Made by a program: the position numbers and the translations under genes. Source: a virus. From it: 64,000 nt of DNA. The notes beneath the pieces are model-generated. The model saw only the letters and a list, made by a program, of their open reading frames with translations, made no database searches and was not told the origin of the DNA. Shown in pieces: positions 1 to 64,000 of the stretch. The stretch is taken from IMG/VR virus record IMGVR_UViG_3300030060_007423, positions 32,001-96,000 of that record; one strand, given 5' to 3'. Positions within the stretch are counted from its first letter, which is position 1. Every line of letters begins with the position of its first letter.

Positions 1-1
1 T

Positions 2-172
2 AAGTTTGTCGATGAAATGTTACTTGCTCAAGACGCCCGAGCAGTTAGAACGTTTATAGGTGACATTATGCCAGATGTGGATATGTCATTTAAGTTTATC
101 AGCGATGAAACTGGCGAGGAGAGGGAGATGGAGATACCGATTGGTATCACGTTTTTTTGGCCTGACGCCTAA
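2..172 (+). CDS. 3' end of a tail-assembly chaperone / T4 gp26-like baseplate hub assembly protein (partial, runs off the window)
   Basis: Own translation of frame +2: KFVDEMLLAQDARAVRTFIGDIMPDVDMSFKFISDETGEEREMEIPIGITFFWPDA*, TAA at 170-172. Lies upstream of the tape measure gene. Not in the ORF track. Confidence 0.7.
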   Translation, partial: KFVDEMLLAQDARAVRTFIGDIMPDVDMSFKFISDETGEEREMEIPIGITFFWPDA

Positions 173-428
173 GGATAAACCATTACTTCATAAGGCTATA
201 TTTCAACTTGTATTTTTTGGGGGTGAAACTGGTGCAGGTTTTTCATGGGATGTAGTTTATAATTTACCAATATGGTTAAGAAATTTTTATTCTGATGAAG
301 TAGAGGCATGGTTCCGAAGAAAGAACGAAGCTTCAACTGACCGGAACTTTAATAAGAACAACAAAGACAAAAATAATAAAACATCTGGAGTTGTTAATCC
401 CCCATCATTTGGTACCGGAGGCCGCTAA
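153..428 (+). CDS. Frameshift-accessed C-terminal extension of the tail chaperone (G/GT-like; gp51-like motif)
   Basis: Frame of ORF 60..428 after the T7 run at 152-158 reads FFGLTPKDKPLLHKAIFQL...GFSWDVVYNLPIWLRNFY. It has no Met downstream of the run. The YNLPIWLR motif resembles gp51/TAC-GT C-terminal segments. Confidence 0.6.
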   Translation, partial: FFGLTPKDKPLLHKAIFQLVFFGGETGAGFSWDVVYNLPIWLRNFYSDEVEAWFRRKNEASTDRNFNKNNKDKNNKTSGVVNPPSFGTGGR

Positions 429-444
429 TTTTTAGCGGCTTCTT
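418..444 (+). terminator. Intrinsic terminator-like hairpin
   Basis: GAGGCCGCTAA-TTT-TTAGCGGCTTC: 11-bp stem with one G:U, overlapping the stop codon at 426-428. Confidence 0.6.
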
Positions 445-454
445 GATATTTATA
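445..454 (+). promoter_or_regulatory. Class-2 motif GATATTTATA (candidate late promoter)
   Basis: Same core recurs in intergenic DNA at 12657, 15138, 20525, 35732, 40872, 63442 and 63906. Confidence 0.55.
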
Positions 455-490
455 ATTGAGTATAAATACCACTAATAGAGGAGAATTTAC

Positions 491-700
491 ATGATTGGTA
501 AAGCACTAGGACGATTCATAGCATTCATTGCAGGAGCAGGTCCATATAAAGAACTTAAAAATATTGTAAAAGACAATCCAGAATTCGCAAACGAATATCG
601 TTCAATAAGATCCGATTTAGATAGAGACATTGCAGAGGCAGAAGCTTTATTAAAAAAGATACAAAAGAAAACTGGTAAAAAAATAAAATCAATTAAGTAA
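491..700 (+). CDS. Small hypothetical protein in the tail module
   Basis: 69-aa ORF with GAGGAG SD; fills the gap before the tape measure gene. Confidence 0.75.
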   Translation: MIGKALGRFIAFIAGAGPYKELKNIVKDNPEFANEYRSIRSDLDRDIAEAEALLKKIQKKTGKKIKSIK

Positions 701-726
701 CAATTATTTCAACAATAGGTTAACCA

Positions 727-3700
727 ATGGCTACACAAAAAAACATAGATAGTCTTCGTGAGCAAAGCGAGATAATGGATGGGTTAGTTTCTAAACAAGA
801 GAAGCTATCACAACTATATTCTAAACAGCAAACAGCTTATGAGGAAATGGACAAGCGAACAACTGAAGCAAAAAACTTGTCTAAAGTTCTTGTGATGAAT
901 AAAGCCAAAGAGGTTAAACACCAGGAAAAATTAAATAATTTTGCAGACAAATACGAAAAGACCTTAAAGAAAGTTGAGCGTGCACAACAAAGAATGAATA
1001 TGAATATTGATAAAGTATCTGGAAAATTTGCAGATATGGCAAGAAATGTTCCGTTCATTGGTGATAACCTTGCACAGAGTATTGAAGATGGTGCAGAAGA
1101 TGCTAAAAAGGCAATGGGATCATTCTTTGATAAATCAATGACTCAACAAGAAAGAATGAAAAAAGGTTTTAAGGGAATGGGTAGCGTTGTTAAGATGGTA
1201 TTTGGTGGTTTAATAATGGCCGCTATAGGTGGAATCTTTTCATTTATCTTTCAACAAATCCAACGTGCACGTGACTTAATGTATGAAATAGACTCAGCAG
1301 CAACTGGTGTTCAACGAAGTCTAAAGTTAAGTGGAAAGGGTGTTGCTAATTTAACAAGAGGTTTAAGTGGTGTAAAATATTACGGTGATGCATTTGCTTC
1401 ATCAATGACGGCTGTACAAGAGTCAATGGGATTCCTTCCACAACTTACAGCTAAAGAAGCCAACCTAATGGCTAGGTTAAATAAAAACATGGGTCTTGGT
1501 GCTGACACAATAGCATCCATGTATAAAAATGCCAGCAGAATGAATATGTCATTTGACAAGTATGCTGACCATGTTGATAGAACAACCAAAATGCTCAATG
1601 AGCAAATGGGCACTAACTTTACAATTGCAGAAATACAAGAAGAGATTGCAAAGGCTGGTGATGATGTACTTGCAATGTACCAAAAAGAAAATGGCGAACT
1701 TGAAAAACAAGTAATGCTTGGTAAAAAGATTGGTCTTAACCTATCACAACAAGCTAAAATGGCTAGAGGTTTACTTGATATTGAATCTTCACTTGAGGCT
1801 CAAATGGAAGCCCAAATGTTGACGGGTAAACAACTTAATTTTGATAAAGCAAGACAGTTGGCATTAGAAGGTGATACTGCCGGTGCAAGTAAAGCAATAC
1901 TTGACCAAGTAGGTGGTGTAGCAGAATTCAACAAAATGAATATTCTACAGAAAGAAGCAATTGCAAAGGCTGCAGGATTAGAAGTTGGTGAACTTGAAAA
2001 ATCACTAGAGACACGAGAAAAAATAGCAGCTGGTGACCAAATGGCTGGAGATACTGGTACATTAGCACAAGGTGCAGGAAATGTAAGTGCAAGTGAAGCT
2101 AAAGAAATGAGAGAAGATGCAATTGCAAGTCAATTCTCAGGTATAGCAGAAAAGATTGAAAATATTAAAAAGAACATTCAAAATTTTGTTCTTAAACATT
2201 TACCAACAGTTATTGATTTTTTAGAGAAAAATGGTGGAACACTTCTTAAAGTTGCAGGTGTTTTAACTGGTGCATACATATTAAAGAAAGCATTTAATTC
2301 ATTAAAGGTATTGTTTGGAGGAAGAAGTAACTTTTTTGAAAAAGGTACAATGATGAATCCAATGGTTACTGCACCAATTGGTGGAAGTGGCGGTGGTGGA
2401 GGTGACTTCACTGATATGATAAGAGGTGCAAAGAAAGGTGATATATTCAAATATCTTAAAAAAGGATTTAGTCCAAAAAATATTACAAGAACTCTTAATC
2501 GTGGTATTATAAAGGGATTTGGTAAAAGTGGATTCAAAACACTAGCTAGGTTAGGTGGTGGTAGTGCAATAAAGGCATTAAGTGGAGCAGCAGGTCTTAT
2601 AACAACTGGTGTAATGGTTGCAAAAGATTTAAGTGACGCATCAACATCAAGAAGTGGTCGTCAAAGAGGAGCTGCAAATACTGGTGCTGCAGGAGCTGCA
2701 ACAGGTGCTGCACTAGGAGCTGCTATTGGTAGTGTAATTCCAGGTGTTGGTACATTACTTGGTGCTGGTGTTGGTGCAGGTATAGGATACTTAACTGGTA
2801 AAATTATAGGTAGTAGTGATGCATTTGCAAATAGTTTTGATAAAGCATCAGAAAAATTAGATGCAGCGTTTAAGGCAAGAACAGATATAGAAGATAGACT
2901 AATTGGTCAATATGGAGAAATACCTCCACACGTACAAGAACTAATGAATAGTTTAGATGAGGCATCCAATGCAAATATGGAAGCAGTTTATGCACAAGAC
3001 AATGCACTGTCACAACAACAAGCTGCTATGGAAGAGGCCTCTGGATTTTTTAATGATAATGAATCCCAAATTATTGGCGCAATGTTTCCACCAGAAATAG
3101 CTGAACGTGTAGAAAGACAAGCACAAAACTTTATTGATGATGGTGGTGGAACAATGGCAGAATTCTTTGATGAGTTCCCTCACTACAAAAAACAAATGTA
3201 CGACTTGTATACTTCAGGTGTTGAAGATGCTGAAATGAAACAAAGTATAATCAACAAGTTAGATGAACAAATGCAAGATGATTTTTCTAGTATGAGACAG
3301 TTTGGTAATCGTCTACAAGATGTAAGTTCAGAAGTTGGTAGTTTTTCACAAGCATGGATGATGGAAGTAATGGCATCTGATGAACGTGTAAAGAATAAAG
3401 CAATTGACTTACAACAAGAACTATATGATGAAATAGGTGGATTTGAAAATGCAACTGCACAACAAAAGAAAGACATCAATAAAAAAGTAGAAGCAGAAAT
3501 GAAAGTCTTTAGACAGGAAGAAGAGAAAAAGTTAAATGCAACCAAGCTTGAGATGGAGGAAGACTATGGTAAAACATGGTGGGGTAGAATGGGAGACTTT
3601 GCATCTGAAAAGTGGGCGGCAGCAGCTGAATGGGCAAAGGGTGCATGGGATTCAATATCAGGTTGGGCCAGTGGAGTTTGGGATAGTGTATCAACTTGGG

Positions 3701-4590
3701 CCAGCGGTGCATGGGAATCTACTAAAAACTTTGCAAGTAATGCATGGGAAAAAACAAAAGGATTTGCAAGTAGTGCTTGGGAAAATACTAAAACATTTGC
3801 AAGCAATACTTGGAATTCAATTGGAGACATGGCAAGTAGTGTATGGTCAAGTATAAGTAGTTTTGCTGGTGGAGTATGGGATTCTATAACAGGTTTTGCA
3901 AGTGACTGTTGGGATGGCATATCTGGTGTTGCAACTGATGTATGGGATAGTGTATCAGGAACAGCAACAGAAGTATGGGATAGTGTATCAGGAACAGCTA
4001 CCGCTGCATGGGATGGAATTCAAAATGCAGGAACGGCAGTATATAATGCAATGCCGGAATCTTGGCAAAATTCATTAGATAGTATAGTTAGTAAAGCTGG
4101 TGATATGTGGGATAGTGTAAAAGGAATGGCAAGTGGAGTTTGGGACAGTGTATCAGGTTGGGCTGAAGGAGCATTTGACAAAGCTAAGAGTTTAGTAAGT
4201 AATGCCTGGGAAGGTGCAAAGGATGTTGGTAGTTCTATTATTGATACATTAGTTTTCTGGGATGATGGTATTATCACAAGTGATGGTACAATGATACAAA
4301 CAGACCCGGCAGATTATATTATGGCAACCAAAAATCCATTTAAGAGTTTTGCACAAGGTATTGCTGGTGGAGCTGGAAAAGTATTTGACGCTGTTGGTAG
4401 TATATTTGGTGATGAATCAGAAAAAGAAGATGAACGTGAAAAGGATAGAAATAGACAACATGCAGAATTAATGGGTGCACTACACGCACTTATCAGAGTA
4501 ACCAAAGAAGGAACTGTAACATTAAATATGGACGGTAAAAAAGTTGGTGAAACTGTTCATGCATCATTAGCACCTAGAGGAGTAGTATAA
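727..4590 (+). CDS. Tail tape measure protein
   Basis: 1287 aa, helical/coiled-coil, hydrophobic segment near aa 155-175, glycine zipper, 11-aa Trp-periodic repeats; lies between chaperone and baseplate genes. Confidence 0.9.
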   Translation: MATQKNIDSLREQSEIMDGLVSKQEKLSQLYSKQQTAYEEMDKRTTEAKNLSKVLVMNKAKEVKHQEKLNNFADKYEKTLKKVERAQQRMNMNIDKVSGKFADMARNVPFIGDNLAQSIEDGAEDAKKAMGSFFDKSMTQQERMKKGFKGMGSVVKMVFGGLIMAAIGGIFSFIFQQIQRARDLMYEIDSAATGVQRSLKLSGKGVANLTRGLSGVKYYGDAFASSMTAVQESMGFLPQLTAKEANLMARLNKNMGLGADTIASMYKNASRMNMSFDKYADHVDRTTKMLNEQMGTNFTIAEIQEEIAKAGDDVLAMYQKENGELEKQVMLGKKIGLNLSQQAKMARGLLDIESSLEAQMEAQMLTGKQLNFDKARQLALEGDTAGASKAILDQVGGVAEFNKMNILQKEAIAKAAGLEVGELEKSLETREKIAAGDQMAGDTGTLAQGAGNVSASEAKEMREDAIASQFSGIAEKIENIKKNIQNFVLKHLPTVIDFLEKNGGTLLKVAGVLTGAYILKKAFNSLKVLFGGRSNFFEKGTMMNPMVTAPIGGSGGGGGDFTDMIRGAKKGDIFKYLKKGFSPKNITRTLNRGIIKGFGKSGFKTLARLGGGSAIKALSGAAGLITTGVMVAKDLSDASTSRSGRQRGAANTGAAGAATGAALGAAIGSVIPGVGTLLGAGVGAGIGYLTGKIIGSSDAFANSFDKASEKLDAAFKARTDIEDRLIGQYGEIPPHVQELMNSLDEASNANMEAVYAQDNALSQQQAAMEEASGFFNDNESQIIGAMFPPEIAERVERQAQNFIDDGGGTMAEFFDEFPHYKKQMYDLYTSGVEDAEMKQSIINKLDEQMQDDFSSMRQFGNRLQDVSSEVGSFSQAWMMEVMASDERVKNKAIDLQQELYDEIGGFENATAQQKKDINKKVEAEMKVFRQEEEKKLNATKLEMEEDYGKTWWGRMGDFASEKWAAAAEWAKGAWDSISGWASGVWDSVSTWASGAWESTKNFASNAWEKTKGFASSAWENTKTFASNTWNSIGDMASSVWSSISSFAGGVWDSITGFASDCWDGISGVATDVWDSVSGTATEVWDSVSGTATAAWDGIQNAGTAVYNAMPESWQNSLDSIVSKAGDMWDSVKGMASGVWDSVSGWAEGAFDKAKSLVSNAWEGAKDVGSSIIDTLVFWDDGIITSDGTMIQTDPADYIMATKNPFKSFAQGIAGGAGKVFDAVGSIFGDESEKEDEREKDRNRQHAELMGALHALIRVTKEGTVTLNMDGKKVGETVHASLAPRGVV
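3610..4235 (+). repeat. 33-bp (11-aa) tandem repeats in the tape measure, consensus ~VWDSISGWASG
   Basis: About 18 Trp/Phe-anchored 11-mers. Exact 26-bp duplicate GTATGGGATAGTGTATCAGGAACAGC at 3940 and 3973 (period 33). Confidence 0.9.
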
Positions 4591-7445
4591 TGCCAGTACC
4601 AACTAATACAAATCTTAAAGCATGGTATGAATCAAATGGAACATCACTACATAATGTTTCAGGAACGCCAACACCACCAACTACTTATCAGTTAGATGGT
4701 CAAACCTATGGTGACATTCATGGAGAAAAAGGAGACACATCTCCAGGTACAGGTATTGAGGAAACAAATGTTGATAACACAAATACATCTGTAACTTCAA
4801 ATGAGTTTACACCACAGTTTGATAGTATTACAAAATATAAAGATGTACACGGTGAAAAAGCTGATATAAATCCAGGAACAGGTATTGAAGAAACAAATTA
4901 TATTAATACTCAAACAAATGTTATATCATCAGAGTTTCTTCCACAATACAATCAGTTATTAAAATATTCTACTATTAATGGTGAATACATGGATCTTGAC
5001 CCAGGTGTTGGTATTGATGCACACGACCAAAGTGTAACTACAACAAATACTTCAGACCCAGCATTTACACCACAGTTTGATGCATCAAGTAAATATAAAG
5101 ATGTCAATGGCGAATTTGGTGATACAAATGTTGGTGCAGGTATTGAGGCACATGACCAAGGTGTAACTACAACAAACCAAGATGGTACAGATTATGGGTT
5201 TACACAAATATATCAAATAGGTGGTGATAAATATCGTGACATACATGGACAATATATTGATATATCCCCAGATGAAGGTATTCAAGAAAGTGGAATAATA
5301 GGTGCAAACGACGGGATTGGTAGTACAGGTACAAATATATCAGGGCTAGGAGCGGCTCAAACACCAAATACAATATGGGATAACGTTACAACATATAGCT
5401 CAGTAAATGGAACTTATGGCGACACACCAGCACCTGGTGATAGTATACTTTCAAGTGGACCAAACAACCCGTTTACTGGAAACTTAACACTTACAAATAT
5501 AGTTTCTGAAAATACGTCACAGTTTTTTAATTTTTCGCCAGCATATGAACAAACTTCACAATATAATGCAACTGTACCTATTCGTGCAGGAAGCGATGTA
5601 TCACCACTAGCAGTAAAATCACAACAATCATCTACTGAAGGTGGAACACTATATTTAACAAATCCAGGTACTGATAATGCATTATCATCAATGGACCATG
5701 TAAATTACTATAAAGGTACAAATCCAATATCAACATTTAGTAAAGAATTATTTGGCGCATCTGGTGGAAATAGATATGATGAAAAAGTTTTACTTGGTAG
5801 CAATGACCCAGATAATAGCCCTCTTGCAAAATACGCAATGTTAGAGGAATCGGATAGTGCACTAAAAACACAATACTTAAAGTTTAATTTAAGAAAGGAT
5901 TCTCCAAATAAATTTTCTTGGGGTGCAATAACAGACCAACCATATATTCTTAGAGGTATACAAAGAAGTGGCGGAGCTTTTCCTGATGGTGAGCCTGAAC
6001 CACAAACTTGGGGATTTGGATTAGCCGATGCAGACAAAGTTCCTGCAGGACTTGGTGATATAGCTGCACTTGTTGAAAGATTTGTATTTGATATTATAAG
6101 AGTTGGTAAATTTGCAATAAGTCCAAATGGTATATTTTGGTTAGATAAATTATTTGGAATACAGAGTTTATTACTATCAAGGTCTCTAGGTTCTAGGATA
6201 ACTAGAAAAGAAAATAATATGTTGGCTATGAGTGAAATTGAGGCTGAAGTAGATGACCCTTCTGGTGATATAATGGCAAAGGCAACAAAAAATGCAACAT
6301 CAGATAGAACGCCAAATTGGCAAACCCTTACATACATGCAAATTCTTAAGGCAAGAATTAAAAGAAAGGGTGGTAAGTCAATACATGCAATTGACTTTAG
6401 GGCTATAAAAGGAATATTTGGTAGAACACGTGGACGTGACCCAGGATTAGGTAAAAACTTTTATATGAAAAATAGTTTAGAGGCAAAACTTGGATACCCA
6501 AATTCTGGCCAGTTCAATGTTGATAGGACAAAACCATTTGCATTACATGATAATGATTATGTTGGAAATATACATGATAAAATAAACATGTTAATGACAG
6601 GTGATCAACCTGCTGAAGGTGCAGGACAATTGATTAAGTTTAACTTTCATGGAATCCAAGCAGCCCAAAATGATGAAGGTACAGCTGCACCAGTATCAAA
6701 GCAAGTAGATGCAATGTATTTTCGTGAATCAATAACAGGATTGACTGATGCGTTTGTACCAACATATGTTCCTATAAATTATATTGGTCGTTCTAGTGGT
6801 GGAATGATATATCAAAATACCGTTAGAAATATTGGATTTAATTTTGAAGTATATGCAAATAGTAAAAATGAAATGGCACCTATGTGGAATAAATTAAACA
6901 CATTAGCTTCATATACATATCCACACTTTTTTAATTCAATTCCAAATGGACAAGGAATGCCTGGTGCACCAATTATGACATTAACAGTTGGTGATTTATA
7001 TGTAGACTTGCCTGGCGTATTAACAACATTCAATATTACATTTCCAGATAATGCAATGTGGGACATATATGGTGGTGGAGTTGAACCTGAATATGAAAAT
7101 AGAAAAGGTGTAAAGTTAACACCACTAAACAATGGCGATTACTGGCAACTTCCTAGACATTGCTCTATCAATGTAGGCTTTGCAGTTATTAATCATGAAT
7201 TTGAACAAGCTGGCAAAATGAATCTATTTGGTCCGCCTAGAACTGTTCAAGCAGACGGTTCAGTAGACCTTAAAACTGGATTGCCATATCTTAATAATAA
7301 TTATCCGGCATTTTCTGACCCTACTTACAATAAAGAAGTTGAAACTCCAGGAATGAACTTAATGAAAGACTTAGTTCCTGACTTAGATACTCAACAAGAT
7401 CCAGGACAAGATGATGATAGTGTAATTGGTGGACTTGCAGGATAG
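4590..7445 (+). CDS. Tail-tube initiator / baseplate protein (gp48/gp54/P2 gpU-like C-terminal domain) with a long repetitive N-terminal extension
   Basis: C-terminal FRESITGLTD...YIGR...RNIGFNFEVYA...MWNKLN.LAS..YP...LTVGDLY...WDI...LPRHCSINVGF pattern; follows the tape measure gene. Confidence 0.65.
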   Translation: MPVPTNTNLKAWYESNGTSLHNVSGTPTPPTTYQLDGQTYGDIHGEKGDTSPGTGIEETNVDNTNTSVTSNEFTPQFDSITKYKDVHGEKADINPGTGIEETNYINTQTNVISSEFLPQYNQLLKYSTINGEYMDLDPGVGIDAHDQSVTTTNTSDPAFTPQFDASSKYKDVNGEFGDTNVGAGIEAHDQGVTTTNQDGTDYGFTQIYQIGGDKYRDIHGQYIDISPDEGIQESGIIGANDGIGSTGTNISGLGAAQTPNTIWDNVTTYSSVNGTYGDTPAPGDSILSSGPNNPFTGNLTLTNIVSENTSQFFNFSPAYEQTSQYNATVPIRAGSDVSPLAVKSQQSSTEGGTLYLTNPGTDNALSSMDHVNYYKGTNPISTFSKELFGASGGNRYDEKVLLGSNDPDNSPLAKYAMLEESDSALKTQYLKFNLRKDSPNKFSWGAITDQPYILRGIQRSGGAFPDGEPEPQTWGFGLADADKVPAGLGDIAALVERFVFDIIRVGKFAISPNGIFWLDKLFGIQSLLLSRSLGSRITRKENNMLAMSEIEAEVDDPSGDIMAKATKNATSDRTPNWQTLTYMQILKARIKRKGGKSIHAIDFRAIKGIFGRTRGRDPGLGKNFYMKNSLEAKLGYPNSGQFNVDRTKPFALHDNDYVGNIHDKINMLMTGDQPAEGAGQLIKFNFHGIQAAQNDEGTAAPVSKQVDAMYFRESITGLTDAFVPTYVPINYIGRSSGGMIYQNTVRNIGFNFEVYANSKNEMAPMWNKLNTLASYTYPHFFNSIPNGQGMPGAPIMTLTVGDLYVDLPGVLTTFNITFPDNAMWDIYGGGVEPEYENRKGVKLTPLNNGDYWQLPRHCSINVGFAVINHEFEQAGKMNLFGPPRTVQADGSVDLKTGLPYLNNNYPAFSDPTYNKEVETPGMNLMKDLVPDLDTQQDPGQDDDSVIGGLAG
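4707..5435 (+). repeat. ~43-aa (129-bp) repeats, YxDIHGExxDxxPGxGIE...FTPQF
   Basis: Five clear copies plus one degenerate copy; His codons of copies 1 and 2 at 4719 and 4848 (129 bp apart). Confidence 0.85.
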
Positions 7446-7456
7446 GAGGATAGATA

Positions 7457-7756
7457 ATGAATAGAGGACAATTTACAAATAAACATATTAAAGATGGAAA
7501 GATGAGGTATAATCAAACACTATTGTCAACTATACCTAAAAATCCAAATGATATTTATGTCATTACAGTTGTTGGAGATAGACTAGATTTAATATCTAAT
7601 ACATATTATGGTTCACCTAATTTTTGGTGGATTATTGCAGCAGCAAATAATGTTGGACTTGGAACAACTGCTGTTGCTGGAGGAATACAATTAAGAATAC
7701 CTGCGGAGACAGGTGCATTAGCTACATTAATGGAAAGATTACAACAAAGAGGATAA
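7457..7756 (+). CDS. LysM-like baseplate protein (gp53/P2 gpX-like)
   Basis: GDRLDLISNTYYGSPNFWWIIAAAN...GIQLRIP motif; AGGAGG SD. Confidence 0.85.
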   Translation: MNRGQFTNKHIKDGKMRYNQTLLSTIPKNPNDIYVITVVGDRLDLISNTYYGSPNFWWIIAAANNVGLGTTAVAGGIQLRIPAETGALATLMERLQQRG

Positions 7757-7763
7757 ATAAGTT

Positions 7764-10703
7764 ATGTCATGGAGAGGAATATTTTTAGACCCAATAGATC
7801 CTAATATACAGGAAAGATTAAACGCTAGGCAATATCAACTATCAAAGGGTTCACATGCATCATTTGGAGAATCAAAGGATGGAGATTCATTACAAGTTAG
7901 TGGTGATACTTTTTTCAATAAACCAGGAGGAGCTTTACATGCAGGTTTAACAGAACCAATTGGTAAAACTGCATGGGTAAAAATGTTATCAAATGCAGTC
8001 ATATCAGATGATGTGTTATACAATGGCCAAAAGCATGCAGCTGATAGTGATTTTGTCAAAAATATGAGACTTAACTTTCAACTATATGGTGGACAGATTG
8101 ATGCAACTGCAAAGGGTAATACTCCACAGCAATTCAAAATGACTTCACCAAGTAAATTATGGTATAGGCCTGGACCACAATTTAGAAACACACCAGCACC
8201 TGGTATAACTAGAGTATCAATTGACCAGTCAGGTATGATGGGTTCTATACGAAAGGCAAAAATTGATTTTACAGTATTTACTGAAAATGATTTGCATCTC
8301 TATCAAATGTTATATATGACACCTGGAATTAGTGTTGTATTAGAATGGGGATGGTCACACTATAAGGGAACATTTTTACCTGAATGTGAAAGTCAAGATG
8401 AATATGTTACTGCAATTCGTGATAGAAGTTTAGGTAGTGGTGAAAGTACAGACCCAGAGCAAGCAGGTTTATATGATGGAATGCTTGGTGTAATTAGTAA
8501 TTTTCAATACACAGTTAGACAAGATTCTGGTTATGATTGCCAAGTGGATTTAATGAGTCCTAATTCATTTGTTGTAGATGCACCACTAAAAAAGAATAAT
8601 TTAGGTTTTACAATTACGCCAAAAAATGGAGATGAAGGAAGTGCTGAACCATTATCTGATATTAAAGCTATACGTGCATACTTAGAAGGTGAAAGTCTAA
8701 CTGATGATGGTGAAATTGGAAATCCTGCTATACAGGGTAATGCATTAAAGAAAGGATTAAGTGATAGTTCAACTAGAGCATGGATGAAAAAAAATCTAAA
8801 TTTAGGTGAAAGGGAAACTTGGTTAAAGTATAACATTAAAGGAAAATCAAAAGATGTCATTAATTGTAAAGTTTGTTTTGCAGCAGAGGACGAACCAGGT
8901 GTATATTCAATACCCCAAATTAAGTTAAGAAAAGACCAACCTAATAAGTTTGGTGGTAAAATTGGAGAATACTTTGCATGTTATAATACAAAGTCAACAA
9001 AAGACCCACATATTTATTCATTTCAAACAATGATTGGTAAAGAACTTGACATGAAAGCTACATATGTAAGCTGGAGATTTATTGAAGATGTTTTATGTAG
9101 AGTGTTAGCATGGGAAATGAATGATTTACAAGATGGTGGTAATGCTGACAACTTTTTTGTACTTAGTGCAACACAAAGATATAAACGTGCAGCCTCTGGA
9201 AAGAGTAAAGATACTGGTGAAACTATGACTGTTGATGCAAAGTATGGTCAATGGATACCAAATATGTTTACTTGGAGAGTAGGTAAAGACATTAAAGAAA
9301 CTACAACATATGATGATGAAACTGGTGAACCTATTACACCAGAAGATAAAGCTGACCCATTAGAACCAATGAGTTCTGACCCAACATTATGTATCTGGCC
9401 AGGACAGTATGAAAATTGGGCTGCATACAAACCATTTCTTGAAAAATACCACACTGCTAAAATGGAAGCTTCAGAAGAGGCTAAAGATAAGCAGCCAACA
9501 TTTGATGATGCATACCGAAAGAGATTATTATTTGTACCTGGACAGTTAAAGAATACAAGTAATGCACTTTGGCAATCAAGTAAAAAAATAAATGTATCTA
9601 TTCACAAAGCAGGAAATGCTAAAATTAAAGGGTTAGGTAAGATTTATGGTAAAAAGGCAACAATGGTTCCATTAAGAAATATTTATGTAAATTTTGATTT
9701 AGTAGAAGATGTATTAAGAACACTTACAAGTGAACCAAATAGAAACAACATTAAAGATTTTCTATTGACACTCTGTGAAAATGTAAATAGTTGTTTTGGC
9801 AATCAGTGGGACCCAGTTATTGTTGACAATCCAAACACTCCAGGTATTGAAATTCGAGATATGAATGTTCAAAACTCTCTTGCACTATCAAGTTGGATGT
9901 CAAACTCAGATAATAAGTGGGAAACAGTTTCTGCCGATGCAAATAAACCTGCAGCCTTTGATGAAAATGCTGAGGAACAGATGTTGGCTAATGAATATGG
10001 TAGAAAAAATATTGATACTTCTGGTACGCATTTACAATTTGCATATGATTTTGGTGCACTAACAAAATATTCACTTGTTAGAAATGTTACTATGACATCA
10101 AAAATACCAAGTGGTTTACAAGCAATGATGTTTATTGGTGCAACATCAGCACTTAAAGATGATGACGATGCTGGTGGTCAAAGTTCAGGTGCAGAGTTTG
10201 CTGTTCAGTCTGCAAGAATACAAGATAGACTATATGCATCTGAAACTGCAAGGAGAGATGATAAAGATGAACCAACAATGACTGCTGATGAAACATGGAT
10301 GATTTCAATGTGGAATGCTTATGGTGAATATACAACTAATGCATTTGAAATGGCAAAAGATGGTTTAGATAATGTTGTTGAAAAAACAGAAAAAAAATTA
10401 ATTACTGGTGGTTATGTACAAGCAGCACGGATGATAGAGATAAGTGCAACAGGTGATGATTCAGCAGGTGCAACTGAAGAAGATGACTATTCTCCACTAC
10501 TTCCATTTAATGTTGGATTTACTACAGACGGTATTGCTGGAATATACATGGGTAATGCATTTGCACTTCCAGATGTTTTACCTAGAAGACATGCAAGGGC
10601 TGCATTGTTTATGGTTACAAAGGTTGGCCATACAATACAAGGTGGTGATTGGGAAACAACAATTGATGGCATGATGCGATTGTCAAAACAGGCTGGAAAA
10701 TAA
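7764..10703 (+). CDS. Baseplate hub-like structural protein (gp27/late-control-D-like)
   Basis: 979 aa; PGIT.V, YMTPGISVVLEWGWS, C-terminal DGIAGIYMGNAF...FMVTKVGHTI...WETTIDG; follows the LysM gene. Confidence 0.6.
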   Translation: MSWRGIFLDPIDPNIQERLNARQYQLSKGSHASFGESKDGDSLQVSGDTFFNKPGGALHAGLTEPIGKTAWVKMLSNAVISDDVLYNGQKHAADSDFVKNMRLNFQLYGGQIDATAKGNTPQQFKMTSPSKLWYRPGPQFRNTPAPGITRVSIDQSGMMGSIRKAKIDFTVFTENDLHLYQMLYMTPGISVVLEWGWSHYKGTFLPECESQDEYVTAIRDRSLGSGESTDPEQAGLYDGMLGVISNFQYTVRQDSGYDCQVDLMSPNSFVVDAPLKKNNLGFTITPKNGDEGSAEPLSDIKAIRAYLEGESLTDDGEIGNPAIQGNALKKGLSDSSTRAWMKKNLNLGERETWLKYNIKGKSKDVINCKVCFAAEDEPGVYSIPQIKLRKDQPNKFGGKIGEYFACYNTKSTKDPHIYSFQTMIGKELDMKATYVSWRFIEDVLCRVLAWEMNDLQDGGNADNFFVLSATQRYKRAASGKSKDTGETMTVDAKYGQWIPNMFTWRVGKDIKETTTYDDETGEPITPEDKADPLEPMSSDPTLCIWPGQYENWAAYKPFLEKYHTAKMEASEEAKDKQPTFDDAYRKRLLFVPGQLKNTSNALWQSSKKINVSIHKAGNAKIKGLGKIYGKKATMVPLRNIYVNFDLVEDVLRTLTSEPNRNNIKDFLLTLCENVNSCFGNQWDPVIVDNPNTPGIEIRDMNVQNSLALSSWMSNSDNKWETVSADANKPAAFDENAEEQMLANEYGRKNIDTSGTHLQFAYDFGALTKYSLVRNVTMTSKIPSGLQAMMFIGATSALKDDDDAGGQSSGAEFAVQSARIQDRLYASETARRDDKDEPTMTADETWMISMWNAYGEYTTNAFEMAKDGLDNVVEKTEKKLITGGYVQAARMIEISATGDDSAGATEEDDYSPLLPFNVGFTTDGIAGIYMGNAFALPDVLPRRHARAALFMVTKVGHTIQGGDWETTIDGMMRLSKQAGK

Positions 10704-10705
10704 TT

Positions 10706-11269
10706 ATGAGTGATGGTATACAAAAAGCATTATATACTGCAGGTGGTGAATATATACTAAATGGTAAGGACTATATTGGTTATTATCATGTACACCCTGA
10801 TTTAGGTGCAATGGTTGGAAAGATTCATACTCCAAAAATACCACATGAAAGATTAATTGGAATTGATGAAAACCCAATTTTATCAGGATATAGGTCTGCA
10901 TATGTTGATGGTGAAGCTCTTGAAACGGCACAAACAACAAAGCTACCATTTACATATATTCCTAGACCTTCTACAGAAGATTATAAAAATGGTTATATAA
11001 CTCGATATTTTATTTCAAAGAGAAATGATTGGAATCAAATATTTGAAACATCAGAAAAAGAATTTCCAAAAAAATTAGCAGGTCTTTCAGATGGCCTTTG
11101 GGAAGATCTTGAATTAGATTGGCATATAACAGATAATTTAGAACAAGAGAGTTCAATACAATATAATATAAGTACTGAATTTAAGAATGATCAAATTGTT
11201 AAAGAAGCTAGTAAAATAATACCAACAGTTCAAAATTACTTAAAAGATTTAACACAGTTCAGTACTTAA
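10706..11269 (+). CDS. Hypothetical protein, probably baseplate-associated
   Basis: 187 aa; LYTAGGEY...YIGYYH and DYKNGYITRYF motifs; last gene of the structural operon. Confidence 0.6.
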   Translation: MSDGIQKALYTAGGEYILNGKDYIGYYHVHPDLGAMVGKIHTPKIPHERLIGIDENPILSGYRSAYVDGEALETAQTTKLPFTYIPRPSTEDYKNGYITRYFISKRNDWNQIFETSEKEFPKKLAGLSDGLWEDLELDWHITDNLEQESSIQYNISTEFKNDQIVKEASKIIPTVQNYLKDLTQFST

Positions 11270-11303
11270 TAATTTTTTATTGTCAATTATTTTAGTTATA
11301 TTA
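11268..11303 (+). promoter_or_regulatory. Class-1 promoter motif (TTTTTTATTGTCAA...GTTATATTA)
   Basis: One of about 11 intergenic copies; directly upstream of the polA-like gene. Confidence 0.75.
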
Positions 11304-11317
11304 AAACAAAATTAGTT

Positions 11318-12658
11318 ATGATTATAGAAACTCAACAGAATTTCTCACACATTTGTGAAAAGATACAGAATAATGATAGTATTGTTATTCCTGTACTATC
11401 TGACATAACAAAGCATTCATTAAACAATAGGGTTCACTTAGTTTATATACATACGCTAATTGATAGTAAAGATTATATAATACCTTTTACTGGTGAAGAT
11501 TCCCTTTTGAATTTTGATATAGATTTATTTGATTTATCTGGTGATGCAAAAACCTATGTTTTTGATAGTAAAATCATCTATAATCTATTTCAGTGCAAAA
11601 ACATAAAGGATGTTAACTTGATTAATTATTTTGTTAATAACTCTTCATTAGATGTGTCCAAATGCGTTACTAGTGCGCATATTTACTATCAAAGTAAGTA
11701 CTGGAAGTATAGAAATATTAATGAGTATATTCCTATATTAAAGCATTATGAAATGTGTAAAAACATAAAGGACTTAATGTTACCATTTATTAAAAATGAT
11801 GATAGTTTACAATATACTGAGTATACAAATTTAATACAAAATTTTTCAGCAATAGAAAAAAATGGATTACATATAGATTCAACTAGTTTTGAAAAAACAT
11901 TTAAGGGTGGCGATTCATATAATGTTTGTAATGATAAAATATTTACCGAGTACAATATTTACACAACAACTGGTAGACCAAGTAATAGGCATGGTGGAAT
12001 AAACTTTGCTGCACTAAATAAAGATGATAATACAAGAAGTATTTTTACAAGTAGATATGAAAATGGAAAATTAATAGAGTTTGATTTTGATGCATATCAT
12101 CTAAGACTTATAGCAGATATAATTGGATATGAATTTCCAGATAGTTCTGTACACAAATATTTAGCTAGGCAATACTTTAAGAAAGACAATGTATCAGATG
12201 ATGAATATAAAAAGTCAAAAGAAATGTCATTTAGGGTATTATATGGTGGTGTACCTGATAACTTAAGTGGAATTGAATATTTTAATATGATAAGAAAATT
12301 CATAAACATTCTATGGGATGATTATAAAAGAAATGGTTATATTGAAACTCCAATATTCAATAGAAGATTATATTCAAATAACTATGAAGACATAAACAAG
12401 AATAAGTTGTTTAATTATTATGTACAAGCAGCTGAAACTGAAAATAATTCTAAGGTAATTACTAAACTGTTAGATTTGCAAAAATCAAATAATGTTAATT
12501 TAATTTTATCAACATATGATTCTTTTTTATTTGATTGTGAAAATATAGATGAAAAATTAATTAATGATATGAAACATTGTTTTAACCACCCAGTTAGTAT
12601 AAATTATGGTAAAACATACCAAGATATGAAAAACTTCACATCTGAGGTTATAAGTTGA
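11318..12658 (+). CDS. Divergent family-A DNA polymerase-like protein
   Basis: TTTGRPSN, motif A FDFDAYHLR, motif B KKSKEMSFRVLYGG, NYYVQAAE, motif C TYDSFLF. No 5'-3' exonuclease domain. Confidence 0.8.
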   Translation: MIIETQQNFSHICEKIQNNDSIVIPVLSDITKHSLNNRVHLVYIHTLIDSKDYIIPFTGEDSLLNFDIDLFDLSGDAKTYVFDSKIIYNLFQCKNIKDVNLINYFVNNSSLDVSKCVTSAHIYYQSKYWKYRNINEYIPILKHYEMCKNIKDLMLPFIKNDDSLQYTEYTNLIQNFSAIEKNGLHIDSTSFEKTFKGGDSYNVCNDKIFTEYNIYTTTGRPSNRHGGINFAALNKDDNTRSIFTSRYENGKLIEFDFDAYHLRLIADIIGYEFPDSSVHKYLARQYFKKDNVSDDEYKKSKEMSFRVLYGGVPDNLSGIEYFNMIRKFINILWDDYKRNGYIETPIFNRRLYSNNYEDINKNKLFNYYVQAAETENNSKVITKLLDLQKSNNVNLILSTYDSFLFDCENIDEKLINDMKHCFNHPVSINYGKTYQDMKNFTSEVIS

Positions 12659-12666
12659 TATTTATA
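12657..12666 (+). promoter_or_regulatory. Class-2 motif GATATTTATA
   Basis: Ends 17 bp upstream of the ATG at 12684. Confidence 0.55.
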
Positions 12667-12683
12667 TTGTAAAGGAATAGCTT

Positions 12684-14738
12684 ATGAACATAGATAGTAT
12701 AGTTAGAGACTGGGCTTATAAGGTAAATGACGGTTGCCCAGACCCAAAGAACAGAAATCATTTTCAAATATTGGAAGATGTATTAAAGTCTCAAGGATAT
12801 TCACCTGACTTTATTTCTAGCTATCTGTCAAATGTTGTAGACCCAAACAAACCAATTAAAGAATTTCAAAAACGCTGTGTAGATATTGGAAAAATTCTTG
12901 CAGAAGAAAGATTATTAACTGAAGCTTCTGTTTGGGACAAACCAGTTGGAACTGAATTAATATCTGTGACAAATACAGATTCACTATTTACAGCTGCAGG
13001 TGAAACTCCACCTAAAGGTCCATTTTTTGTTCAGTCAAAAACTAGTGATGCAAAAGAATTAAATATTGGTGGAGCAGCTGATTACACTGTTTATATTAAA
13101 GCAAGTGATAATGGAATAACATATGCAATTACTGGATCAAAATCTAAGCTTAAGAAAATGTTTGGAAATGTTGGAAAAGGTAAAAGCGGAGGTGATGTAA
13201 CTTGGAATGAAACCACTTTAGAATCTGCTGCATGTGCTGGTCTATATTTTGATGCAATAAAACACCACAATAAATTAACATCAGGTAATGCAACAGATGC
13301 AGACCAACAAGCTGCAATTTCTGCATTTGAAAGTTCATTAAGATCTGAATCTGCTGGTGCATCTGGGCTTAAGGGAAAACTTAACGCATTACCAGATTTA
13401 CTTGTTGCTTTAGAATTGGCTATTGGTGTACAAAAATTTGCAACTGCTCATGGTTGTACAGGTTGGAATTTTATTCACAAAAGTATAGGAAAGTATTACT
13501 CAGCTGGTGAACAAAATGATAATTTAGACAAAAAAGGTTTTAAGGACAATACTGCTGACACAATAATAACAAAATCGCCAGCAGCTACTCTTATTGCCAA
13601 TATTGCAAAAGATAAAGTTTCATTTGATAGTTCAGGTAAATGTACAACAGAATCAGGTGATGAGTTTTATCAGATAAGTAATAAAAAGTCAGATGGAGGT
13701 GCACAGTTAGGTAGAATAGTAAAGAGCTTTAGGGATATGTATGGTACAAAATCACCAAATGATACTTGGAGACTTCAACTGACAAAGGAATTTATAGAAT
13801 ATGGAAATAGTGAATTTTTACTAAATGAAGGTTTAAGTGACTATTTCAAACAAGGGCTAAAATATATTAAGGATAAATTCATTTCAGCATTTTCTAAAAT
13901 AAAGAGTAAAGTATCTTCATTTAGTAAAACAATGGTAAAGAGTTTATCAGTAAAGAAAACAAAACCATCATCAAGCCTAGATAAGTTTATGAGGTCAAGA
14001 TTTAAGACCGCATCAAAACAACTTAAAGAAGCAAAATCACAGCCTAAAAAATATAGTTATTCTGGGTATGCACAATTATGTGGTCAGTTGGCCATGCAAG
14101 GAAACATGACAGAATTAAAGAGCTTACATAGTAAAGCAACTGGTGAATGGTTAATATTAAAAAAATTATTGGATATTCCAAATGACGGAATAGATGGCAC
14201 AAAACAATCTGAAGGTCCAGTACTTACAAAACCAAAAAATGAAAATGATGGTGCAAAATATGCACTTAAACTAATGATAAATTTTATGGCATATGAACAT
14301 TTAACTGCCATGTTAAGAAGTAAAGGCGGAAACGTAAAAGAGGTTTCAACTGTTCTTAAAGAATTTGTTGAATTGGAAAAAGAAATGTATTTTGGTAGAA
14401 CAGAATTACCTTTATTCAAGGTATATGGCGTTCCACCTAGTGGCAAGGCATACCAATATCTAAAAAGTGGAAAAGAATTTAGGGAAGATAGGTTAAAGGC
14501 AATGGATATGCAAGATGCTGTAAAGGATGGAAAGTACATACCAGGTGTAGTTGTTGATTCAAAAGTTCAGAAAGGAAAAGGTCACACTTCTGTTAAAATG
14601 TGGATATTACATTCTATATCTGAAGGTGGCACACAATACACTCAAGTTGATTTACGTTCAGGAAGTGAAGACACATTATCATTCTCAGTATCAGGTGGAA
14701 GTATAAAACCAGGAAGATTGGTATTAGGGAAGATATGA
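12684..14738 (+). CDS. Hypothetical protein, possible internal head protein with a PD-(D/E)xK-like central domain
   Basis: 684 aa; LLTEA, LLNEG and LKEA motifs; TADTII...YQISNK motif. Confidence 0.5.
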   Translation: MNIDSIVRDWAYKVNDGCPDPKNRNHFQILEDVLKSQGYSPDFISSYLSNVVDPNKPIKEFQKRCVDIGKILAEERLLTEASVWDKPVGTELISVTNTDSLFTAAGETPPKGPFFVQSKTSDAKELNIGGAADYTVYIKASDNGITYAITGSKSKLKKMFGNVGKGKSGGDVTWNETTLESAACAGLYFDAIKHHNKLTSGNATDADQQAAISAFESSLRSESAGASGLKGKLNALPDLLVALELAIGVQKFATAHGCTGWNFIHKSIGKYYSAGEQNDNLDKKGFKDNTADTIITKSPAATLIANIAKDKVSFDSSGKCTTESGDEFYQISNKKSDGGAQLGRIVKSFRDMYGTKSPNDTWRLQLTKEFIEYGNSEFLLNEGLSDYFKQGLKYIKDKFISAFSKIKSKVSSFSKTMVKSLSVKKTKPSSSLDKFMRSRFKTASKQLKEAKSQPKKYSYSGYAQLCGQLAMQGNMTELKSLHSKATGEWLILKKLLDIPNDGIDGTKQSEGPVLTKPKNENDGAKYALKLMINFMAYEHLTAMLRSKGGNVKEVSTVLKEFVELEKEMYFGRTELPLFKVYGVPPSGKAYQYLKSGKEFREDRLKAMDMQDAVKDGKYIPGVVVDSKVQKGKGHTSVKMWILHSISEGGTQYTQVDLRSGSEDTLSFSVSGGSIKPGRLVLGKI

Positions 14739-15139
14739 TGAAAACACAATTATTATGCACATTTTCAGTAAGAAAGGGTTATCATAAAACAATTGATATA
14801 ATTGTTGATACATATGATGTACTATATAATAAAATATTTGTTTTAGAAAACGTTGGTGATGATAGGGAAGTAATGTGTACATATAATGTTGAACAAGGTG
14901 AAGATTCACAAATATTAGAAAATACAATATCATTACATAGAAAAAAACAAACAAATACACTATATACAATTAATGCACTAAATAGATTAATTCAGTCTGT
15001 TAATAATGGAGTGTTAGATACAACATATCAAGTAGAATGGGACAACTATAGAAACTCATTATTAACTACAGCTGATAATGAACTTAAAAGAATAGATACA
15101 AAAGTTCTTGATATTGTGCATATAAAAATTAAAAATTGA
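14735..15139 (+). CDS. Hypothetical phage protein
   Basis: 134 aa; ATGA overlap with the previous gene; LHRKKQTNTLYTINALN motif. Confidence 0.75.
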   Translation: MMKTQLLCTFSVRKGYHKTIDIIVDTYDVLYNKIFVLENVGDDREVMCTYNVEQGEDSQILENTISLHRKKQTNTLYTINALNRLIQSVNNGVLDTTYQVEWDNYRNSLLTTADNELKRIDTKVLDIVHIKIKN

Positions 15140-15149
15140 TATTTATAGT

Positions 15150-15186
15150 AAATAATTTTTTATTGTCAAATAAATTTAGTATATTA
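15150..15186 (+). promoter_or_regulatory. Class-1 promoter motif (28-bp direct repeat, copy A)
   Basis: AAATAATTTTTTATTGTCAAATAAATTT at 15150-15177, identical to 15563-15590. Confidence 0.8.
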
Positions 15187-15223
15187 CAAATTAATAATTA
15201 AAAACTACAAAACTAAAAAGTTT

Positions 15224-15568
15224 ATGGGTAAATTAACCTTAGCGGTCCTGCTATTCTTAATAGGACAATCAATAATCTGGTTTCAGACCAACGGCCAATT
15301 CCTTTGGAAATGGTTCGACAAAAATCCAATAATTTTATCAATAGGACTAGGAAGTATAATTTCTTATGTCTTTATTTTAGCAACAAAATATTCTTTTGAG
15401 TATTTTGATGGATTGTTATGGCCTGGTAGATTTTTAGGTTTTGCTTTGGGAATTAGTTCATATGCTTTATTGACTTGGTGGTTTATGGGTGAAGGTATTA
15501 CAGCTAAAACATTTGTATCACTAATATTGGCAGGATTAATTATAGGAGTGCAAATTTTTTGGAAATAA
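15224..15568 (+). CDS. Small four-helix membrane protein (SMR/DMT-like)
   Basis: 114 aa, four hydrophobic segments, FMGEGIT.K motif like SMR/EamA halves. Confidence 0.6.
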   Translation: MGKLTLAVLLFLIGQSIIWFQTNGQFLWKWFDKNPIILSIGLGSIISYVFILATKYSFEYFDGLLWPGRFLGFALGISSYALLTWWFMGEGITAKTFVSLILAGLIIGVQIFWK

Positions 15569-15599
15569 TTTTTTATTGTCAAATAAATTTGTTATATTA
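15563..15599 (+). promoter_or_regulatory. Class-1 promoter motif (28-bp direct repeat, copy B)
   Basis: Identical 28-mer followed by GTTATATTAG. Confidence 0.8.
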
Positions 15600-15628
15600 G
15601 TATTAACTAAAAAATAAAGGAGAAAAAC

Positions 15629-15802
15629 ATGGAACTTTTTGAAAAACTTCAAGACCTAGTAAATTCTACTCAAGCAGATATTGATAAATTCAATAGTGGA
15701 AACAAATCTGCAGGAACACGAGTTAGAAAAGCTATGCAAGAAGTTAAAAACATGGCACAAGATGTAAGAATTGAAGTGCAAAACATTAAAAATGATAAAT
15801 AA
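15629..15802 (+). CDS. Hc1-family (histone H1-like) small protein
   Basis: Own translation: MELFEKLQDLVNSTQADIDKFNSGNKSAGTRVRKAMQEVKNMAQDVRIEVQNIKNDK (57 aa). GNKSAGTRVRK is the Hc1 signature; AAGGAG SD. Below the ORF-track cut-off. Confidence 0.85.
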   Translation: MELFEKLQDLVNSTQADIDKFNSGNKSAGTRVRKAMQEVKNMAQDVRIEVQNIKNDK

Positions 15803-15821
15803 TAATTAAAAGGAGAAAAAG

Positions 15822-16598
15822 ATGGCACTAGATTTAGAAGCAATCAGACAGAAGTTAAACAAACTTCAAACACAGACGGGAAAACAAGACAATTTATGGA
15901 AACCCGAACCAGGAAAAAATCAAATTAGAATTGTACCTTATCAGCATAATAAAGACAATCCGTTTTTAGAAATGTATTTTCATTATGATTTAGGTAAAAA
16001 GAACTACTTATCACCTGTAACATTTGGTGAAGCTGACCCAGCAGTTGAATTTGCTGAAAAGTTAAAAGCTACAGGAAATAAGGACGATTGGCAAATGTCA
16101 AGAAAGTTAGAACCAAAAATGAGAACTTATGTTCCTATTCTTGTAAGAGGAAAGGAATCAGAAGGTGTTAAATATTGGGGATTTGGAAAAACAGTTTACC
16201 AAGAATTATTAAGTTTTATAGCTGACCCAGACTATGGTGATATTACGGACTTAAGTGGAGGTAGAGATGTTGTTGTTGAATACCATACACCTGAAGAAGC
16301 AGGTAATAGCTTTGGTAAAACTACTATTAGAGTTAAGCCAAACCAAACTGCTGCAACAGAAGATAAAAATGTTGCTGAAAAAATTCTAAATGGACAAAAA
16401 GATATTTTTGAAATCTTTAGAAAAGTTTCTTATGGTGACTTAAAGCAAGCTTTAGAAGAATGGTTAAACCCAGATGGTGATACAGGTGGAGCTCCACAAG
16501 TTGATACACCAGCACAATCTACTTCACAAAAGGTAGAGTCACAAGGTGTAAAATCATCTGATGATATTAACAAAGCGTTTGACGATTTATTTAGTTAG
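15822..16598 (+). CDS. Single-stranded DNA-binding protein (T4 gp32-like)
   Basis: LWKP...IRIVP...FHY...GVKYWGFGK...DPDYGDITD..GRD; acidic tail ending FDDLFS. Confidence 0.85.
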   Translation: MALDLEAIRQKLNKLQTQTGKQDNLWKPEPGKNQIRIVPYQHNKDNPFLEMYFHYDLGKKNYLSPVTFGEADPAVEFAEKLKATGNKDDWQMSRKLEPKMRTYVPILVRGKESEGVKYWGFGKTVYQELLSFIADPDYGDITDLSGGRDVVVEYHTPEEAGNSFGKTTIRVKPNQTAATEDKNVAEKILNGQKDIFEIFRKVSYGDLKQALEEWLNPDGDTGGAPQVDTPAQSTSQKVESQGVKSSDDINKAFDDLFS

Positions 16599-16608
16599 GA
16601 GATAGTAT

Positions 16609-17736
16609 ATGGCAAAGAAAGTAAATACAAAGAGAGATGATTTAGCAAATTTGTTGGCAGATAGTCTTAACAAAAAGTTCAAGGACTATAAAGTTGCTTA
16701 CTTTCTTGACGGTACAGAAGAAACACCAACTGACTTAACAGAGTGGATTAGTACTGGGTCATCTATGCTTGACTTGGCAATTTCTAACAGAAAAAATGGT
16801 GGTATACCAGTTGGTAGAATTACTGAAATAACTGGTCTTGAAGGTAGTGGAAAGAGTCTTATGGCTGCTCACCTACTTGCAAATACACAAAAACAAGGTG
16901 GACTTGCAGTTTACATTGATACAGAAAATGCAATGAATGAAGAATTTGCTACGGCAATTGGAATTGATGTTGCAAATATGTTATATATTCAATTGGAAAC
17001 TGTTGAGGAAATTTTTGAGGTTATGGAAAACATCATCACTAAAGTTAGAGAAAGCGATAAAGATAGGCTTGTTACAATAGTTGTAGATTCATTGGCTGGC
17101 TCAACAACCAAAGTTGAGAGTGAGGCTGATTATAGCAAAGATGGCTGGGCAACCAGTAAGGCAATTATTTTATCAAAGGCTATGCGTAAGATTACTCAAA
17201 TGATAGGAAGGCAGAGAATTTGTCTCGTATTTACAAACCAACTTAGACAAAAGATGGGGGTTATGTTTGGTGATCCTTGGACTACATCTGGAGGTAAGGC
17301 AGTAGCTTTCCATTCCAGTTGTAGACTAAGGCTAAAACCTATGGGACAAATAAAAGCCAGAGTTGATGGTCAAGAACAAGTTATGGGTATTAAAACCGTT
17401 GCACAAGTTGTAAAAAATAGAATGGGCCCACCATTAAGAAAGTCACAATTTGAAATTTATTTTGAAAGTGGTATTGATGATTTTGGTGGATGGTTACATG
17501 TTCTAAAAGATTACAAACTTGTTAAGCAAGGTGGTAGTTGGTACACATATACTGACCAAAATGGTAAGGACCATAAATTTATGTCAAAGGATTGGAATTC
17601 ATTATTGGAAAACAATGAAGAACTAAGAACAGAAATTTATGATAAAATTGCAGATACAATTATTATGAATTACAAAGTTGATAATTTTGGAATTGATGAT
17701 GTTGAAATCAGCAGTGAACCAGTACCAGAAGGATAA
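16609..17736 (+). CDS. recA: RecA/UvsX recombinase
   Basis: ISTGS..LD, Walker A GLEGSGKS, YIDTE, IVVDSLA, FTNQLR, TTSGGKA, KNRMGPP. Confidence 0.95.
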   Translation: MAKKVNTKRDDLANLLADSLNKKFKDYKVAYFLDGTEETPTDLTEWISTGSSMLDLAISNRKNGGIPVGRITEITGLEGSGKSLMAAHLLANTQKQGGLAVYIDTENAMNEEFATAIGIDVANMLYIQLETVEEIFEVMENIITKVRESDKDRLVTIVVDSLAGSTTKVESEADYSKDGWATSKAIILSKAMRKITQMIGRQRICLVFTNQLRQKMGVMFGDPWTTSGGKAVAFHSSCRLRLKPMGQIKARVDGQEQVMGIKTVAQVVKNRMGPPLRKSQFEIYFESGIDDFGGWLHVLKDYKLVKQGGSWYTYTDQNGKDHKFMSKDWNSLLENNEELRTEIYDKIADTIIMNYKVDNFGIDDVEISSEPVPEG

Positions 17737-17748
17737 TAGGTTATGAAT

Positions 17749-18000
17749 AAGTAATTGGTGGCTAACCCCACCTTTTACTTCGTCTTACACAACAACAGCC
17801 TTCTCGTGGCGTAGGATGTTAAGGTCAAAAATCCGCACTTATCGAATGATTATTTGACCGACCAATGTTGTTAACGAGTGATTTGTCTTTGGCCAAGTGA
17901 CCCCAAAGCAAATTTATGATTAAGGTATATGTGGCTGATACCAATTGTTCTCTAATCGTCACTGTTGGAGATACTATAAACATATACTATGTCAGCTTGG
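17749..18000 (+). ncRNA. Candidate structured non-coding RNA with two pseudoknots and a kissing loop; family not recognised
   Basis: 368-bp ORF-free gap, GC-richer than other gaps, with at least seven predicted helices; G:U pairs favour the + strand (see findings). Confidence 0.7.
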
Positions 18001-18039
18001 AAGCCCTGGATTTGTTTTATCAATGAAGGGGCTTTTTTT
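18001..18039 (+). terminator. Intrinsic terminator
   Basis: AAGCCCT...GGGGCTT stem followed by a T run (18033-18039). Confidence 0.75.
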
Positions 18040-18042
18040 ACC

Positions 18043-18080
18043 AAAAATATTTTTTTATCCCAAATAAAATAGTTATATTA
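18043..18080 (+). promoter_or_regulatory. Class-1 promoter motif
   Basis: AAATATTTTTTTATCCCAAATAAAATAGTTATATTA upstream of the exonuclease. Confidence 0.75.
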
Positions 18081-18104
18081 TACTAAACAAAAAGATAATA
18101 GCAT

Positions 18105-19154
18105 ATGTCAAAAAGCAGATACTTTTCAATACTTGAAACACTACAGGAGAATACTGATACTCCTTCTAACCCCAATGATAGAATATTAATCGTTGACGGG
18201 CTAAATACATTTATCAGAGCATTTGCAGCAAACCCAGTAACAAATGAAGATGGAATACATGTTGGTGGAATAACTGGTACACTAATGTCAATTGGATACG
18301 CAATAAAACAAATTAAACCAACACGTGTTATTATTTGTTTTGATGGAAAAGGTGGTAGCCAAAGAAGAAGAAAAATATTTCCAGATTATAAAGCAAATCG
18401 TAGAGTAAAATCTAGGCTTACACGGCATGGAAATCATAATACAATGGAAGATGAATCATTGTCTATGAAACAACAATTAATGAGGTGTGCTCAATATTTA
18501 CAACAATTACCAGTTACTGTTTTAAGTGTTGAAAATATTGAAGCAGATGATAGTATGGCATATATTTCTCAACAGGTATATCCTGATAGTCAAAAGTTTA
18601 TTATGTCAACAGATAGGGATTTTTTACAATTAGTATCTGACAAAGTACATGTATGGTCACCAACAAAAAAGAAGTTTTATTTTAAGGAAACAATAATGGA
18701 AGAGTATGGTATACCATCTCATAACTTTTTATTATATAGAACAATTGAAGGTGATGCATCTGATAATATCCCAGGAATTAGAGGTGCAGGTAGAAAAACC
18801 ATTGCAAATAGAATTCCTATAATAACAGAGAACAGGACAGTAACTATTGATGAAATAATTGATTTTACAGCACAAAATTCAAAATATAAAATATTAAAAA
18901 CAATTTCTGAATCAAAAGAATTGTTAGATATGAATTATAAACTAATGCAATTAGATGAGGTAGATATATCAGGTTCAGCAAAGACAAAGATAATGAATAC
19001 AGTAAGGTCACCTATCCAACGATTAGTAAAATATGAATTTCAAAAAATGATTTTAGAAGACAAAATCAATGGTTCAATTAAAAACCCAGACTTATGGTTA
19101 AAGCAAGTATTTTTACCATTAGACTCTTATGCAGGAATGACAAATGACAAGTAG
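18105..19154 (+). CDS. 5'-3' exonuclease / flap endonuclease (PolI N-terminal, T4 RNase H-like)
   Basis: LIVDGLN, CFDGKGG..RR..FPDYKANR, EADD, STDRDFLQL, GDASDNIPGI.G.G.K. Confidence 0.95.
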   Translation: MSKSRYFSILETLQENTDTPSNPNDRILIVDGLNTFIRAFAANPVTNEDGIHVGGITGTLMSIGYAIKQIKPTRVIICFDGKGGSQRRRKIFPDYKANRRVKSRLTRHGNHNTMEDESLSMKQQLMRCAQYLQQLPVTVLSVENIEADDSMAYISQQVYPDSQKFIMSTDRDFLQLVSDKVHVWSPTKKKFYFKETIMEEYGIPSHNFLLYRTIEGDASDNIPGIRGAGRKTIANRIPIITENRTVTIDEIIDFTAQNSKYKILKTISESKELLDMNYKLMQLDEVDISGSAKTKIMNTVRSPIQRLVKYEFQKMILEDKINGSIKNPDLWLKQVFLPLDSYAGMTNDK

Positions 19155-20505
19155 AATATCTGATTACGGTACAATATTTCAAGTAAAGTTAATAGCCTCA
19201 CTATTTACAGATAAGGCATTTCTTCAACAAATTACAGATATTCTAGAACCTAAAATGTTTGAAAATGAAGCAAATTTTTACATTGTAAAAGAAATCCAAA
19301 ATTACTTTAATGAATATAAAGCTCCTCCAACCTTAGAGGTAATGAAAGTGAAGGTTGCTGAAATAGAAAGTGAACTTCTTAAACAAACTGTAGTTGATAC
19401 ATTAAAGGAAGCATATAGAAATTTGGAAGCTTCTGATTTGGATTTTGTAAAACAACAAACTCTTGACTTTTGTAAAAACCAATGCATCAAATCTGCAATA
19501 ATGGATTCAGTTGAATTACTTAAGTTTAATGATTTTGATGGAATTAAATCTAAAGTTGATGCAGCAATGAAAGCTGGTGTAGAAAAGAATGTTGGCCATG
19601 AGTATAAAAATGACGTTGATGAAAGGTATTTGGAAAGTGTAAGAAACACTATAACAACTGGCTGGGATGTAATTGATGATATTGCCGATGGTGGTTTAGG
19701 GAAAGGTGAACTTGGAGTATTTGTTGCTCCTGCAGGTATTGGTAAGTCATGGGCATTAGTAAATGTTGGTGCAAATGCTGCAAAGGCTGGACTAAATGTT
19801 ATACACTATACTTTAGAGCTAAATGAGGCTTATGTTGGATTGAGATATGATAGTGTATTTACTGGTATATCTGCACAAGATTTGAAATTTAATATTGAAG
19901 AGGTAAAAAAGACAGTTGAAAATATGAAGGGAGATTTAATTGTTAAGCAATATCCAACAAAGTCTGCTTCAGTTTCAACAATTGGTGCGCATATTGAAAA
20001 ATGTAGGGTGCAAGGTTTCAAACCGGACTTGGTGATTGTTGATTATGCTGACCTATTAAGAGACATAAGTGGAGGCCGAGAAGTACGACATATGCTAGGT
20101 AACATTTATGAAGACTTAAGAGGACTAGCTGGTGAACATGAAATTCCGGTTTGGACTGCATCACAAGCAAACCGTTCAGCACTAGAAGAAGATGTAATTG
20201 GAGCAGAGAAAATTGCAGAATCATATAGTAAAATAATGACAGCAGATTTTGTTGTTTCATTAAGTAGAAAAATAGAAGATAAATTAGCCGGAACAGGTAG
20301 ATGGCACGTAATTAAAAATAGGTTTGGACCTGACGGAATGACATTTCCAAGTAAAGCAAATATGTCAAATGGTCAAATGCAAATATTTGAATCAAATTCT
20401 GTGCAGGGACAAGAGACACAAAAGGACATGAATAATCATAACGAATACTTAAGAAAAATATTAAAAAATAAGTACAAAGAACTTGATAAAGACAACAATA
20501 GTTGA
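19144..20505 (+). CDS. Replicative DnaB-family helicase (T4 gp41-like)
   Basis: APAGIGKS Walker A, HYTLEL, IVDYADLL, WTASQANR, KNRFGPDG. Confidence 0.95.
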   Translation: MTSRISDYGTIFQVKLIASLFTDKAFLQQITDILEPKMFENEANFYIVKEIQNYFNEYKAPPTLEVMKVKVAEIESELLKQTVVDTLKEAYRNLEASDLDFVKQQTLDFCKNQCIKSAIMDSVELLKFNDFDGIKSKVDAAMKAGVEKNVGHEYKNDVDERYLESVRNTITTGWDVIDDIADGGLGKGELGVFVAPAGIGKSWALVNVGANAAKAGLNVIHYTLELNEAYVGLRYDSVFTGISAQDLKFNIEEVKKTVENMKGDLIVKQYPTKSASVSTIGAHIEKCRVQGFKPDLVIVDYADLLRDISGGREVRHMLGNIYEDLRGLAGEHEIPVWTASQANRSALEEDVIGAEKIAESYSKIMTADFVVSLSRKIEDKLAGTGRWHVIKNRFGPDGMTFPSKANMSNGQMQIFESNSVQGQETQKDMNNHNEYLRKILKNKYKELDKDNNS

Positions 20506-20537
20506 CTTTATATAAATATATTTTGATATTTATTACA

Positions 20538-20564
20538 GACTGGCAATTAGCCGGTTATTTTTTT
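20538..20564 (+). terminator. Terminator-like hairpin between helicase and nrdJ
   Basis: GACTGGC-AATTA-GCCGGTT followed by ATTTTTTT. Confidence 0.55.
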
Positions 20565-20599
20565 CAGTAATTGTTCTATAAAGTAAAGAGGAAAGTATA

Positions 20600-22459
20600 A
20601 TGGAAGTATCTAATCAGATTTTATCAAACATAACAGTACATATGAAGTACGCTAAGTTTATTCCAGAACTTGGGAGAAGAGAAACGTGGGAAGAGCTTGT
20701 TACAAGAAACAAAGCCATGCATATTAAAAAATATCCACAATTGAAAGAAGAAATTGAAGAAAAGTACAAGTTTGTGTATGACAAAAAAATACTTCCATCA
20801 ATGCGTAGTTTACAGTTTGGTGGAAAACCAATTGAAATTTCACCAAATAGAATTTACAACTGTGCATATCTGCCTATAGATTCTATTGATGCTTTTAGTG
20901 AAACAATGTTTTTGTTGTTAGGTGGAACAGGTGTTGGTTATTCAGTACAAAAACACCATGTTGAAAAACTACCAATGATACAAAAACCATACCCAAAGAG
21001 AAAGAAAAGATTCTTAATTGGTGATAGTATAGAAGGTTGGGCAGATGCCATTAAAGTTCTTATGAAATCTTATATGAATGGTGGTGGAAGTAGAATAGAG
21101 TTTGACTTTTCAGATATTAGACCTAAAGGTGCAATGCTTGTAACATCAGGTGGTAAAGCTCCAGGACCTCAACCACTTAAAGAGTGTGTATTAAAGGTTA
21201 AGGGTATTTTAGAACAAAAAGAATCTGGTGAAAAATTAACTACAATTGAAGCTCATGATATTGTATGCCATATCGCTGATGCAGTTCTTGCAGGTGGTAT
21301 TCGTAGAGCCGCTCTTATTAGTTTGTTTAGTGCAGACGATGACCAAATGATTGCTTGTAAATCAGGTAACTGGTGGGAGCTAAATCCACAACGTGGTAGA
21401 GCAAATAATTCAGCTTGTTTAATGAGACATAAAATCACAAAAGAGTTTTTTATGGATCTTTGGAAAAGGGTAGAATTATCTGGTGCAGGTGAACCTGGTA
21501 TCTATTTTAATAATGACAAAGACTGGGGAACTAACCCATGTTGCGAAATAGCATTAAGGCCATTTCAGTTTTGTAATTTATGTGAAGTAAATGCTAGTGA
21601 CATAGAAGACCAAGAAGACTTAAATGAAAGAGTTAAAGCAGCTGCATTTATAGGTACACTTCAAGCAGGTTATACATCTTTTCATTATCTTAGAGATATT
21701 TGGAGAGAAACAACAGAAAAAGAAGCACTCATTGGTGTAAGTATGACAGGTATTGGTAGTGGTACTGTTTTAGGATATGATATGAAACAAGCTGCTGACA
21801 AAGTAAAGAGGGAAAATACTCGAGTTGCAAAAATTATTGGTGTAAACAAATCGGCAAGAACAACAACAGTTAAACCTGCAGGAACAACAAGTTTAGTTTT
21901 AGGTACCTCATCTGGAATCCATGCATGGCATAATGATTATTATATCAGAAGAATTAGAGTTGGTAAAAATGAATCAATATATAATTATTTGAAAACAAAC
22001 CACCCAGTTCTAGTTGAAGATGAATATTTTAGACCACATGATACTGCTGTTATTCAAGTACCACAAAAAGCTCCAGAAGGTTCAATACTTAGAACAGAAT
22101 CACCTTTCCAACTATTTGATAGAGTAAAGAGAGTTGCAACTGAATGGGTCAAATCAGGACATCGTAAAGGTTCAAATAGTCACAATGTATCAGCAACAGT
22201 TTCTCTTAAAGAAGAAGATTGGCAGTTGGCTGGCGAGTGGATGTGGGAAAACAGGACTCACTATAATGGTTTATCTGTTTTACCTTATGATGGCGGAACT
22301 TATACTCAAGCACCATTTGAAGATATAGATAAAACAACATATGATGAAATGATGAAGTCTTTAACAGAAGTTGATTTATCAAATGTTGTAGAGCTTGAAG
22401 ATAATACAAATTTATCTGGCGAATTGGCTTGCGCAGGAGGTAGCTGTGAGATTACATAA
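20600..22459 (+). CDS. nrdJ: Class II (adenosylcobalamin-dependent) ribonucleotide reductase
   Basis: PSMRSLQFGG, YNC, GTGVG, VLAGGIRRAA, TNPCCEI, CNLCE, TTVKPAGT, C-terminal CAGGSCEI; no R2 subunit nearby. Confidence 0.93.
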   Translation: MEVSNQILSNITVHMKYAKFIPELGRRETWEELVTRNKAMHIKKYPQLKEEIEEKYKFVYDKKILPSMRSLQFGGKPIEISPNRIYNCAYLPIDSIDAFSETMFLLLGGTGVGYSVQKHHVEKLPMIQKPYPKRKKRFLIGDSIEGWADAIKVLMKSYMNGGGSRIEFDFSDIRPKGAMLVTSGGKAPGPQPLKECVLKVKGILEQKESGEKLTTIEAHDIVCHIADAVLAGGIRRAALISLFSADDDQMIACKSGNWWELNPQRGRANNSACLMRHKITKEFFMDLWKRVELSGAGEPGIYFNNDKDWGTNPCCEIALRPFQFCNLCEVNASDIEDQEDLNERVKAAAFIGTLQAGYTSFHYLRDIWRETTEKEALIGVSMTGIGSGTVLGYDMKQAADKVKRENTRVAKIIGVNKSARTTTVKPAGTTSLVLGTSSGIHAWHNDYYIRRIRVGKNESIYNYLKTNHPVLVEDEYFRPHDTAVIQVPQKAPEGSILRTESPFQLFDRVKRVATEWVKSGHRKGSNSHNVSATVSLKEEDWQLAGEWMWENRTHYNGLSVLPYDGGTYTQAPFEDIDKTTYDEMMKSLTEVDLSNVVELEDNTNLSGELACAGGSCEIT

Positions 22460-22637
22460 ACCTGATTGGATAGAAGAGTTATACCTTAAAGAGTATATTA
22501 ACAAACAATCAACCAAAGATTATTATTGGGAAAATGGCAAAATGGTAATGACAGAAAATTACCATGTAAACCGAGGTTACTGTTGTAAAAACGGATGTAA
22601 GCATTGCCCTTATGAAAACAGTAAATCAACAGGCTAA
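22446..22637 (+). CDS. Cys-rich small protein (DUF5522-like)
   Basis: DYYWENGKMVMTENYH..RGYCCKNGCKHCPY. Start reassigned to GTG 22446 with AGGAGG 5 nt upstream. Confidence 0.75.
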   Translation: MRLHKPDWIEELYLKEYINKQSTKDYYWENGKMVMTENYHVNRGYCCKNGCKHCPYENSKSTG

Positions 22638-22821
22638 AATTTTACAAGATGAGATTAAAGCCAAAAAGTTAGAATTGTCTAAATTACAAGATGATTGTAA
22701 ACATGAAAAAAAACAAATAAAAATGGATGAAACAAACTCCGCAATGTGGGAATGTGAAAATTGTTCAAGACGACTAAGATACCCTACACCTGCAGAGATG
22801 GATATATGGATTAGCAAGTAA
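22612..22821 (+). CDS. Hypothetical protein (coiled coil plus CxH/CxxC)
   Basis: 69 aa; stop codon overlaps the cysteine synthase start. Confidence 0.65.
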   Translation: MKTVNQQAKILQDEIKAKKLELSKLQDDCKHEKKQIKMDETNSAMWECENCSRRLRYPTPAEMDIWISK

Positions 22822-23723
22822 TGAACATATTAAGTAGTTATGTAGGAAATACGCCTTTAGTTCCAATTACTATGGGAGGTTACACAGTCTGGTGTAAATG
22901 TGAATTTATGAATCCCGGTGGTTCTGTTAAAGATAGAATGGCCACCCACATATTAAATAGTGCTGAACACAATAAATTAATCAAAAAAGGTGATACACTA
23001 ATAGAGGCAACTTCAGGAAATACTGGAATTGCTTTTGCTATGTTAGCAGCTGAACGAGGTTATAAAATGAAAATTGTTATGCCGTGCAATATGAGCGAAG
23101 AACGTAAACAAATGTTAAAGTTTTATGGCGCCGAATTAATAGAGGTTGATGCAGGTGATTTTGATGCTGCAATTGATTTAAGAGATACACTTGCAAATGC
23201 TAAGGGATGGTTTAATTGTAATCAGTTTCATAACCCACTAAATATAGAAGCACACTATAAAAATACAGGACCAGAGATAGAAAGACAAGTTAGGTCTCAA
23301 CTTGATAGCTATGATTATGATGGATGGCCTCAAGCATTTGTGGCTGGAACAGGTACTGGTGGAACAATTATGGGTTGTGGAAAATACCTACAAAAACATT
23401 ATCCAGGTATAAGTTTAGTTGCAGTTGAACCAGAAGAAAGTGCCGTCATGTCAGGGATGGAACCAGGCTTACATGGTATACAAGGAATTGGTGATGGTAG
23501 TAAGTTTTTAGTAGACTTAAACAAAATTAGTGATATTATAACTGTACATACAGAATGTGCAAAAAAAGTAGCAAAACATTTGGCATTACGATATGGCTTA
23601 TTTGTTGGAATAAGTGCTGGTGCAAATGTTAAGGCCGCATTTGAATGGTTACGTGACAATGATAAAAAACATGCAATAACTATTCTTTGTGATAGAGGTG
23701 AAAGGTATTTTAGTTGCTTATGA
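22821..23723 (+). CDS. cysK: Cysteine synthase family PLP enzyme
   Basis: GNTPLV, KCEFMNPGGSVKDR, EATSGNTG, GTGTGGT, HGIQGIG, GISAGAN, DRGERY. Confidence 0.92.
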   Translation: MNILSSYVGNTPLVPITMGGYTVWCKCEFMNPGGSVKDRMATHILNSAEHNKLIKKGDTLIEATSGNTGIAFAMLAAERGYKMKIVMPCNMSEERKQMLKFYGAELIEVDAGDFDAAIDLRDTLANAKGWFNCNQFHNPLNIEAHYKNTGPEIERQVRSQLDSYDYDGWPQAFVAGTGTGGTIMGCGKYLQKHYPGISLVAVEPEESAVMSGMEPGLHGIQGIGDGSKFLVDLNKISDIITVHTECAKKVAKHLALRYGLFVGISAGANVKAAFEWLRDNDKKHAITILCDRGERYFSCL

Positions 23724-24430
23724 ATTATTTATTTGATGTAGATGGTACATTAACCCCAAGTAGGTTAAAAATTGATCCAGAATTTGAGAAATTTTTCTTA
23801 AATTGGATGAAAAACAAAGATGTTTATTTAGTTACAGGTTCAGATAAGGATAAAACAATAGAACAAGTAGGTATAAAAATTTGGACAAATGTTACAAGAG
23901 CATATCAATCATGTGGCAATGCTGTTTATGAAAATGGTATGTTAATTGACCAACGTGATTTTATACTAGAGCCTGAACTCAAAAAGCTATTATTAGAATT
24001 TGTAAAGTGGTCAGATTGTCCAAAACAATTTAGTAATCATATTGAGGAAAGAATTGGATTGGTTAACTTTAGTACTATTGGTAGAACTTGTACTCAAGAC
24101 GCAAGAAATGATTATTATAAATGGGACAATAAGATTAAAGAAAGAGAATCTTTTTGTAAAATAATTGAAGAAAAATTTCCAGAATTAGAAGCAACTGTAG
24201 GTGGAGAAATATCAATAGACATTTATCCTAAAGGGCAAAATAAAGCACAAGTGTTAGATGATATAATTGGACCTGTTACATTTTTTGGTGATAAATGCAA
24301 ACCTGGTGGTAATGACTATCCAATAGTAAATCGCTTAGGCATGCTAAATGAAGAAAATGAACTATCAGTAACTGTTCATGAAGTATCTAATTGGAAAGAT
24401 ACATTAAAAATATTAAATAGTTATAAATGA
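23720..24430 (+). CDS. HAD-IIB phosphomannomutase (eukaryotic PMM-type)
   Basis: LFDVDGTLTPSR, VTGSD, HIEERIGLVNFS.IGR, GGEISIDIYP.G..K, FFGDK..PGGNDY. Start set at ATG 23720 (ATGA overlap). Confidence 0.88.
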   Translation: MNYLFDVDGTLTPSRLKIDPEFEKFFLNWMKNKDVYLVTGSDKDKTIEQVGIKIWTNVTRAYQSCGNAVYENGMLIDQRDFILEPELKKLLLEFVKWSDCPKQFSNHIEERIGLVNFSTIGRTCTQDARNDYYKWDNKIKERESFCKIIEEKFPELEATVGGEISIDIYPKGQNKAQVLDDIIGPVTFFGDKCKPGGNDYPIVNRLGMLNEENELSVTVHEVSNWKDTLKILNSYK

Positions 24431-24624
24431 AAAAAGTAAAAATATCATTCTCAAAACCAGTTAAGTTAAATAGGCATGAACCTGTAACTGAAGTGATAAT
24501 AGATAAAACAGTATCCGAAGGTCACAATTCAATTGAAAGAGACATTCAATATATCCTCTGCAATGCAATGAGTGATATGAGATACAAGGGACTAAAATCA
24601 TTTAATGTAGAAATTATAGAATAA
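24427..24624 (+). CDS. Hypothetical protein
   Basis: 65 aa, translationally coupled on both sides. Confidence 0.65.
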   Translation: MKKVKISFSKPVKLNRHEPVTEVIIDKTVSEGHNSIERDIQYILCNAMSDMRYKGLKSFNVEIIE

Positions 24625-25481
24625 TGAAATGTATAGTTGGAAATAATTTAACAGCATTGTTAGCATCTCACATATTTAGTGATTTAGATTTTTATAACCA
24701 TGAAAAACAAATGGTTGAAGAATATACATACATTCCTACAACCGCATCTATTATTGATATATTAGATTGTTTAGGTTTAGACTTTTCAATAAAATCATTT
24801 AAGTGTTGTTTTGATAATCGTGGAAAACTATCTGCAAAATTTGATGAAACATTTGTAAATATTTGGTGTATACATACAAGAGGCAAATCAGTTGTTGAGA
24901 AAAGTTACATTGATAATTTATCACATAAGGTAAGTTACATATCAATAAATGATTTACCACCACTTGAAAGTCTAAATATATTAAAATCAGTTTTACTAGA
25001 AAAATCAAATGCAAAATCAACAATATCAGGCATTGAAGAATTAGAAGATTACAAAAAAGTTTTGTGGTGCCATGATTTGCGATTACTCAATAGTGGCATT
25101 ATAACTGAATATGTTGATAGTTATCAGTATATATGTAAGCATTCAGAAGTAGATGGTATAAACCAAATATTTGATGTTGTATATAGCATAGGAAAACCAT
25201 ATTACAGAAAAATTTACTCAGGAGAAAATGTAATATATAGTGCAATGCGAAAAATATATGACAAAACAGTTGATGATAATACAGTTTTAGAATCATCACC
25301 AACAATACAGATTGTTGACAACCTTAGATTAAATTCATTCAAAAAGTTTGACTTATTAGGTGTATATTCACAATGGGATTTAGGTATGAGTTTAGGAAAG
25401 GTACTTATGCGTTGCAATGAACTTAGAGAATATTACATTGATGATAAAAAAATATCTAAAAATATTTTTATTTCTCAATAA
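24624..25481 (+). CDS. Degenerate FAD-binding protein (UDP-galactopyranose mutase-like fold?)
   Basis: N-terminal CIVGNNLTALLAS is a decayed GxGxxG dinucleotide motif; C-terminal LLGVYSQWD..M resembles the GRxAxW/Y...MD motif of Glf-like flavoproteins. Confidence 0.4.
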   Translation: MKCIVGNNLTALLASHIFSDLDFYNHEKQMVEEYTYIPTTASIIDILDCLGLDFSIKSFKCCFDNRGKLSAKFDETFVNIWCIHTRGKSVVEKSYIDNLSHKVSYISINDLPPLESLNILKSVLLEKSNAKSTISGIEELEDYKKVLWCHDLRLLNSGIITEYVDSYQYICKHSEVDGINQIFDVVYSIGKPYYRKIYSGENVIYSAMRKIYDKTVDDNTVLESSPTIQIVDNLRLNSFKKFDLLGVYSQWDLGMSLGKVLMRCNELREYYIDDKKISKNIFISQ

Positions 25482-25495
25482 TTTTTGTTATATTA
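25458..25495 (+). promoter_or_regulatory. Class-1 promoter motif
   Basis: AAAAATATTTTTATTTCTCAATAATTTTTGTTATATTA. Confidence 0.7.
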
Positions 25496-25524
25496 GATAA
25501 AATAAAGAAAACAGGTTATATACT

Positions 25525-26394
25525 ATGAGAAAATATTGGTCAGTACCAAAAACCGAGTCAGGTAGATACAGCGGTTTACATGAAGCTTTTTATTGGGAAT
25601 TACAAAATATTGTGAATCAACGAAACACAGTAAAAAGTCGTGGAACAAATCAAAAAGAAGTATTGTTTAGAAGTTTTATTATTGATGACCCAACAAATCT
25701 AGGAATTTGGTGGCCAAGTAGAAAATTTAATGAAACATATACATTAGCAGAATTTCTTTGGTATTTGTCAAGAAACCCAAATGCAACTAATATTGGTAAA
25801 TTTGCAAGAATTTGGTTAAACATTAAAGACAACGAGGATAATGTAGAATCAAATTATGGCTGTTATGTTTTTGGAAATCAATGGAACTGGTCTGTAAATG
25901 AATTAACAAAAGACAAGGATAGTCGGCGTGCAACATTTGTTATAGGACAACCATATCATAAAACAAAAAATCCAAATGATATACCATGTACACAATACTT
26001 ACAGTTTTTTATAAGAAATAATAAACTTCATATGGGAGTAAGTATGAGAAGTAATGATATTATTTTTGGAATGTCAAATGATATTTTTATATTTTGTTTA
26101 TTTCAACAATTAATGTATAATGAATTAAAACAAGTATACTCAGATTTAGAACTTGGTTCATATTATCACCATGCAGGAAGTTTACACTTGTATGAAATGC
26201 ACAATGAAATGGCAAATAATATTTTAGTTATTGACGGTGAGGATACTGAATATTATGGAAAGCATTATAAATTAAAAGAACATATAACATTAGATTATAT
26301 ACAACAAACTAAAATGTATTTACCAACTAAAGATATGACAAAAGAAGAAATTGGTGAATATGCAAATGATATTAGTAAAAGTTTATTTATATGA
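25525..26394 (+). CDS. Thymidylate-synthase-family dCMP-modifying enzyme (dCMP hydroxymethylase-like)
   Basis: SNYG, DSRRA, DIPCT (catalytic Cys), MRSNDIIFGMSND with Asp at the dCMP-specificity position, GSLHLYE. Confidence 0.85.
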   Translation: MRKYWSVPKTESGRYSGLHEAFYWELQNIVNQRNTVKSRGTNQKEVLFRSFIIDDPTNLGIWWPSRKFNETYTLAEFLWYLSRNPNATNIGKFARIWLNIKDNEDNVESNYGCYVFGNQWNWSVNELTKDKDSRRATFVIGQPYHKTKNPNDIPCTQYLQFFIRNNKLHMGVSMRSNDIIFGMSNDIFIFCLFQQLMYNELKQVYSDLELGSYYHHAGSLHLYEMHNEMANNILVIDGEDTEYYGKHYKLKEHITLDYIQQTKMYLPTKDMTKEEIGEYANDISKSLFI

Positions 26395-26675
26395 AAAAGA
26401 AAGAATCAATATTAAAAAGAGCAGACGGTATAATCAATAACCGTTCAGAAGAAAAAGAAAGAAAATACGGACCATTTAGCGAAGGCATGGAAAGAGCAGC
26501 TAAAATTGCAAGTGGTATGACAGGAAAAGACTTTGTAGCAGAAGATATGTACGCTGCACTAGTTGCACTAAAATTATCAAGACACTCATATAACTATAGG
26601 GAAGATAATCTACTTGATGCTGTTGCGTATTTAGGAGGTTTGGATAACTATATAAAGGAAAATAAAAATGGCTAG
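26391..26675 (+). CDS. DUF6378-like protein
   Basis: R...YGPF...A.I...LVALKLSR...EDNLLDAVAY pattern. Confidence 0.75.
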   Translation: MKKKESILKRADGIINNRSEEKERKYGPFSEGMERAAKIASGMTGKDFVAEDMYAALVALKLSRHSYNYREDNLLDAVAYLGGLDNYIKENKNG

Positions 26676-26853
26676 AAAAATAGTAAGAAAATGGAACCCA
26701 GATTATAAAAAAGCATGGGTAAGGGTAGCTTTACAAAATGCATTAAGTACAATAGATTATGGTGAGCTATCAACCGCAAGTAAAAGACTTATATCTCAAG
26801 TACTAGCAGAATGTGATATAAAGGCAAAGGAAAAAGAGGAGATGGTAAAATGA
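26668..26853 (+). CDS. Hypothetical protein
   Basis: 61 aa, overlaps both neighbours. Confidence 0.6.
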   Translation: MARKIVRKWNPDYKKAWVRVALQNALSTIDYGELSTASKRLISQVLAECDIKAKEKEEMVK

Positions 26854-27287
26854 AAATATCAAAAGTAAGAGAAGTAAAAACACCAATAAGAGCAAATAGT
26901 ACAGACGCAGGAATAGATTTTTTTGTACCTGAAGACACAAAGAGATTCACATTATCACCAGGAGATTCTTGTCTTATTCCATCAGGTGTAAAAGTAAATG
27001 TACCTGAAGGGTTTGCTTTAGTAGCATTTAATAAATCAGGAGTTGCAGTTAAAAAATCTTTACATGTTGGGGCATGTGTAGTTGACTGTGGCTATCAAGG
27101 AGAAGTTCACATTAATCTAACAAATGTTGGTGATTGTGAAACTGATATAAATCCCGGTGATAAAATAGTTCAGTTTGTATTATTACCTTTAGGCAATCCT
27201 AAAGTAGAATTGGTAGAAGAAAGCAACTTATATGAATCAGAATCTTCAAGAGGTGAAGGAGGATTTGGAAGTACTGGGACTAAATAA
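26850..27287 (+). CDS. dut: Trimeric dUTPase
   Basis: AGIDF, KSG, VVDCGYQGEV, GDKIVQ, RGEGGFGSTG. Confidence 0.95.
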   Translation: MKISKVREVKTPIRANSTDAGIDFFVPEDTKRFTLSPGDSCLIPSGVKVNVPEGFALVAFNKSGVAVKKSLHVGACVVDCGYQGEVHINLTNVGDCETDINPGDKIVQFVLLPLGNPKVELVEESNLYESESSRGEGGFGSTGTK

Positions 27288-27673
27288 TGAGTGGATTAGA
27301 TAACAGACCAAAGACAATATTTTGTGATATAGATGGTACACTAGTAAAACACATGGCGCCATCAGAGGCAACATCTCCATATAACAAAATGGAAGTAATA
27401 CCTGGAACAATTGAAAAATTATTAGAGTGGGAAAGAAAAGGTTACAATATAATTTTAACAACTGGTAGAAAAGCATGTATGAGAAAACAAACTGAAAATC
27501 AACTTGCTGAGGCTGGGATAGTTTATGACCAATTAGTAATGGGATTTGGTGGTGGTGCAAGATACTTGATAAATGATATGAAAACAGATGGAAGAAATGC
27601 CACTGCATTTGCAATAAACCTTAAAAGAAATACAGAAGGAATAAAGGATATAAATTTAGACCTTCCGTACTAA
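27287..27673 (+). CDS. Small capless HAD-family phosphatase
   Basis: FCDIDGTL, LTTGR, YDQLVMG, LIND. Confidence 0.85.
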   Translation: MSGLDNRPKTIFCDIDGTLVKHMAPSEATSPYNKMEVIPGTIEKLLEWERKGYNIILTTGRKACMRKQTENQLAEAGIVYDQLVMGFGGGARYLINDMKTDGRNATAFAINLKRNTEGIKDINLDLPY

Positions 27674-27684
27674 TTGAGATAGTT

Positions 27685-27906
27685 ATGATAATAAGAACAA
27701 CTAATAAAAATAATAAATACGAGTATTCAAAGTATAAACCAGGCGATGTGTTTGAAGTAATAAATGATTTTGGTGAATACTATACTGCAAGATTTTTGTC
27801 AGGTAGTAAAGCAGATGATATATGTGCAGTTAAAAAAACAGATTGTGTACAGGTGCATTTAGGTAGTTATAAAACTCCAGGCCCAGAAACAATGACAACA
27901 GATTAA
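27685..27906 (+). CDS. Hypothetical protein (SH3-like)
   Basis: 73 aa; YKPGDVFEV. Confidence 0.6.
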   Translation: MIIRTTNKNNKYEYSKYKPGDVFEVINDFGEYYTARFLSGSKADDICAVKKTDCVQVHLGSYKTPGPETMTTD

Positions 27907-27907
27907 T

Positions 27908-29491
27908 ATGAATAACACAACAGTAATAATACCAGCAGCTGGGTTGGCAACAAGAATGAGGCCACTTTCAAGTAACATGTCAAAGGCAATGATACCTGTT
28001 TGTGGTAAACCTATTATTTCATACATCATAGATGAATTATTAAAATATGATAGTGTAAATGAAATAATCATTGTTGAAAATAAATTGCATGATATTAGTG
28101 AGTTTGTTAAATCTACATATTCATTTGTTGAAAACACATTTAAGTTTGTTGAACAAAAAAACCCTAAAGGGCCACTCCATGCAATTGAAGTAGGTTGGAA
28201 AAAATCAACAAAGAAAGACAACTCTATATTGGTCTGGTTAGGTGATACTATTTGTCGTGATAAATTAAATTTTGATAGTCCAGGATTTTTAGGTGTATCA
28301 AAAATTGAGCAAAAATCAAGATGGTGTTTAGTTGATAGTGACGGTAAAACATTTTATGATAAACCTGATACAGATGTACCAACAGATTCTGCTCTTATTG
28401 GTTTATATTATTTCAATGATAGAAAATGGTTTAATGACTCCATTAAGAAAGGAATGAATAAACCTCAACATAAAGGTGAACATCAAATAGCTGCACTACT
28501 TTCAGAATATCTTACCTATATACCTAAATTTGAGCTATTAGATACTAAAGAATGGTATGATTGTGGTGAATTAAAAACGTATTATGAATCAACAGCCCGT
28601 TTAATGCAAGGTTCATCTAGAGAGTTCAATACACTTGAGATAGATACATTTTTAGGTACAATTACTAAAAAGGCAACTGGCGATAAAGCACTTAAGATTG
28701 AGAAAGAAAAGACTTGGTTTAGTACATTAAGTGATACACAACGGCTATTTGTACCACAAATTTTAGAATCTCAACATGGCGAAATGAAAATGTCATGGGA
28801 AGCAGGTACACCACTAAATGAAGTTTGGTTATATGAAAGAATGAATGCTGATACATGGATAGGTGTTACAAACTCAGTGTTAGATATATACCACAAAGTA
28901 TTCTATAATTCAGGAAAAGAAAGACTTGCAGATTGCTATGAAATGTATATTCAAAAAAATATGGATAGATTAGATAGTGATATGTATAGTGATTTTGTGG
29001 CAAAGGATACTGCAAAAAATTTCATTAAATCTTCAGGCCTTAGATTATTAAAGACAACTAAATGGAGTAATAGAATTCATGGTGATTTACATTTAGGTAA
29101 TATGTTGTTTAATAGTCATAATGGTAGAATTAAGTTACTAGACCCAAGAGGCCATTTTGGAATGTCAGAGTTTTCTGGTGATTCACAATATGATATGGGT
29201 AAATTAATGCATGATTGGTACTGTGGATATATGATGATATTATCTGGAAGATATCACATTGAAGGCTCAGATGTAATACTACATTGGGATGAAGAAAAAA
29301 GAAATAAAATATTAGTTAATATGCTAATTAAAATGAAAGGTTATGGGTATGATGTTGAAAATATTAAGAGACTTTCAATAATGTTATTTTTAACATGTAT
29401 CCCATTTCACCAAGACAATCCAGAAAGATGTAGAGCTTTTTGGTTACGAGCAATGAATTTAATATATAGGGAATTTAGAAATGAAAAATGA
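27908..29491 (+). CDS. Sugar-phosphate nucleotidyltransferase fused to an aminoglycoside/choline-kinase-like domain
   Basis: N-terminal IPAAGLATRMRP...KAMIPV.GKP, WLGD, GLYYF, WYDCG; C-terminal HGDLHLGN, LLDPRG, YDMGK. Confidence 0.88.
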   Translation: MNNTTVIIPAAGLATRMRPLSSNMSKAMIPVCGKPIISYIIDELLKYDSVNEIIIVENKLHDISEFVKSTYSFVENTFKFVEQKNPKGPLHAIEVGWKKSTKKDNSILVWLGDTICRDKLNFDSPGFLGVSKIEQKSRWCLVDSDGKTFYDKPDTDVPTDSALIGLYYFNDRKWFNDSIKKGMNKPQHKGEHQIAALLSEYLTYIPKFELLDTKEWYDCGELKTYYESTARLMQGSSREFNTLEIDTFLGTITKKATGDKALKIEKEKTWFSTLSDTQRLFVPQILESQHGEMKMSWEAGTPLNEVWLYERMNADTWIGVTNSVLDIYHKVFYNSGKERLADCYEMYIQKNMDRLDSDMYSDFVAKDTAKNFIKSSGLRLLKTTKWSNRIHGDLHLGNMLFNSHNGRIKLLDPRGHFGMSEFSGDSQYDMGKLMHDWYCGYMMILSGRYHIEGSDVILHWDEEKRNKILVNMLIKMKGYGYDVENIKRLSIMLFLTCIPFHQDNPERCRAFWLRAMNLIYREFRNEK

Positions 29492-30752
29492 AAACATTAA
29501 AGTAGCTATCTTTGTTTTAGGTGGTGCAATTAAATTTGTAAAGAAGAATCTTAAACGTGCTGATGGAACTAATGAGTATTATAAACTTATAAAGTCACTC
29601 TGTGCTAATCCAAAAATTGGTGAAGTACTAATTATTCAAAAAAGTGATTGGGGAAAACTTGACGATGAGTTAAAACAAGAATATGACCCACGTGGAGTTT
29701 TAAGATATATCTATGATGAATTAGACCCAAAGGATATTAGACCTGATAAGGGTGAAGATATGCAATTGACATTAAACTATCAAAAGCTTGATGAATATCT
29801 AAATCACGATGAAACAAAACCAGATTTTGGTTTAGGATTTATTGGACCTGGTTATATGACAAATAATGTTATACCAAATTTTTTAGATGGTGTTCGTGAT
29901 CCTAGTTCAAAAGTAAAACTTTTAGGTATGACATATAATTATTCTTCACCAATTGTACACTACTTAAATAAATCAGACCTTCCTTGGTTTATGATATGTA
30001 CAGATCCAAGATATACAAAGCCAACATTCAAAGCAAAGGATACTGTAAACTATCCAAAAGAAATAATTGCACAATACAACACAACAAGTATTTGGCACAG
30101 CTTAAAGGAATATAGAAACGATGCTGAATTTGAAGATAAGACATTAAATGTAAGATATAGTGGAATAGAAAAACTTAATCTTGTAGATGAAGAAATTATC
30201 AACCCAGATAATAGCAGACCTAATAAATTTACAATAGTTGCAATGCAAAGTGTAACAGGTCAAGCAACAAAGGACAAAAGGTTTGATGCAATTAAGGAAT
30301 GGATTCTTGACCGTGATACAAACCAAGAGGTTGAAATATATGGAAAATGGAAGGAACACTTTACAGATGGTTACCCACAATTTAAGGGATATGTTACACC
30401 AGCTGAAATAGACCAAAAGTTTAAGGAAACTAGGTATACATTAGTTGTACCAATTGGACCTGATTGGGTAACAAGCAAATATGCTGAGGTACTCTTAATG
30501 GGTGTTGTACCTTTTTTCCATCCAACATACGATACACAAGGAAATGTTTTACCACTTAATCACTTTTGTAGGGTTTCAAGTCCACAAGAATTTTATGATA
30601 AAATGAAATTCTTAGATGATGTCCCAGAAAAGAGAATACAATTGGTTAAATTATTACAGGACAATTTAATAAAAAATGTTACAGATGGATCATTTGTATA
30701 TGACATTGTAAATAAATCATTAGAAAACACAAATATAGGAGTTAGAATATGA
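29481..30752 (+). CDS. DNA glycosyltransferase, T4 beta-glucosyltransferase-like
   Basis: KVAIFVLG N-terminus, ICTDPR (like BGT FTDIR, catalytic Asp100), C-terminal WVTSKYAEVL..GVVPF....YDTQ...FCRVSSPQEF.DKM..L, which parallels the BGT C-terminus as recalled. Confidence 0.7.
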   Translation: MKNENIKVAIFVLGGAIKFVKKNLKRADGTNEYYKLIKSLCANPKIGEVLIIQKSDWGKLDDELKQEYDPRGVLRYIYDELDPKDIRPDKGEDMQLTLNYQKLDEYLNHDETKPDFGLGFIGPGYMTNNVIPNFLDGVRDPSSKVKLLGMTYNYSSPIVHYLNKSDLPWFMICTDPRYTKPTFKAKDTVNYPKEIIAQYNTTSIWHSLKEYRNDAEFEDKTLNVRYSGIEKLNLVDEEIINPDNSRPNKFTIVAMQSVTGQATKDKRFDAIKEWILDRDTNQEVEIYGKWKEHFTDGYPQFKGYVTPAEIDQKFKETRYTLVVPIGPDWVTSKYAEVLLMGVVPFFHPTYDTQGNVLPLNHFCRVSSPQEFYDKMKFLDDVPEKRIQLVKLLQDNLIKNVTDGSFVYDIVNKSLENTNIGVRI

Positions 30753-31972
30753 GCGAAATAAAATGGGCAACTATTATCCCACTTATAGGTGGTAGTGCAA
30801 TAGGTTGCAATATGACAACAAAAAATCAACCAGTAGGACACTTAACATATAATGCTTTTGCAGCAAATGAATCACATATTAGAAGACATTGGCCAGATGT
30901 ACCATATCATTCTTTAGATGAGGGAACTATTCCTAATTTAGGTTCTCTTGATTTTGTAAATAGTGTATGCCCATGTGCTGGGTTATCGATGTTAAATTCA
31001 TCTGCTATTGAAGGTAGTATTAATAAGAGAGGTAGTGATGCTGCACAGAATGAATGGATGTATAAATCAACTAGAGTTGTATTGGAAAATTATAAACCTA
31101 AAGTATTATGGGGTGAAAATGCACCGGGACTATTTACCAAGCTTGGTGAAGGCGTAGTTGAAAAATTAAAAGCTATTGGAAAGGAATATGATTATAGTTT
31201 TTCAATGATTAAAACAAATACAGAATTACATGGTATACCACAAAGAAGAATTAGAACATTTTACTTTTTTTGGAAAGGTACTAAGCCACCTATATTTGAT
31301 TGGTATAAAAAAGACTGTAAAACATTAGCAGATTATTTAGCAGAAGTACCAGCTGATGCAAGTTGTCAAGATATGTTTATGGTACCAGGAACTGTAACTG
31401 ACCACTTTAAGCCATATCAGTTTATTCTTGAAAGAGAGGGTAAAACACATCAGGAATTTGTTGAATGGTGGAATCATGGAACGTTATATCAATACCTTGA
31501 AAAATATGAACTTGTACATGACTGTATTGATTGGTTAAAGAAATACCACCCAGAAGCAGGCTTTAGTAAAAAGAATGGTACAAATACATTTATCAGTATG
31601 TTAGAACATGTACTTAAAAAGAGGTCAATGGGATTAGGATATTGGGATAGTTCACCTCATATTTTTAGTAAATCATTTAATGCATTGATTGGTAGAAACA
31701 TGTTTAATGGTGTACACCCAACTGAAAATAGGTACTTAAATGTTAGAGAATTTTTACACTTAATGGGATTACCTCACGACTTTGCAATTGAAGATGTAAA
31801 GCAAGTAAATCATATTGCACAAAATGTACCAACATGTACTGCAAGAGATATGACTGAACAAGTTGTAAAATATATCAATGGTGAATTACAAACAGCAGAT
31901 GGCTATTTTGTAAAGCAAGACAATACGAATAGAAAAATTACACAAGAATCTTTACAAACGCAATTGTTTTAA
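30749..31972 (+). CDS. C5-cytosine DNA methyltransferase-family protein with atypical motif I
   Basis: IIPLIGG (motif I variant), VCPCAGLS (IV), GENAPG (VI), PQRRIRTF (VIII), RYLNVRE (IX), IAQNVP (X). Confidence 0.85.
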   Translation: MSEIKWATIIPLIGGSAIGCNMTTKNQPVGHLTYNAFAANESHIRRHWPDVPYHSLDEGTIPNLGSLDFVNSVCPCAGLSMLNSSAIEGSINKRGSDAAQNEWMYKSTRVVLENYKPKVLWGENAPGLFTKLGEGVVEKLKAIGKEYDYSFSMIKTNTELHGIPQRRIRTFYFFWKGTKPPIFDWYKKDCKTLADYLAEVPADASCQDMFMVPGTVTDHFKPYQFILEREGKTHQEFVEWWNHGTLYQYLEKYELVHDCIDWLKKYHPEAGFSKKNGTNTFISMLEHVLKKRSMGLGYWDSSPHIFSKSFNALIGRNMFNGVHPTENRYLNVREFLHLMGLPHDFAIEDVKQVNHIAQNVPTCTARDMTEQVVKYINGELQTADGYFVKQDNTNRKITQESLQTQLF

Positions 31973-31973
31973 C

Positions 31974-32201
31974 ATGTCACCAGAGGTTCAAAAAATAATA
32001 TATGAAGCGGCAATAAAGGCAGGTGATGAACTAAAAGGTAAATTACCTCCTCACCGCTTTCACCCAAAAGGTAGAAATTCATATGCACATGTTTTTGAAA
32101 GAATTAGAAGCAAAATGGGAAAGAGTTACAAACAATGTGATGATTCTGATGCAGAACAGATAATAAATCTCATAGAATACTATGTAAAGAATCCTTGTTA
32201 A
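31974..32201 (+). CDS. Hypothetical protein
   Basis: 75 aa; LPPH..HPKGRN.YAH motif. Confidence 0.7.
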   Translation: MSPEVQKIIYEAAIKAGDELKGKLPPHRFHPKGRNSYAHVFERIRSKMGKSYKQCDDSDAEQIINLIEYYVKNPC

Positions 32202-32236
32202 TAACTTTTTTCATATTTTAGTGAAAATAACTATGA

Positions 32237-32275
32237 AAATATTTTTATTTCCCAAATATTCTAGTTATATTTATA
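32237..32275 (+). promoter_or_regulatory. Class-1 promoter motif overlapping a class-2 core
   Basis: AAATATTTTTATTTCCCAAATATTCTAGTTATATTTATA. Confidence 0.7.
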
Positions 32276-32296
32276 TATAAATAATTAATAAAAGAT

Positions 32297-32518
32297 ATGA
32301 TAAAAAGCAAAAAAGACAAACCAAGACTACCTATTGAAATAGACCTAACAGGACCAGATGGTAATGTTTTTGTACTAATGGGTATGGCAAAAAGATTTGC
32401 TAAAGACTTAGGTTTAGATGGAAATAAAATAATTGAAGCAATGATGAGTAGTGATTATGAAAATGCTGTTAAAGTATTTGACAATAATTTTGGTTCATTT
32501 GTAACATTATATAGATAA
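32297..32518 (+). CDS. Small hypothetical phage protein
   Basis: 73 aa; IDLTGPDGNVFVLMG...MSSDYE motif. Confidence 0.75.
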   Translation: MIKSKKDKPRLPIEIDLTGPDGNVFVLMGMAKRFAKDLGLDGNKIIEAMMSSDYENAVKVFDNNFGSFVTLYR

Positions 32519-32524
32519 GAAAAT

Positions 32525-32890
32525 ATGAAAAATGAAATGACAGATGGAATGGTTTATTCCAAAGAAATGGGACATTATGTAGATGTAGTTGAATGGCTTC
32601 AACATGTAAAGAGTGTAGCTAATACATTAATACCTGGATTTCAATATGATATGAGATTTACATCTTGCACTGATGTTAATGGTAATACCACATATGAACC
32701 TTACATAAGAGTTGCAATGCAAGCTCATGGTGAAGCTATGGTTGAACTGTTTAGTGGTGAAGACATACATTCAGAATTGGATCTTTATGAAGATGAAGAC
32801 GGTGATGGAGAATATGGAAGACCAATTATTAGAAAGATTTGGTCAGTTAGATTACCTGGAATAAATTTAGATAGTCAAATAAGTATTTAA
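32525..32890 (+). CDS. Hypothetical acidic protein
   Basis: 121-aa ORF. Confidence 0.65.
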   Translation: MKNEMTDGMVYSKEMGHYVDVVEWLQHVKSVANTLIPGFQYDMRFTSCTDVNGNTTYEPYIRVAMQAHGEAMVELFSGEDIHSELDLYEDEDGDGEYGRPIIRKIWSVRLPGINLDSQISI

Positions 32891-32978
32891 CATTAAGTTG
32901 TTAATAACTTTATAAAAAACATAGCATTAATTAGGAAAAAATAGTTATATTTATTATATAAATCAAAATGGTTACAAT

Positions 32979-33167
32979 ATGAAAAATTTTATCAACAGTA
33001 CATTATTAGTTTTAAGCGGATTAGTTTGTCTATACCTTGCATACATTACAGGTACAGGCGAAATACTAAATTACATTAATTTTGCAGACCCTCTTAATGA
33101 AATGGGATTCTTTATGTGTCTTACTTCAATGGGTGGTGGTTTAGTTTATTGCGGATTTGCAAAATAA
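32979..33167 (+). CDS. Small membrane protein (two TM segments)
   Basis: 62 aa, two hydrophobic segments; GTTATATT at 32944 upstream. Confidence 0.6.
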   Translation: MKNFINSTLLVLSGLVCLYLAYITGTGEILNYINFADPLNEMGFFMCLTSMGGGLVYCGFAK

Positions 33168-33169
33168 AT

Positions 33170-33246
33170 GGTGGTGATAGCTCAATAGGTTAGAGCATTG
33201 GATTGTGGTTCCAAAGGTTGTGAGTTCGATTCTCATTTACCACCCA
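33170..33246 (+). tRNA. tRNA-His(GUG)
   Basis: G-1 at 33170; acceptor GTGGTGA/TTACCAC; D-arm GCTC/GAGC; anticodon arm TTGGA-TTGTGGT-TCCAA; T-arm GTGAG-TTCGATT-CTCAT; discriminator C. Confidence 0.95.
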
Positions 33247-33282
33247 AATAATTTTTATATATCAAAAAAAATAGTTATATTA
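33247..33282 (+). promoter_or_regulatory. Class-1 promoter motif
   Basis: AATAATTTTTATATATCAAAAAAAATAGTTATATTA; the polB ATG follows within 7 nt of TATATT. Confidence 0.7.
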
Positions 33283-33288
33283 TACTAT

Positions 33289-35727
33289 ATGAATAAATTC
33301 AAAATATCACGTATTACGTCAAAGTTTGACAAAGGAATGTGGAACATCTATCAATTTGGATATGATGAAGACGGCAAGTTTGTCACAAAAGTAGATAAAG
33401 TAAGGGATTACTTTTATTACTCATCAGATAACATAAACGACATTATGGGAGTCAATGGACTAGATTTTAGTGACACTCAATTCTATGATAGTTTTTATGG
33501 AGAAAAAGTAAATAGGGTTTACTATAATTCAATAAAAAATCGTAATGAAATATCCAGAAAGTATGGAATGAAAACATATGAAGCTGATGTTTCACCTGAG
33601 TTTAAGTTTATGTTGGATAAAAACTTAGAGTGGTCAGACAAAAGACATAAAATGTATTATGATATTGAGTGTCATGTTGATTTGGAAAACCCAGATAGTA
33701 ATAAGCCAGAAAGAGCTGAACAACCTATCACGTCAATACAGTGTTATTCAACAGAAAAGAAATCATATTTTGTTTTTGCATGGCATCCAGAATTAACAGA
33801 AGAACATGAACAACCTAACATATACACTGAAGGTGAAACAACATATGTAATGTGTAAAACTGAAGAAGATGTTATTATGGGATTCATTAATCTTCTAAAT
33901 GTTAGTCATTGCGATGTATTGACTGGATGGTACTGTTCTGGTTTTGATATGCCATATATTATTAATAGGTGTAAAAAGTTAGGATTGCCTTATGAAGACA
34001 TATCTCCAGTTAAAGATATTTACATGAGAAAAAAAGGTGATTACTGGAGAATCAATATTAGAGGATTAGACCATGTTGATATGATGGAAGCATTACAAGA
34101 CATGAACTATAATCTTCCTAATTGGAAATTGGCAACAGCATCTAAAGAAATACTAGGTGAAGGTGAAATGGAAAAACTCACTGAAGTTACTTGGAAAGAT
34201 TGGCTAACTAATTTTGATGGTTTTATAAAGTATGGTATTCGTGATGTTCAAATTCTTAAAGAGATAGATGAAAAAATACAGTTGTTTGATTTGTATTGTA
34301 CACTTCAATCAATTAGTGGTGTAGAACAAATGCCTATGTGCTTTTTCAAATCGGTCGTAGTTGATAGTTATATCTTAAAAGACAATCATAATAAGATCAT
34401 ATTTCCAAATAGGATAACACGTCCTAGAAAGAATTATGCAGGTGCAATTGTATTTAACCCAACAGAACCTGGAAGGCATAAAGATGTAACGGTTATGGAC
34501 TACACATCACTTTATCCTACTAGTATTATGTCATTCAATATTAGCCCAGAAACATTTATATGTTCAAAAGAACAATGTGACAATATGGGAATGAACATAC
34601 AGGATATTGTTGATAAACTTAAAGAAGAAGACACTGATTTTATTGATACAGGTGAAGATGAAACATTATTTGGTGGTAGGTATTTATTTTATGGCCATTC
34701 ATACAAGGTTGGACTTTTACCAAAAATATTAAAAAAGTTATTTTTACAGCGAGTTGAAATAAATAAAGGTTTAGGTGAAGGAAAATATACAGGTGATGAT
34801 GCTGTTGCAATGGATAAAAGACAATGGGCATATAAACTTGTACTTAACTCTGCTTACGGTGCAATGGGTTTTAATTTCTTTAGACTGTACAAACCTGAAT
34901 GTGCTGATGCAATTACTTTCTTTGCAAGACAAGCATTAAAATTTGCAACACTAAAGTTTAATCCTGAACATAAAGTTTTATATGGTGATACTGATAGTAT
35001 ATTTGTAAAGTCAAATGGTAGTACTGAAGATGAAATGAAAGAAAAGCTAGTTAAATTTAATGACATGTTAAGAAATGAATATGTTACAAAATATAACCCA
35101 AAAGTTTCAGACGAGTATATGATGATGGACCTTAAATTTGAGTATGATTTGGAATACATTTATTTTGGTGAATCAAAAAAGAGATACTATGCAATAATAC
35201 GAGAATCTGGTAAAAAGTATATTAGAGGAATGAATATCATTAGAAAGGATGCACCAGAATTCTTAAAGAAAGCACTAAATGTTGTCACAGAAATGGCAAT
35301 AAGAGATACATTAAATTTTGACCACTTAACACAGTTGCGCCAAAAAATAGAAACTATTAATTATAAAGATATTGGTATATCTAAAAAGTTTACAAAGAGA
35401 TTTAACCAATACTTAAAGAATAAACCACAACACCTAAAAGCTGCATTGTGGGCAAATGAAAAGTTAGGTACAAGTATAACAAATTTAGACGCACCATATT
35501 TGTTTTACATAAAGAGTAAGTGTGAAGATGATGTAAAGATTAGGGAAAGACAAACTGCAATATGTTTGAATGAAGAAGATTTACATTTGATAGATGATAG
35601 AACAGAAGTGTTTGAAATAGATTATGAAACATATTTTTCAAAACAAGTTTTGGAACAATTAGAAGAGTTCAAATTGATTGAAAATGTTGATAATTTATTA
35701 CAGCAATATGAGAGTTTAGTTAGTTAA
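33289..35727 (+). CDS. polB: Family B DNA polymerase with 3'-5' exonuclease
   Basis: YYDIE, GWY..GFDMPY, Y..RDV, DYTSLYP, KLVLNSAYG, YGDTDS, KKRY. Start moved to ATG 33289 because the upstream extension overlaps the tRNA and promoter. Confidence 0.95.
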   Translation: MNKFKISRITSKFDKGMWNIYQFGYDEDGKFVTKVDKVRDYFYYSSDNINDIMGVNGLDFSDTQFYDSFYGEKVNRVYYNSIKNRNEISRKYGMKTYEADVSPEFKFMLDKNLEWSDKRHKMYYDIECHVDLENPDSNKPERAEQPITSIQCYSTEKKSYFVFAWHPELTEEHEQPNIYTEGETTYVMCKTEEDVIMGFINLLNVSHCDVLTGWYCSGFDMPYIINRCKKLGLPYEDISPVKDIYMRKKGDYWRINIRGLDHVDMMEALQDMNYNLPNWKLATASKEILGEGEMEKLTEVTWKDWLTNFDGFIKYGIRDVQILKEIDEKIQLFDLYCTLQSISGVEQMPMCFFKSVVVDSYILKDNHNKIIFPNRITRPRKNYAGAIVFNPTEPGRHKDVTVMDYTSLYPTSIMSFNISPETFICSKEQCDNMGMNIQDIVDKLKEEDTDFIDTGEDETLFGGRYLFYGHSYKVGLLPKILKKLFLQRVEINKGLGEGKYTGDDAVAMDKRQWAYKLVLNSAYGAMGFNFFRLYKPECADAITFFARQALKFATLKFNPEHKVLYGDTDSIFVKSNGSTEDEMKEKLVKFNDMLRNEYVTKYNPKVSDEYMMMDLKFEYDLEYIYFGESKKRYYAIIRESGKKYIRGMNIIRKDAPEFLKKALNVVTEMAIRDTLNFDHLTQLRQKIETINYKDIGISKKFTKRFNQYLKNKPQHLKAALWANEKLGTSITNLDAPYLFYIKSKCEDDVKIRERQTAICLNEEDLHLIDDRTEVFEIDYETYFSKQVLEQLEEFKLIENVDNLLQQYESLVS

Positions 35728-35731
35728 GAAG

Positions 35732-35741
35732 TATATTTATA
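35732..35741 (+). promoter_or_regulatory. Class-2 motif TATATTTATA
   Basis: Upstream of groES-groEL. Confidence 0.5.
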
Positions 35742-35786
35742 TATACAAAAAGGTTATTAATATACACATAATAAATGGAGGTTACA

Positions 35787-36083
35787 ATGGAAAAATTAAA
35801 TCCAATAGGCGATAGAATCGTATTAAAAGCAATTGACCCAGATGAAATGACATCAGGAGGAGTTATTCTTCCAGATATTGCACAAGAAGAAACCATGTTA
35901 GGTACTGTATGTTCAGTTGGACCAGGTGAAGTATTATCTTCTGGCCAAATAGGATATATGCAATGTAAAGTAGGTGATACAGTAATGTACCCAAAATACG
36001 GTGCAAAAAAGATTGAGGTTGATGGTGAAGACTATTTAGTCATTCGTGAAAAAGAATTATTAGTTATTATTAAGGAGAAATAA
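35787..36083 (+). CDS. groES: Co-chaperonin GroES
   Basis: PIGDRIVL, TSGGVILPD, VGPG, KVGDTV..PKYG; GGAGG SD before ATG 35787. Confidence 0.95.
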   Translation: MEKLNPIGDRIVLKAIDPDEMTSGGVILPDIAQEETMLGTVCSVGPGEVLSSGQIGYMQCKVGDTVMYPKYGAKKIEVDGEDYLVIREKELLVIIKEK

Positions 36084-36085
36084 AA

Positions 36086-37720
36086 ATGAAAAAAGGTCCA
36101 AAAAAGATATCATTTGACAAGAATGCTAAAGAAGGATTATATTCTGGTATTGACATTTTATGCGATGCTGTAAAGACAACATTAGGCCCAAAGGGTAGAA
36201 ATGTAGTAATTGAAAAAGAATTTGGTGAATATGTTTCAACAAAGGATGGTGTAACAGTTGCAGAAGAGGTTGAATTACCTGATTCTATTGAAAATGCTGG
36301 TGCACAAATGGTGAAAGAGGTTGCCAAGCAAGTAAATGATGAAGCTGGTGATGGAACAACAACCGCAACAGTGTTGGCACATAGTATTATTAAAAGTGGT
36401 CTTGGAGTTTCTAACAGGTCAAACCCAGTTGAAGTAAAGAGAGGAATGGATAAAGCTGTAGATACTATCCGTCAAAATTTAAGTAAACTTAGTAAGCAAA
36501 TAGAGTCTGAAACTGAAATTCAACAAGTTGCAAGAATCTCTGCAAATAATGATTCTGAAATTGGAAATCTTATTTCTGAAGCAATGGATAAAGTAGGACG
36601 TGAAGGTGTAATTACTGTTGAGGAAGGAAAGTCTTCAGAGACAAATTTAGAAGTTGTTGAAGGTCTTCAGTTTGATAGAGGTTATTTATCTCCATATTTT
36701 GTAAATTCAAATGAAAAGATGATGTGCCAATTGGAGAATGCGTGGGTTCTTTTATATGACAAGAGAATATCTAGTCTAAAATCAATTGTTAAGCCATTAG
36801 AGATGGCAATACAGGCTGATAAACCATTAGTGATTATTGCTGAAGATGTTGATGGTGAAGCATTGGCAGGACTTATTGTCAATAAAGCAAGAGGAACATG
36901 TAAAGTTGCAGCTGTAAAGGCACCTGGATTTGGTGATAAGAGAAATGCAATGTTACAAGATATTGCAGTTTTAACTGGTGGTACTGTAGTTTCAACAACA
37001 AAGGGTATGAAACTTGAGAAGATAACACCTGATATGTTTGGTTCTGCTAAATTAATTAGTATAACTGGTAAAAATACAACTATCGTTGATGGTGGTGGAG
37101 ATTCTGAAGCAGTTTTAGCACGTGCAACAGAAATCAAAGACCAAATAGATACATCAGATTCAGGCTATGAAATAGAATCTCTTCAGGAAAGACTTGGAAA
37201 AATGACTGGTGGTGTTGCAATCTTAAATATTGGTGCACAATCAGAAATTGAGCTTAAGGAAAAGAAATATAGAGTAGAAGATGCATTAGCTGCAACACGT
37301 GCCGCAATTGATGAAGGTATTGTACCAGGTGGTGGTATAGCATTAAGACTAGCTTGTGAAGATATTAATTCAGATGATTTGAATAAAGACCAACAAATTG
37401 GTTTTGATATTGTAAAAGTTGCATGTAAAGCACCATTCAATGCAATCATGGAAAATGCAGGATTAAATCCAGAGGTAATATGGAACAATGTATGTACAAC
37501 ATCTGATTTAGATTTTGCAGGATTTGACGCAAGAAATGAAGAAGTTGTTGATATGTATAAGGCTGGAATCGTTGATCCTAATAAAGTTACTAGGGTTGCT
37601 CTTGAAAAAGCAGTATCCGTTTCAGGTACAATCTTAACAACAGAATGTGTAATTAATAAACTCCCAGAGGAAGAAGGCAAAGAGCCACCAATGATGGGAG
37701 GAGGATTTGGGATAGGATAA
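36086..37720 (+). CDS. groEL: Chaperonin GroEL
   Basis: TLGPKGRNV, TKDGVTVA, GDGTTTATV, FDRGYLSPYF, KAPGFGD, GIVPGGG, Gly/Met-rich tail. Confidence 0.97.
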   Translation: MKKGPKKISFDKNAKEGLYSGIDILCDAVKTTLGPKGRNVVIEKEFGEYVSTKDGVTVAEEVELPDSIENAGAQMVKEVAKQVNDEAGDGTTTATVLAHSIIKSGLGVSNRSNPVEVKRGMDKAVDTIRQNLSKLSKQIESETEIQQVARISANNDSEIGNLISEAMDKVGREGVITVEEGKSSETNLEVVEGLQFDRGYLSPYFVNSNEKMMCQLENAWVLLYDKRISSLKSIVKPLEMAIQADKPLVIIAEDVDGEALAGLIVNKARGTCKVAAVKAPGFGDKRNAMLQDIAVLTGGTVVSTTKGMKLEKITPDMFGSAKLISITGKNTTIVDGGGDSEAVLARATEIKDQIDTSDSGYEIESLQERLGKMTGGVAILNIGAQSEIELKEKKYRVEDALAATRAAIDEGIVPGGGIALRLACEDINSDDLNKDQQIGFDIVKVACKAPFNAIMENAGLNPEVIWNNVCTTSDLDFAGFDARNEEVVDMYKAGIVDPNKVTRVALEKAVSVSGTILTTECVINKLPEEEGKEPPMMGGGFGIG

Positions 37721-37977
37721 TGAGTGATAATAAACAAAAGATAAATATAAATCTAAACGACATGGATGATGTTGTTTGTGAATCATGTGGAAATCCTACA
37801 TTTATTCAAGTGGTACTATTAAAACGTGTTTCAGCCGTAATGTCGCCAAATGGAAAGAAAAGTTTTTTACCAATGCCTGTATTTGAGTGTAGTAGTTGTG
37901 GTCATGTTAATGACGAGCTCTTACCCCAACAAGCAGACAAGAAAGATAGTGAGGGAACATTTAATCTTGGCGGATAA
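37720..37977 (+). CDS. Zn-ribbon protein
   Basis: CESC...CSSC. Confidence 0.75.
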   Translation: MSDNKQKININLNDMDDVVCESCGNPTFIQVVLLKRVSAVMSPNGKKSFLPMPVFECSSCGHVNDELLPQQADKKDSEGTFNLGG

Positions 37978-38164
37978 TGTTAAACATCCAAAGCATTATA
38001 CTACAGGAATAGAAATGTGGGATTATGCTTATTCTCAAAAACTAGATTTTTTTGAGGGAAACATTATTAAGTATGTTACAAGATGGCGACATAAAAATGG
38101 TATGGAAGATTTATTAAAGGCAAAACAATATTTAGATAAACTTATAGAAAATAACACTAAATAA
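37967..38164 (+). CDS. DUF3310 / T7 gp1.7-like protein
   Basis: DNVKHPKHY..GIE.WD...FFEGNIIKYVTRW..KNGMEDLLKAKQYL. Probable TTG start at 37967. Confidence 0.85.
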   Translation: MADNVKHPKHYTTGIEMWDYAYSQKLDFFEGNIIKYVTRWRHKNGMEDLLKAKQYLDKLIENNTK

Positions 38165-38196
38165 ATTTTAATAATTCGCAAAAATTGGTTATATTA
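38161..38196 (+). promoter_or_regulatory. Class-1 promoter motif
   Basis: ATAAATTTTAATAATTCGCAAAAATTGGTTATATTA; ATG 38202 follows within 6 nt of TATATT. Confidence 0.65.
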
Positions 38197-38201
38197 TATA
38201 C

Positions 38202-39131
38202 ATGAAAATTAAAACACCTAAAGATTTGGCAATAAAGGCAAGAATGATGGGTAAGAAAACTATTTCTTACAGTCAGTTCAATATGTACAAAACTTGCCCT
38301 CGCCAATGGAAATTAAATTATATAGACAAACATAGGGAATTTGAACCTTCTATATATTTAACATTTGGTACATCTATGCACGAGGTTATTCAACATTATC
38401 TTGAAGTGATGTATGGTGATTCAATTAAAGCAGCAGATAGTATAGACCTTCATAAAATGCTAAAAGAAAGAATGCAGCATAATTATAAGGAAACATTAGC
38501 TGAATTTGATGGAAAACATTTTTCAAGTCAAAACCAAATGATGGAATTTTATTGGGATGGTGTTGAAATAATAGATTACCTAAAGAAAAAACGAGGTGCT
38601 TATTTTAGTAAAAAGAATTGTGAATTGGTTGGAATAGAAATGCCAATTTTTCATGAAACTGAAATCAATCCAAATATTATGATGACAGGTTTTATTGACT
38701 TAGTAATAAGAGAACACAATAAAATAAAAATCATAGATATTAAAACCAGTACAATGGGTTGGAGACCATCACAAAAGAAAGAAAATGGTGACCAGCTTAG
38801 AATTTATAAAGAATATTTTGCAAGACAATACGGAACTGATATTAATGATATTGAGATTGAGTATTTTATAGTCAAAAGAAAACTTTATGAAAATTTAGAT
38901 TTTCCACAGCGAAGAATACAAACATATTCACCAGCATCTGGAAAACCTAGCATTAATAAAACAAACAAAAATTTGGCAAAATTCATTTCAGAAGCATTTA
39001 CTACTGATGGAAAACATAACTTACAAGGTGAATATCCTGCAACCAAAGGTGAAAAGAATAAAAATTGTAAGTGGTGCCCGTTTAAGACAAATTATGAATT
39101 ATGCCCAAAAGATAAAAGGATTATTTTATGA
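38202..39131 (+). CDS. PD-(D/E)xK nuclease, Cas4/AddB/RecB-like with Fe-S cysteines
   Basis: SYSQ...CPRQW, FGT..H, E, GFIDL, IIDIKTS, QLRIY, C-terminal CKWCPF....C. Confidence 0.88.
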   Translation: MKIKTPKDLAIKARMMGKKTISYSQFNMYKTCPRQWKLNYIDKHREFEPSIYLTFGTSMHEVIQHYLEVMYGDSIKAADSIDLHKMLKERMQHNYKETLAEFDGKHFSSQNQMMEFYWDGVEIIDYLKKKRGAYFSKKNCELVGIEMPIFHETEINPNIMMTGFIDLVIREHNKIKIIDIKTSTMGWRPSQKKENGDQLRIYKEYFARQYGTDINDIEIEYFIVKRKLYENLDFPQRRIQTYSPASGKPSINKTNKNLAKFISEAFTTDGKHNLQGEYPATKGEKNKNCKWCPFKTNYELCPKDKRIIL

Positions 39132-39886
39132 TATATTGGTTTACAGGCCAGCCAGGTGCTGGTAAAACAACATTGGCTAAAGCAATGATAGAAAAATGTA
39201 GTGACAACTGCATTCATATTGACGGTGATGGTTTAAGAGATTTATTCCAAAACTTTGATTACTCACCAGCTGGGCGAACAAAGAATATACAATCCGTACT
39301 GGACTTATGTAGATTTTTAGATAATAAAGGTTTAACGGTTGTTGTATCAGTTGTTGCACCATATAAAGAAATGCGTGATTCATTAAAAAATACAAATGAT
39401 GTAACTGAGATATATGTTCACACAACTGAGACTAGAGGTAGGGAAGATTATTTTGCAAAAGATTATGAAGCACCTACGGAAGATTTCATTGATATGGACA
39501 CTACAGATATTTCTATTGATGATTGCTTAGACAAAATATCATTTAATAGAGAAAAGAAGCATACATATTTTTGTGACATTGATGGAACAATATTTAAGTA
39601 TAGAAAATTTGAAACATACACAACTTCAGATGCTGAACCAATAATGTCAACAGTTGATAAATTAAATGAATGGTATGATGACGGTCATATGATAATTTTA
39701 ACAACTGCCAGACCTGAAGATATGAGAGAACATACTATCAAAGAATTAGTTGATAATAGCATACCATTTGATAGATTAATAATGGGGATTGAGCGAGGAC
39801 CAAGATATCTTATCAATGATATGGATCCTAACAAGCCAGGAGAGAGAGCAATTGCACTAAATTTACAAAGAGACAAAGGAATATGA
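39128..39886 (+). CDS. cysC: Adenylylsulfate kinase fused to a C-terminal HAD domain
   Basis: WFTGQPGAGKTT, IDGDGLR, VVAPY, EIYV, YEAP; followed by FCDIDGT...LTTAR...LIND. Confidence 0.88.
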   Translation: MIYWFTGQPGAGKTTLAKAMIEKCSDNCIHIDGDGLRDLFQNFDYSPAGRTKNIQSVLDLCRFLDNKGLTVVVSVVAPYKEMRDSLKNTNDVTEIYVHTTETRGREDYFAKDYEAPTEDFIDMDTTDISIDDCLDKISFNREKKHTYFCDIDGTIFKYRKFETYTTSDAEPIMSTVDKLNEWYDDGHMIILTTARPEDMREHTIKELVDNSIPFDRLIMGIERGPRYLINDMDPNKPGERAIALNLQRDKGI

Positions 39887-40236
39887 AATACTCAATGTTT
39901 ATAGGAAGGTGGCAGCCTTGGCATGATGGCCATCAATGGTTAATTGACCAAAGAATTAAAGAAGGAAAAAATATCTGTATAGCAATTAGAGATATTGAAC
40001 CAAATGAAAATCAACCTTGGACACCACAAGAAGTTGAAGAAAATCTTAATAACAGATTTGCAAAAGAAATAGCAGATGGAAGTATAAAGGTTGTAATAAT
40101 TCCAGATATTGAATCTGTTAATTATGGAAGAGGTGTGGGATATGAAATCATTGAACATGTACCACCAACAAAGGTTGAAAAAATATCAGCAACGAAAATT
40201 AGAAAACAAATGAGGGAAAAGGGATTACTACAGTGA
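39883..40236 (+). CDS. Small HxGH nucleotidyltransferase (cytidylyltransferase-like)
   Basis: FIGRWQPWHDGH, YGRGVGY, ISATKIR. Confidence 0.85.
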   Translation: MKYSMFIGRWQPWHDGHQWLIDQRIKEGKNICIAIRDIEPNENQPWTPQEVEENLNNRFAKEIADGSIKVVIIPDIESVNYGRGVGYEIIEHVPPTKVEKISATKIRKQMREKGLLQ

Positions 40237-40454
40237 CAAGAAATAAGTGGGCAGCAAGAAAGAGGCATATTGTAAAAACAATTACATGGAGAATTGTTGG
40301 TACTTTAGATACAATGGCATTAGGTTGGCTTGTTAGTGGTGACCCAATGATTGGGTTAAAGGTAGGTGCACTTGAATTGTTTACAAAGATGATATTATAC
40401 TATTTTCACGAAAGAGCTTGGTATGGTTATAGACCAAATAGGAATAGAAAGTAA
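40233..40454 (+). CDS. DUF2061 membrane protein
   Basis: RHIVKTITWRIVGTLDT...E..TKMILYYFHERAW. Confidence 0.9.
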   Translation: MTRNKWAARKRHIVKTITWRIVGTLDTMALGWLVSGDPMIGLKVGALELFTKMILYYFHERAWYGYRPNRNRK

Positions 40455-40855
40455 TGAAAATAGGAATAGTTGGTAGTAACACATATGAGAATAAACGAAA
40501 GATTAAGCAAACAGTATTTGACTTAACAAAGAAATTTGGTGATAGGTTAATTGTTGTTAGTGGCGGTGGCCAACACGGTGCTGACAAGTACGCTAAAAAA
40601 TATGCATTAGAACTAGGCTGTGAATATAGGGAAGTAAATCCAGCTCACACTCAAAAAACACTGTACTCAATTATGTCAGAAAATTGGTACAATAAACCAT
40701 ATAAAACAAAAAATTATTTTACAAGAAATACCATTTTGGCAAGATATGTAGATTATTTAATAGCATTTATTCCAAGAGGTGAAGAAAGTAAGGGAACAGA
40801 ATATACAATTTTTGAAGCAAGAAAATTTCGCAAAAAAGTTGTCATTATTCATTAG
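40454..40855 (+). CDS. SLOG/YspA-like (DUF2493) protein
   Basis: IGIVGS, VVSGG...GAD..A, RN, IAF...SKGT. Confidence 0.8.
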   Translation: MKIGIVGSNTYENKRKIKQTVFDLTKKFGDRLIVVSGGGQHGADKYAKKYALELGCEYREVNPAHTQKTLYSIMSENWYNKPYKTKNYFTRNTILARYVDYLIAFIPRGEESKGTEYTIFEARKFRKKVVIIH

Positions 40856-40871
40856 TTTTTAATTTTATGAT

Positions 40872-40881
40872 TATATTTATA
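40872..40881 (+). promoter_or_regulatory. Class-2 motif TATATTTATA
   Basis: Upstream of the small RHH-like gene and the GT4 pair. Confidence 0.5.
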
Positions 40882-40913
40882 TATGTATATTCATATATAA
40901 AGGAGATAATAAG

Positions 40914-41105
40914 ATGACACAAGACAAACTTAAATTAACATCTGTTAAAATTTCTGAAGACTTACATAGAAATTTTAAGATTAAGGGAATACAAGACAAC
41001 CTTAATTTTCAAAAGATAACTAATAGGGCAATTCACCTATATTTAACAGATAAAACATTTAGACAGAAAATTTTAGAAACCACGTTATTAGGCAAAAATT
41101 TATAG
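40914..41105 (+). CDS. Small ribbon-helix-helix-like protein
   Basis: 63 aa; LTSVKI strand followed by two helices; AAGGAG SD. Confidence 0.55.
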   Translation: MTQDKLKLTSVKISEDLHRNFKIKGIQDNLNFQKITNRAIHLYLTDKTFRQKILETTLLGKNL

Positions 41106-41123
41106 ATTATTAAGGAAGAGGTT

Positions 41124-42578
41124 ATGGAAATTAAATTACCAAAATTAAGAAGTGTAGACCCAAATAAACCAAAGAAGAAAAAAATACTACTACTATCCGA
41201 TGACTTAAGATTACATTCAGGTGTTGGTACAGTATCAAAAAATTTAGTTTTTGGAACAGCTGATAGGTATGATTGGGTTCAATTAGGTGGAGCTGTAAAA
41301 CACCCAGACGATGGAAAACTTTTAGATATAAGTGACCAAGTAAAAGAAGAAACTGGTGTAAATGATGCATCAGTAAGAATATACCCAAGTTCAGGTTATG
41401 GAACTCAAGAAATTGTTAGACACATCATTTCACAAGAAAAGCCAGATGCAATCATCCATTTTACAGACCCTAGGTTTTGGCAATGGTTATATCAAATGGA
41501 ACATGAAATACGTCAAACAATACCTCTTGGCTACTTAAATATTTGGGATGATTTACCTTACCCGCATTGGAATGAACCATTTTATGAGTCATGTGATTTG
41601 TTAATGGGTATATCAAAACAAACTGTTAACATAAACAGAAATGTTTGCCAAAACAAACCACGAACTGATTGGGATTTAACGTATGTACAGCATGGTATAT
41701 CAACAGACCAATATTACCCAATAGATGAAAAACATCCAGAATTTAACGAAATGTTAAAATTTGAAAATACATTATTTGGTGGTAAAACTCCAGGATTCGT
41801 TGTAATGTATAATAGCAGAAATATTAGAAGAAAGGCTACTTCTGACTTAATGTTAGCTTTTAAGCTATTTTGTGATAGGCTATCAAAAGAAGATGCTAAT
41901 GACTGTTATTTATTATTACATACAAATAAGGTTGATGATGCAGGTACTGATTTACAAGCTGTAAAAGATAACTTATTACCAAATTATAATGTAATATTTA
42001 GTGAAGCAAAATTAACAACAAAACAGTTAAACTACTTGTATAACATTTCAGATTTAGGTGCAAATATTAGTTCAGCAGAAGGTTTTGGATTAAGTTGTAT
42101 GGAGGCAATTCAATCTGGAACACCTGTACTCGTAAACTGTATTGGTGGATTGCAAGACCAAGTTGGTATAATTAAAGATGACGGAGAATATCTTAAATTA
42201 GAAGATTTTACAGCAGATTGGCCAAGTAATAGTAATGGTAGGTATAAGAATCATGGAGAATGGTCATTTGTTGTGTGGCCACAAATAAATCTACAAGGTT
42301 CACCACTTACACCATACATTTATGATTCTAGGTGTAGTATACCTGATGTAACTGACCAAATTGAAAAAGCATATAACTTAGGAACAACTGAATTGGCAAG
42401 ACGAGGTATGAAGGGAAGAGAATGGGCAATTGAAAATGGCTTTACAGCCAAAGAAATGTGTAATGCATTTGAAAGGTCTATGGAAGGTTGTTGGAAAAAT
42501 TGGACACCAAGAAAAAGATTTACATTAGTTAATGCACAAGACAAATTACCAGAATATCCAGTAGGACATAATTTTTAG
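41124..42578 (+). CDS. GT4-family glycosyltransferase
   Basis: ILLLSDD...SGVG, NSRN..RK, LYNISD...SAEGFGLS..EA..SGTPV. Confidence 0.9.
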   Translation: MEIKLPKLRSVDPNKPKKKKILLLSDDLRLHSGVGTVSKNLVFGTADRYDWVQLGGAVKHPDDGKLLDISDQVKEETGVNDASVRIYPSSGYGTQEIVRHIISQEKPDAIIHFTDPRFWQWLYQMEHEIRQTIPLGYLNIWDDLPYPHWNEPFYESCDLLMGISKQTVNINRNVCQNKPRTDWDLTYVQHGISTDQYYPIDEKHPEFNEMLKFENTLFGGKTPGFVVMYNSRNIRRKATSDLMLAFKLFCDRLSKEDANDCYLLLHTNKVDDAGTDLQAVKDNLLPNYNVIFSEAKLTTKQLNYLYNISDLGANISSAEGFGLSCMEAIQSGTPVLVNCIGGLQDQVGIIKDDGEYLKLEDFTADWPSNSNGRYKNHGEWSFVVWPQINLQGSPLTPYIYDSRCSIPDVTDQIEKAYNLGTTELARRGMKGREWAIENGFTAKEMCNAFERSMEGCWKNWTPRKRFTLVNAQDKLPEYPVGHNF

Positions 42579-42587
42579 GAGAAAAAA

Positions 42588-43862
42588 ATGAAACCATTAT
42601 TAGTTATGAGTGCACCTGTTGCAACACGTTCAGGTTACGGAGACCACTCAAGAGATTTATTAAGAAGTTTGATAGCGATGGACAAGTATGATATAAAAGT
42701 ACTTAGTCAAAGATGGGGTTCATGCCCTATGAATGCTCTTGGAAAGGAAGACCAAGATATTATTAATGTTCTGCATTTTGGTAATTTACCAAAACAACCA
42801 GATATATGGATTCAAGTAACAGTTCCAAATGAATTCCAACCTGTAGGTAAATACAATATTGGAATAACTGCAGGAATTGAAACAACACATGTATCACACC
42901 CGTGGGTTGAAGGAATGAATAGAATGAATGTAGTTATAGTAACATCTGAACATTCAAAACAGTCATTCATAAATTCAGTATATGACAAAATAAATAACCA
43001 AACAAAACAAAAAGAAGGTGAATTTAGAGTTACAACACCAATGGAAGTTTTATTTGAAGGTGTTGATACCAAAATTTGGAAAAAGACAAGTGAAATTTCA
43101 AAAACAGTAGTTGATGAATTATCAAGTATTAAAGAAAGTTTTTGTTTTCTTTTTGTTGGACACTGGCTTCATGGAAATTTTGGTCATGATAGAAAAGATG
43201 TAGGCGGAATGTTAAAAACATTTTTTGAAACATTTAAGAGAAAAAAGAATAAACCTGCATTAATACTTAAATCAAGTCAAGCAACATTTAGTGTAATGGA
43301 TAGGGAAGCTATGCTCAAAAGAATTAGGGACATTGCACGACAATGCGGTGAAGATTTACCAAATGTTTATTTATTGCATGGTGACTTGGAACCTGAAGAA
43401 ATGAATAGTCTATATAATCACCCTAAAGTAAAAGCTATGATTAGTTTTACACATGGTGAAGGTTATGGAAGACCACTTGCAGAATTTTGTGTTACACAGA
43501 AACCAGTAATTGCATCAAACTGGTCAGGTCAAGTCGATTTCTTAAAGCATTCAATATTACTACCAGGTGAATTACAAGAAGTACACCCTTCAGCACAATG
43601 GGAAAATGTTGTAATAGACAAATCACAATGGTTCTATGTAAACCACTTATATGCATCAAGAGTACTAAAAGACGTACACAAGAAATATAAAAAATATATT
43701 CCAGATGCAAGAAAACAAGCAAGATTAATTAGAGAGGATATGAATCTTGATAAAATGACAGAAAGATTCACAGAAATAATGGAAAAGCACGTAAAGGTAC
43801 CAGAACAAGTGGCATTGAATATGCCTAAAATTACATTACCTAAATTGGAGAAAATATCATGA
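42588..43862 (+). CDS. GT4-family glycosyltransferase
   Basis: SGYG, FLFVG, RK, GEGYGRPLAE....KPVIASNWSG..DFL. Confidence 0.9.
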   Translation: MKPLLVMSAPVATRSGYGDHSRDLLRSLIAMDKYDIKVLSQRWGSCPMNALGKEDQDIINVLHFGNLPKQPDIWIQVTVPNEFQPVGKYNIGITAGIETTHVSHPWVEGMNRMNVVIVTSEHSKQSFINSVYDKINNQTKQKEGEFRVTTPMEVLFEGVDTKIWKKTSEISKTVVDELSSIKESFCFLFVGHWLHGNFGHDRKDVGGMLKTFFETFKRKKNKPALILKSSQATFSVMDREAMLKRIRDIARQCGEDLPNVYLLHGDLEPEEMNSLYNHPKVKAMISFTHGEGYGRPLAEFCVTQKPVIASNWSGQVDFLKHSILLPGELQEVHPSAQWENVVIDKSQWFYVNHLYASRVLKDVHKKYKKYIPDARKQARLIREDMNLDKMTERFTEIMEKHVKVPEQVALNMPKITLPKLEKIS

Positions 43863-44314
43863 GTACAGACTTAAAAGAAAAAAGTCCATTTACGAATAGA
43901 GTAGCAGTTATAGTTGAAAAAGACGAAAAAGCTGGAATATCTAAAATGTGTATGGACACAGGATATAATACAAATAGTAATTTAACAATTGGAAATGACC
44001 AAGTAAAAGAGTTTGAAGCCCGTTCACCTAAAATAATTCTTGAAACTAGATATGAAGATAAACTTTTAGGACAGTATTGGTATTTAACAACAATTGTTAT
44101 GGAACACGGAATGCTTTATCCAGAAGGTACAAAGGAAAATTATGAATGGATTTATGCACCAGTTGTTCAGATACCAAAAGAAGAACAAATTAAATACCCT
44201 ATACCTGGAAGAGATGGTGAATACTATCAAACTAGACTTGGCGTTGACATTGCTGAAAGATTTCCACGTGATAAGTTTATGGATTGTTGTAAAAGATTAG
44301 GTGTAGCTCAATAA
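43859..44314 (+). CDS. Hypothetical protein
   Basis: 151 aa, coupled ORF. Confidence 0.7.
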   Translation: MSTDLKEKSPFTNRVAVIVEKDEKAGISKMCMDTGYNTNSNLTIGNDQVKEFEARSPKIILETRYEDKLLGQYWYLTTIVMEHGMLYPEGTKENYEWIYAPVVQIPKEEQIKYPIPGRDGEYYQTRLGVDIAERFPRDKFMDCCKRLGVAQ

Positions 44315-44850
44315 TGTCATACTTTGCACAACACTTAGGTAAATGTGGGACTGCCCAACAAATTTCAATTGCACAATTGGAACCTGGAATGATAATCTCA
44401 GCTGTTTATAAAAAACAAGCAAGAGGTAAAGAAAAGGGTGGTGCAAAAAAATACATATTGTTGGTTTTGAATCCAAATTACTTAAGAGTGATGCATGCAC
44501 TAACACTTGACTTAATTCCACTTAATGCTTTTAATTTATTTGCTGGTGGTGTAGGAATTGAATATTCTGAAAAGTTTAAGTCAAAAAAAGTTAAATTGAG
44601 AAAAATGATTGTTGGACAAAATCCTAAACAATTCTATTCATCAGCAATAAAAAAGATTGCAAAAACAAGGTTAGGTGATAGTTATAGAACTCTTAATATT
44701 CAAAACTTTAATTCTATTAGAGTTGTAAACTATGAATTTAGTAAAAATATTTTAGATGCATATATGCCTGGTGATTCAGATACATCTGTTGGTGTACAAC
44801 CACCTGGTGAAAACCTAGACGAGCTCAATATAAAGGGAGATAAAGAATGA
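44314..44850 (+). CDS. Hypothetical protein (weak resemblance to T4 gp2 DNA end protector)
   Basis: 178 aa, basic; LVLNP..MHAL.LD.IP...SYRTL. The family call is weak. Confidence 0.55.
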   Translation: MSYFAQHLGKCGTAQQISIAQLEPGMIISAVYKKQARGKEKGGAKKYILLVLNPNYLRVMHALTLDLIPLNAFNLFAGGVGIEYSEKFKSKKVKLRKMIVGQNPKQFYSSAIKKIAKTRLGDSYRTLNIQNFNSIRVVNYEFSKNILDAYMPGDSDTSVGVQPPGENLDELNIKGDKE

Positions 44851-45476
44851 AAATTAGTTATGCAATAACCGTGTGCAATGAACACAAAGAAATAGAGAAA
44901 TTATTAACATTTCTATTTGAACATAAGAGAGAACAAGACCAGGTTGTAGTACAAATGGATTCAAAAAATTCAACTGAAGAAGTTTGGAATGTTTGTGAAA
45001 AATTTGAAAATAGACAACATCATCATTATAGATTGATTCAATGTGAATTAAATAAAAACTTTGCTGCATATAAAAACAATCTAAATAAACAATGTGATGG
45101 AAATTGGATATTTCAAATTGATGCAGATGAAATACCAAATGAATATTTAATAGAGGCACTTCCATTTATATTAGAAGCAAACGAAGATACTGAAGCTTTT
45201 TGGGTGCCAAGAGTAAATACAGTAGCAGGAATTACAGATGCTCACATTGCCAAATGGGGTTGGAAATTAAATGAAGATGGTTGGGTAAACTTTCCAGATT
45301 GGCAAATGAGAATCTATCAAAATAAAGAAGAAATATATTGGATAAAACCAGTACACGAACAATTAAAAGGTTATACTAAATTCGCAAATCTTCCAGCAGA
45401 AGAAAAATTCTGTTTATATCATCCAAAAAATATTGGAAGACAAGAAAAGCAAAATGCCTTTTATGAAACAATTTAA
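44847..45476 (+). CDS. GT2-family glycosyltransferase
   Basis: ISYAITVCNE, NFAAYKN, WIFQIDADE, PDWQMR, VHE. Confidence 0.9.
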   Translation: MKISYAITVCNEHKEIEKLLTFLFEHKREQDQVVVQMDSKNSTEEVWNVCEKFENRQHHHYRLIQCELNKNFAAYKNNLNKQCDGNWIFQIDADEIPNEYLIEALPFILEANEDTEAFWVPRVNTVAGITDAHIAKWGWKLNEDGWVNFPDWQMRIYQNKEEIYWIKPVHEQLKGYTKFANLPAEEKFCLYHPKNIGRQEKQNAFYETI

Positions 45477-45487
45477 GGAAAACATTT

Positions 45488-46129
45488 ATGGCACTTTGGT
45501 TTGTACAAAATAAGGTTGTATATTTAGCACCACAAAAAACAGCAACAACATCAATTGAAAAATATTTAAGCGATGAATTGGGTTATAGTCCGCTTGGTCA
45601 CAGACACACAATACTTACTGATGATGAAATAAAATATATGAAAGATAATAAGTTCTTTTCATTTGGTTTTGTTAGAAACCCATGGGATAGAATTGTTAGT
45701 ATGTATAAGTGGGAAGAGCAAGTAAAGAATGAACCAGCAATGAAATCAGGTGCACTACCATTTGAAAAATATTGTGAATATATTTATAAAGCATATCATG
45801 GAATTGAGAGTTTTGACCTAATAGAAGGATTTGTTTGTAATTCAATATATAGGCATATGCACCATGAAAAAGAAAAGGGTCATTTTATATCACACTACAA
45901 TAAAATGTATCGTAATGGTGAACAGATTTTTGACTTTATTGGAAAATATGAAAATCTTGCAGAGGACATGCAAATCGTATGTGATCAAATTGGAATAATA
46001 AACAAACCCTTACCAATGATTAACAAAACAAATCATGCTAGTTATAGGGAATATTATTCAGATGAAAGTAGACAAAGAATTGCTGAAGTATATCTTGAAG
46101 ATATAGATGCATTTGGTTATGAGTTTTAG
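45488..46129 (+). CDS. Sulfotransferase (Sulfotransfer_2 family)
   Basis: PQKTATTS (5'-PSB), FVRNPWDRIVSMY (3'-PB), DFIGKYENL.ED, DIDAFGYEF. Confidence 0.9.
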   Translation: MALWFVQNKVVYLAPQKTATTSIEKYLSDELGYSPLGHRHTILTDDEIKYMKDNKFFSFGFVRNPWDRIVSMYKWEEQVKNEPAMKSGALPFEKYCEYIYKAYHGIESFDLIEGFVCNSIYRHMHHEKEKGHFISHYNKMYRNGEQIFDFIGKYENLAEDMQIVCDQIGIINKPLPMINKTNHASYREYYSDESRQRIAEVYLEDIDAFGYEF

Positions 46130-46131
46130 AA

Positions 46132-47016
46132 ATGGCAAACAAAATACAGATAGTCTTACACTCTCTTCCTAGGGAGATAGATGAAGTAAAGAGAATAGTT
46201 GACCAATTGGCTAGGTCACAATTTTACATTGGGGATACCAATAATGTAATACTTGACTTTACTCTAAATATATCTGATAAGTTAACAGATTGGGAAAATT
46301 CAAAAATACCAAAAGAATATTTTATAGATAAATTTACTTACATTGAGTCACTTTCACCATTTGTAAATAGATTTGATGTTAGTACTACATGTTTAGGTTG
46401 TAATGATAAAAGAAGAAATGCAATTAATTCAGATACAGATGCAACACATATTTTATATTTAGATACTGATGTATACTTTTCTGATTACAATCTTACAATG
46501 ATGTTTGATGCAATAAGCCAAATAAAAAATAAGTATCATATTATATCATCAGAAATTTTACAACTATGGGATTCTAGTTGGGATGTTATTTCAAATGAAA
46601 GAACACGAAATACAGACAGAAGTAAAAAGCTCTGGCATACAAACCCATATAGGGTTTTTGATAGGCGGGAACCGTGTATACCTAAATTAAGACAGATACA
46701 AACAGTTAAGTTTGGTGGTGGATGGTTTAATTTGTTTAACATTGAATTGTTAAAATTTATTACAATTCCAGACTCACTAGGACCTTATGGATTAGATGAT
46801 ACATTTATTGCAGAGGCATCAATGCATATGTTAAGAAAGGGTTATGATATACGACAATATGTTTTATCAGATATGATTGTTATTGAAGATAGAATGTTTA
46901 GGGATTACCCATATGATAATTATGTAAAAACAAAAAGTGACATGAAAGATTTTTGGAGAAAAGAGTCACATAAAAATTATTCTTTAGAAATGGAAAAATT
47001 TCTAAAAAGGATATGA
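46132..47016 (+). CDS. GT-A fold glycosyltransferase-like protein
   Basis: HILYLDTDV (DxD), KFGGGWF, YGLDD. Confidence 0.7.
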   Translation: MANKIQIVLHSLPREIDEVKRIVDQLARSQFYIGDTNNVILDFTLNISDKLTDWENSKIPKEYFIDKFTYIESLSPFVNRFDVSTTCLGCNDKRRNAINSDTDATHILYLDTDVYFSDYNLTMMFDAISQIKNKYHIISSEILQLWDSSWDVISNERTRNTDRSKKLWHTNPYRVFDRREPCIPKLRQIQTVKFGGGWFNLFNIELLKFITIPDSLGPYGLDDTFIAEASMHMLRKGYDIRQYVLSDMIVIEDRMFRDYPYDNYVKTKSDMKDFWRKESHKNYSLEMEKFLKRI

Positions 47017-47052
47017 TAAAATTTTTATTATTCAAGAAAAATTGTTATATTA
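47016..47052 (+). promoter_or_regulatory. Class-1 promoter motif
   Basis: ATAAAATTTTTATTATTCAAGAAAAATTGTTATATTA. Confidence 0.7.
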
Positions 47053-47082
47053 TATAAAATAAAATTAAAAGGAAGAAAAGTT

Positions 47083-48051
47083 ATGATGAATATTGAAAAC
47101 ATAGGACATAGGTTTACAGAAATTATCAGTACACCTGAATGGAATGATTTACAAGTAAAGTATAATGAGTGCGATGACATTTATGTATTAGGTCATGGTG
47201 GTAATATGGGAGTAGCTGACCACACGGCAGTTGATATGACAAGACTTTCTAATGGTACAAAAAATGCAATGTGCCCTGGAAGTTGTGTAGTTGCAACATC
47301 ATTGATAAATGATACAAGTTTTGATTTATGGATGGTTGCTTGGTTAAAGCAAAGAACTTCAACAAGAACAAAATCACAAATGAAGAAATCATTGGTTTAT
47401 GGAATCTCTTCTTCTGGTAAATCAATTGATGTACTAAAGGCATTACAGTGGGCATCAGATAATGGAATGAAAACATGTTTAGTTACAGCTAATCCAATAG
47501 CTGGTCAAATTAAAGGTCTTACACAAGTAGTATTAGGTGTAGATTATTACCACACAGCAGAATGTTTAAGCTTATTATTACAATATCAACTTACACATGG
47601 TTCTGGAAAAGAATGTCCTCCTATTGGAAAAAATACACCAGCTGAACTTGATAAATTAAATTGGCAAGGTGATAAAATTAGAAAGCATAGTTTTCCAGAT
47701 GAAACAAGAAACATAGGTGTAGACTTTGATGGAGTAATTCATAAAAACAGTAAAGGCTTTTATGATGGAACAGTTTATGATGAACCTATTGAAGGCTCAT
47801 ATGAAGCTCTTGAAAAATTATCAAAAAAGTATGATGTAATAATTTATACAGCAAAGGCAAAACCAGATAGAGGGCTAATAAACGGAAAAACTGGAATTCA
47901 ATTAGTATGGGATTGGCTTAGAGAAAAAGACATGGCAAAATTTGTAACTAAAGTAACATCAGAAAAACCAAGAGCAGTTGCATACATTGATGATAAAGGT
48001 ATAACATTTAAGAATTGGAAACAAACACTTGGGGAAGTAGATGCACTCTAA
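47083..48051 (+). CDS. SIS-domain sugar-phosphate isomerase (GmhA-like) fused to a HAD phosphatase
   Basis: YVLGHGGN...A.H, LIND, GISSSGKS; then GVDFDGVIH, IYTA, KPRAVAYIDDK. Confidence 0.85.
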   Translation: MMNIENIGHRFTEIISTPEWNDLQVKYNECDDIYVLGHGGNMGVADHTAVDMTRLSNGTKNAMCPGSCVVATSLINDTSFDLWMVAWLKQRTSTRTKSQMKKSLVYGISSSGKSIDVLKALQWASDNGMKTCLVTANPIAGQIKGLTQVVLGVDYYHTAECLSLLLQYQLTHGSGKECPPIGKNTPAELDKLNWQGDKIRKHSFPDETRNIGVDFDGVIHKNSKGFYDGTVYDEPIEGSYEALEKLSKKYDVIIYTAKAKPDRGLINGKTGIQLVWDWLREKDMAKFVTKVTSEKPRAVAYIDDKGITFKNWKQTLGEVDAL

Positions 48052-48841
48052 AACTAAACAATTAAAAAAGAATATTGGTAAGCATGAGCTTATACCTCTT
48101 AGACTTCGTGAAATGAAAGATTTCTATAAAGATGACACAGCATATATTGTTACTTGTGGTCCATCATTAAATGATATTTCAAAAAAAGAGCTAAAGGAAA
48201 AACTAAAAGATAAGTTAGTGATTGCCAATAAACAAGCATATAATAGTTTAGGAAAAGTTGCAGATTTCCATATTCTCAATATTATAAACTATCAGCCATA
48301 TACTTATGAAAGTGATGAAACTATAAATATATGGGAAGTTTTTGAGCAATTTCATCCACAATTAATATTGGAAAATAAATGGCCATGCCACTTAATGCTT
48401 CCAGTTGTTGGTAATCATATTCCAAACCCTGAAAGAATGGACCAGTCACAAGCTGGTAAATTGAGTTTTGATGATTGGACATTGGACAAAACAATATATA
48501 GACAATTTGGTCCAGGAATGATGTATGAAATAATTTTTCATTTAGCAGTATATTTAGGTGTTAAGAAAATTGTTGTAGTTGGTTGGGATATTGGAGATTT
48601 AAGCCCATATTCTGGTGATGACCCAAATGAAGTTATATTTCACGACCATTGTTATTCAACTGATGAAAATAAATATGGTGAAATAACTGAAGCAAAATGT
48701 GGAATGACATACCGTGAAATGCAAGTTGTTATAGATTCAACAAAATTCTTAAAGGAATGGCTAAACTCTAAAGGAATTGAGTTAGAAATAGTTTCTGATA
48801 AGAGTTCTGCCCACAAATCAATAAAGAGAGTAAAGTTATGA
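48041..48841 (+). CDS. DUF115/MptE-like (Maf-related) putative sugar transferase
   Basis: AYIVTCGPSL, IANK.A, LAVYLGVKKIVVVGWD, H.Y. Confidence 0.7.
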   Translation: MHSKTKQLKKNIGKHELIPLRLREMKDFYKDDTAYIVTCGPSLNDISKKELKEKLKDKLVIANKQAYNSLGKVADFHILNIINYQPYTYESDETINIWEVFEQFHPQLILENKWPCHLMLPVVGNHIPNPERMDQSQAGKLSFDDWTLDKTIYRQFGPGMMYEIIFHLAVYLGVKKIVVVGWDIGDLSPYSGDDPNEVIFHDHCYSTDENKYGEITEAKCGMTYREMQVVIDSTKFLKEWLNSKGIELEIVSDKSSAHKSIKRVKL

Positions 48842-49260
48842 AATCAGACAGTGATGTAAAAAATGTATTAACAGATGATGGACTTCCAGAGGAATCATTA
48901 AAAACATTTCATTCATATGAAAATAATACCACTGTAAATATTGATGATTTAAGAAAAGAATTAGGAATGGGTAGCTGGGCTGTAAGAATTGCATATAATG
49001 ATAGGTTTGGTGGAGTTGTAATACAGCAACAAAGTGGAGAAGGAAATAGGAAACATTATCATCCACATGCAGATGAAAACTGGGTGATAATAGATGGAGA
49101 ATGGGAATGGTGGATTGATGGGCAAGGAACAAAGACAGTAAAGAAAAATGATATTATTGTTGTACCTGTAAATACTTGGCATCATATTAAATGTGTAAAA
49201 GGTCCAGGTATAAGGTATGCAATAACACAACCAGATGTAGAGCATGTATATGAAAAATAA
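48838..49260 (+). CDS. Cupin domain protein
   Basis: HYHPHADENW.IIDGE...VPVNTWH. Confidence 0.88.
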   Translation: MKSDSDVKNVLTDDGLPEESLKTFHSYENNTTVNIDDLRKELGMGSWAVRIAYNDRFGGVVIQQQSGEGNRKHYHPHADENWVIIDGEWEWWIDGQGTKTVKKNDIIVVPVNTWHHIKCVKGPGIRYAITQPDVEHVYEK

Positions 49261-49906
49261 GACAGTAGTTGTTGTTGGCGGAAGTACAGGTATTGGAAAG
49301 GGAATTGTTGATTCTTTCAAAAATCTTGGTGCTAGGGTTGAATCTATAAGTAGGTCAAATTGTGATATAACTAAAAAAGAAGATATTGATTTCTATTTTT
49401 CAGATATACATGAGGTAGACATACTTATTAACAATGCAGCCATCAATTACTGTAAACCTATTGAAGATATACATTTAGATGAGTGGAAAAGTGTAATAGA
49501 CACAAACCTTACATCATATTTCTATATAATTAAAAAGTGCATTCCATTAATGAAAAGAGGAAGTAAAATAGTAAATGTATCATCAATAGCTGGGAGAAAC
49601 AAGAGCTTGGTAAGTGGTGTACATTATACTTCATCAAAGGCAGGTATTATTGGTTTAACAAGACAGCTTTCACAAGAACTAGGACCAAGAGGTATAAACA
49701 TCAATTGTGTATGCCCAAGCCAAACATTAACACCAATGTTGGAAAGGTCAATGTCCTTAGAAGAATTGGCAAATTTAGAAAGTAAGATTCCATTAAGACG
49801 TGTTGCTGAAGTTGATGAAGTTGTGAAGCCTATATTATTTTTATGCTCTGAAGATGCGTCATATATTCATGGTGCATGTATAGATATAAACGGAGGACAA
49901 TTATGA
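49250..49906 (+). CDS. Short-chain dehydrogenase/reductase
   Basis: GGSTGIG, NNAA, NVSS, YTSSK. Confidence 0.93.
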   Translation: MKNKTVVVVGGSTGIGKGIVDSFKNLGARVESISRSNCDITKKEDIDFYFSDIHEVDILINNAAINYCKPIEDIHLDEWKSVIDTNLTSYFYIIKKCIPLMKRGSKIVNVSSIAGRNKSLVSGVHYTSSKAGIIGLTRQLSQELGPRGININCVCPSQTLTPMLERSMSLEELANLESKIPLRRVAEVDEVVKPILFLCSEDASYIHGACIDINGGQL

Positions 49907-50634
49907 AAGTAGCGGTTATTATACCAGCAAGATATAAATCAGGAAGATTTCCTGGAAAACCATTGGAAGATATTTTAGGTAAGCCAATGGTTATAAGAGT
50001 TGCAGAAATAGCAGAAAAAGCTGTTGGTAAACAAAATGTTTATGTTGCAACTGATGATTTAAGAATTAAAAATGTTGTTGACGATAGTGGTTATAATGTT
50101 ATTATGACATCTCCTAAACATCCATGTTGTACAGATAGAGTTGCTGAAGCAGCTTATCATTTAGATGCTGATATAATTGTAAATTTACAAGGAGATGAAC
50201 CAATGTTAAATCCTAATGAGATAACTTTGGCAATAAATGCAAAACAACAATACCCTGGGTATGTAATAAATTGTGCAGCAGATTTGCAAGATTTTGAAAA
50301 ACCTGAAAATAGAAACATCATAAAAATGGCAATGGGACTAACCGATAATCTTGTATGTGCATCAAGAAATCCCATACCAGTTGAAAAGTCAGGAAATGCT
50401 CCAATTTGTAAAAAACAAGTATGTATTTATGTTTATAACAAGGAAGAGTTAAAATTGTTTTTAGACCAGGGAACTACTCCTTTAGAAGGTGTAGAAGAAG
50501 TTGATATATTAAGATTTTTAGAAATGGGTGTACCCGTAAAAATAATAAATGTATCTGGAGACTCACATGCAGTTGATGTTCCAGGTGATATTGAAATAGT
50601 TGAAAAACTTTTGAAGGAGAGAGATAATGCATAA
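49903..50634 (+). CDS. kdsB: 3-deoxy-manno-octulosonate cytidylyltransferase
   Basis: IIPARY.SGRFPGKPL, VATDD, TDRVAE, NLQGDEP, LE..E..D.LR.LE, VDVP.D; GGAGG SD before ATG 49903. Confidence 0.9.
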   Translation: MKVAVIIPARYKSGRFPGKPLEDILGKPMVIRVAEIAEKAVGKQNVYVATDDLRIKNVVDDSGYNVIMTSPKHPCCTDRVAEAAYHLDADIIVNLQGDEPMLNPNEITLAINAKQQYPGYVINCAADLQDFEKPENRNIIKMAMGLTDNLVCASRNPIPVEKSGNAPICKKQVCIYVYNKEELKLFLDQGTTPLEGVEEVDILRFLEMGVPVKIINVSGDSHAVDVPGDIEIVEKLLKERDNA

Positions 50635-51499
50635 GATAACACATTGTATATCGTCATTTAACAATTTGAATTATTTGAAATTGGCTGTAAAGTCAGTTCG
50701 TGAAAATTCATATTATAAAGATTCCCCACTAATTATTCATGCTGAAAATTGCCAAGATGGTACCAATGAATGGCTAGCTGAGAATAGTGAAAAGTGGAAT
50801 TTTGAATATTATGTTGAACAAAATGAAAATCCAATTGGTATTGGTGGTGGAATGAACTTTTGTGCATCAAAGGTAAAAACCGAATTCATTAACTTTTTGC
50901 ATGCTGATTTTTATGTATCAAAAAACTGGGATATTGAATTATTAAATAAATTTGAACAATACCCAGATGACAAATTAATGGTGTTTAGCCAAAGAATACA
51001 ACCAGATATTTTTAATGATAGTGAAAGACCTGGAACTATTTTTGTACCACTAAATGAATTTGGAGAGTATCATCATAATTTTGATGAAAAACATTTTTTA
51101 ACATGGGCAGAAGATTTTACATCAATAAATGATTGGGAAATTGTAAAAACTGAAGGTGTTAGTGGAATGGTAAGAAAACGTGATTGGGATTACATTGGTG
51201 GAAATGATGATAGGTTTGCACCAGCATATTGGGAAGATGCAGACTTATTTATTAGAATGATGAATGAAGGTTATAGATTTGTCTTAACATCAAAATCGTT
51301 AGTTTATCATTTTGCATCAAGAGCATCAAGGTTTCCAGATGATAACTTAAAATCAAGACCAGTTAATTTGGCACAAATAGAACAAAGAAGTTTACAAAGG
51401 TTTGTTGAAAAGTATGGAAAAACACCAGACCTAGATAATAATCAACACTATATAGCAATGCAACCAATAGATGGTTCAAAGAATAGGATAAATCAATGA
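50627..51499 (+). CDS. GT2-family glycosyltransferase
   Basis: SFNNLNYL, DGT.EWL, FLHAD, IGG.DDRF...WED.D, VYHF. Confidence 0.9.
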   Translation: MHKITHCISSFNNLNYLKLAVKSVRENSYYKDSPLIIHAENCQDGTNEWLAENSEKWNFEYYVEQNENPIGIGGGMNFCASKVKTEFINFLHADFYVSKNWDIELLNKFEQYPDDKLMVFSQRIQPDIFNDSERPGTIFVPLNEFGEYHHNFDEKHFLTWAEDFTSINDWEIVKTEGVSGMVRKRDWDYIGGNDDRFAPAYWEDADLFIRMMNEGYRFVLTSKSLVYHFASRASRFPDDNLKSRPVNLAQIEQRSLQRFVEKYGKTPDLDNNQHYIAMQPIDGSKNRINQ

Positions 51500-52464
51500 A
51501 AAAAACAGCATTAATTACAGGTATTAGTGGAATGGATGGAAGCCATTTGGCAGATTTTTTATTGTCAAAGAATTATGTAGTATATGGCATGGAGAGACGT
51601 TCATCCCATATAAATAATATCAACACATCTCACTTGGACGGAAAAATAACAATATTAACAGGTGATATGACAGACCAAAACTCACTAACAAGATGTCTTA
51701 AGGAATCAAATCCAGATGAAGTTTATAATCTTGCAGCACAATCATTTGTTGGTGAAAGTTGGAATACTCCTGAACAAACAAGCAATGTAACTGGTTTAGG
51801 TGTATTGAGAGTATTGGAGGCAATAAGAGAGTTTAATCCAAAAATTAGATTTTACCAAGCAAGTAGTTCTGAAATGTTTGGAAGAATGGTTGAAAATCCT
51901 GCAAAAGAAACAACTCCGTTTTATCCAAGAAGTCCTTATGGTGTATCAAAGTTATATGGCCATTGGATAACTAAAAACTATAGAGAGTCATATGATATGT
52001 ATGCATGTAGTGGAATACTTTTTAATCATGAAAGTGAAAGAAGAGGTATTGAATTTGTAACAAGAAAAATTTCAGACGGTGTTGCAAAAATACATTTAGG
52101 TTTAGCCAATGATATTACTTTAGGTAATTTAGATGCAGAAAGAGATTGGGGTTATGCACCTGATTATGTTGAAGCAATGTGGCTAATGTTACAACAGGAA
52201 ACTCCAGATGATTATGTTATTGCAACAGGTGAAAAACATTCAATTAAGGATTTTTTAGATGCTGCATTTAATCACGTTGGAATCAGAAAGTGGAAAACAT
52301 ATGTTAAACAAGACCCAAGATTTATGAGACCAGCTGAAGTTGATGTGTTAAGAGGTGATTATAGTAAAGCAAAGAAAGACTTAGGATGGTCACCAAAAAC
52401 TAATTTTGCAGAGTTAGTTGCAAAAATGGTTGATAATGATATAGAATTAAATCGTACAATTTAG
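51496..52464 (+). CDS. gmd: GDP-mannose 4,6-dehydratase
   Basis: ALITGISGMDGS.LA, YNLAAQSFV, YQASSSE, PRSPYGVSK, LFNHES.RRG.EFVTRK, RDWG.A.DYV, RPAEV. Confidence 0.96.
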   Translation: MKKTALITGISGMDGSHLADFLLSKNYVVYGMERRSSHINNINTSHLDGKITILTGDMTDQNSLTRCLKESNPDEVYNLAAQSFVGESWNTPEQTSNVTGLGVLRVLEAIREFNPKIRFYQASSSEMFGRMVENPAKETTPFYPRSPYGVSKLYGHWITKNYRESYDMYACSGILFNHESERRGIEFVTRKISDGVAKIHLGLANDITLGNLDAERDWGYAPDYVEAMWLMLQQETPDDYVIATGEKHSIKDFLDAAFNHVGIRKWKTYVKQDPRFMRPAEVDVLRGDYSKAKKDLGWSPKTNFAELVAKMVDNDIELNRTI

Positions 52465-52475
52465 AGGAAATTAAT

Positions 52476-53396
52476 ATGAAAAGAAAATTAAGATTTGTAG
52501 TTTGTGGTTGGTGGTTTGATGAATTTGATAATAAAAAAGGCCAAACGAGTTTTATTGAAGAACTAAAGGAATTTAATGACAAAAATGATTTTGTTGATGT
52601 ATTTTGGACATGTCATAAAACTCCACCAAAATTGATTAAAGATAATTTCAATTGGAAAGAATTTACTAATTTAGGATTGGAGTGGGGAGCTTACGACCAA
52701 GGGTGGAGACATATACAAGCTAATGATGGATTAGAGTCTTTTTCACCAGATGATATTATATTTTTTATGCAAGATGATATATTAATTCATGATTGGTCTT
52801 TTGTAAAAAAATGTATTGATTTAATTGAGTCAGGTGCAAAGGTTATAGGTAATGGTGCAAATTATCCATTATATTTTAATCCTCTTGATATACCACCAAT
52901 TAGTAAAAATTGGATCAATCCAACAAAGAGATGGGTTGATTATATACGTGAAGAAAATCATGATTTAATTGCTGGACCTTTACAGTCAATTTCTGTAAGA
53001 GGAAGCTTTGTTTGTTTAACACATGAATCAATGAGTACAATAGGTGGATTTGATTATGTAGACACACCACTACCAAACCATGCGTTAAGAACAGTACCAA
53101 AAGGTGCACCAGATGCTCATAAACATAATATCATGGTGTATGATAAAACTAAGGTACCTCAAGGAATTAATGTATTAGAAAAGCTTCAACTCACAAATGG
53201 CTTTGGAAATACCACAATGTATCTTAATGCATATAAATTTACAAAAATGCTTGGTGCACATACATTTAAGTATTTATCAGATACATACAGAAAATCGCCA
53301 TATATGACAGAATGTGGAAATGGAATGGTTGAATTACCACAGGAAGGTGGAAGAACTATTAGAATTCCAGTTAATGAAAGTTTTATAGCACGATAA
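52476..53396 (+). CDS. Putative GT-A-like protein
   Basis: NLGLEWGAY, FFMQDD, VRGSF, IGGF. Confidence 0.55.
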   Translation: MKRKLRFVVCGWWFDEFDNKKGQTSFIEELKEFNDKNDFVDVFWTCHKTPPKLIKDNFNWKEFTNLGLEWGAYDQGWRHIQANDGLESFSPDDIIFFMQDDILIHDWSFVKKCIDLIESGAKVIGNGANYPLYFNPLDIPPISKNWINPTKRWVDYIREENHDLIAGPLQSISVRGSFVCLTHESMSTIGGFDYVDTPLPNHALRTVPKGAPDAHKHNIMVYDKTKVPQGINVLEKLQLTNGFGNTTMYLNAYKFTKMLGAHTFKYLSDTYRKSPYMTECGNGMVELPQEGGRTIRIPVNESFIAR

Positions 53397-53428
53397 ATTT
53401 TTTATTGTCAAAAAAATTAGTTATATTA
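53393..53428 (+). promoter_or_regulatory. Class-1 promoter motif
   Basis: ATAAATTTTTTATTGTCAAAAAAATTAGTTATATTA; ATG 53433 follows within 5 nt of TATATT. Confidence 0.75.
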
Positions 53429-53432
53429 TATT

Positions 53433-54638
53433 ATGAAAAAAATAAACGTACTAAAACCAAAATTTGAAACTGACAAGATATTAGAACAAATGCGAGAGTG
53501 TTTGGATTCTGGATGGACAGGTATGGGATTCAAAACTGTTGAGTTTGAAGAAAAGTGGAAAGAATATACTCAATTACCTCATGCACACTTCATTGCATCA
53601 AATACTGTAGGACTTCATTTGGCATTAAACCTTTTCAAAAATAAGGATGGTTGGAAAGATGGTGATGAAATAATTACTACTCCTCTTACATTTGTATCAA
53701 CAAACCATGCAATAATGTATGAAAGACTAAAACCAGTATTTGCAGATGTTGATAGTTCAATGTGTTTAGACCCAAAGTCAATTGAAGAAAATATTACTGA
53801 TAAAACAAGAGCTGTTTTATATGTTGGTATTGGTGGAAACACAGGACAATTATTGGAAGTACAGAGAATATGTGAAAAGCATAATGTAAGATTAATTTTA
53901 GATGCAGCTCATATGTCAGGAACTAAAATTAAAAATGTATTTATGGGTGTTGGTTATACAACTGAACATATTGGAAAAGAGGCAGACGTTACTATTTTTA
54001 GTTTTCAAGCTGTAAAGAATTTACCAACAGCAGATAGTGGAATGATATGCTTTAGTGATGAAGAAGACGATAAGCTAGTACGACAACTTTCATGGTTAGG
54101 AATTGATAAAGACACATATTCACGAAGTACTGAAGGTTCATATAAATGGAAATATGATGTACCAAACATTGGATTCAAATATCATGGAAATTCTATAATG
54201 GCATCAATAGGTTTAGTTCAGTTAGATAGGTTAGATGAAGACAATAAGTATAGAAATCAAATTGCAGATTGGTATACTGAATGTTTAACTGATGATTGGG
54301 GAAGACATGATCCTAGATGTATAGAAATCGTAAAAGACGATTTGTATGTTGCAATATCATCAAAACATTTATTTCAAATATTAGTACCAGCTGAGTGTCG
54401 TGACAATTTAATTGAATTATTGTATAGCAATGAAATATATCCAGGTGTACATTATATTGATAACACAAATTATCCAATGTATAGTGATAGTCATGGAAAA
54501 TGTCCAAATGCACATTCATATTCAAAAAGATTAATTACATTACCAATACATTTAGGTATAACTAAAAATGATGTAAAAAGAATATCACAGATTATAAAGG
54601 ATTGTAAATGGTTAGGAGATTGGAAATGGATAGGATAA
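53433..54638 (+). CDS. DegT/DnrJ/EryC1/StrS sugar aminotransferase
   Basis: TPLTFVST, PVFADVD, LDAAH, FSFQAVKNL, ITLPIH. Confidence 0.93.
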   Translation: MKKINVLKPKFETDKILEQMRECLDSGWTGMGFKTVEFEEKWKEYTQLPHAHFIASNTVGLHLALNLFKNKDGWKDGDEIITTPLTFVSTNHAIMYERLKPVFADVDSSMCLDPKSIEENITDKTRAVLYVGIGGNTGQLLEVQRICEKHNVRLILDAAHMSGTKIKNVFMGVGYTTEHIGKEADVTIFSFQAVKNLPTADSGMICFSDEEDDKLVRQLSWLGIDKDTYSRSTEGSYKWKYDVPNIGFKYHGNSIMASIGLVQLDRLDEDNKYRNQIADWYTECLTDDWGRHDPRCIEIVKDDLYVAISSKHLFQILVPAECRDNLIELLYSNEIYPGVHYIDNTNYPMYSDSHGKCPNAHSYSKRLITLPIHLGITKNDVKRISQIIKDCKWLGDWKWIG

Positions 54639-55810
54639 CATTTTGTATACCAAGTAAAAGTAACTTAAGATATCTTAAAGCATGCATTCCATCAATTAGG
54701 GAAAATGCACATAGAAAAGACCATGATATTGTTGTTTTTGTTGATAGTGATGAAGATGGAACAGTTGAATGGTTAAAGGAAGTTAAAGACGATTACAATA
54801 TATCTTATCATGTAAATCCTGATTTAGGAAAGAGCTTATATGGTATTGGAATGGCATATGATTATTGTATTGAAAAATCAACAACTGATATCTTTATGAT
54901 TTTTCATGCAGACATGATGCTAGCTAAAGATGCTGATTTAATAGCTTGGAAACAACTTAAAGAAAAGCATGTTGTTTGTTCAACAAGAATTGAACCACCT
55001 ATCCATCCAAATGCAGGTGAAAAAATATTAGTTGATTTTGGTATGTGGCCAGAAGACTTTATGTCAAAAGAATTTGACAATTATGTAAAGTTAGCAAAAG
55101 AAAAATATGGTGATAAAACTACAGAAGGAATATTTGCTCCTTGGATGATGTATAAATCAGATTTTCTAAAAATAGGTGGACATGATAAAATATTACATTC
55201 TTGTAGAGAAGATAGTGATGTATTTAATAGAATGCATTTGGCAGGATATAATTTTATTCAAAGTTGGCAAAGTTTTGTTTATCACTTAACAGGAAGAGGA
55301 GCTGGTAGTTTTGATGGAGATGAAGAGAGACATAAAAATTGGCAACATATGATGACAAATTCAACTAGAGAATTTATTAGAAAATGGGGAACAGGTGTTC
55401 AACATGATGCACTAATGAAACCTTTAGTTTCTAAAAAATACAACATTTCATTTGTCATTGAAAATTGTAGTGATGCACATGTGCAATTGCTTTATCATGT
55501 TGAACCTTGGTGCGATAGTGTATATTGTAATGAATCAATTGGTAAAAAATATATAGAGTTAGAACAAAATAATACATCATTTGATTTAACAAAAAGATTA
55601 AAAAGTATAACATCACAACCAACTGAGAATGTTATTGTAAAGTTTGATTCACAACATCTTAGTACACAGGAAAGATTTAACTTTTTAACTCAGCTTTCAA
55701 ATATATTGACTGATAGCGGCCAAGTTGGACACATGAAATATGATATATTTGATATTGAAATTAAATCATTAGATACATACGAAAATGAGTTAATAAATGT
55801 CAAGAATTAA
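54626..55810 (+). CDS. GT2-family glycosyltransferase
   Basis: FCIPS, DGTVEWL, FHADM, IGGHD, EDSD, VYH; paralogue of 50627..51499. Start ATG 54626 with AGGAG SD. Confidence 0.88.
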   Translation: MDRITFCIPSKSNLRYLKACIPSIRENAHRKDHDIVVFVDSDEDGTVEWLKEVKDDYNISYHVNPDLGKSLYGIGMAYDYCIEKSTTDIFMIFHADMMLAKDADLIAWKQLKEKHVVCSTRIEPPIHPNAGEKILVDFGMWPEDFMSKEFDNYVKLAKEKYGDKTTEGIFAPWMMYKSDFLKIGGHDKILHSCREDSDVFNRMHLAGYNFIQSWQSFVYHLTGRGAGSFDGDEERHKNWQHMMTNSTREFIRKWGTGVQHDALMKPLVSKKYNISFVIENCSDAHVQLLYHVEPWCDSVYCNESIGKKYIELEQNNTSFDLTKRLKSITSQPTENVIVKFDSQHLSTQERFNFLTQLSNILTDSGQVGHMKYDIFDIEIKSLDTYENELINVKN

Positions 55811-55967
55811 ACAAATAGAAAAAAGATTAGATTACCTAAAGACTGAAGTTGTTCATGCACCTAGATTGGATGGTTGGACTCTAAATGGCCATAGGGAAGA
55901 AATTAAAAAGTTAATACAGGAACTAAAAGAAATACAGGAGAAAACTGATGACAAAGATAATAGCTGA
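55797..55967 (+). CDS. Small coiled-coil hypothetical protein (not in ORF track)
   Basis: MSRIKQIEKRLDYLKTEVVHAPRLDGWTLNGHREEIKKLIQELKEIQEKTDDKDNS*, 56 aa, bridges the GT2 and NeuB genes. Confidence 0.6.
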   Translation: MSRIKQIEKRLDYLKTEVVHAPRLDGWTLNGHREEIKKLIQELKEIQEKTDDKDNS

Positions 55968-56748
55968 AATAGGTTGGAATCATATGGGCGATATGAAACT
56001 TGCTAAAGAAATGATTAAGGCTGCAAAGGATTCTGGTGCAGATTTTGCAAAGTTTCAAACGTGGTCTGTTGATAGATTAAAGCCAGGACCTTGGAATGAA
56101 GATGGAAGAATTGATATATACAAGAAAGCAGAATTGACTCGTGAAAATCATGAAGAGTTAATATCATATTGTAATGAAGTTGGAATTGAATTTATGTCAT
56201 CAGTATTTAGTATTGCAGACGCACAATTACTTGTTGATTTAGATATTAAGACTGTTAAGATTCCAAGTATGGAATGTAGAAATGTTGAACTTGTTAAGTT
56301 TTGCAATGAACACTTTGAATCTATTTATATGTCAACAGGTGCATCAACATTAAAAGAGGTATGTGATAGTGTTGATTTGATTGATAAGCCATTATTTTTA
56401 ATGCATTGTGTATCGTCATACCCATGTGAAATTGAAAATGCAAACTTAAATAAGATTTTTGGACTAAAGGGAATATGTCCTACTGTTGGATATAGTGATC
56501 ACTGTTTAGGTACAGACGTTGCAAAGTATGCTATAGAATATGGAATAAATGTTGTTGAAAAACATTTTACAACAGATACTTCACTTCCGGGTAGAGACAA
56601 CCAATTTGCAATAACTCCACCAGAATTAAAAAATCTTAAACAGTGGATTGACAATAAATCTCTTGCACAACAATATGTTGCACGTGATTATTTACCAGTT
56701 GAAGAAGAAGTAAGAAAAGTTTATCATGGAAGATTTAACAATGAATAA
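55948..56748 (+). CDS. neuB: N-acetylneuraminate synthase family (NeuB/SpsE), no C-terminal SAF domain
   Basis: IIAEIGWNH.GD, AKFQT, KIPS, MSTG, HCVSSYP, GYSDH, EKHFT. Confidence 0.92.
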   Translation: MTKIIAEIGWNHMGDMKLAKEMIKAAKDSGADFAKFQTWSVDRLKPGPWNEDGRIDIYKKAELTRENHEELISYCNEVGIEFMSSVFSIADAQLLVDLDIKTVKIPSMECRNVELVKFCNEHFESIYMSTGASTLKEVCDSVDLIDKPLFLMHCVSSYPCEIENANLNKIFGLKGICPTVGYSDHCLGTDVAKYAIEYGINVVEKHFTTDTSLPGRDNQFAITPPELKNLKQWIDNKSLAQQYVARDYLPVEEEVRKVYHGRFNNE

Positions 56749-57445
56749 TAAAAACATATTAGGTGTAACATTGGCACGTGGTGGTTCAAAGGGTATACCA
56801 AAAAAGAACATATACCCAGTCAATGGAAAGCCACTAATATCATATACGATTGAAGCAGCATTAAAAACAAAACTTTTTAGTCCGTACATTGTAAGTACAG
56901 ATTCACAAGAAATTGCAGATGTTGCTGAAAGCTATGGTGCACAAATACCGTTCTTAAGACCAGACGAATTATCTGGTGATACGGTTTGGTCAAGAGATGC
57001 ACTAAAGCATGCAGTTTTAGAATGTGAAAGAATTTATAATACAACATATGACTGGGTTGTAGAATTACCATGTGTATCACCATTAAGAAACAGTCAACAT
57101 ATTTTTGATGCTATTAATATATTAACAACAGGTGAGTATGATAGTGTTACTTCAGTTGCACAAATGCAAGACAAACACCCAGTTAGAATGAAAAGAATTG
57201 TTGATGGAATGTTAAAAGATTTCTGTAAGGAATTTCCAGAAGGTGAAGGTAGTAGGCGACAAGACTTAGAACCATGTTATATTAGAAATGGTGCAATATA
57301 TGCAATGACTCGTGATTGTATTGTAAATGATTTTTCAAGACATGGCAAAAAATGTTATGCATTTGTAATGGATGATGATTCATCTATAAATGTTGATACA
57401 ATGCATGACTTAAAACTTGCAGAAATAATTTTAGGGAGTAAGTAA
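56741..57445 (+). CDS. neuA: Acylneuraminate cytidylyltransferase
   Basis: ARGGSKGIPKKN, VSTDS, PFLRP.EL, SPLR, NGAIY, INVDT..D. Confidence 0.92.
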   Translation: MNNKNILGVTLARGGSKGIPKKNIYPVNGKPLISYTIEAALKTKLFSPYIVSTDSQEIADVAESYGAQIPFLRPDELSGDTVWSRDALKHAVLECERIYNTTYDWVVELPCVSPLRNSQHIFDAINILTTGEYDSVTSVAQMQDKHPVRMKRIVDGMLKDFCKEFPEGEGSRRQDLEPCYIRNGAIYAMTRDCIVNDFSRHGKKCYAFVMDDDSSINVDTMHDLKLAEIILGSK

Positions 57446-58347
57446 TGAATGTAATAATAGATTGTCCTACTGATTTTTTATCTTTGAAAGCTTTTATGAA
57501 AAAGCACAATATTAGTGAATCTGAAGACCCGGATTGTATCATAGTCAATCCAGGAACTGACGAGTATCTAGATGAAAAATATTTTTCTAATTTTGAAAAC
57601 TTAAAGGTTGTAGGAACACCATCAACAGGTGTTAATCACATTGATACAAAATATTTAGAGGGTAGGAACATAAAAACATTTTGTTTACTTGATGATAGAA
57701 TTGGTTTAGAATCAATAACAGCTTCAGCAGAATTTACATGGCTACATATAATGAATGCATTTAGAAAATTTAATCTTGCATTGGAATATGTTGGTGATTG
57801 GAGGGATGATGAAAATGAACACTTTTTAAGGTCAAATGAATTAAGTGGAAAAAACATATTAATTATTGGTCTAGGTAGAATTGGTAGAAAGATTAAGAAA
57901 TATGCAAATGCATTTGAAATGAATGTTGATTGGTATGACCCATACATTGATGTTACATCAAAAAACCATATTGGTTCTCTTAGGGATTTATCCAAATATG
58001 ATGTAATATCAATAAACTGTTACTTAACAGATGAAACTACTGGAATGATAGATAAGAGACTTTTATCAACTACAAAAAGTAATGCACTTATTGTAAATAC
58101 ATCAAGAGGTGAAGTTGTTAAGGAAGATGATATTTGTACACTTATTAAAAATGGAAAAATTATTTATAGTTGTGATGTTCTATGTAATGAACAAAATGTT
58201 GAAAAATTAAAAGAATCTGAACTATTCAAATTAAATGGACAATATGATAATTTAACAATCACACCACATGTAGCTGGTGCAACTATTGAAAGTCAAACAA
58301 AGGCATTGGAGTCAATTATAAAGTTATGCAAAAAATACTTATCATAG
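57445..58347 (+). CDS. D-isomer-specific 2-hydroxyacid dehydrogenase
   Basis: TGVNHID, AE, GLGRIG, YDPY, VNTSRG, DV...E, TPHVAG.T.E. Confidence 0.9.
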   Translation: MNVIIDCPTDFLSLKAFMKKHNISESEDPDCIIVNPGTDEYLDEKYFSNFENLKVVGTPSTGVNHIDTKYLEGRNIKTFCLLDDRIGLESITASAEFTWLHIMNAFRKFNLALEYVGDWRDDENEHFLRSNELSGKNILIIGLGRIGRKIKKYANAFEMNVDWYDPYIDVTSKNHIGSLRDLSKYDVISINCYLTDETTGMIDKRLLSTTKSNALIVNTSRGEVVKEDDICTLIKNGKIIYSCDVLCNEQNVEKLKESELFKLNGQYDNLTITPHVAGATIESQTKALESIIKLCKKYLS

Positions 58348-58958
58348 GAAATTCGCCAAGAGTACTAACTCAAAAATTTGGTAAAATAATAGATACTGAA
58401 TTTGATGAAGTTGTAAGGGTAAATAGATTTAAGACAGATGGATTTGAAGAATTTATTGGTGAACGTGTTGATACTTGGTCATTAAGTGATGAGTGGGTAT
58501 ATGATTATATGGATAAGCCATATAATTTAACACCAAGAGATATTAGTAACATTAACAAATTAATAATATCTACACCAGGTTTCAAATATGAATATGTAAC
58601 AGATAATCTTAAATTAGATTTTCAAGCATTTAAGAAATCTTTACCTTCTGTAGTAATTAAAAAAAATGTTGAAGAAAGAATTAATTCAATTTTAGATATT
58701 AATATGTCACCTGATGGACCTTGGGCAACTACTGGTTTATTAACTATTCAGTGGGCAATTGATAATTATGATGATGTTTATATTCATGGCTTTGACTGTT
58801 ATTTTACACATGAAAACATGCATTACTTTGAAGACAATAGAAAAAGTGATAGGGTATTTACAGGAAAAGAACATGACCCAGAAAAAGAAAAGCATTATCT
58901 TGACTTATTAATAAAGACAGGACAAATAAAGACGATTGAAAATGAATACAGTATTTAA
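58326..58958 (+). CDS. GT29 sialyltransferase-like protein
   Basis: Sialylmotif L (IIGNS.......G..ID..FD.VVRVN), S (TTG.......DDVYIHGFD), HYF, VS (HDPEKE). Confidence 0.82.
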   Translation: MQKILIIGNSPRVLTQKFGKIIDTEFDEVVRVNRFKTDGFEEFIGERVDTWSLSDEWVYDYMDKPYNLTPRDISNINKLIISTPGFKYEYVTDNLKLDFQAFKKSLPSVVIKKNVEERINSILDINMSPDGPWATTGLLTIQWAIDNYDDVYIHGFDCYFTHENMHYFEDNRKSDRVFTGKEHDPEKEKHYLDLLIKTGQIKTIENEYSI

Positions 58959-59613
58959 CAAAGATTATTTCAAAAATAGAAATTGCAACGATGATAAAAG
59001 AATGTTAGCATTTGAATCAGAGTTTGATTTTGTGATTAAACATACTGGTAGAAATCCAGGTGCATTATTAGATGTTGGATGTTCAACTGGTGAAATGATT
59101 AAATTTTGGAAAGGTATGGGACTTGAAACAAAGTTATGTTATGGTATGGAAATTTCAGACCATGCAAAAAGTGTTGCAAAAAAGAATGGCGTAAAATTCA
59201 ATAAACATCTTTTTAATTCAAAAGACTATTTTTCAACTATAGTTTTTAGAGGTACTATTCAACATGTAGATACTCCATTTCTTTATATGAAAAAAGCATA
59301 TGAATCATTAAATAAAGGTGGAAAGGTTGTTTTCTTAGCAACTCCTAATGCAAATAGTTTATATTTTAAGTTATGGAAAACACTTCCATTTCTTGATTAC
59401 CCAGAAACAAATTATTATATACCATCTGATGTTTGGTTAGAGCAAGCAATGAAAAATTTTGGATTTAAGTTGGTTGAAAAGCGATACCCATATATTGATT
59501 CACCATATTCTAATCCAATAGTTGACCACATAAAGTTTTACTTAAAGCTTTTTGGTGTTAATGTTAAATTTCCATTTTGGAGAAATAGCATGGATTTAAT
59601 ATTCGAGAAATAA
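58942..59613 (+). CDS. Class I SAM-dependent methyltransferase
   Basis: LLDVGCSTG, GMEIS, QHV, L..GG.....TPN. Confidence 0.88.
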   Translation: MNTVFNKDYFKNRNCNDDKRMLAFESEFDFVIKHTGRNPGALLDVGCSTGEMIKFWKGMGLETKLCYGMEISDHAKSVAKKNGVKFNKHLFNSKDYFSTIVFRGTIQHVDTPFLYMKKAYESLNKGGKVVFLATPNANSLYFKLWKTLPFLDYPETNYYIPSDVWLEQAMKNFGFKLVEKRYPYIDSPYSNPIVDHIKFYLKLFGVNVKFPFWRNSMDLIFEK

Positions 59614-59615
59614 TT

Positions 59616-60926
59616 ATGCTAAAATTAATCAATGAATTATATCCAATATGCAGAAGTATTACTGGTGAAGGATTAAGAAAGTCACTTAAAATCATTTCAT
59701 CAAAGTTTAATACTAAAATGCAAATACACTCAGTACCATCAGGAACAGAAGTGTTTGATTGGGTTGTTCCAAATGAATGGAATATTCGTGATGCATGGGT
59801 AAAAGACCCGTTTGGAAATAAGATTATTGATTTTAACGATAGCAATTTACATGTCATGGGATATAGTGAACCTATTGATAAACATTTATCATGGAAAGAG
59901 CTTGATAAAAAACTTTATTGTGGAATTATGCCAAAGAGAATACCATATAGAACTTCATATTATAAGAGAGACTGGGGATTTTGTACAGGATTGCAAATGC
60001 CAGATTGGGAAGGCACACAATCAGGTTTAGTTGGAAAGACTGGAAAATACAAGGACTTAAAAGAATCTGATTGCAAATACCATGCATACATTGATTCAAC
60101 ACTGGAACCAGGACATCTTAATTATGGTGAAGTTGTAATTCCAGGAAAGTCTAATCAAGAAATATTATTTAGTACATATTTGTGTCATCCATCAATGTGT
60201 AATGACAATTTAAGTGGACCTGCAATACATACTAAATTAATTAAGAAGTTAGAAAGAACAGAAAATTTCTATACATATAGATTTATATTCATACCTGAAA
60301 CTATTGGTGCAATATGTTGGTTACATAAAAACCAAAAGGATTTAAGTAAATATGTTGGTGGCTTTGTGACTACTTGTGCAGGTGATGATGGACCTGTAAC
60401 ATATAAAAAGACAAGAAGTGGCTCAATTATAGATGATGTAGTACAATATGTTTTAGATGATTATGATTATTCATATATTAGAGATTACTCACCGTTAGGT
60501 AGTGATGAAAGACAATTTAGTTCACCAGGTTTTGACATGCCTATAGGTACACTTATGAGAACACCACCAGGTGAATTTTCAGAGTATCACAATTCTGATG
60601 ATAATATTGATTTTATATCAGAAGAGAAATTAAATGAAATTTATAGCATTTATTCAAAAATTATAGTTATATTAGAAAAAGATTATAGGTATCTATCATC
60701 AAACCTACGGTGTGAACCTAATTTTGGAAAGAGGGATTTATACAATAGGGTTGGTGCAACAACATTGGAAGATGATATTAAAGCATATAAGTGGATAATG
60801 AATTACTCAGATGGACATCATACATTATTTGATATTGCAAAACTAAGTAACTTTAGTTTTACTCAAATTTTAAGTTGTTCAGAAACGTTAGAAAAAAAGG
60901 GATTGATAACAAAATGTATAAAATAA
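59616..60926 (+). CDS. DUF4910 (DUF2172 aminopeptidase-like, winged-helix C-terminus) protein
   Basis: LYPICRSITG.G, FDWVVP.EW, PYRTSYY.RDWGFC, YLCHPSM.NDNLSG, PETIG, GSDERQF.SPG, EYH.S.D. Confidence 0.9.
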   Translation: MLKLINELYPICRSITGEGLRKSLKIISSKFNTKMQIHSVPSGTEVFDWVVPNEWNIRDAWVKDPFGNKIIDFNDSNLHVMGYSEPIDKHLSWKELDKKLYCGIMPKRIPYRTSYYKRDWGFCTGLQMPDWEGTQSGLVGKTGKYKDLKESDCKYHAYIDSTLEPGHLNYGEVVIPGKSNQEILFSTYLCHPSMCNDNLSGPAIHTKLIKKLERTENFYTYRFIFIPETIGAICWLHKNQKDLSKYVGGFVTTCAGDDGPVTYKKTRSGSIIDDVVQYVLDDYDYSYIRDYSPLGSDERQFSSPGFDMPIGTLMRTPPGEFSEYHNSDDNIDFISEEKLNEIYSIYSKIIVILEKDYRYLSSNLRCEPNFGKRDLYNRVGATTLEDDIKAYKWIMNYSDGHHTLFDIAKLSNFSFTQILSCSETLEKKGLITKCIK

Positions 60927-61594
60927 CAGTTGCTATTTGTTGCTATAAGCAAAAAGATTGGTTACATAGATGTTTAAGAAGTTTATCTTCCCAAACAATA
61001 CCAAAGAATGATTTTGAAGTTGTCATAGTGAATGATGACCCATGTGAAAGATTAGATTATATTTGTGATAACTTTAAGGATTTCATAAATATTAGATTAA
61101 TCAATAACGAAGAAAATTTAGGATTACCTAAATCACTAAATAAAATATTGTCAGCATCTTTAGGAAAATATTTTGTTAGGGTTGATAGTGATGATTATGT
61201 ATCAAGTGATTTTTTGTATATGCTATCAACATTTTTAGATATAAACCTATCTGCAAGTCCAAGGGTGTCAGGTGAAGATACTTTCTATCAAGGAGTAGCT
61301 TGTGACTATTTTAAGGTTGGACCTACAGGTGAAGTACTTAGCAGACATTCATCTGAAAAAGAACCTGTTGCTTGTGGAATAATGTTTACATATGAATCAT
61401 TATGTGAAATAGGATTTTATGATGAAAACTTTAAGATGAGAGAAGGTCATGATTTACTAAGTAGATTTAACAAATCATATAAGATTTACAATTTACCTGT
61501 ACCATTATATAAGTATAGAATGCATGACAATAATAGAACAAATAATACTACTGAAGTTAAGAAGTATGATAAAAAATTAGGAGTAAATATATGA
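60914..61594 (+). CDS. GT2-family glycosyltransferase
   Basis: RCLRSL..Q, VIVND, NLGLPKSLN, RVDSDD, GFYDE, LYKYR.H. Start ATG 60914. Confidence 0.9.
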   Translation: MYKITVAICCYKQKDWLHRCLRSLSSQTIPKNDFEVVIVNDDPCERLDYICDNFKDFINIRLINNEENLGLPKSLNKILSASLGKYFVRVDSDDYVSSDFLYMLSTFLDINLSASPRVSGEDTFYQGVACDYFKVGPTGEVLSRHSSEKEPVACGIMFTYESLCEIGFYDENFKMREGHDLLSRFNKSYKIYNLPVPLYKYRMHDNNRTNNTTEVKKYDKKLGVNI

Positions 61595-62493
61595 AAGTAT
61601 TAGTAACAGGAGGAGCTGGATTTATTGGTTCAAATCTAGTCGACAGATTAATTGATAAAGGCCATGATGTAACAATTATTGACAATATGTCAACAGGCCA
61701 TGAAAAGAATATAAACAAAAAAGCAAAGTTTGTACTTTGTGACATGTTTTCAGATATTAAATTACTTGAAGAATCCATGAAAGGTATTGAAGTTGTTTTT
61801 CATTTAGCCGCATTAGCAAGAGTACAACCATCAATTGAAAATCCATTACCTTTTAATGATGCAAATATTACAGGTACATTAAATGTATTGTTTGCTGCAC
61901 ATAAGGCAGGTGTAAGACGTGTAGTATATAGTGCAAGTAGTTCAGCTTATGGAGATGCAGAAAGAATGCCTCAACTGGAAACTGACTCTACAAATCCACT
62001 ATCACCTTATGGGTTACAAAAGTTTGTTGGTGAACAGTACTGTAAAATGTTTAGTGAAGTTTATGGGTTAGATACATGCTCTCTTAGATACTTTAATGTG
62101 TATGGTGAAAGAATGAATTTTGAAGGAGCATATAAAACAGTTGTTGCAGTATTTACTGAACAGTCACTAAATGGTGAAAAGTTAAATATTGTAAATGATG
62201 GTGAACAAAGAAGAGACTTTACATATGTTGGTGATGTATGCCAAGCCAATATACTTGCAGGTTTACATACTGATAGATTAGAAGGTAATGTATTTAATAT
62301 TGGAAACGGTGATAACTTTTCAGTTAATGAATTGGCTAAAATGTTTGAACGACCAGTTAAGTATGGTGAAAAAAGAATTGAACCATTTGAAACTTTAGCA
62401 GATAATACAAAAGCAAGAAATGTTTTAGGTTGGAATCCAACTGGTGATTTACCAAATTGGATAAAAAATTATCGTAATGAATTAGGAATATGA
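61591..62493 (+). CDS. NAD-dependent nucleotide-sugar epimerase/dehydratase
   Basis: VTGGAGFIGS, HLAA, SSSAYG, YGLQK, RYFNVYG, RDFTYV.D. Confidence 0.95.
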   Translation: MKVLVTGGAGFIGSNLVDRLIDKGHDVTIIDNMSTGHEKNINKKAKFVLCDMFSDIKLLEESMKGIEVVFHLAALARVQPSIENPLPFNDANITGTLNVLFAAHKAGVRRVVYSASSSAYGDAERMPQLETDSTNPLSPYGLQKFVGEQYCKMFSEVYGLDTCSLRYFNVYGERMNFEGAYKTVVAVFTEQSLNGEKLNIVNDGEQRRDFTYVGDVCQANILAGLHTDRLEGNVFNIGNGDNFSVNELAKMFERPVKYGEKRIEPFETLADNTKARNVLGWNPTGDLPNWIKNYRNELGI

Positions 62494-63209
62494 AAAATAT
62501 AGCAATTATAGGATTAGGCGAAATAGGTTCATCTCTTTATGAAGTTTATAAGGCCAAAGGTATTATACCACAGACACGTGATGTAGATGGAGATATAACT
62601 GGCGATATAGATATTTTAGATATTTGTATTCCAGGACAATTACCAGATTTTGTTGATGTGGTTAATAATTATGTTGAACAATATAATGCAAAGATTGTAA
62701 TTATTCATTCAACAGTACCTGTAGGTACAACTGAAAAAATAAAAAATGCTGTACATTCTCCAGTTAGAGGTGTACACCCAAACCTTAAACAAGGTATTGA
62801 AACATTTTACAAATTTATAGGTCATAATGATTATTCGTTGGGCGAACAAGTTGCTGAACACTACAAGTCTTTAGGTATAAATTATGCTCTTTGGCCAGAT
62901 TCAAAGTCAACTGAATTAGCAAAGCTTTTGAGTACAACATATTATGGACTTTGTATTGCTTGGCATGGTGAAATGAATAAGATGTGTGAAAAGTATGGTG
63001 TAGGAATGGATACTATAGATGAATGGACAGAAACATACAATGAAGGTTATAAAGATCTTGACATGCCTCATGTTGTAAGACCTCAATTGTATGCACCAGG
63101 AAAAGGTGGAATTGGTGGCCATTGTGTAATATCAAATGTTGATATTTTAAGTAAAGATAATAATTCATTAGCATTGGATTTAATTAAAAAGTATAGACCT
63201 AAAAAATGA
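62490..63209 (+). CDS. UDP-glucose/GDP-mannose dehydrogenase family, short form
   Basis: IIGLGEIG, HSTVPVGTT, HSP, ELAKL, IGGHCV; lacks the C-terminal domain. Confidence 0.82.
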   Translation: MKNIAIIGLGEIGSSLYEVYKAKGIIPQTRDVDGDITGDIDILDICIPGQLPDFVDVVNNYVEQYNAKIVIIHSTVPVGTTEKIKNAVHSPVRGVHPNLKQGIETFYKFIGHNDYSLGEQVAEHYKSLGINYALWPDSKSTELAKLLSTTYYGLCIAWHGEMNKMCEKYGVGMDTIDEWTETYNEGYKDLDMPHVVRPQLYAPGKGGIGGHCVISNVDILSKDNNSLALDLIKKYRPKK

Positions 63210-63430
63210 CAGAGTATTTTTTAATATATGATAATGATGAACCAATTAGTTTAGGTACTGATAATAGTTTTGGTGTATTTTGGGGTGAGCAAGGAATAAC
63301 AGCTTTAATGCAAATGGTAGACAAGCACCCAGATGAATTACATAAAGTTGTTATAAAAACTGACAAAGGTAAAAAAATGAGTGTATCTGAGTTTTTATCA
63401 GCAATTGCTGAACTTAAAGTAAGAGTTTAA
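63206..63430 (+). CDS. Hypothetical protein
   Basis: 74 aa, ATGA-coupled. Confidence 0.65.
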   Translation: MTEYFLIYDNDEPISLGTDNSFGVFWGEQGITALMQMVDKHPDELHKVVIKTDKGKKMSVSEFLSAIAELKVRV

Positions 63431-63457
63431 CCATTAATTTATATATTTATATATGAT

Positions 63458-63727
63458 ATGTCAACAAAGAAGAATAAGATGAAATACGGAAGTTACTTAA
63501 GTAAAGTTGGATACTTAGACATTAGGCAAAAGTTTACATTACCAAGAAAGGTAAAGAACAGGTCTACTGGAGAAATATCTACAACTGGTGGTACTACAAA
63601 CATTTGTATATTTCACGGTAAGCATGCTCTTGAAGAAAATTTGAAAAGCAAGCAACATGCAGAAAAACGTGCCTTGGAATTAATAAAAAATGGTGTGAAG
63701 TATAATAAACATGATAAGCGGAAATAA
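63458..63727 (+). CDS. Basic hypothetical protein
   Basis: 89 aa; class-2 motif at 63442-63451 just upstream. Confidence 0.65.
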   Translation: MSTKKNKMKYGSYLSKVGYLDIRQKFTLPRKVKNRSTGEISTTGGTTNICIFHGKHALEENLKSKQHAEKRALELIKNGVKYNKHDKRK

Positions 63728-63893
63728 CATAGGAAATCGTGTAAAGGTTTCTACAGTAGTTACTACTGACAAGGGAGCATTATATCCTAAAGATATATTA
63801 AAAGTTGAAAATGTTGTAAATGGCAAAGTTTTAGTCTCTACACTATCAGGTGTGCAACATTGGATAGATAAAACCCTTGTAAATCTTATTTAA
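63711..63893 (+). CDS. Hypothetical protein (SH3/KOW-like)
   Basis: 60 aa, beta-rich. Confidence 0.55.
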   Translation: MISGNNIGNRVKVSTVVTTDKGALYPKDILKVENVVNGKVLVSTLSGVQHWIDKTLVNLI

Positions 63894-63952
63894 TACCAGT
63901 GAATTGATATTTATTTTAGTATAATAATATATGTTTTTAGGAGAGCAAAAAA

Positions 63953-64000
63953 ATGAATATCACAAGAGAACAGGTAGAGGCGGCTGTAAAAGCAAAGGGC
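63953..64000 (+). CDS. 5' end of a CDS running off the window (MNITREQVEAAVKAKG...)
   Basis: AGGAG SD; class-2 motif GATATTTATT at 63906. Confidence 0.7.
   Translation, partial: MNITREQVEAAVKAKG

What the first reader, a model, noticed from the sequence alone, without database searches (positions are those of the whole stretch)
17749..18039. Unrecognised ~290-nt structured RNA with two pseudoknots and a kissing loop, downstream of recA
Seen: the only long ORF-free gap (368 bp) in a densely packed window is nearly tiled with complementary segments. H1: AAGTAA 17749-54 / TTACTT 17775-80 around GGTGG 17757-61 / CCACC 17768-72. PK-A: AACAACA 17791-97 / TGTTGTT 17866-72 crossed by CTCGT 17803-07 / ACGAG 17874-78, enclosing hairpin GGTCAAA-AATC 17823-33 / GATT-a-TTTGACC 17848-59. 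H4: ATTTG-t-CTTTGG 17881-92 / CCAAAG-CAAAT 17903-13. PK-B: GTATATGT 17925-32 / ACATATAC 17980-87 crossed by GGCTGATA 17933-40 / TGTCAGCT 17990-97, enclosing hairpin TCTCTAA 17949-55 / TTGGAGA 17965-71. The H4 loop (AGTGAC 17896-901) is perfectly complementary to that last loop (GTCACT 17958-63). Both pseudoknots share the topology A-B-[hairpin]-A'-B'. G:U pairs favour the + strand, and a terminator follows at 18001-39 before a new promoter, so it is the 3' end of the Hc1-SSB-RecA transcript, not a 5' riboswitch. I cannot match it to tmRNA, RNase P, 6S, SRP, introns or known small ribozymes. Inference: a new class of compact phage ncRNA (ribozyme, protein sponge or anti-defence decoy, or recombination-associated scaffold).
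Basis: partly seen in the sequence, partly recalled or inferred. Interest (0 to 1): 0.9.

Follow-up and report, generated by a model that had tools for sequence, protein, structure and literature searches.

The report
HDV-like ribozyme plus uncatalogued kissing-loop RNA
The gap after recA in this uncultured marine phage holds two separate RNA elements rather than one new 290-nt RNA: a hepatitis-delta-type self-cutting ribozyme (a known kind) and, next to it, a conserved folded RNA with a loop-loop "kiss" that matches no catalogued family and has no known function.

Summary

- **Module A (17782-17872)** has the nested double pseudoknot of an HDV-like self-cleaving ribozyme. This includes a 7-bp P1 with a G.U at +1, a 3-bp P3 with a 7-nt L3, a P4, and an invariant C followed by NAA in J4/2. 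All five helices covary. The predicted cut is at 17781|17782, one base after hairpin H1.
- **Module B (17875-17999)** is a rod of covarying helices with a highly conserved internal loop. This kiss covaries through about nine sequence versions.
- **Distribution of B.** It gives no Rfam match, occurs once per genome, and was found only between recA and the exonuclease gene of this phage clade.
- **Terminator.** One follows at 18000-18039.

This scan has often met HDV-like ribozymes on other DNA, but it has not met module B. B's function is unknown. No cleavage or transcript data could be obtained.

The parts
16609..17736 (+). recA gene (upstream gene of the transcript)
   Evidence: Pfam RecA PF00154, E 8.6e-59
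17749..17780 (+). Hairpin H1, ending one base before the predicted ribozyme cut; would be the 3' end of the cut recA message
   Evidence: Present in the MFE fold. In every relative a stable hairpin of unrelated sequence, or module B's closing stem, ends 1-3 nt before the cut site.
17781..17782 (+). Predicted self-cleavage site, between C17781 and G17782
   Evidence: This is the 5' edge of P1. The weak Rfam RF02682 matches start exactly here and at the same place in L068 and L037.
17782..17872 (+). Module A, HDV-like ribozyme. P1 17782-88/17811-17; J1/2 17789-90; P2 17791-97/17866-72; P3 17798-800/17808-10; L3 17801-07; J1/4 17818-22; P4 17823-33/17848-59; J4/2 17860-65 with invariant C17862.
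   Evidence: Helix table. 93.6% of cells paired against at most 46% when partners are slid; 9 pairs with changes on both sides; 0 of 500 shuffles as high. My descriptor gives 1 hit in the 170.8-kb genome against 0.06 per shuffled genome.
17875..17999 (+). Module B, uncatalogued folded RNA. Weak closing stem P0 17875-78/17996-99; Ha 17881-17913; short helix S 17917-20/17991-94; stem A 17925-32/17980-87; conserved internal loop 17933-46 and 17975-79; Hc 17947-74.
   Evidence: Model R1 finds one copy per locus and one in the genome. Covariation. No Rfam match in any variant.
17896..17901 (+). Ha-loop side of the kissing interaction; partner is 17958-17963 in the Hc loop
   Evidence: RNAalifold chose this helix by itself. 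97% paired with 2 pairs changed on both sides within subtype B1. Wholly different but complementary sequences in the other subtypes.
17958..17963 (+). Hc-loop side of the kissing interaction
   Evidence: As for 17896-17901
18000..18039 (+). Intrinsic terminator: GC-rich hairpin followed by a run of seven T
   Evidence: MFE fold. A hairpin plus T-run follows module B in most relatives. The consensus scan missed it because its loop is longer than 8 nt.
18105..19154 (+). 5'-3' exonuclease (FEN) gene, the downstream neighbour
   Evidence: Pfam PF02739, E 2.5e-33

Best explanation
The recA-exonuclease gap is a slot for small RNA elements that are transcribed together with recA. In this phage it holds four parts in a row.

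1. Hairpin H1.
2. An HDV-like self-cleaving ribozyme. It should cut between C17781 and G17782. The recA message would then end in H1 with a cyclic phosphate, and a downstream RNA of about 258 nt would start with a 5'-OH.
3. Module B. This is a separately evolving rod of helices (P0, S, A, Hc) bent at a highly conserved internal loop. Side hairpin Ha holds the bend by kissing the Hc loop.
4. An intrinsic terminator.

Shown here: the folds, their covariation, their independence from each other, and their genomic distribution.

Inferred, not shown: cleavage itself, and the ribozyme's role as a 'separator' between a message and whatever follows it. What follows is module B here, a tRNA-Ala in some relatives, and another ORF in others.

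Module B's biochemical job is not known. My best guess (about 35%) is a stand-alone folded RNA whose conserved internal loop binds a protein or a small molecule. The ribozyme releases it from the recA message in this lineage; in lineages without the ribozyme it stays as a 3'-UTR domain.
For: Modularity:
- The recA-exo gap ranges from 17 to 409 nt in 80 related loci.
- A occurs alone (L037, L041, L067), B alone (L002, L005, L011-L020), A then B (window, L001, L003), and B then A then a tRNA (L042/43).

Module A:
- It has the HDV order of helices. Twelve of 15 sequences have G.U at +1. L3 reads UUCNCGY, identical to CPEB3's in six relatives, and there is an invariant C-N-A-A.
- All five helices covary.
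- My descriptor finds it once in the genome against 0.06 hits per shuffled genome.
- Three weak RF02682 matches start at the predicted +1.
- CPEB3 also has a one-G-C-plus-U.U P1.1 and a 4-nt J4/2 (PMC4836649).
- In L068 the ribozyme lies between a stop codon plus hairpin and the next gene's ribosome site, with no promoter or terminator between them.

Module B:
- Stem A, Hc, S, P0 and the kiss all show changes on both sides.
- The kiss sequence differs completely between subtypes but stays complementary. One pair of subtypes shows a paired insertion of U and A.
- All 19 hits confirmed by the model in the metagenome scan that reach the neighbouring genes have recA and/or exo beside them. None of the 5 pattern matches in prokaryote genomes passed the model.
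Against: - There is no experimental or transcript evidence.
- Module A scores 15.5-26.3 bits against Rfam's HDV model, which has a gathering score of 44.
- P1.1 and the catalytic C are invariant, so covariation cannot test them.
- H1's inner stem is followed by a short T-rich run and looks weakly terminator-like. If transcription stops there, few transcripts reach the ribozyme.
- Nothing tested here bears on B's function, and many close relatives lack B altogether.
- In the window, P0 and S are only 3-4 bp, so B's fold here may differ from the family consensus.
Confidence: 0.75

Rival explanations
1. The whole 17749-18039 stretch is one ~290-nt RNA of a single new class, with two pseudoknots of the same topology.
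For: All parts are adjacent and on one strand in the window and in L001 and L003. After cleavage, the ribozyme, B and the terminator would indeed stay on one molecule.
Against: The two halves occur alone or in reversed order in relatives. The 5' half fits a known ribozyme family. One proposed stem is wrong and another is not conserved.
Confidence: 0.05
2. Module B acts in cis on transcription. It would be a riboswitch-like or put/EAR-like element that decides whether RNA polymerase stops at the terminator right behind it or reads on into the exonuclease, helicase and ribonucleotide reductase genes.
For: B is nearly always followed within 0-5 nt by a terminator. It has a highly conserved internal loop clamped by a distal loop-loop contact, as many aptamers do (my recollection, not tested). 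In the window and in B1 relatives two 5' strands (S and the invariant loop) can pair with the same 3' strand, which could serve as a switch.
Against: I found no conserved anti-terminator pairing by eye. A promoter-like box sits between the terminator and exo in relatives, so exo does not depend on read-through. L042/43 have B with no terminator.
Confidence: 0.2
3. Module B is itself a new class of self-cleaving ribozyme.
For: It lies beside a known ribozyme, and new ribozyme classes have been found that way (my recollection of Weinberg et al. 2015). It has about 20 nearly invariant junction nucleotides and a tertiary clamp.
Against: There are no cleavage data. The window and L001 carry U where most members have G in the conserved UAGAAA stretch. 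It resembles no known catalytic core: the hammerhead-like CUGA-N stretch lacks the essential G8 (my reading of the sequence).
Confidence: 0.1
4. Module B is simply a nuclease-resistant 3' domain that stabilises the recA message.
For: B always lies at the 3' end of a transcript or of a processed RNA. In subtypes B2 and B3 it begins 1-3 nt after the recA stop codon.
Against: In the window, L001 and L003 the ribozyme would cut B away from recA, which then ends in H1. An ordinary terminator hairpin already does this job in relatives without B.
Confidence: 0.15
5. The gap encodes a small protein: ORFs 17916-18026 (+, 36 aa) or 17825-17983 (-, 52 aa).
For: Both ORFs exist.
Against: One-base indels fall inside the conserved core and between the window and L001. 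The start codons are not conserved, and substitutions are compensatory for base pairing.
Confidence: 0.01

Closest known systems
HDV-like (delta-family) self-cleaving ribozymes with P4, such as CPEB3 and the F. prausnitzii ribozyme (Rfam RF02682)
   Same: Module A has the same nested double pseudoknot, a 7-bp P1 with G.U at +1, a 3-bp P3, and a 7-nt L3 of the UUCNCGY type (CPEB3 has UUCACGU). It also has a weak P1.1 of one C-G plus U.U as in CPEB3 (PMC4836649), and C-N-A-A in J4/2.
   Different: It scores below Rfam's gathering score. It has a long AT-rich P4 with a bulge. It sits in a marine phage after recA, always 1-3 nt behind a stable hairpin. Activity is untested.
Theta ribozymes: minimal HDV-like ribozymes of gut Caudoviricetes (Kienbeck et al. 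2024, PMC10879173)
   Same: Both are phage-borne HDV-like ribozymes that appear to trim or separate RNAs within a longer transcript. The L3 and J4/2 motifs resemble drz-Mtgn-1.
   Different: Theta ribozymes lack P4, cut within 5 nt of a tRNA 3' end, and are more than 80% from gut phages. Here P4 is present, the upstream partner is an mRNA hairpin or module B, and a tRNA, where present, lies downstream of the ribozyme.
Junction RNAs clamped by a distal loop-loop contact, such as purine riboswitch aptamers and natural hammerheads (comparison by architecture, from memory)
   Same: In module B a distal loop-loop pairing holds two arms together around a highly conserved unpaired core.
   Different: There is no sequence or model match to any of them. 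The helix order differs, and no ligand, target gene or cleavage is known.
Unnamed candidate structured RNAs of IMG/VR phages (Fremin et al. 2023, PMC10690425)
   Same: That survey mined the same collection for covarying intergenic RNAs. Many of its candidates contain terminators or lie next to replication genes such as gp32.
   Different: I could not check whether module B is among its 10,006 unnamed candidates. The paper's text mentions no recA-linked motif or ribozyme.

Membership tests
HDV-like self-cleaving ribozymes | Nested double pseudoknot in the order P1-P2-P3-P3'-P1'-P4-P2' | tested here: met
   All 15 sequences parse this way. 93.6% paired and every helix covaries.
HDV-like self-cleaving ribozymes | 7-bp P1 starting at the cleavage site with a G, usually as a G.U wobble | tested here: met
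   G17782.U17817. GU in 12 of 15 sequences, GC in 1; P1 positions 3 and 6 (and, by hand parse, 7) show compensatory changes.
HDV-like self-cleaving ribozymes | 3-bp P3 closed by a 7-nt L3 with the U...G pair and a C for P1.1 | tested here: met
   P3 is GCC/GGC or ACC/GGU (covaries). L3 is UUCNCGY in all sequences. The U20.G25 role is taken from PMC4836649.
HDV-like self-cleaving ribozymes | P1.1 mini-helix between L3 and J1/4 | tested here: inconclusive
   C17803 can pair with G17818, with a U.U next to it, as described for CPEB3 (PMC4836649). Both sides are invariant, so there is no covariation.
HDV-like self-cleaving ribozymes | Catalytic cytosine in J4/2 | tested here: met
   C17862 is invariant in 15 sequences and followed by N-A-A. 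Two nucleotides separate it from the last Watson-Crick pair of P4, so its exact position in the junction is uncertain.
HDV-like self-cleaving ribozymes | Match to an Rfam HDV model at gathering score | tested here: not met
   RF02682 scores 15.5, 26.3 and 25.1 bits against a gathering score of 44. The alignment shown for RF02682 has only nested pairs, so it cannot score the P2 pairing.
HDV-like self-cleaving ribozymes | Site-specific self-cleavage giving a 2',3'-cyclic phosphate and a 5'-OH | not testable with these tools
No bench data.
Theta ribozymes | Minimal form without P4 | tested here: not met
   A P4 of about 11 bp is present and covaries.
Theta ribozymes | Cleavage site within 5 nt of a tRNA 3' end | tested here: not met
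   There is no tRNA upstream. tRNA-Ala lies 2-3 nt downstream of the ribozyme in L029, L042, L043 and L076.
Any Rfam 15 family (module B) | Covariance-model match | tested here: not met
   No match up to E = 10 in the window or E = 5 in six diverse B variants.
   None of 7 pairs changes on both sides, and 3 pairs are broken in most sequences. The 3' strand covaries with helix S instead. In subtype B4 the strand is fully used by nested helices (read by eye).
Intrinsic terminator | GC-rich hairpin followed by a T-run | tested here: met
   18000-18035 forms a hairpin followed by seven T.

The most novel reading that the evidence does not exclude
Module B is a new class of functional RNA with a specific biochemical activity. 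It could be a ligand- or polymerase-binding regulator of the terminator behind it, a protein decoy, or a new self-cleaving ribozyme. So far it appears confined to one clade of uncultured marine phages.
Probability: 0.35. Interest if true: 0.75.

Novelty: new variant of a known kind. Interest (0 to 1): 0.55.

Why it matters
Two points matter.

First, the ribozyme's setting. It adds a P4-bearing HDV-like ribozyme family from marine phages, where the theta-ribozyme survey found few. Here the ribozyme always sits just behind a stable hairpin, between a message and whatever follows it: a folded RNA, a tRNA or another gene. That points to a general 'transcript separator' role wider than trimming tRNA 3' ends.

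Second, module B is a small RNA of about 125-150 nt with unusually clear covariation, including a loop-loop contact rewritten several times in evolution. That makes it a good candidate for structure determination and function tests. Its fixed place beside recombination and replication genes suggests where to look for a partner.

Tried and rejected
- **14-mer scan.** A 14-base scan of viral contigs returned 119 loci, and none matched model R1.
- **Chance coding hits.** The non-recA hits of the longer pattern (L200, L204, L206-8, L211, L218; genome loci L220-224) lie in coding sequence or fail the model.
- **Automatic loop extraction.** Extracting loops with RNAfold and scoring only contiguous duplexes was too noisy. 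Non-cognate loops reached 6 bp in 36% of pairs. I relied on aligned columns instead.
CTCGT/ACGAG is rejected, and the long PK-B stem is not conserved (see the observation check).
- **Hammerhead reading of B.** The CUGA-N ... GAAA stretch lacks G8, and the window has U in place of G12.
- **Other shapes for B.** A k-turn reading of the internal loop did not fit the consensus by eye. ARAGORN finds no tRNA or tmRNA there.
- **Small ORFs.** Rejected; see the rival explanations.
- **Extra descriptor hits.** Further hits of my HDV descriptor in L011, L015 and L215 are G.U-rich matches about 3.3 kb downstream of recA, in the gene block beyond exo, and I treat them as false.
- **Literature.** Searches found no paper on a recA-linked phage RNA. 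The 'recA' hits in one preprint were the words 'recall' and 'recapitulate'.

Full report
**Context**

The window is part of a 170.8-kb uncultured virus record. The genes around the finding are a gp32-like SSB, RecA (16609-17736), a 5'-3' exonuclease (18105-19154), a DnaB-type helicase and a ribonucleotide reductase. The RecA protein has about 430 close relatives in IMG/VR, mostly from marine samples, and 80 loci were fetched. No isolated phage in the annotated collection is close: the best match is 54% protein identity, and there is no DNA match.

**Observation**

The gap is the longest ORF-free stretch in the window, though not the only long one. The + strand folds moderately better than shuffled controls (z -1.9), and the - strand does not. 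At gathering scores Rfam finds only the tRNA-His at 33171.

**The region is modular**

Across the 80 loci the recA-exo distance is 17-34 nt, about 110-250 nt, about 300-410 nt or about 2 kb. Reading the gaps shows two conserved blocks that travel independently:

- Block A occurs alone in L037, L039-41, L044-45 and L067.
- Block A is followed by tRNA-Ala in L029 and L076.
- Block B occurs alone in L002, L005, L026, L032-33, L047-48, and in the 174-193-nt gaps.
- A then B occurs in the window, L001 and L003.
- B then A then tRNA-Ala occurs in L042/43.
- Other relatives have only a terminator hairpin, or nothing at all.

One 290-nt RNA of a single class is therefore excluded.

**Module A is an HDV-like ribozyme**

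Anchoring on the conserved loop, every sequence parses in the order P1, J1/2, P2, P3, a 7-nt L3, P3', P1', J1/4, P4, J4/2, P2'.

- In the window P1 is 17782-88 with 17811-17 and begins with G.U.
- P3 is 3 bp.
- L3 reads UUCUCGU. Six relatives have the exact CPEB3 loop.
- J4/2 holds an invariant C followed by N-A-A.

On the MAFFT alignment the structure is 93.6% paired, against at most 46% when partners are slid. Nine pairs change on both sides (0 of 500 shuffles reach this), and each of the five helices has at least one compensatory change. This holds although MAFFT put two rows out of register.

The window and its 95%-identical relative L001 already differ by a compensated pair in P4 (17826/17856), and by U.G versus C-G in P1. 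A simple descriptor of these features hits the 170.8-kb genome once on both strands, here, against 0.06 hits per shuffled genome.

Rfam's F. prausnitzii HDV model gives sub-threshold matches that start exactly at the predicted +1 in the window, L068 and L037. The literature supports the detailed reading. CPEB3 has a P1.1 of one G-C plus a U.U, a G1.U wobble, a U.G pair closing L3 and a 4-nt J4/2 with the catalytic C (PMC4836649). Theta ribozymes are the P4-less, tRNA-3'-linked, mostly gut-phage subgroup (PMC10879173), and module A does not belong to that subgroup.

Those 3' bases fit better as the 5' strand of module B's closing stem, which is CGAG in the window and CAAG in L001, both pairing with CUUG.

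**What the ribozyme does (inferred)**

A stable helix always ends 1-3 nt before the cut site. It is H1 in the window, unrelated hairpins in L003, L037, L041 and L068, and the 14-bp closing stem of module B in L042/43.

In L068 the ribozyme lies between the stop codon plus hairpin of a small DUF4494-like ORF and the ribosome site of the next ORF. No promoter or terminator lies between them. The common denominator is a separator: the upstream RNA gets a hairpin-protected end, and the downstream RNA (module B, a tRNA or an mRNA) starts with the ribozyme and a 5'-OH.

**Module B**

A core model (R1) finds exactly one copy per locus, one in the whole genome, and none in 119 chance-match loci. Pattern scans of the viral, metagenome and prokaryote-genome collections, filtered with R1, gave true hits only in marine contigs. 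Every such hit that reaches the neighbouring genes has recA and/or exo beside it.

Four subtypes (B1-B4) share the same plan:

- A closing stem P0.
- A helix S, and an optional small hairpin Hb. Hb is absent in the window.
- Stem A.
- An asymmetric internal loop whose two sides are nearly invariant: about 14 nt around GCUGA-N-ACCAAU, opposite UAGAAA.
- A terminal hairpin Hc.

Counts:

| Element | Result |
|---|---|
| Stem A | 6 of 8 pairs change on both sides |
| Hc | 5 of 7 pairs change on both sides |
| Nested model on B2/B3 | 87.4% paired against at most 47% slid; 16 pairs changed on both sides |
| S in B1 | 4 pairs changed on both sides |
| S in B2/B3 | 3 pairs changed on both sides |
| P0 | covaries |

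**The kiss is real**

RNAalifold, given only the B1 alignment, chose the Ha-loop/Hc-loop helix as its consensus. That helix is 97% paired, with two pairs changed on both sides. Across subtypes the paired hexamers are entirely different yet complementary:

- AGUGAC/GUCACU
- GGUGAC/GUCACC
- A 7-bp version with G.U in L048
- UAUAGC/GCUAUA
- UAUAGU/ACUAUA
- A G.U variant in L260, and a variant with one mismatch in L236

B2 and B4 have five- and six-position versions interrupted by an A.G or A.A mismatch. They differ by a matched insertion of U on one side and A on the other.

Its 5' strand is part of the invariant loop. When its 3' strand changes (L002, L046, L048), the change is compensated in helix S or in P0, not in that stem. 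In B4 the 3' strand is fully used by the nested helices A, S and P0. As a family feature it is not supported.

**Function of module B**

Nothing tested here settles it. It is always the last folded element before a transcript end, whether a terminator or a ribozyme cut. It is dispensable in many relatives, and in the window lineage it would be cut away from recA. That argues against a simple recA-stabilising role. It favours either a stand-alone RNA or an element that acts on the transcribing polymerase. I give rough odds in the explanations.

No Rfam model matches any subtype. I could not check the unnamed IMG/VR candidates of PMC10690425.

**Earlier notes of this scan**

HDV-like ribozymes that trim phage or giant-virus RNAs have been noted many times on other DNA. 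A sequence look-up for module B returned only this same stretch.

**Verdict**

The single-new-class interpretation is not. One half is a new member of a known ribozyme family in an unusual setting. The other half is a well-supported orphan RNA fold.

Noticed in passing
L029:1918-1992, L042:3250-3324, L043:2751-2825, L076:1203-1277: In some relatives a tRNA-Ala (UGC) gene starts 2-3 nt after the ribozyme's last helix. The tRNA's 5' leader would then be the whole ribozyme, the reverse of the published theta-ribozyme layout.
   Followed up: partly
L068:5697-5818 and the L009/L010 gap: A small ORF is inserted after recA in some relatives. Its counterpart in L080 gives a DUF4494 match. In L068 it is followed by a hairpin, the ribozyme and then further small ORFs and an Hsp20 gene before exo.
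   Followed up: partly
L068:6492-6926, L080:3805-4233: An Hsp20-family gene lies between recA and exo in relatives with a ~2-kb gap.
   Followed up: no
window 18040-18104 and the corresponding stretch in most relatives: A conserved box (TTGTTAATAAC...TTATATT in relatives; a variant ending TTATATTATAC in the window) lies between the terminator and exo. It is probably a phage or Bacteroidota-type promoter, which the sigma-70 scan does not model.
   Followed up: no
window 17757-17772: The inner stem of H1 is followed by TTTTACTT, and the consensus scan scores it as terminator-like. It might stop some transcripts before the ribozyme.
   Followed up: no
L011:6075, L015:8483, L215:4431: My HDV descriptor also hit a conserved G.U-rich site about 3.3 kb downstream of recA, in the gene block beyond exo. 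I took it to be a false positive and did not examine it.
   Followed up: no
window 429-726, 40856-41123, 15583-15821: Other ORF-free gaps of 240-300 nt exist in the window. They contain neither an HDV-descriptor hit nor a module B hit, and I did not study them further.
   Followed up: partly

Follow-up and report, generated by a model that had tools for sequence, protein, structure and literature searches.

Gene content and layout of the cassette

The window (the whole 64,000-nt stretch analysed, positions 32,001 to 96,000 of the 170.8-kb IMG/VR record IMGVR_UViG_3300030060_007423) contains a set of tightly packed genes, all on the + strand, identified from gene calls with Pfam matches. A gene for a eukaryotic-type phosphomannomutase of the HAD-IIB class (PMM; 23714..24430, start 23714 or 23720; PF03332, E 7e-29) is followed by orf65 (24427..24624), which has no family match and is 64% identical in the related locus L006, and by orf285 (24624..25481), encoding a shortened protein with a UDP-galactopyranose mutase (UGM)-like fold. 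Next lie genes for a thymidylate synthase (TS) homologue (25525..26394; PF00303, E 2e-14), a DUF6378 protein (26391..26675; PF19905, E 4e-9) and a trimeric-type dUTPase (26850..27287; PF00692, E 2e-19), the last two separated by orf61 (26668..26853; 75% identical in L006), whose only Pfam match, to SesA, is below the cut-off (E 0.006). A small, AfhF-like HAD phosphatase with a DxDxT motif (27287..27673) and an AfhE-like NTP_transferase–kinase fusion (27908..29491; PF00483, E 1e-20) flank orf73 (27685..27906; 61% identical in L006), which likewise has only a sub-threshold Pfam match. The set ends with a GT-B-type glycosyltransferase (GT; 29481..30752), a distant homologue of T4 β-glucosyltransferase (BGT), and a C5-methyltransferase (C5-MTase) family protein (30749..31972; PF00145, E 2e-14).

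Genes abut or overlap across 22612 to 32201 with a single gap, of 43 nt, before the TS gene, and a 4-nt overlap joins the C5-MTase start to the GT stop codon. The genes named in the initial annotation are all present on one strand, and RSNDIIFGMSND lies exactly at 26047-26082 in the TS homologue. Its description of one operon behind one promoter is not demonstrable: a promoter scan returned 63 sites where chance alone would give 69, the 43-nt gap contained none of them, and the same scan found no terminator-like site on the + strand. Because the entire 19-36 kb stretch is co-directional, the limits of the cassette are not set by visible signals.

PMM is absent from L006, whose GT is 93% identical, as well as from every other related locus; in L006 cysK is directly followed by the orf65 homologue, with no PMM between them. 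PMM homologues are present in cyanophages S-SSM7 and P-TIM68, outside such a cassette. PMM is thus probably an accessory metabolic gene and not the pathway member it had been taken for.

The orf285 product has the fold of UGM, in keeping with its earlier description as Glf-like, and gives no Pfam match to UGM or NAD_binding_8. It and its closer homologues have G-N-N-L-T-A at the FAD-binding GxGxxG, which distant homologues keep. Judged from these residues, the dinucleotide-binding motif is degenerate and the flavin-binding glycines are lost, which makes the furanose sugar formerly proposed from this gene a weak inference. Rhizobium phage RL38J1, which makes galactosyl/glucosyl-5-hydroxycytosine and has a phage UDP-galactopyranose mutase, is a DNA-glycosylating phage that encodes a UGM-fold protein.

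The dUTPase scores 102.9 bits against TIGR00576 (cut-off 102.55), and Enterococcus phage 9183 has a dUTPase at the same cassette position. The order TS-DUF6378-dUTPase recurs in loci L139, L140 and L162, and DUF6378 adjoins TS or dUTPase in L141 and L157, with DUF6378 identities of 62-76% across these five. DUF6378 therefore shows tight linkage to TS and dUTPase; searches of the PDB and the Atlas gave no lead to the protein. The record, at about 80% completeness, yielded neither a MazG-type dCTPase nor a dNMP kinase, so full replacement of cytosine is not assured.

Predicted activities of the TS homologue, donor enzymes and glycosyltransferase

The active-site signature of the TS homologue (D143/C146/R166/S167/N168/D169/D177) is identical to that of T4-type gp42, as it is in 43 of the 50 TS homologues compared (47 from cassette loci and three reference sequences). 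The catalytic cysteine (E. coli C146) is Cys155 in a PCTQ motif that aligns with gp42, as does RSNDIIFGMSND; the latter contains Asp at the N177 position, the dCMP-specifying residue that had already been picked out. An acidic residue occupies the L143 position. The 5-hydroxy-dCMP synthases of RB69 and HY126 are flavin-dependent and marked by D169N (Lee et al., NAR 2026, PMC13326640). As a candidate for this RB69 gp48/HY126 type, the window enzyme fails on the marker: its signature reads DCRSNDD, with Asp at 169, against ECRSQND in the HY126 synthase, with N169. The retention of D169 predicts hydroxymethyl-dCMP as the product, and hence a dCMP hydroxymethylase of the T4 gp42 type, the chemistry being read from four residues with a D169N rule that comes from one paper. 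Among the hydroxymethyl-, hydroxy- and methyl-dCMP products initially entertained, the first is therefore favoured and the second disfavoured.

In a PDB sequence search the closest matches to the TS homologue, by a wide margin, are solved hydroxymethylases, namely MilA (E 3e-20) and T4 dCMP hydroxymethylase (1e-18). Entries 9iqu and 9iqc (234 and 238 residues), deposited only as 'thymidylate synthase', score 8e-5; from their length and neighbouring accession codes we infer that they originate from HY126. No second TS, no ThyX and no TET/JBP gene were found in the 170.8-kb record.

The two donor genes resemble those with which HY126 makes UDP-arabinose, AfhF and AfhE (Lee et al., NAR 2026, PMC13326640). 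The DxDxT motif of the HAD protein is invariant in its family alignment, window protein included, and the family profile matches AfhF with an hhalign probability of 99% (E 6e-18); a pairwise BLASTP search with only the window copy, the most divergent member, gave no match. The predicted reaction of the enzyme is dephosphorylation of a sugar bisphosphate at the terminal position. The fusion consists of an N-terminal NTP_transferase and a C-terminal APH/choline-kinase-like kinase, and aligns with AfhE over its full length (residues 6-525; 24% identity, E 2e-17), sharing G-x-G-T-R and the kinase motifs HGDxxxxN and DPRG. It matches 206 phage records, RB69-like phages annotated for UDP-arabinose biosynthesis among them, and its best PDB match is LicC (1jyk). 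With identity to AfhE at only 24%, its substrate may differ, and no arabinose-5-phosphate isomerase was found in the record. These homologies support the proposal that the phage synthesizes its own sugar donor. They also uphold the suggested link to RB69-type phages at the level of the donor genes. The base that such phages arabinosylate is now known to be 5-hydroxycytosine and not 5-hydroxymethylcytosine (hmC): the Afh pathway product in HY126, RB69 and DLP3 is arabinosyl-5-hydroxycytosine (Lee et al., NAR 2026, PMC13326640).

The GT has a GT-B fold, and both Foldseek and VIA place T4 BGT (family GT63) as its closest solved structure, at only 16% identity, consistent with its original assignment as a BGT-like DNA glycosyltransferase. 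Its C-terminal domain aligns with that of BGT (hhalign E 9e-5) and it matches the PHROG β-glucosyltransferase (E 1.6e-4). The UDP-binding residues of BGT are R191/R195, R269 and E272; hhalign pairs R195, R269 and E272 with R267, K333 and E336 of the GT, columns with little or no variation among 35 sequences. Fully invariant in the 35 are E32 (GTNEYY) and D175 (TDPRY), whose contexts resemble PSSETIY and FTDIRL (compare Glu22 and the catalytic base Asp100 of BGT) in an N-terminal domain where the profile alignment is unreliable. On fold and conserved residues, we predict a DNA hmC glycosyltransferase.

Related cassettes and the C5-methyltransferase

The GT family is represented on at least 169 IMG/VR contigs and in two cultured phages, Pseudoalteromonas phage XG4 (order TS-HAD-fusion-GT-GT-MTase) and Enterococcus phage 9183 (TS-dUTPase-HAD-fusion-GT). 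The cassette is thus not singular and belongs to a widespread family with cultured members. The IMG/VR relatives have the order TS-dCMP deaminase-donor module-GT-MTase, adjoining gp45/gp44/gp62/RegA. TS, GT and MTase are constant and the donor module varies, being an NTP_transferase fusion, split kinase and nucleotidyltransferase genes or a CTP_transf_like enzyme, with or without an epimerase. Replication modules in more than 70 loci link the GT with a dCMP-type TS and a DNA MTase, and an AGT-type DNA glucosyltransferase takes the position of the GT in other lineages.

TS-associated GT-B clusters have already been surveyed in metaviromes, and the accessible part of that survey gives counts, and no functional reconstitution, of ThyS-associated clusters in which a GT-B gene adjoins a TS homologue (Pyle et al. 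2023, bioRxiv 10.1101/2023.12.21.572611). Those clusters, taken together with the MT/5mYOX/GT clusters of phages (Burke et al. 2021, PMC8256090), resemble the present family in the GT-B gene beside a TS homologue, in the nearby genes for a methyltransferase, gp45, dCMP deaminase, APH phosphotransferase and epimerase, and in the grouping of a C5-MTase with a DNA GT. In the MT/5mYOX route the methylase supplies 5mC to a TET-type oxidase; here no TET/JBP gene was found, and hmC would come through TS. In MetaGPA, cytosine-modified contigs from metaviromes are linked with TS, PRA-PH and dCMP deaminase.

The C5-MTase profile matches M.HaeIII and M.HhaI. Motifs IV (PC(A)), VI (ENAP, of the ENV type) and VIII (PQxRxR) are all present; motifs I (FxGxGG) and X (GNAVP) appear as the variants PLIGG and IAQNVP, and the GG of PLIGG aligns with the GG of motif I in 3g7u. 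Across 31 sequences PLIGG, PC, ENAP, QxRxR, RE..MG.P and IAQNVP are invariant, and conservation extends to the acidic D41 and D57; the catalytic and SAM-binding motifs look intact. Among the best 80 of the contigs with the GT family, the C5-MTase adjoins the GT in 77, even though GT identity is only 28-45% and the surrounding genes vary. It adjoins an AGT-type DNA GT in the L140 group and a BGT-like GT with an epimerase in the L112 group. If cytosine replacement were complete, the C5-MTase would have no obvious substrate; being retained next to DNA GTs of two unrelated families, it may have a further role.

A proposed pathway and its alternatives

We consider it likely that the cassette serves cytosine hypermodification in an uncultured, T4-like marine phage, in a pathway by which hmC is made, a phage-made sugar is attached and a methyltransferase step is included. 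The gp42-type signature, AfhE/AfhF-like donor genes and BGT-like GT all support the hypermodification pathway put forward in the initial annotation. In the first step, judged from its active-site residues, the TS homologue would form 5-hydroxymethyl-dCMP from dCMP ahead of replication, and the dUTPase and DUF6378 protein encoded alongside would shape the nucleotide pool; after phosphorylation, the product would enter DNA through the phage family-B polymerase. In the second, homology to AfhE and AfhF suggests that a host sugar phosphate is turned into an NDP-sugar, probably a UDP-sugar: the fusion would phosphorylate C1 with its kinase half, the HAD phosphatase would remove the distal phosphate and the nucleotidyltransferase half would complete the donor. 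D-arabinofuranose, as in HY126, is one candidate sugar, and orf285 hints, weakly, at a furanose. The GT would then move the sugar onto the hmC hydroxyl in DNA. In the last and least certain step the translationally coupled C5-MTase would methylate cytosines that escaped replacement, so that every cytosine would carry a C5 substituent.

The cassette recombines parts known from T4 and from RB69/HY126. With T4 it shares, besides the TS signature and the BGT-like GT, the placement of both genes in one replication-gene block beside a family-B polymerase (in T4, the adjacent gp42 and BGT genes beside gene 43), and its relatives accompany T4-like clamp, clamp-loader and RegA genes. Unlike the window cassette, T4 draws on host UDP-glucose without donor-synthesis genes and has no C5-MTase, and its gp56 dCTPase and gp1 kinase have no counterpart found in the window record. 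The Afh phages HY126, RB69 and DLP3 (PMC13326640) similarly cluster a fused AfhE and a 128-residue HAD protein, AfhF, with a TS homologue and a DNA GT. They differ in the D169N substitution of their flavin-dependent hydroxylase, in encoding an arabinose-5-phosphate isomerase, in GTs that resemble GT4 enzymes rather than BGT, and in having no C5-MTase in the cluster.

The AfhE- and AfhF-like genes, and the presence of D143 and D177 in both enzyme classes, would also fit a glycosylated 5-hydroxycytosine in the style of RB69, DLP3 and HY126, with the TS homologue a flavin-dependent dCMP hydroxylase and D-arabinofuranose the sugar; given Asp at 169, we regard this base as unlikely. Since product chemistry is not readable with certainty from sequence, the TS homologue might instead make 5-methyl-dCMP (as in XP12) or use dUMP, leaving no hydroxyl acceptor and a different acceptor for the GT. 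This is highly improbable: D177 points to dCMP, hydroxymethyl products correlate with an acidic residue at 143 and the whole signature is that of gp42. A target other than DNA is also improbable. The sugar genes and GT would then act on the envelope, a protein or a small molecule of host or phage, beside a TS, dUTPase and MTase that are ordinary neighbours, yet the best structural and profile matches of the GT are to a DNA enzyme, T4 BGT, and both its linkage to dCMP-type TS and DNA MTase in replication modules and its substitution by AGT-type enzymes speak against this.

For the C5-MTase-like protein, a less probable alternative to methylation of escaped cytosines, though one we take more seriously than those above, is that it forms an integral third component of glycosylation, for instance by flipping bases for the GT or targeting it, or by activating hmC at C6. 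Such a role would explain its kept place beside two unrelated DNA GT families, and it accords with the persistence of GT adjacency despite GT divergence, with the 4-nt gene overlap and with C5 being already occupied in hmC. Against it, the SAM-binding (PLIGG, D41, D57) and catalytic (PC, ENAP, QxRxR) motifs are kept as in working methylases, the cassette occurs without a C5-MTase in Enterococcus phage 9183, L010 and L030, and cyanophage S-TIM5 has the C5-MTase without a GT. A third-component role is compatible with the first three steps of the proposed hmC pathway and touches only the fourth.

Predicted nucleotide and sugar donor

The cassette is made of known parts: a gp42-type hydroxymethylase, a BGT-type transferase and AfhE/AfhF-type donor synthesis. 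The thymidylate synthase (TS) homologue (25525-26394) contains the motif RSNDIIFGMSND exactly at 26047-26082, so the initial annotation was correct in placing it there. In RB69, DLP3 and their relatives the DNA carries arabosylated 5-hydroxycytosine, not arabinosyl-5-hydroxymethylcytosine (arabinosyl-hmC), and the 5-hydroxy-dCMP comes from a TS homologue that binds flavin and is distinguished by D169N (E. coli numbering); specificity for dCMP is conferred by N177D, and non-methyl products go along with an acidic position 143 (Lee et al., NAR 2026, PMC13326640). Alignment of the window protein with T4-type gp42, the phage HY126 enzyme and the cassette homologues identifies D143, C146, R166, S167, N168, D169 and D177 in the window protein. 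This signature is identical to that of gp42, whereas the HY126 enzyme differs in having N169. The closest matches in a PDB sequence search are hydroxymethylases, namely MilA (a CMP hydroxymethylase, E 3e-20) and T4 dCMP hydroxymethylase (E 1e-18), followed by ThyA (E about 1e-6) and 9iqu/9iqc (deposited as 'thymidylate synthase', 234/238 residues, E 8e-5), which we infer to originate from HY126. The source record, an IMG/VR virus of 170.8 kb that is about 80% complete, contains no second TS, ThyX or TET/JBP protein. Because of the gp42-identical signature, the hydroxymethylase matches and the lack of these other enzymes from the record, the predicted product is 5-hydroxymethyl-dCMP. MazG was also sought in the same approximately 80% complete record and not found. 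A dCMP deaminase is encoded elsewhere in this genome (genome positions 121144-121461, outside the window).

Two related loci, L011 (14524-15516) and L075, encode a second TS homologue of 330 residues with E143, D169 and N177. N177 corresponds to a dUMP-type pocket, here combined with the acidic E143, making this protein a candidate dUMP hydroxymethylase alongside the dCMP-type enzyme.

The nucleotidyltransferase-kinase fusion (27908-29491) is 24% identical to HY126 AfhE over its whole length (E 2e-17), with nucleotidyltransferase and kinase motifs common to both, and it matches 206 phage records, some of them from RB69-like phages whose annotation names UDP-arabinose synthesis. Among solved structures its best relative is LicC, as has been reported for its counterparts in RB69 and DLP3. 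The small HAD phosphatase (27287-27673) gives no match to AfhF in pairwise BLASTP on its own; the relation is visible only by family profile, for which hhalign returns a probability of 99%. In HY126, AfhE phosphorylates C1 of arabinose-5-phosphate, AfhF removes the 5-phosphate and AfhE then makes UDP-arabinose (PMC13326640). Donor synthesis in the window phage would most likely follow the same three-step logic. No SIS isomerase or arabinose-5-phosphate isomerase is present in the 170.8-kb record (about 80% complete). A cassette with the fusion and HAD genes is found also in an Enterococcus phage, whose host is not expected to make arabinose-5-phosphate. Another stretch of the window's own genome (L089:6291-10009, genome positions 116290-120008, outside the window) encodes a CTP_transf_like nucleotidyltransferase, an NT5C-type 5'-nucleotidase and an ATP-dependent DNA ligase; the nucleotidyltransferase (201 residues) is 40% identical to the enzyme of an alternative donor module in relatives.

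The glycosyltransferase and its methyltransferase neighbour

The C-terminal domain of the BGT-like glycosyltransferase (GT; 29481-30752) aligns by profile with T4 beta-glucosyltransferase (BGT; E 9e-5), placing conserved R267, K333 and E336 on R195, R269 and E272. Invariant E32 and D175 resemble BGT E22 and D100, in a region where the global profile alignment of the N-terminal domains is misregistered.

Among the best 80 of at least 169 loci with GT relatives, 77 have a C5-cytosine DNA methyltransferase family protein (30749-31972 in the window) adjoining the GT. The methyltransferase family is larger than this GT-linked set, with at least 559 IMG/VR relatives, and recurs in two other designs. 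One (L112:269-6261) combines a family member with a split APH kinase, an NTP_transferase, a BGT-like GT and an NDP-sugar epimerase/dehydratase; the other (L140:1-6165) combines one with TS, DUF6378, dUTPase, a CTP_transf_like enzyme, an AGT-family DNA glucosyltransferase (PF11440) and an epimerase. In both groups the methyltransferase lies 3' of the donor and GT genes. The recurrence of a C5-methyltransferase beside two unrelated DNA glycosyltransferase families may point to a missing pathway step. The catalytic motifs are all conserved, as are the likely SAM-binding residues, and we tentatively suggest that the enzyme would methylate those cytosines left unreplaced. Alternatively, it may serve as a functional partner of the GT.

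In cyanophage S-TIM5, a methyltransferase homologue (31% identity) is encoded 2.4 kb away from a TS homologue; the two genes occupy L171:3781-4617 on the minus strand and L171:7001-8218 on the plus strand, with no GT nearby. The TS homologue has D169 and D177 together with Cys at 143, and may modify dCMP to yield a different product.

Distribution and relation to described pathways

The cassette is widespread among uncultured T4-like phages that appear to be marine. GT relatives number at least 169 in IMG/VR, and in the best 80 of these loci the typical order is TS, dCMP deaminase, donor module, GT, methyltransferase and exonuclease, followed 3' by a T4-like replication block of gp45 clamp, gp44/62 clamp loader and RegA. 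The donor module takes two forms: in one, c23 (an uncharacterised family of about 222 residues) accompanies the fusion and a short HAD; the other consists of a long HAD, a CTP_transf_like enzyme and an unknown protein. Two cultured phages carry the cassette as well, Pseudoalteromonas phage XG4 (TS-HAD-fusion-GT-GT-methyltransferase) and Enterococcus phage 9183 (Tmk-TS-dUTPase-HAD-fusion-GT), so that the predicted base is directly checkable there by mass spectrometry.

The donor module of arabinosyl-5-hydroxycytosine phages is thus also found together with T4-type hydroxymethylases and BGT-like transferases, indicating that modules of the two pathways recombine. TS-associated GT-B clusters that include APH phosphotransferases, epimerases, dCMP deaminase and methyltransferases have already been counted in metaviromes (Pyle et al., 2023 preprint, bioRxiv 10.1101/2023.12.21.572611). 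Our literature search found no description of a hydroxymethylase (not hydroxylase) paired with an Afh-type module, of this BGT-like transferase family or of its near-constant methyltransferase neighbour, and nothing beyond PMC13326640 on AfhE, HY126 or Enterococcus phage modifications. It is possible, though on balance doubtful, that the phage makes an undescribed base, hmC O-linked to a pentose or furanose through an Afh-type kinase-phosphatase-nucleotidyltransferase route, and that the methyltransferase-like protein is an obligatory third component, acting by blanket methylation of residual cytosine or by direct help to the GT. Such a base would be a hybrid of T4 and RB69 chemistries. Hypermodified cytosines decide whether phage DNA is cleaved by restriction enzymes, CRISPR nucleases and type IV systems, and their pathways are enzyme sources for biotechnology.

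Locus layout and further genes

The cassette is embedded in a block of nucleotide-metabolism and replication genes within an AT-rich window (about 31% G+C); the large ORFs listed between 19 and 36 kb are all on the plus strand. A DnaB-type helicase gene (19144-20505) and a class II (B12-type) ribonucleotide reductase-like gene (20600-22459) lie upstream, and a family-B DNA polymerase gene starts downstream at 33205. Between 22612 and 32201 genes abut or overlap, with a 43-nt gap between orf285 and the TS homologue. The plus-strand order is a 69-residue ORF, a cysK-like PALP gene, the phosphomannomutase (PMM) gene, orf65 and orf285 on the 5' side of the gap, and TS homologue, DUF6378, orf61, dUTPase, HAD, orf73, fusion, GT, C5-methyltransferase and orf75 on the 3' side. 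The proposal that a single promoter serves the operon was not upheld: a sigma-70 scan returned 63 sites vs 69 expected from shuffles, with none in the 43-nt gap. The promoter/terminator scan, whose result is not above chance, found no terminator-like site on the plus strand. A megablast search with the 8.3-kb stretch found no match among 50,697 phage records.

The window's DUF6378 protein (26391-26675) is 62-76% identical to its counterparts in five loci that have otherwise diverged, far above the conservation of its neighbours. The order TS-DUF6378-dUTPase recurs in three of these (L139, L140 and L162), and in L141 and L157 DUF6378 adjoins one of the two partners. It matches no PDB sequence even at E 10, resembles neither T4 gp56 (E 0.03) nor the PRA-PH protein encoded by relatives, and belongs to no named Atlas cluster, giving no lead to function or fold.

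The cysK-like PALP enzyme (22821-23723, E 2e-67) is encoded immediately 5' of PMM (23714/23720-24430; PF03332). In L006, a close relative whose GT is 93% identical, cysK is followed directly by an orf65 homologue. PMM is missing from this locus and from every other related locus; we rejected it as a core pathway gene and treat it as a probable accessory.

The initial annotation described orf285 (24624-25481) as a Glf-like flavoprotein. The protein has no family hit, a Pfam scan of its homologues gives sub-threshold Rossmann matches only, tblastn against phage records finds no match and a word-based search recovers close relatives only. An exhaustive HMMER search reaches distant homologues that retain GxGxxG and a GRYAQW motif, on contigs too short for gene context except L172. 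The Glf-like label holds for the fold, and mutase activity is doubtful: in orf285 and its closer relatives the flavin-binding glycines are replaced by G-N-N-L-T-A, and these proteins are about 100 residues shorter than UDP-galactopyranose mutase. A 36%-identical homologue of orf285 again lies immediately upstream of a TS homologue, showing that the linkage of the two genes is real within this sub-lineage.
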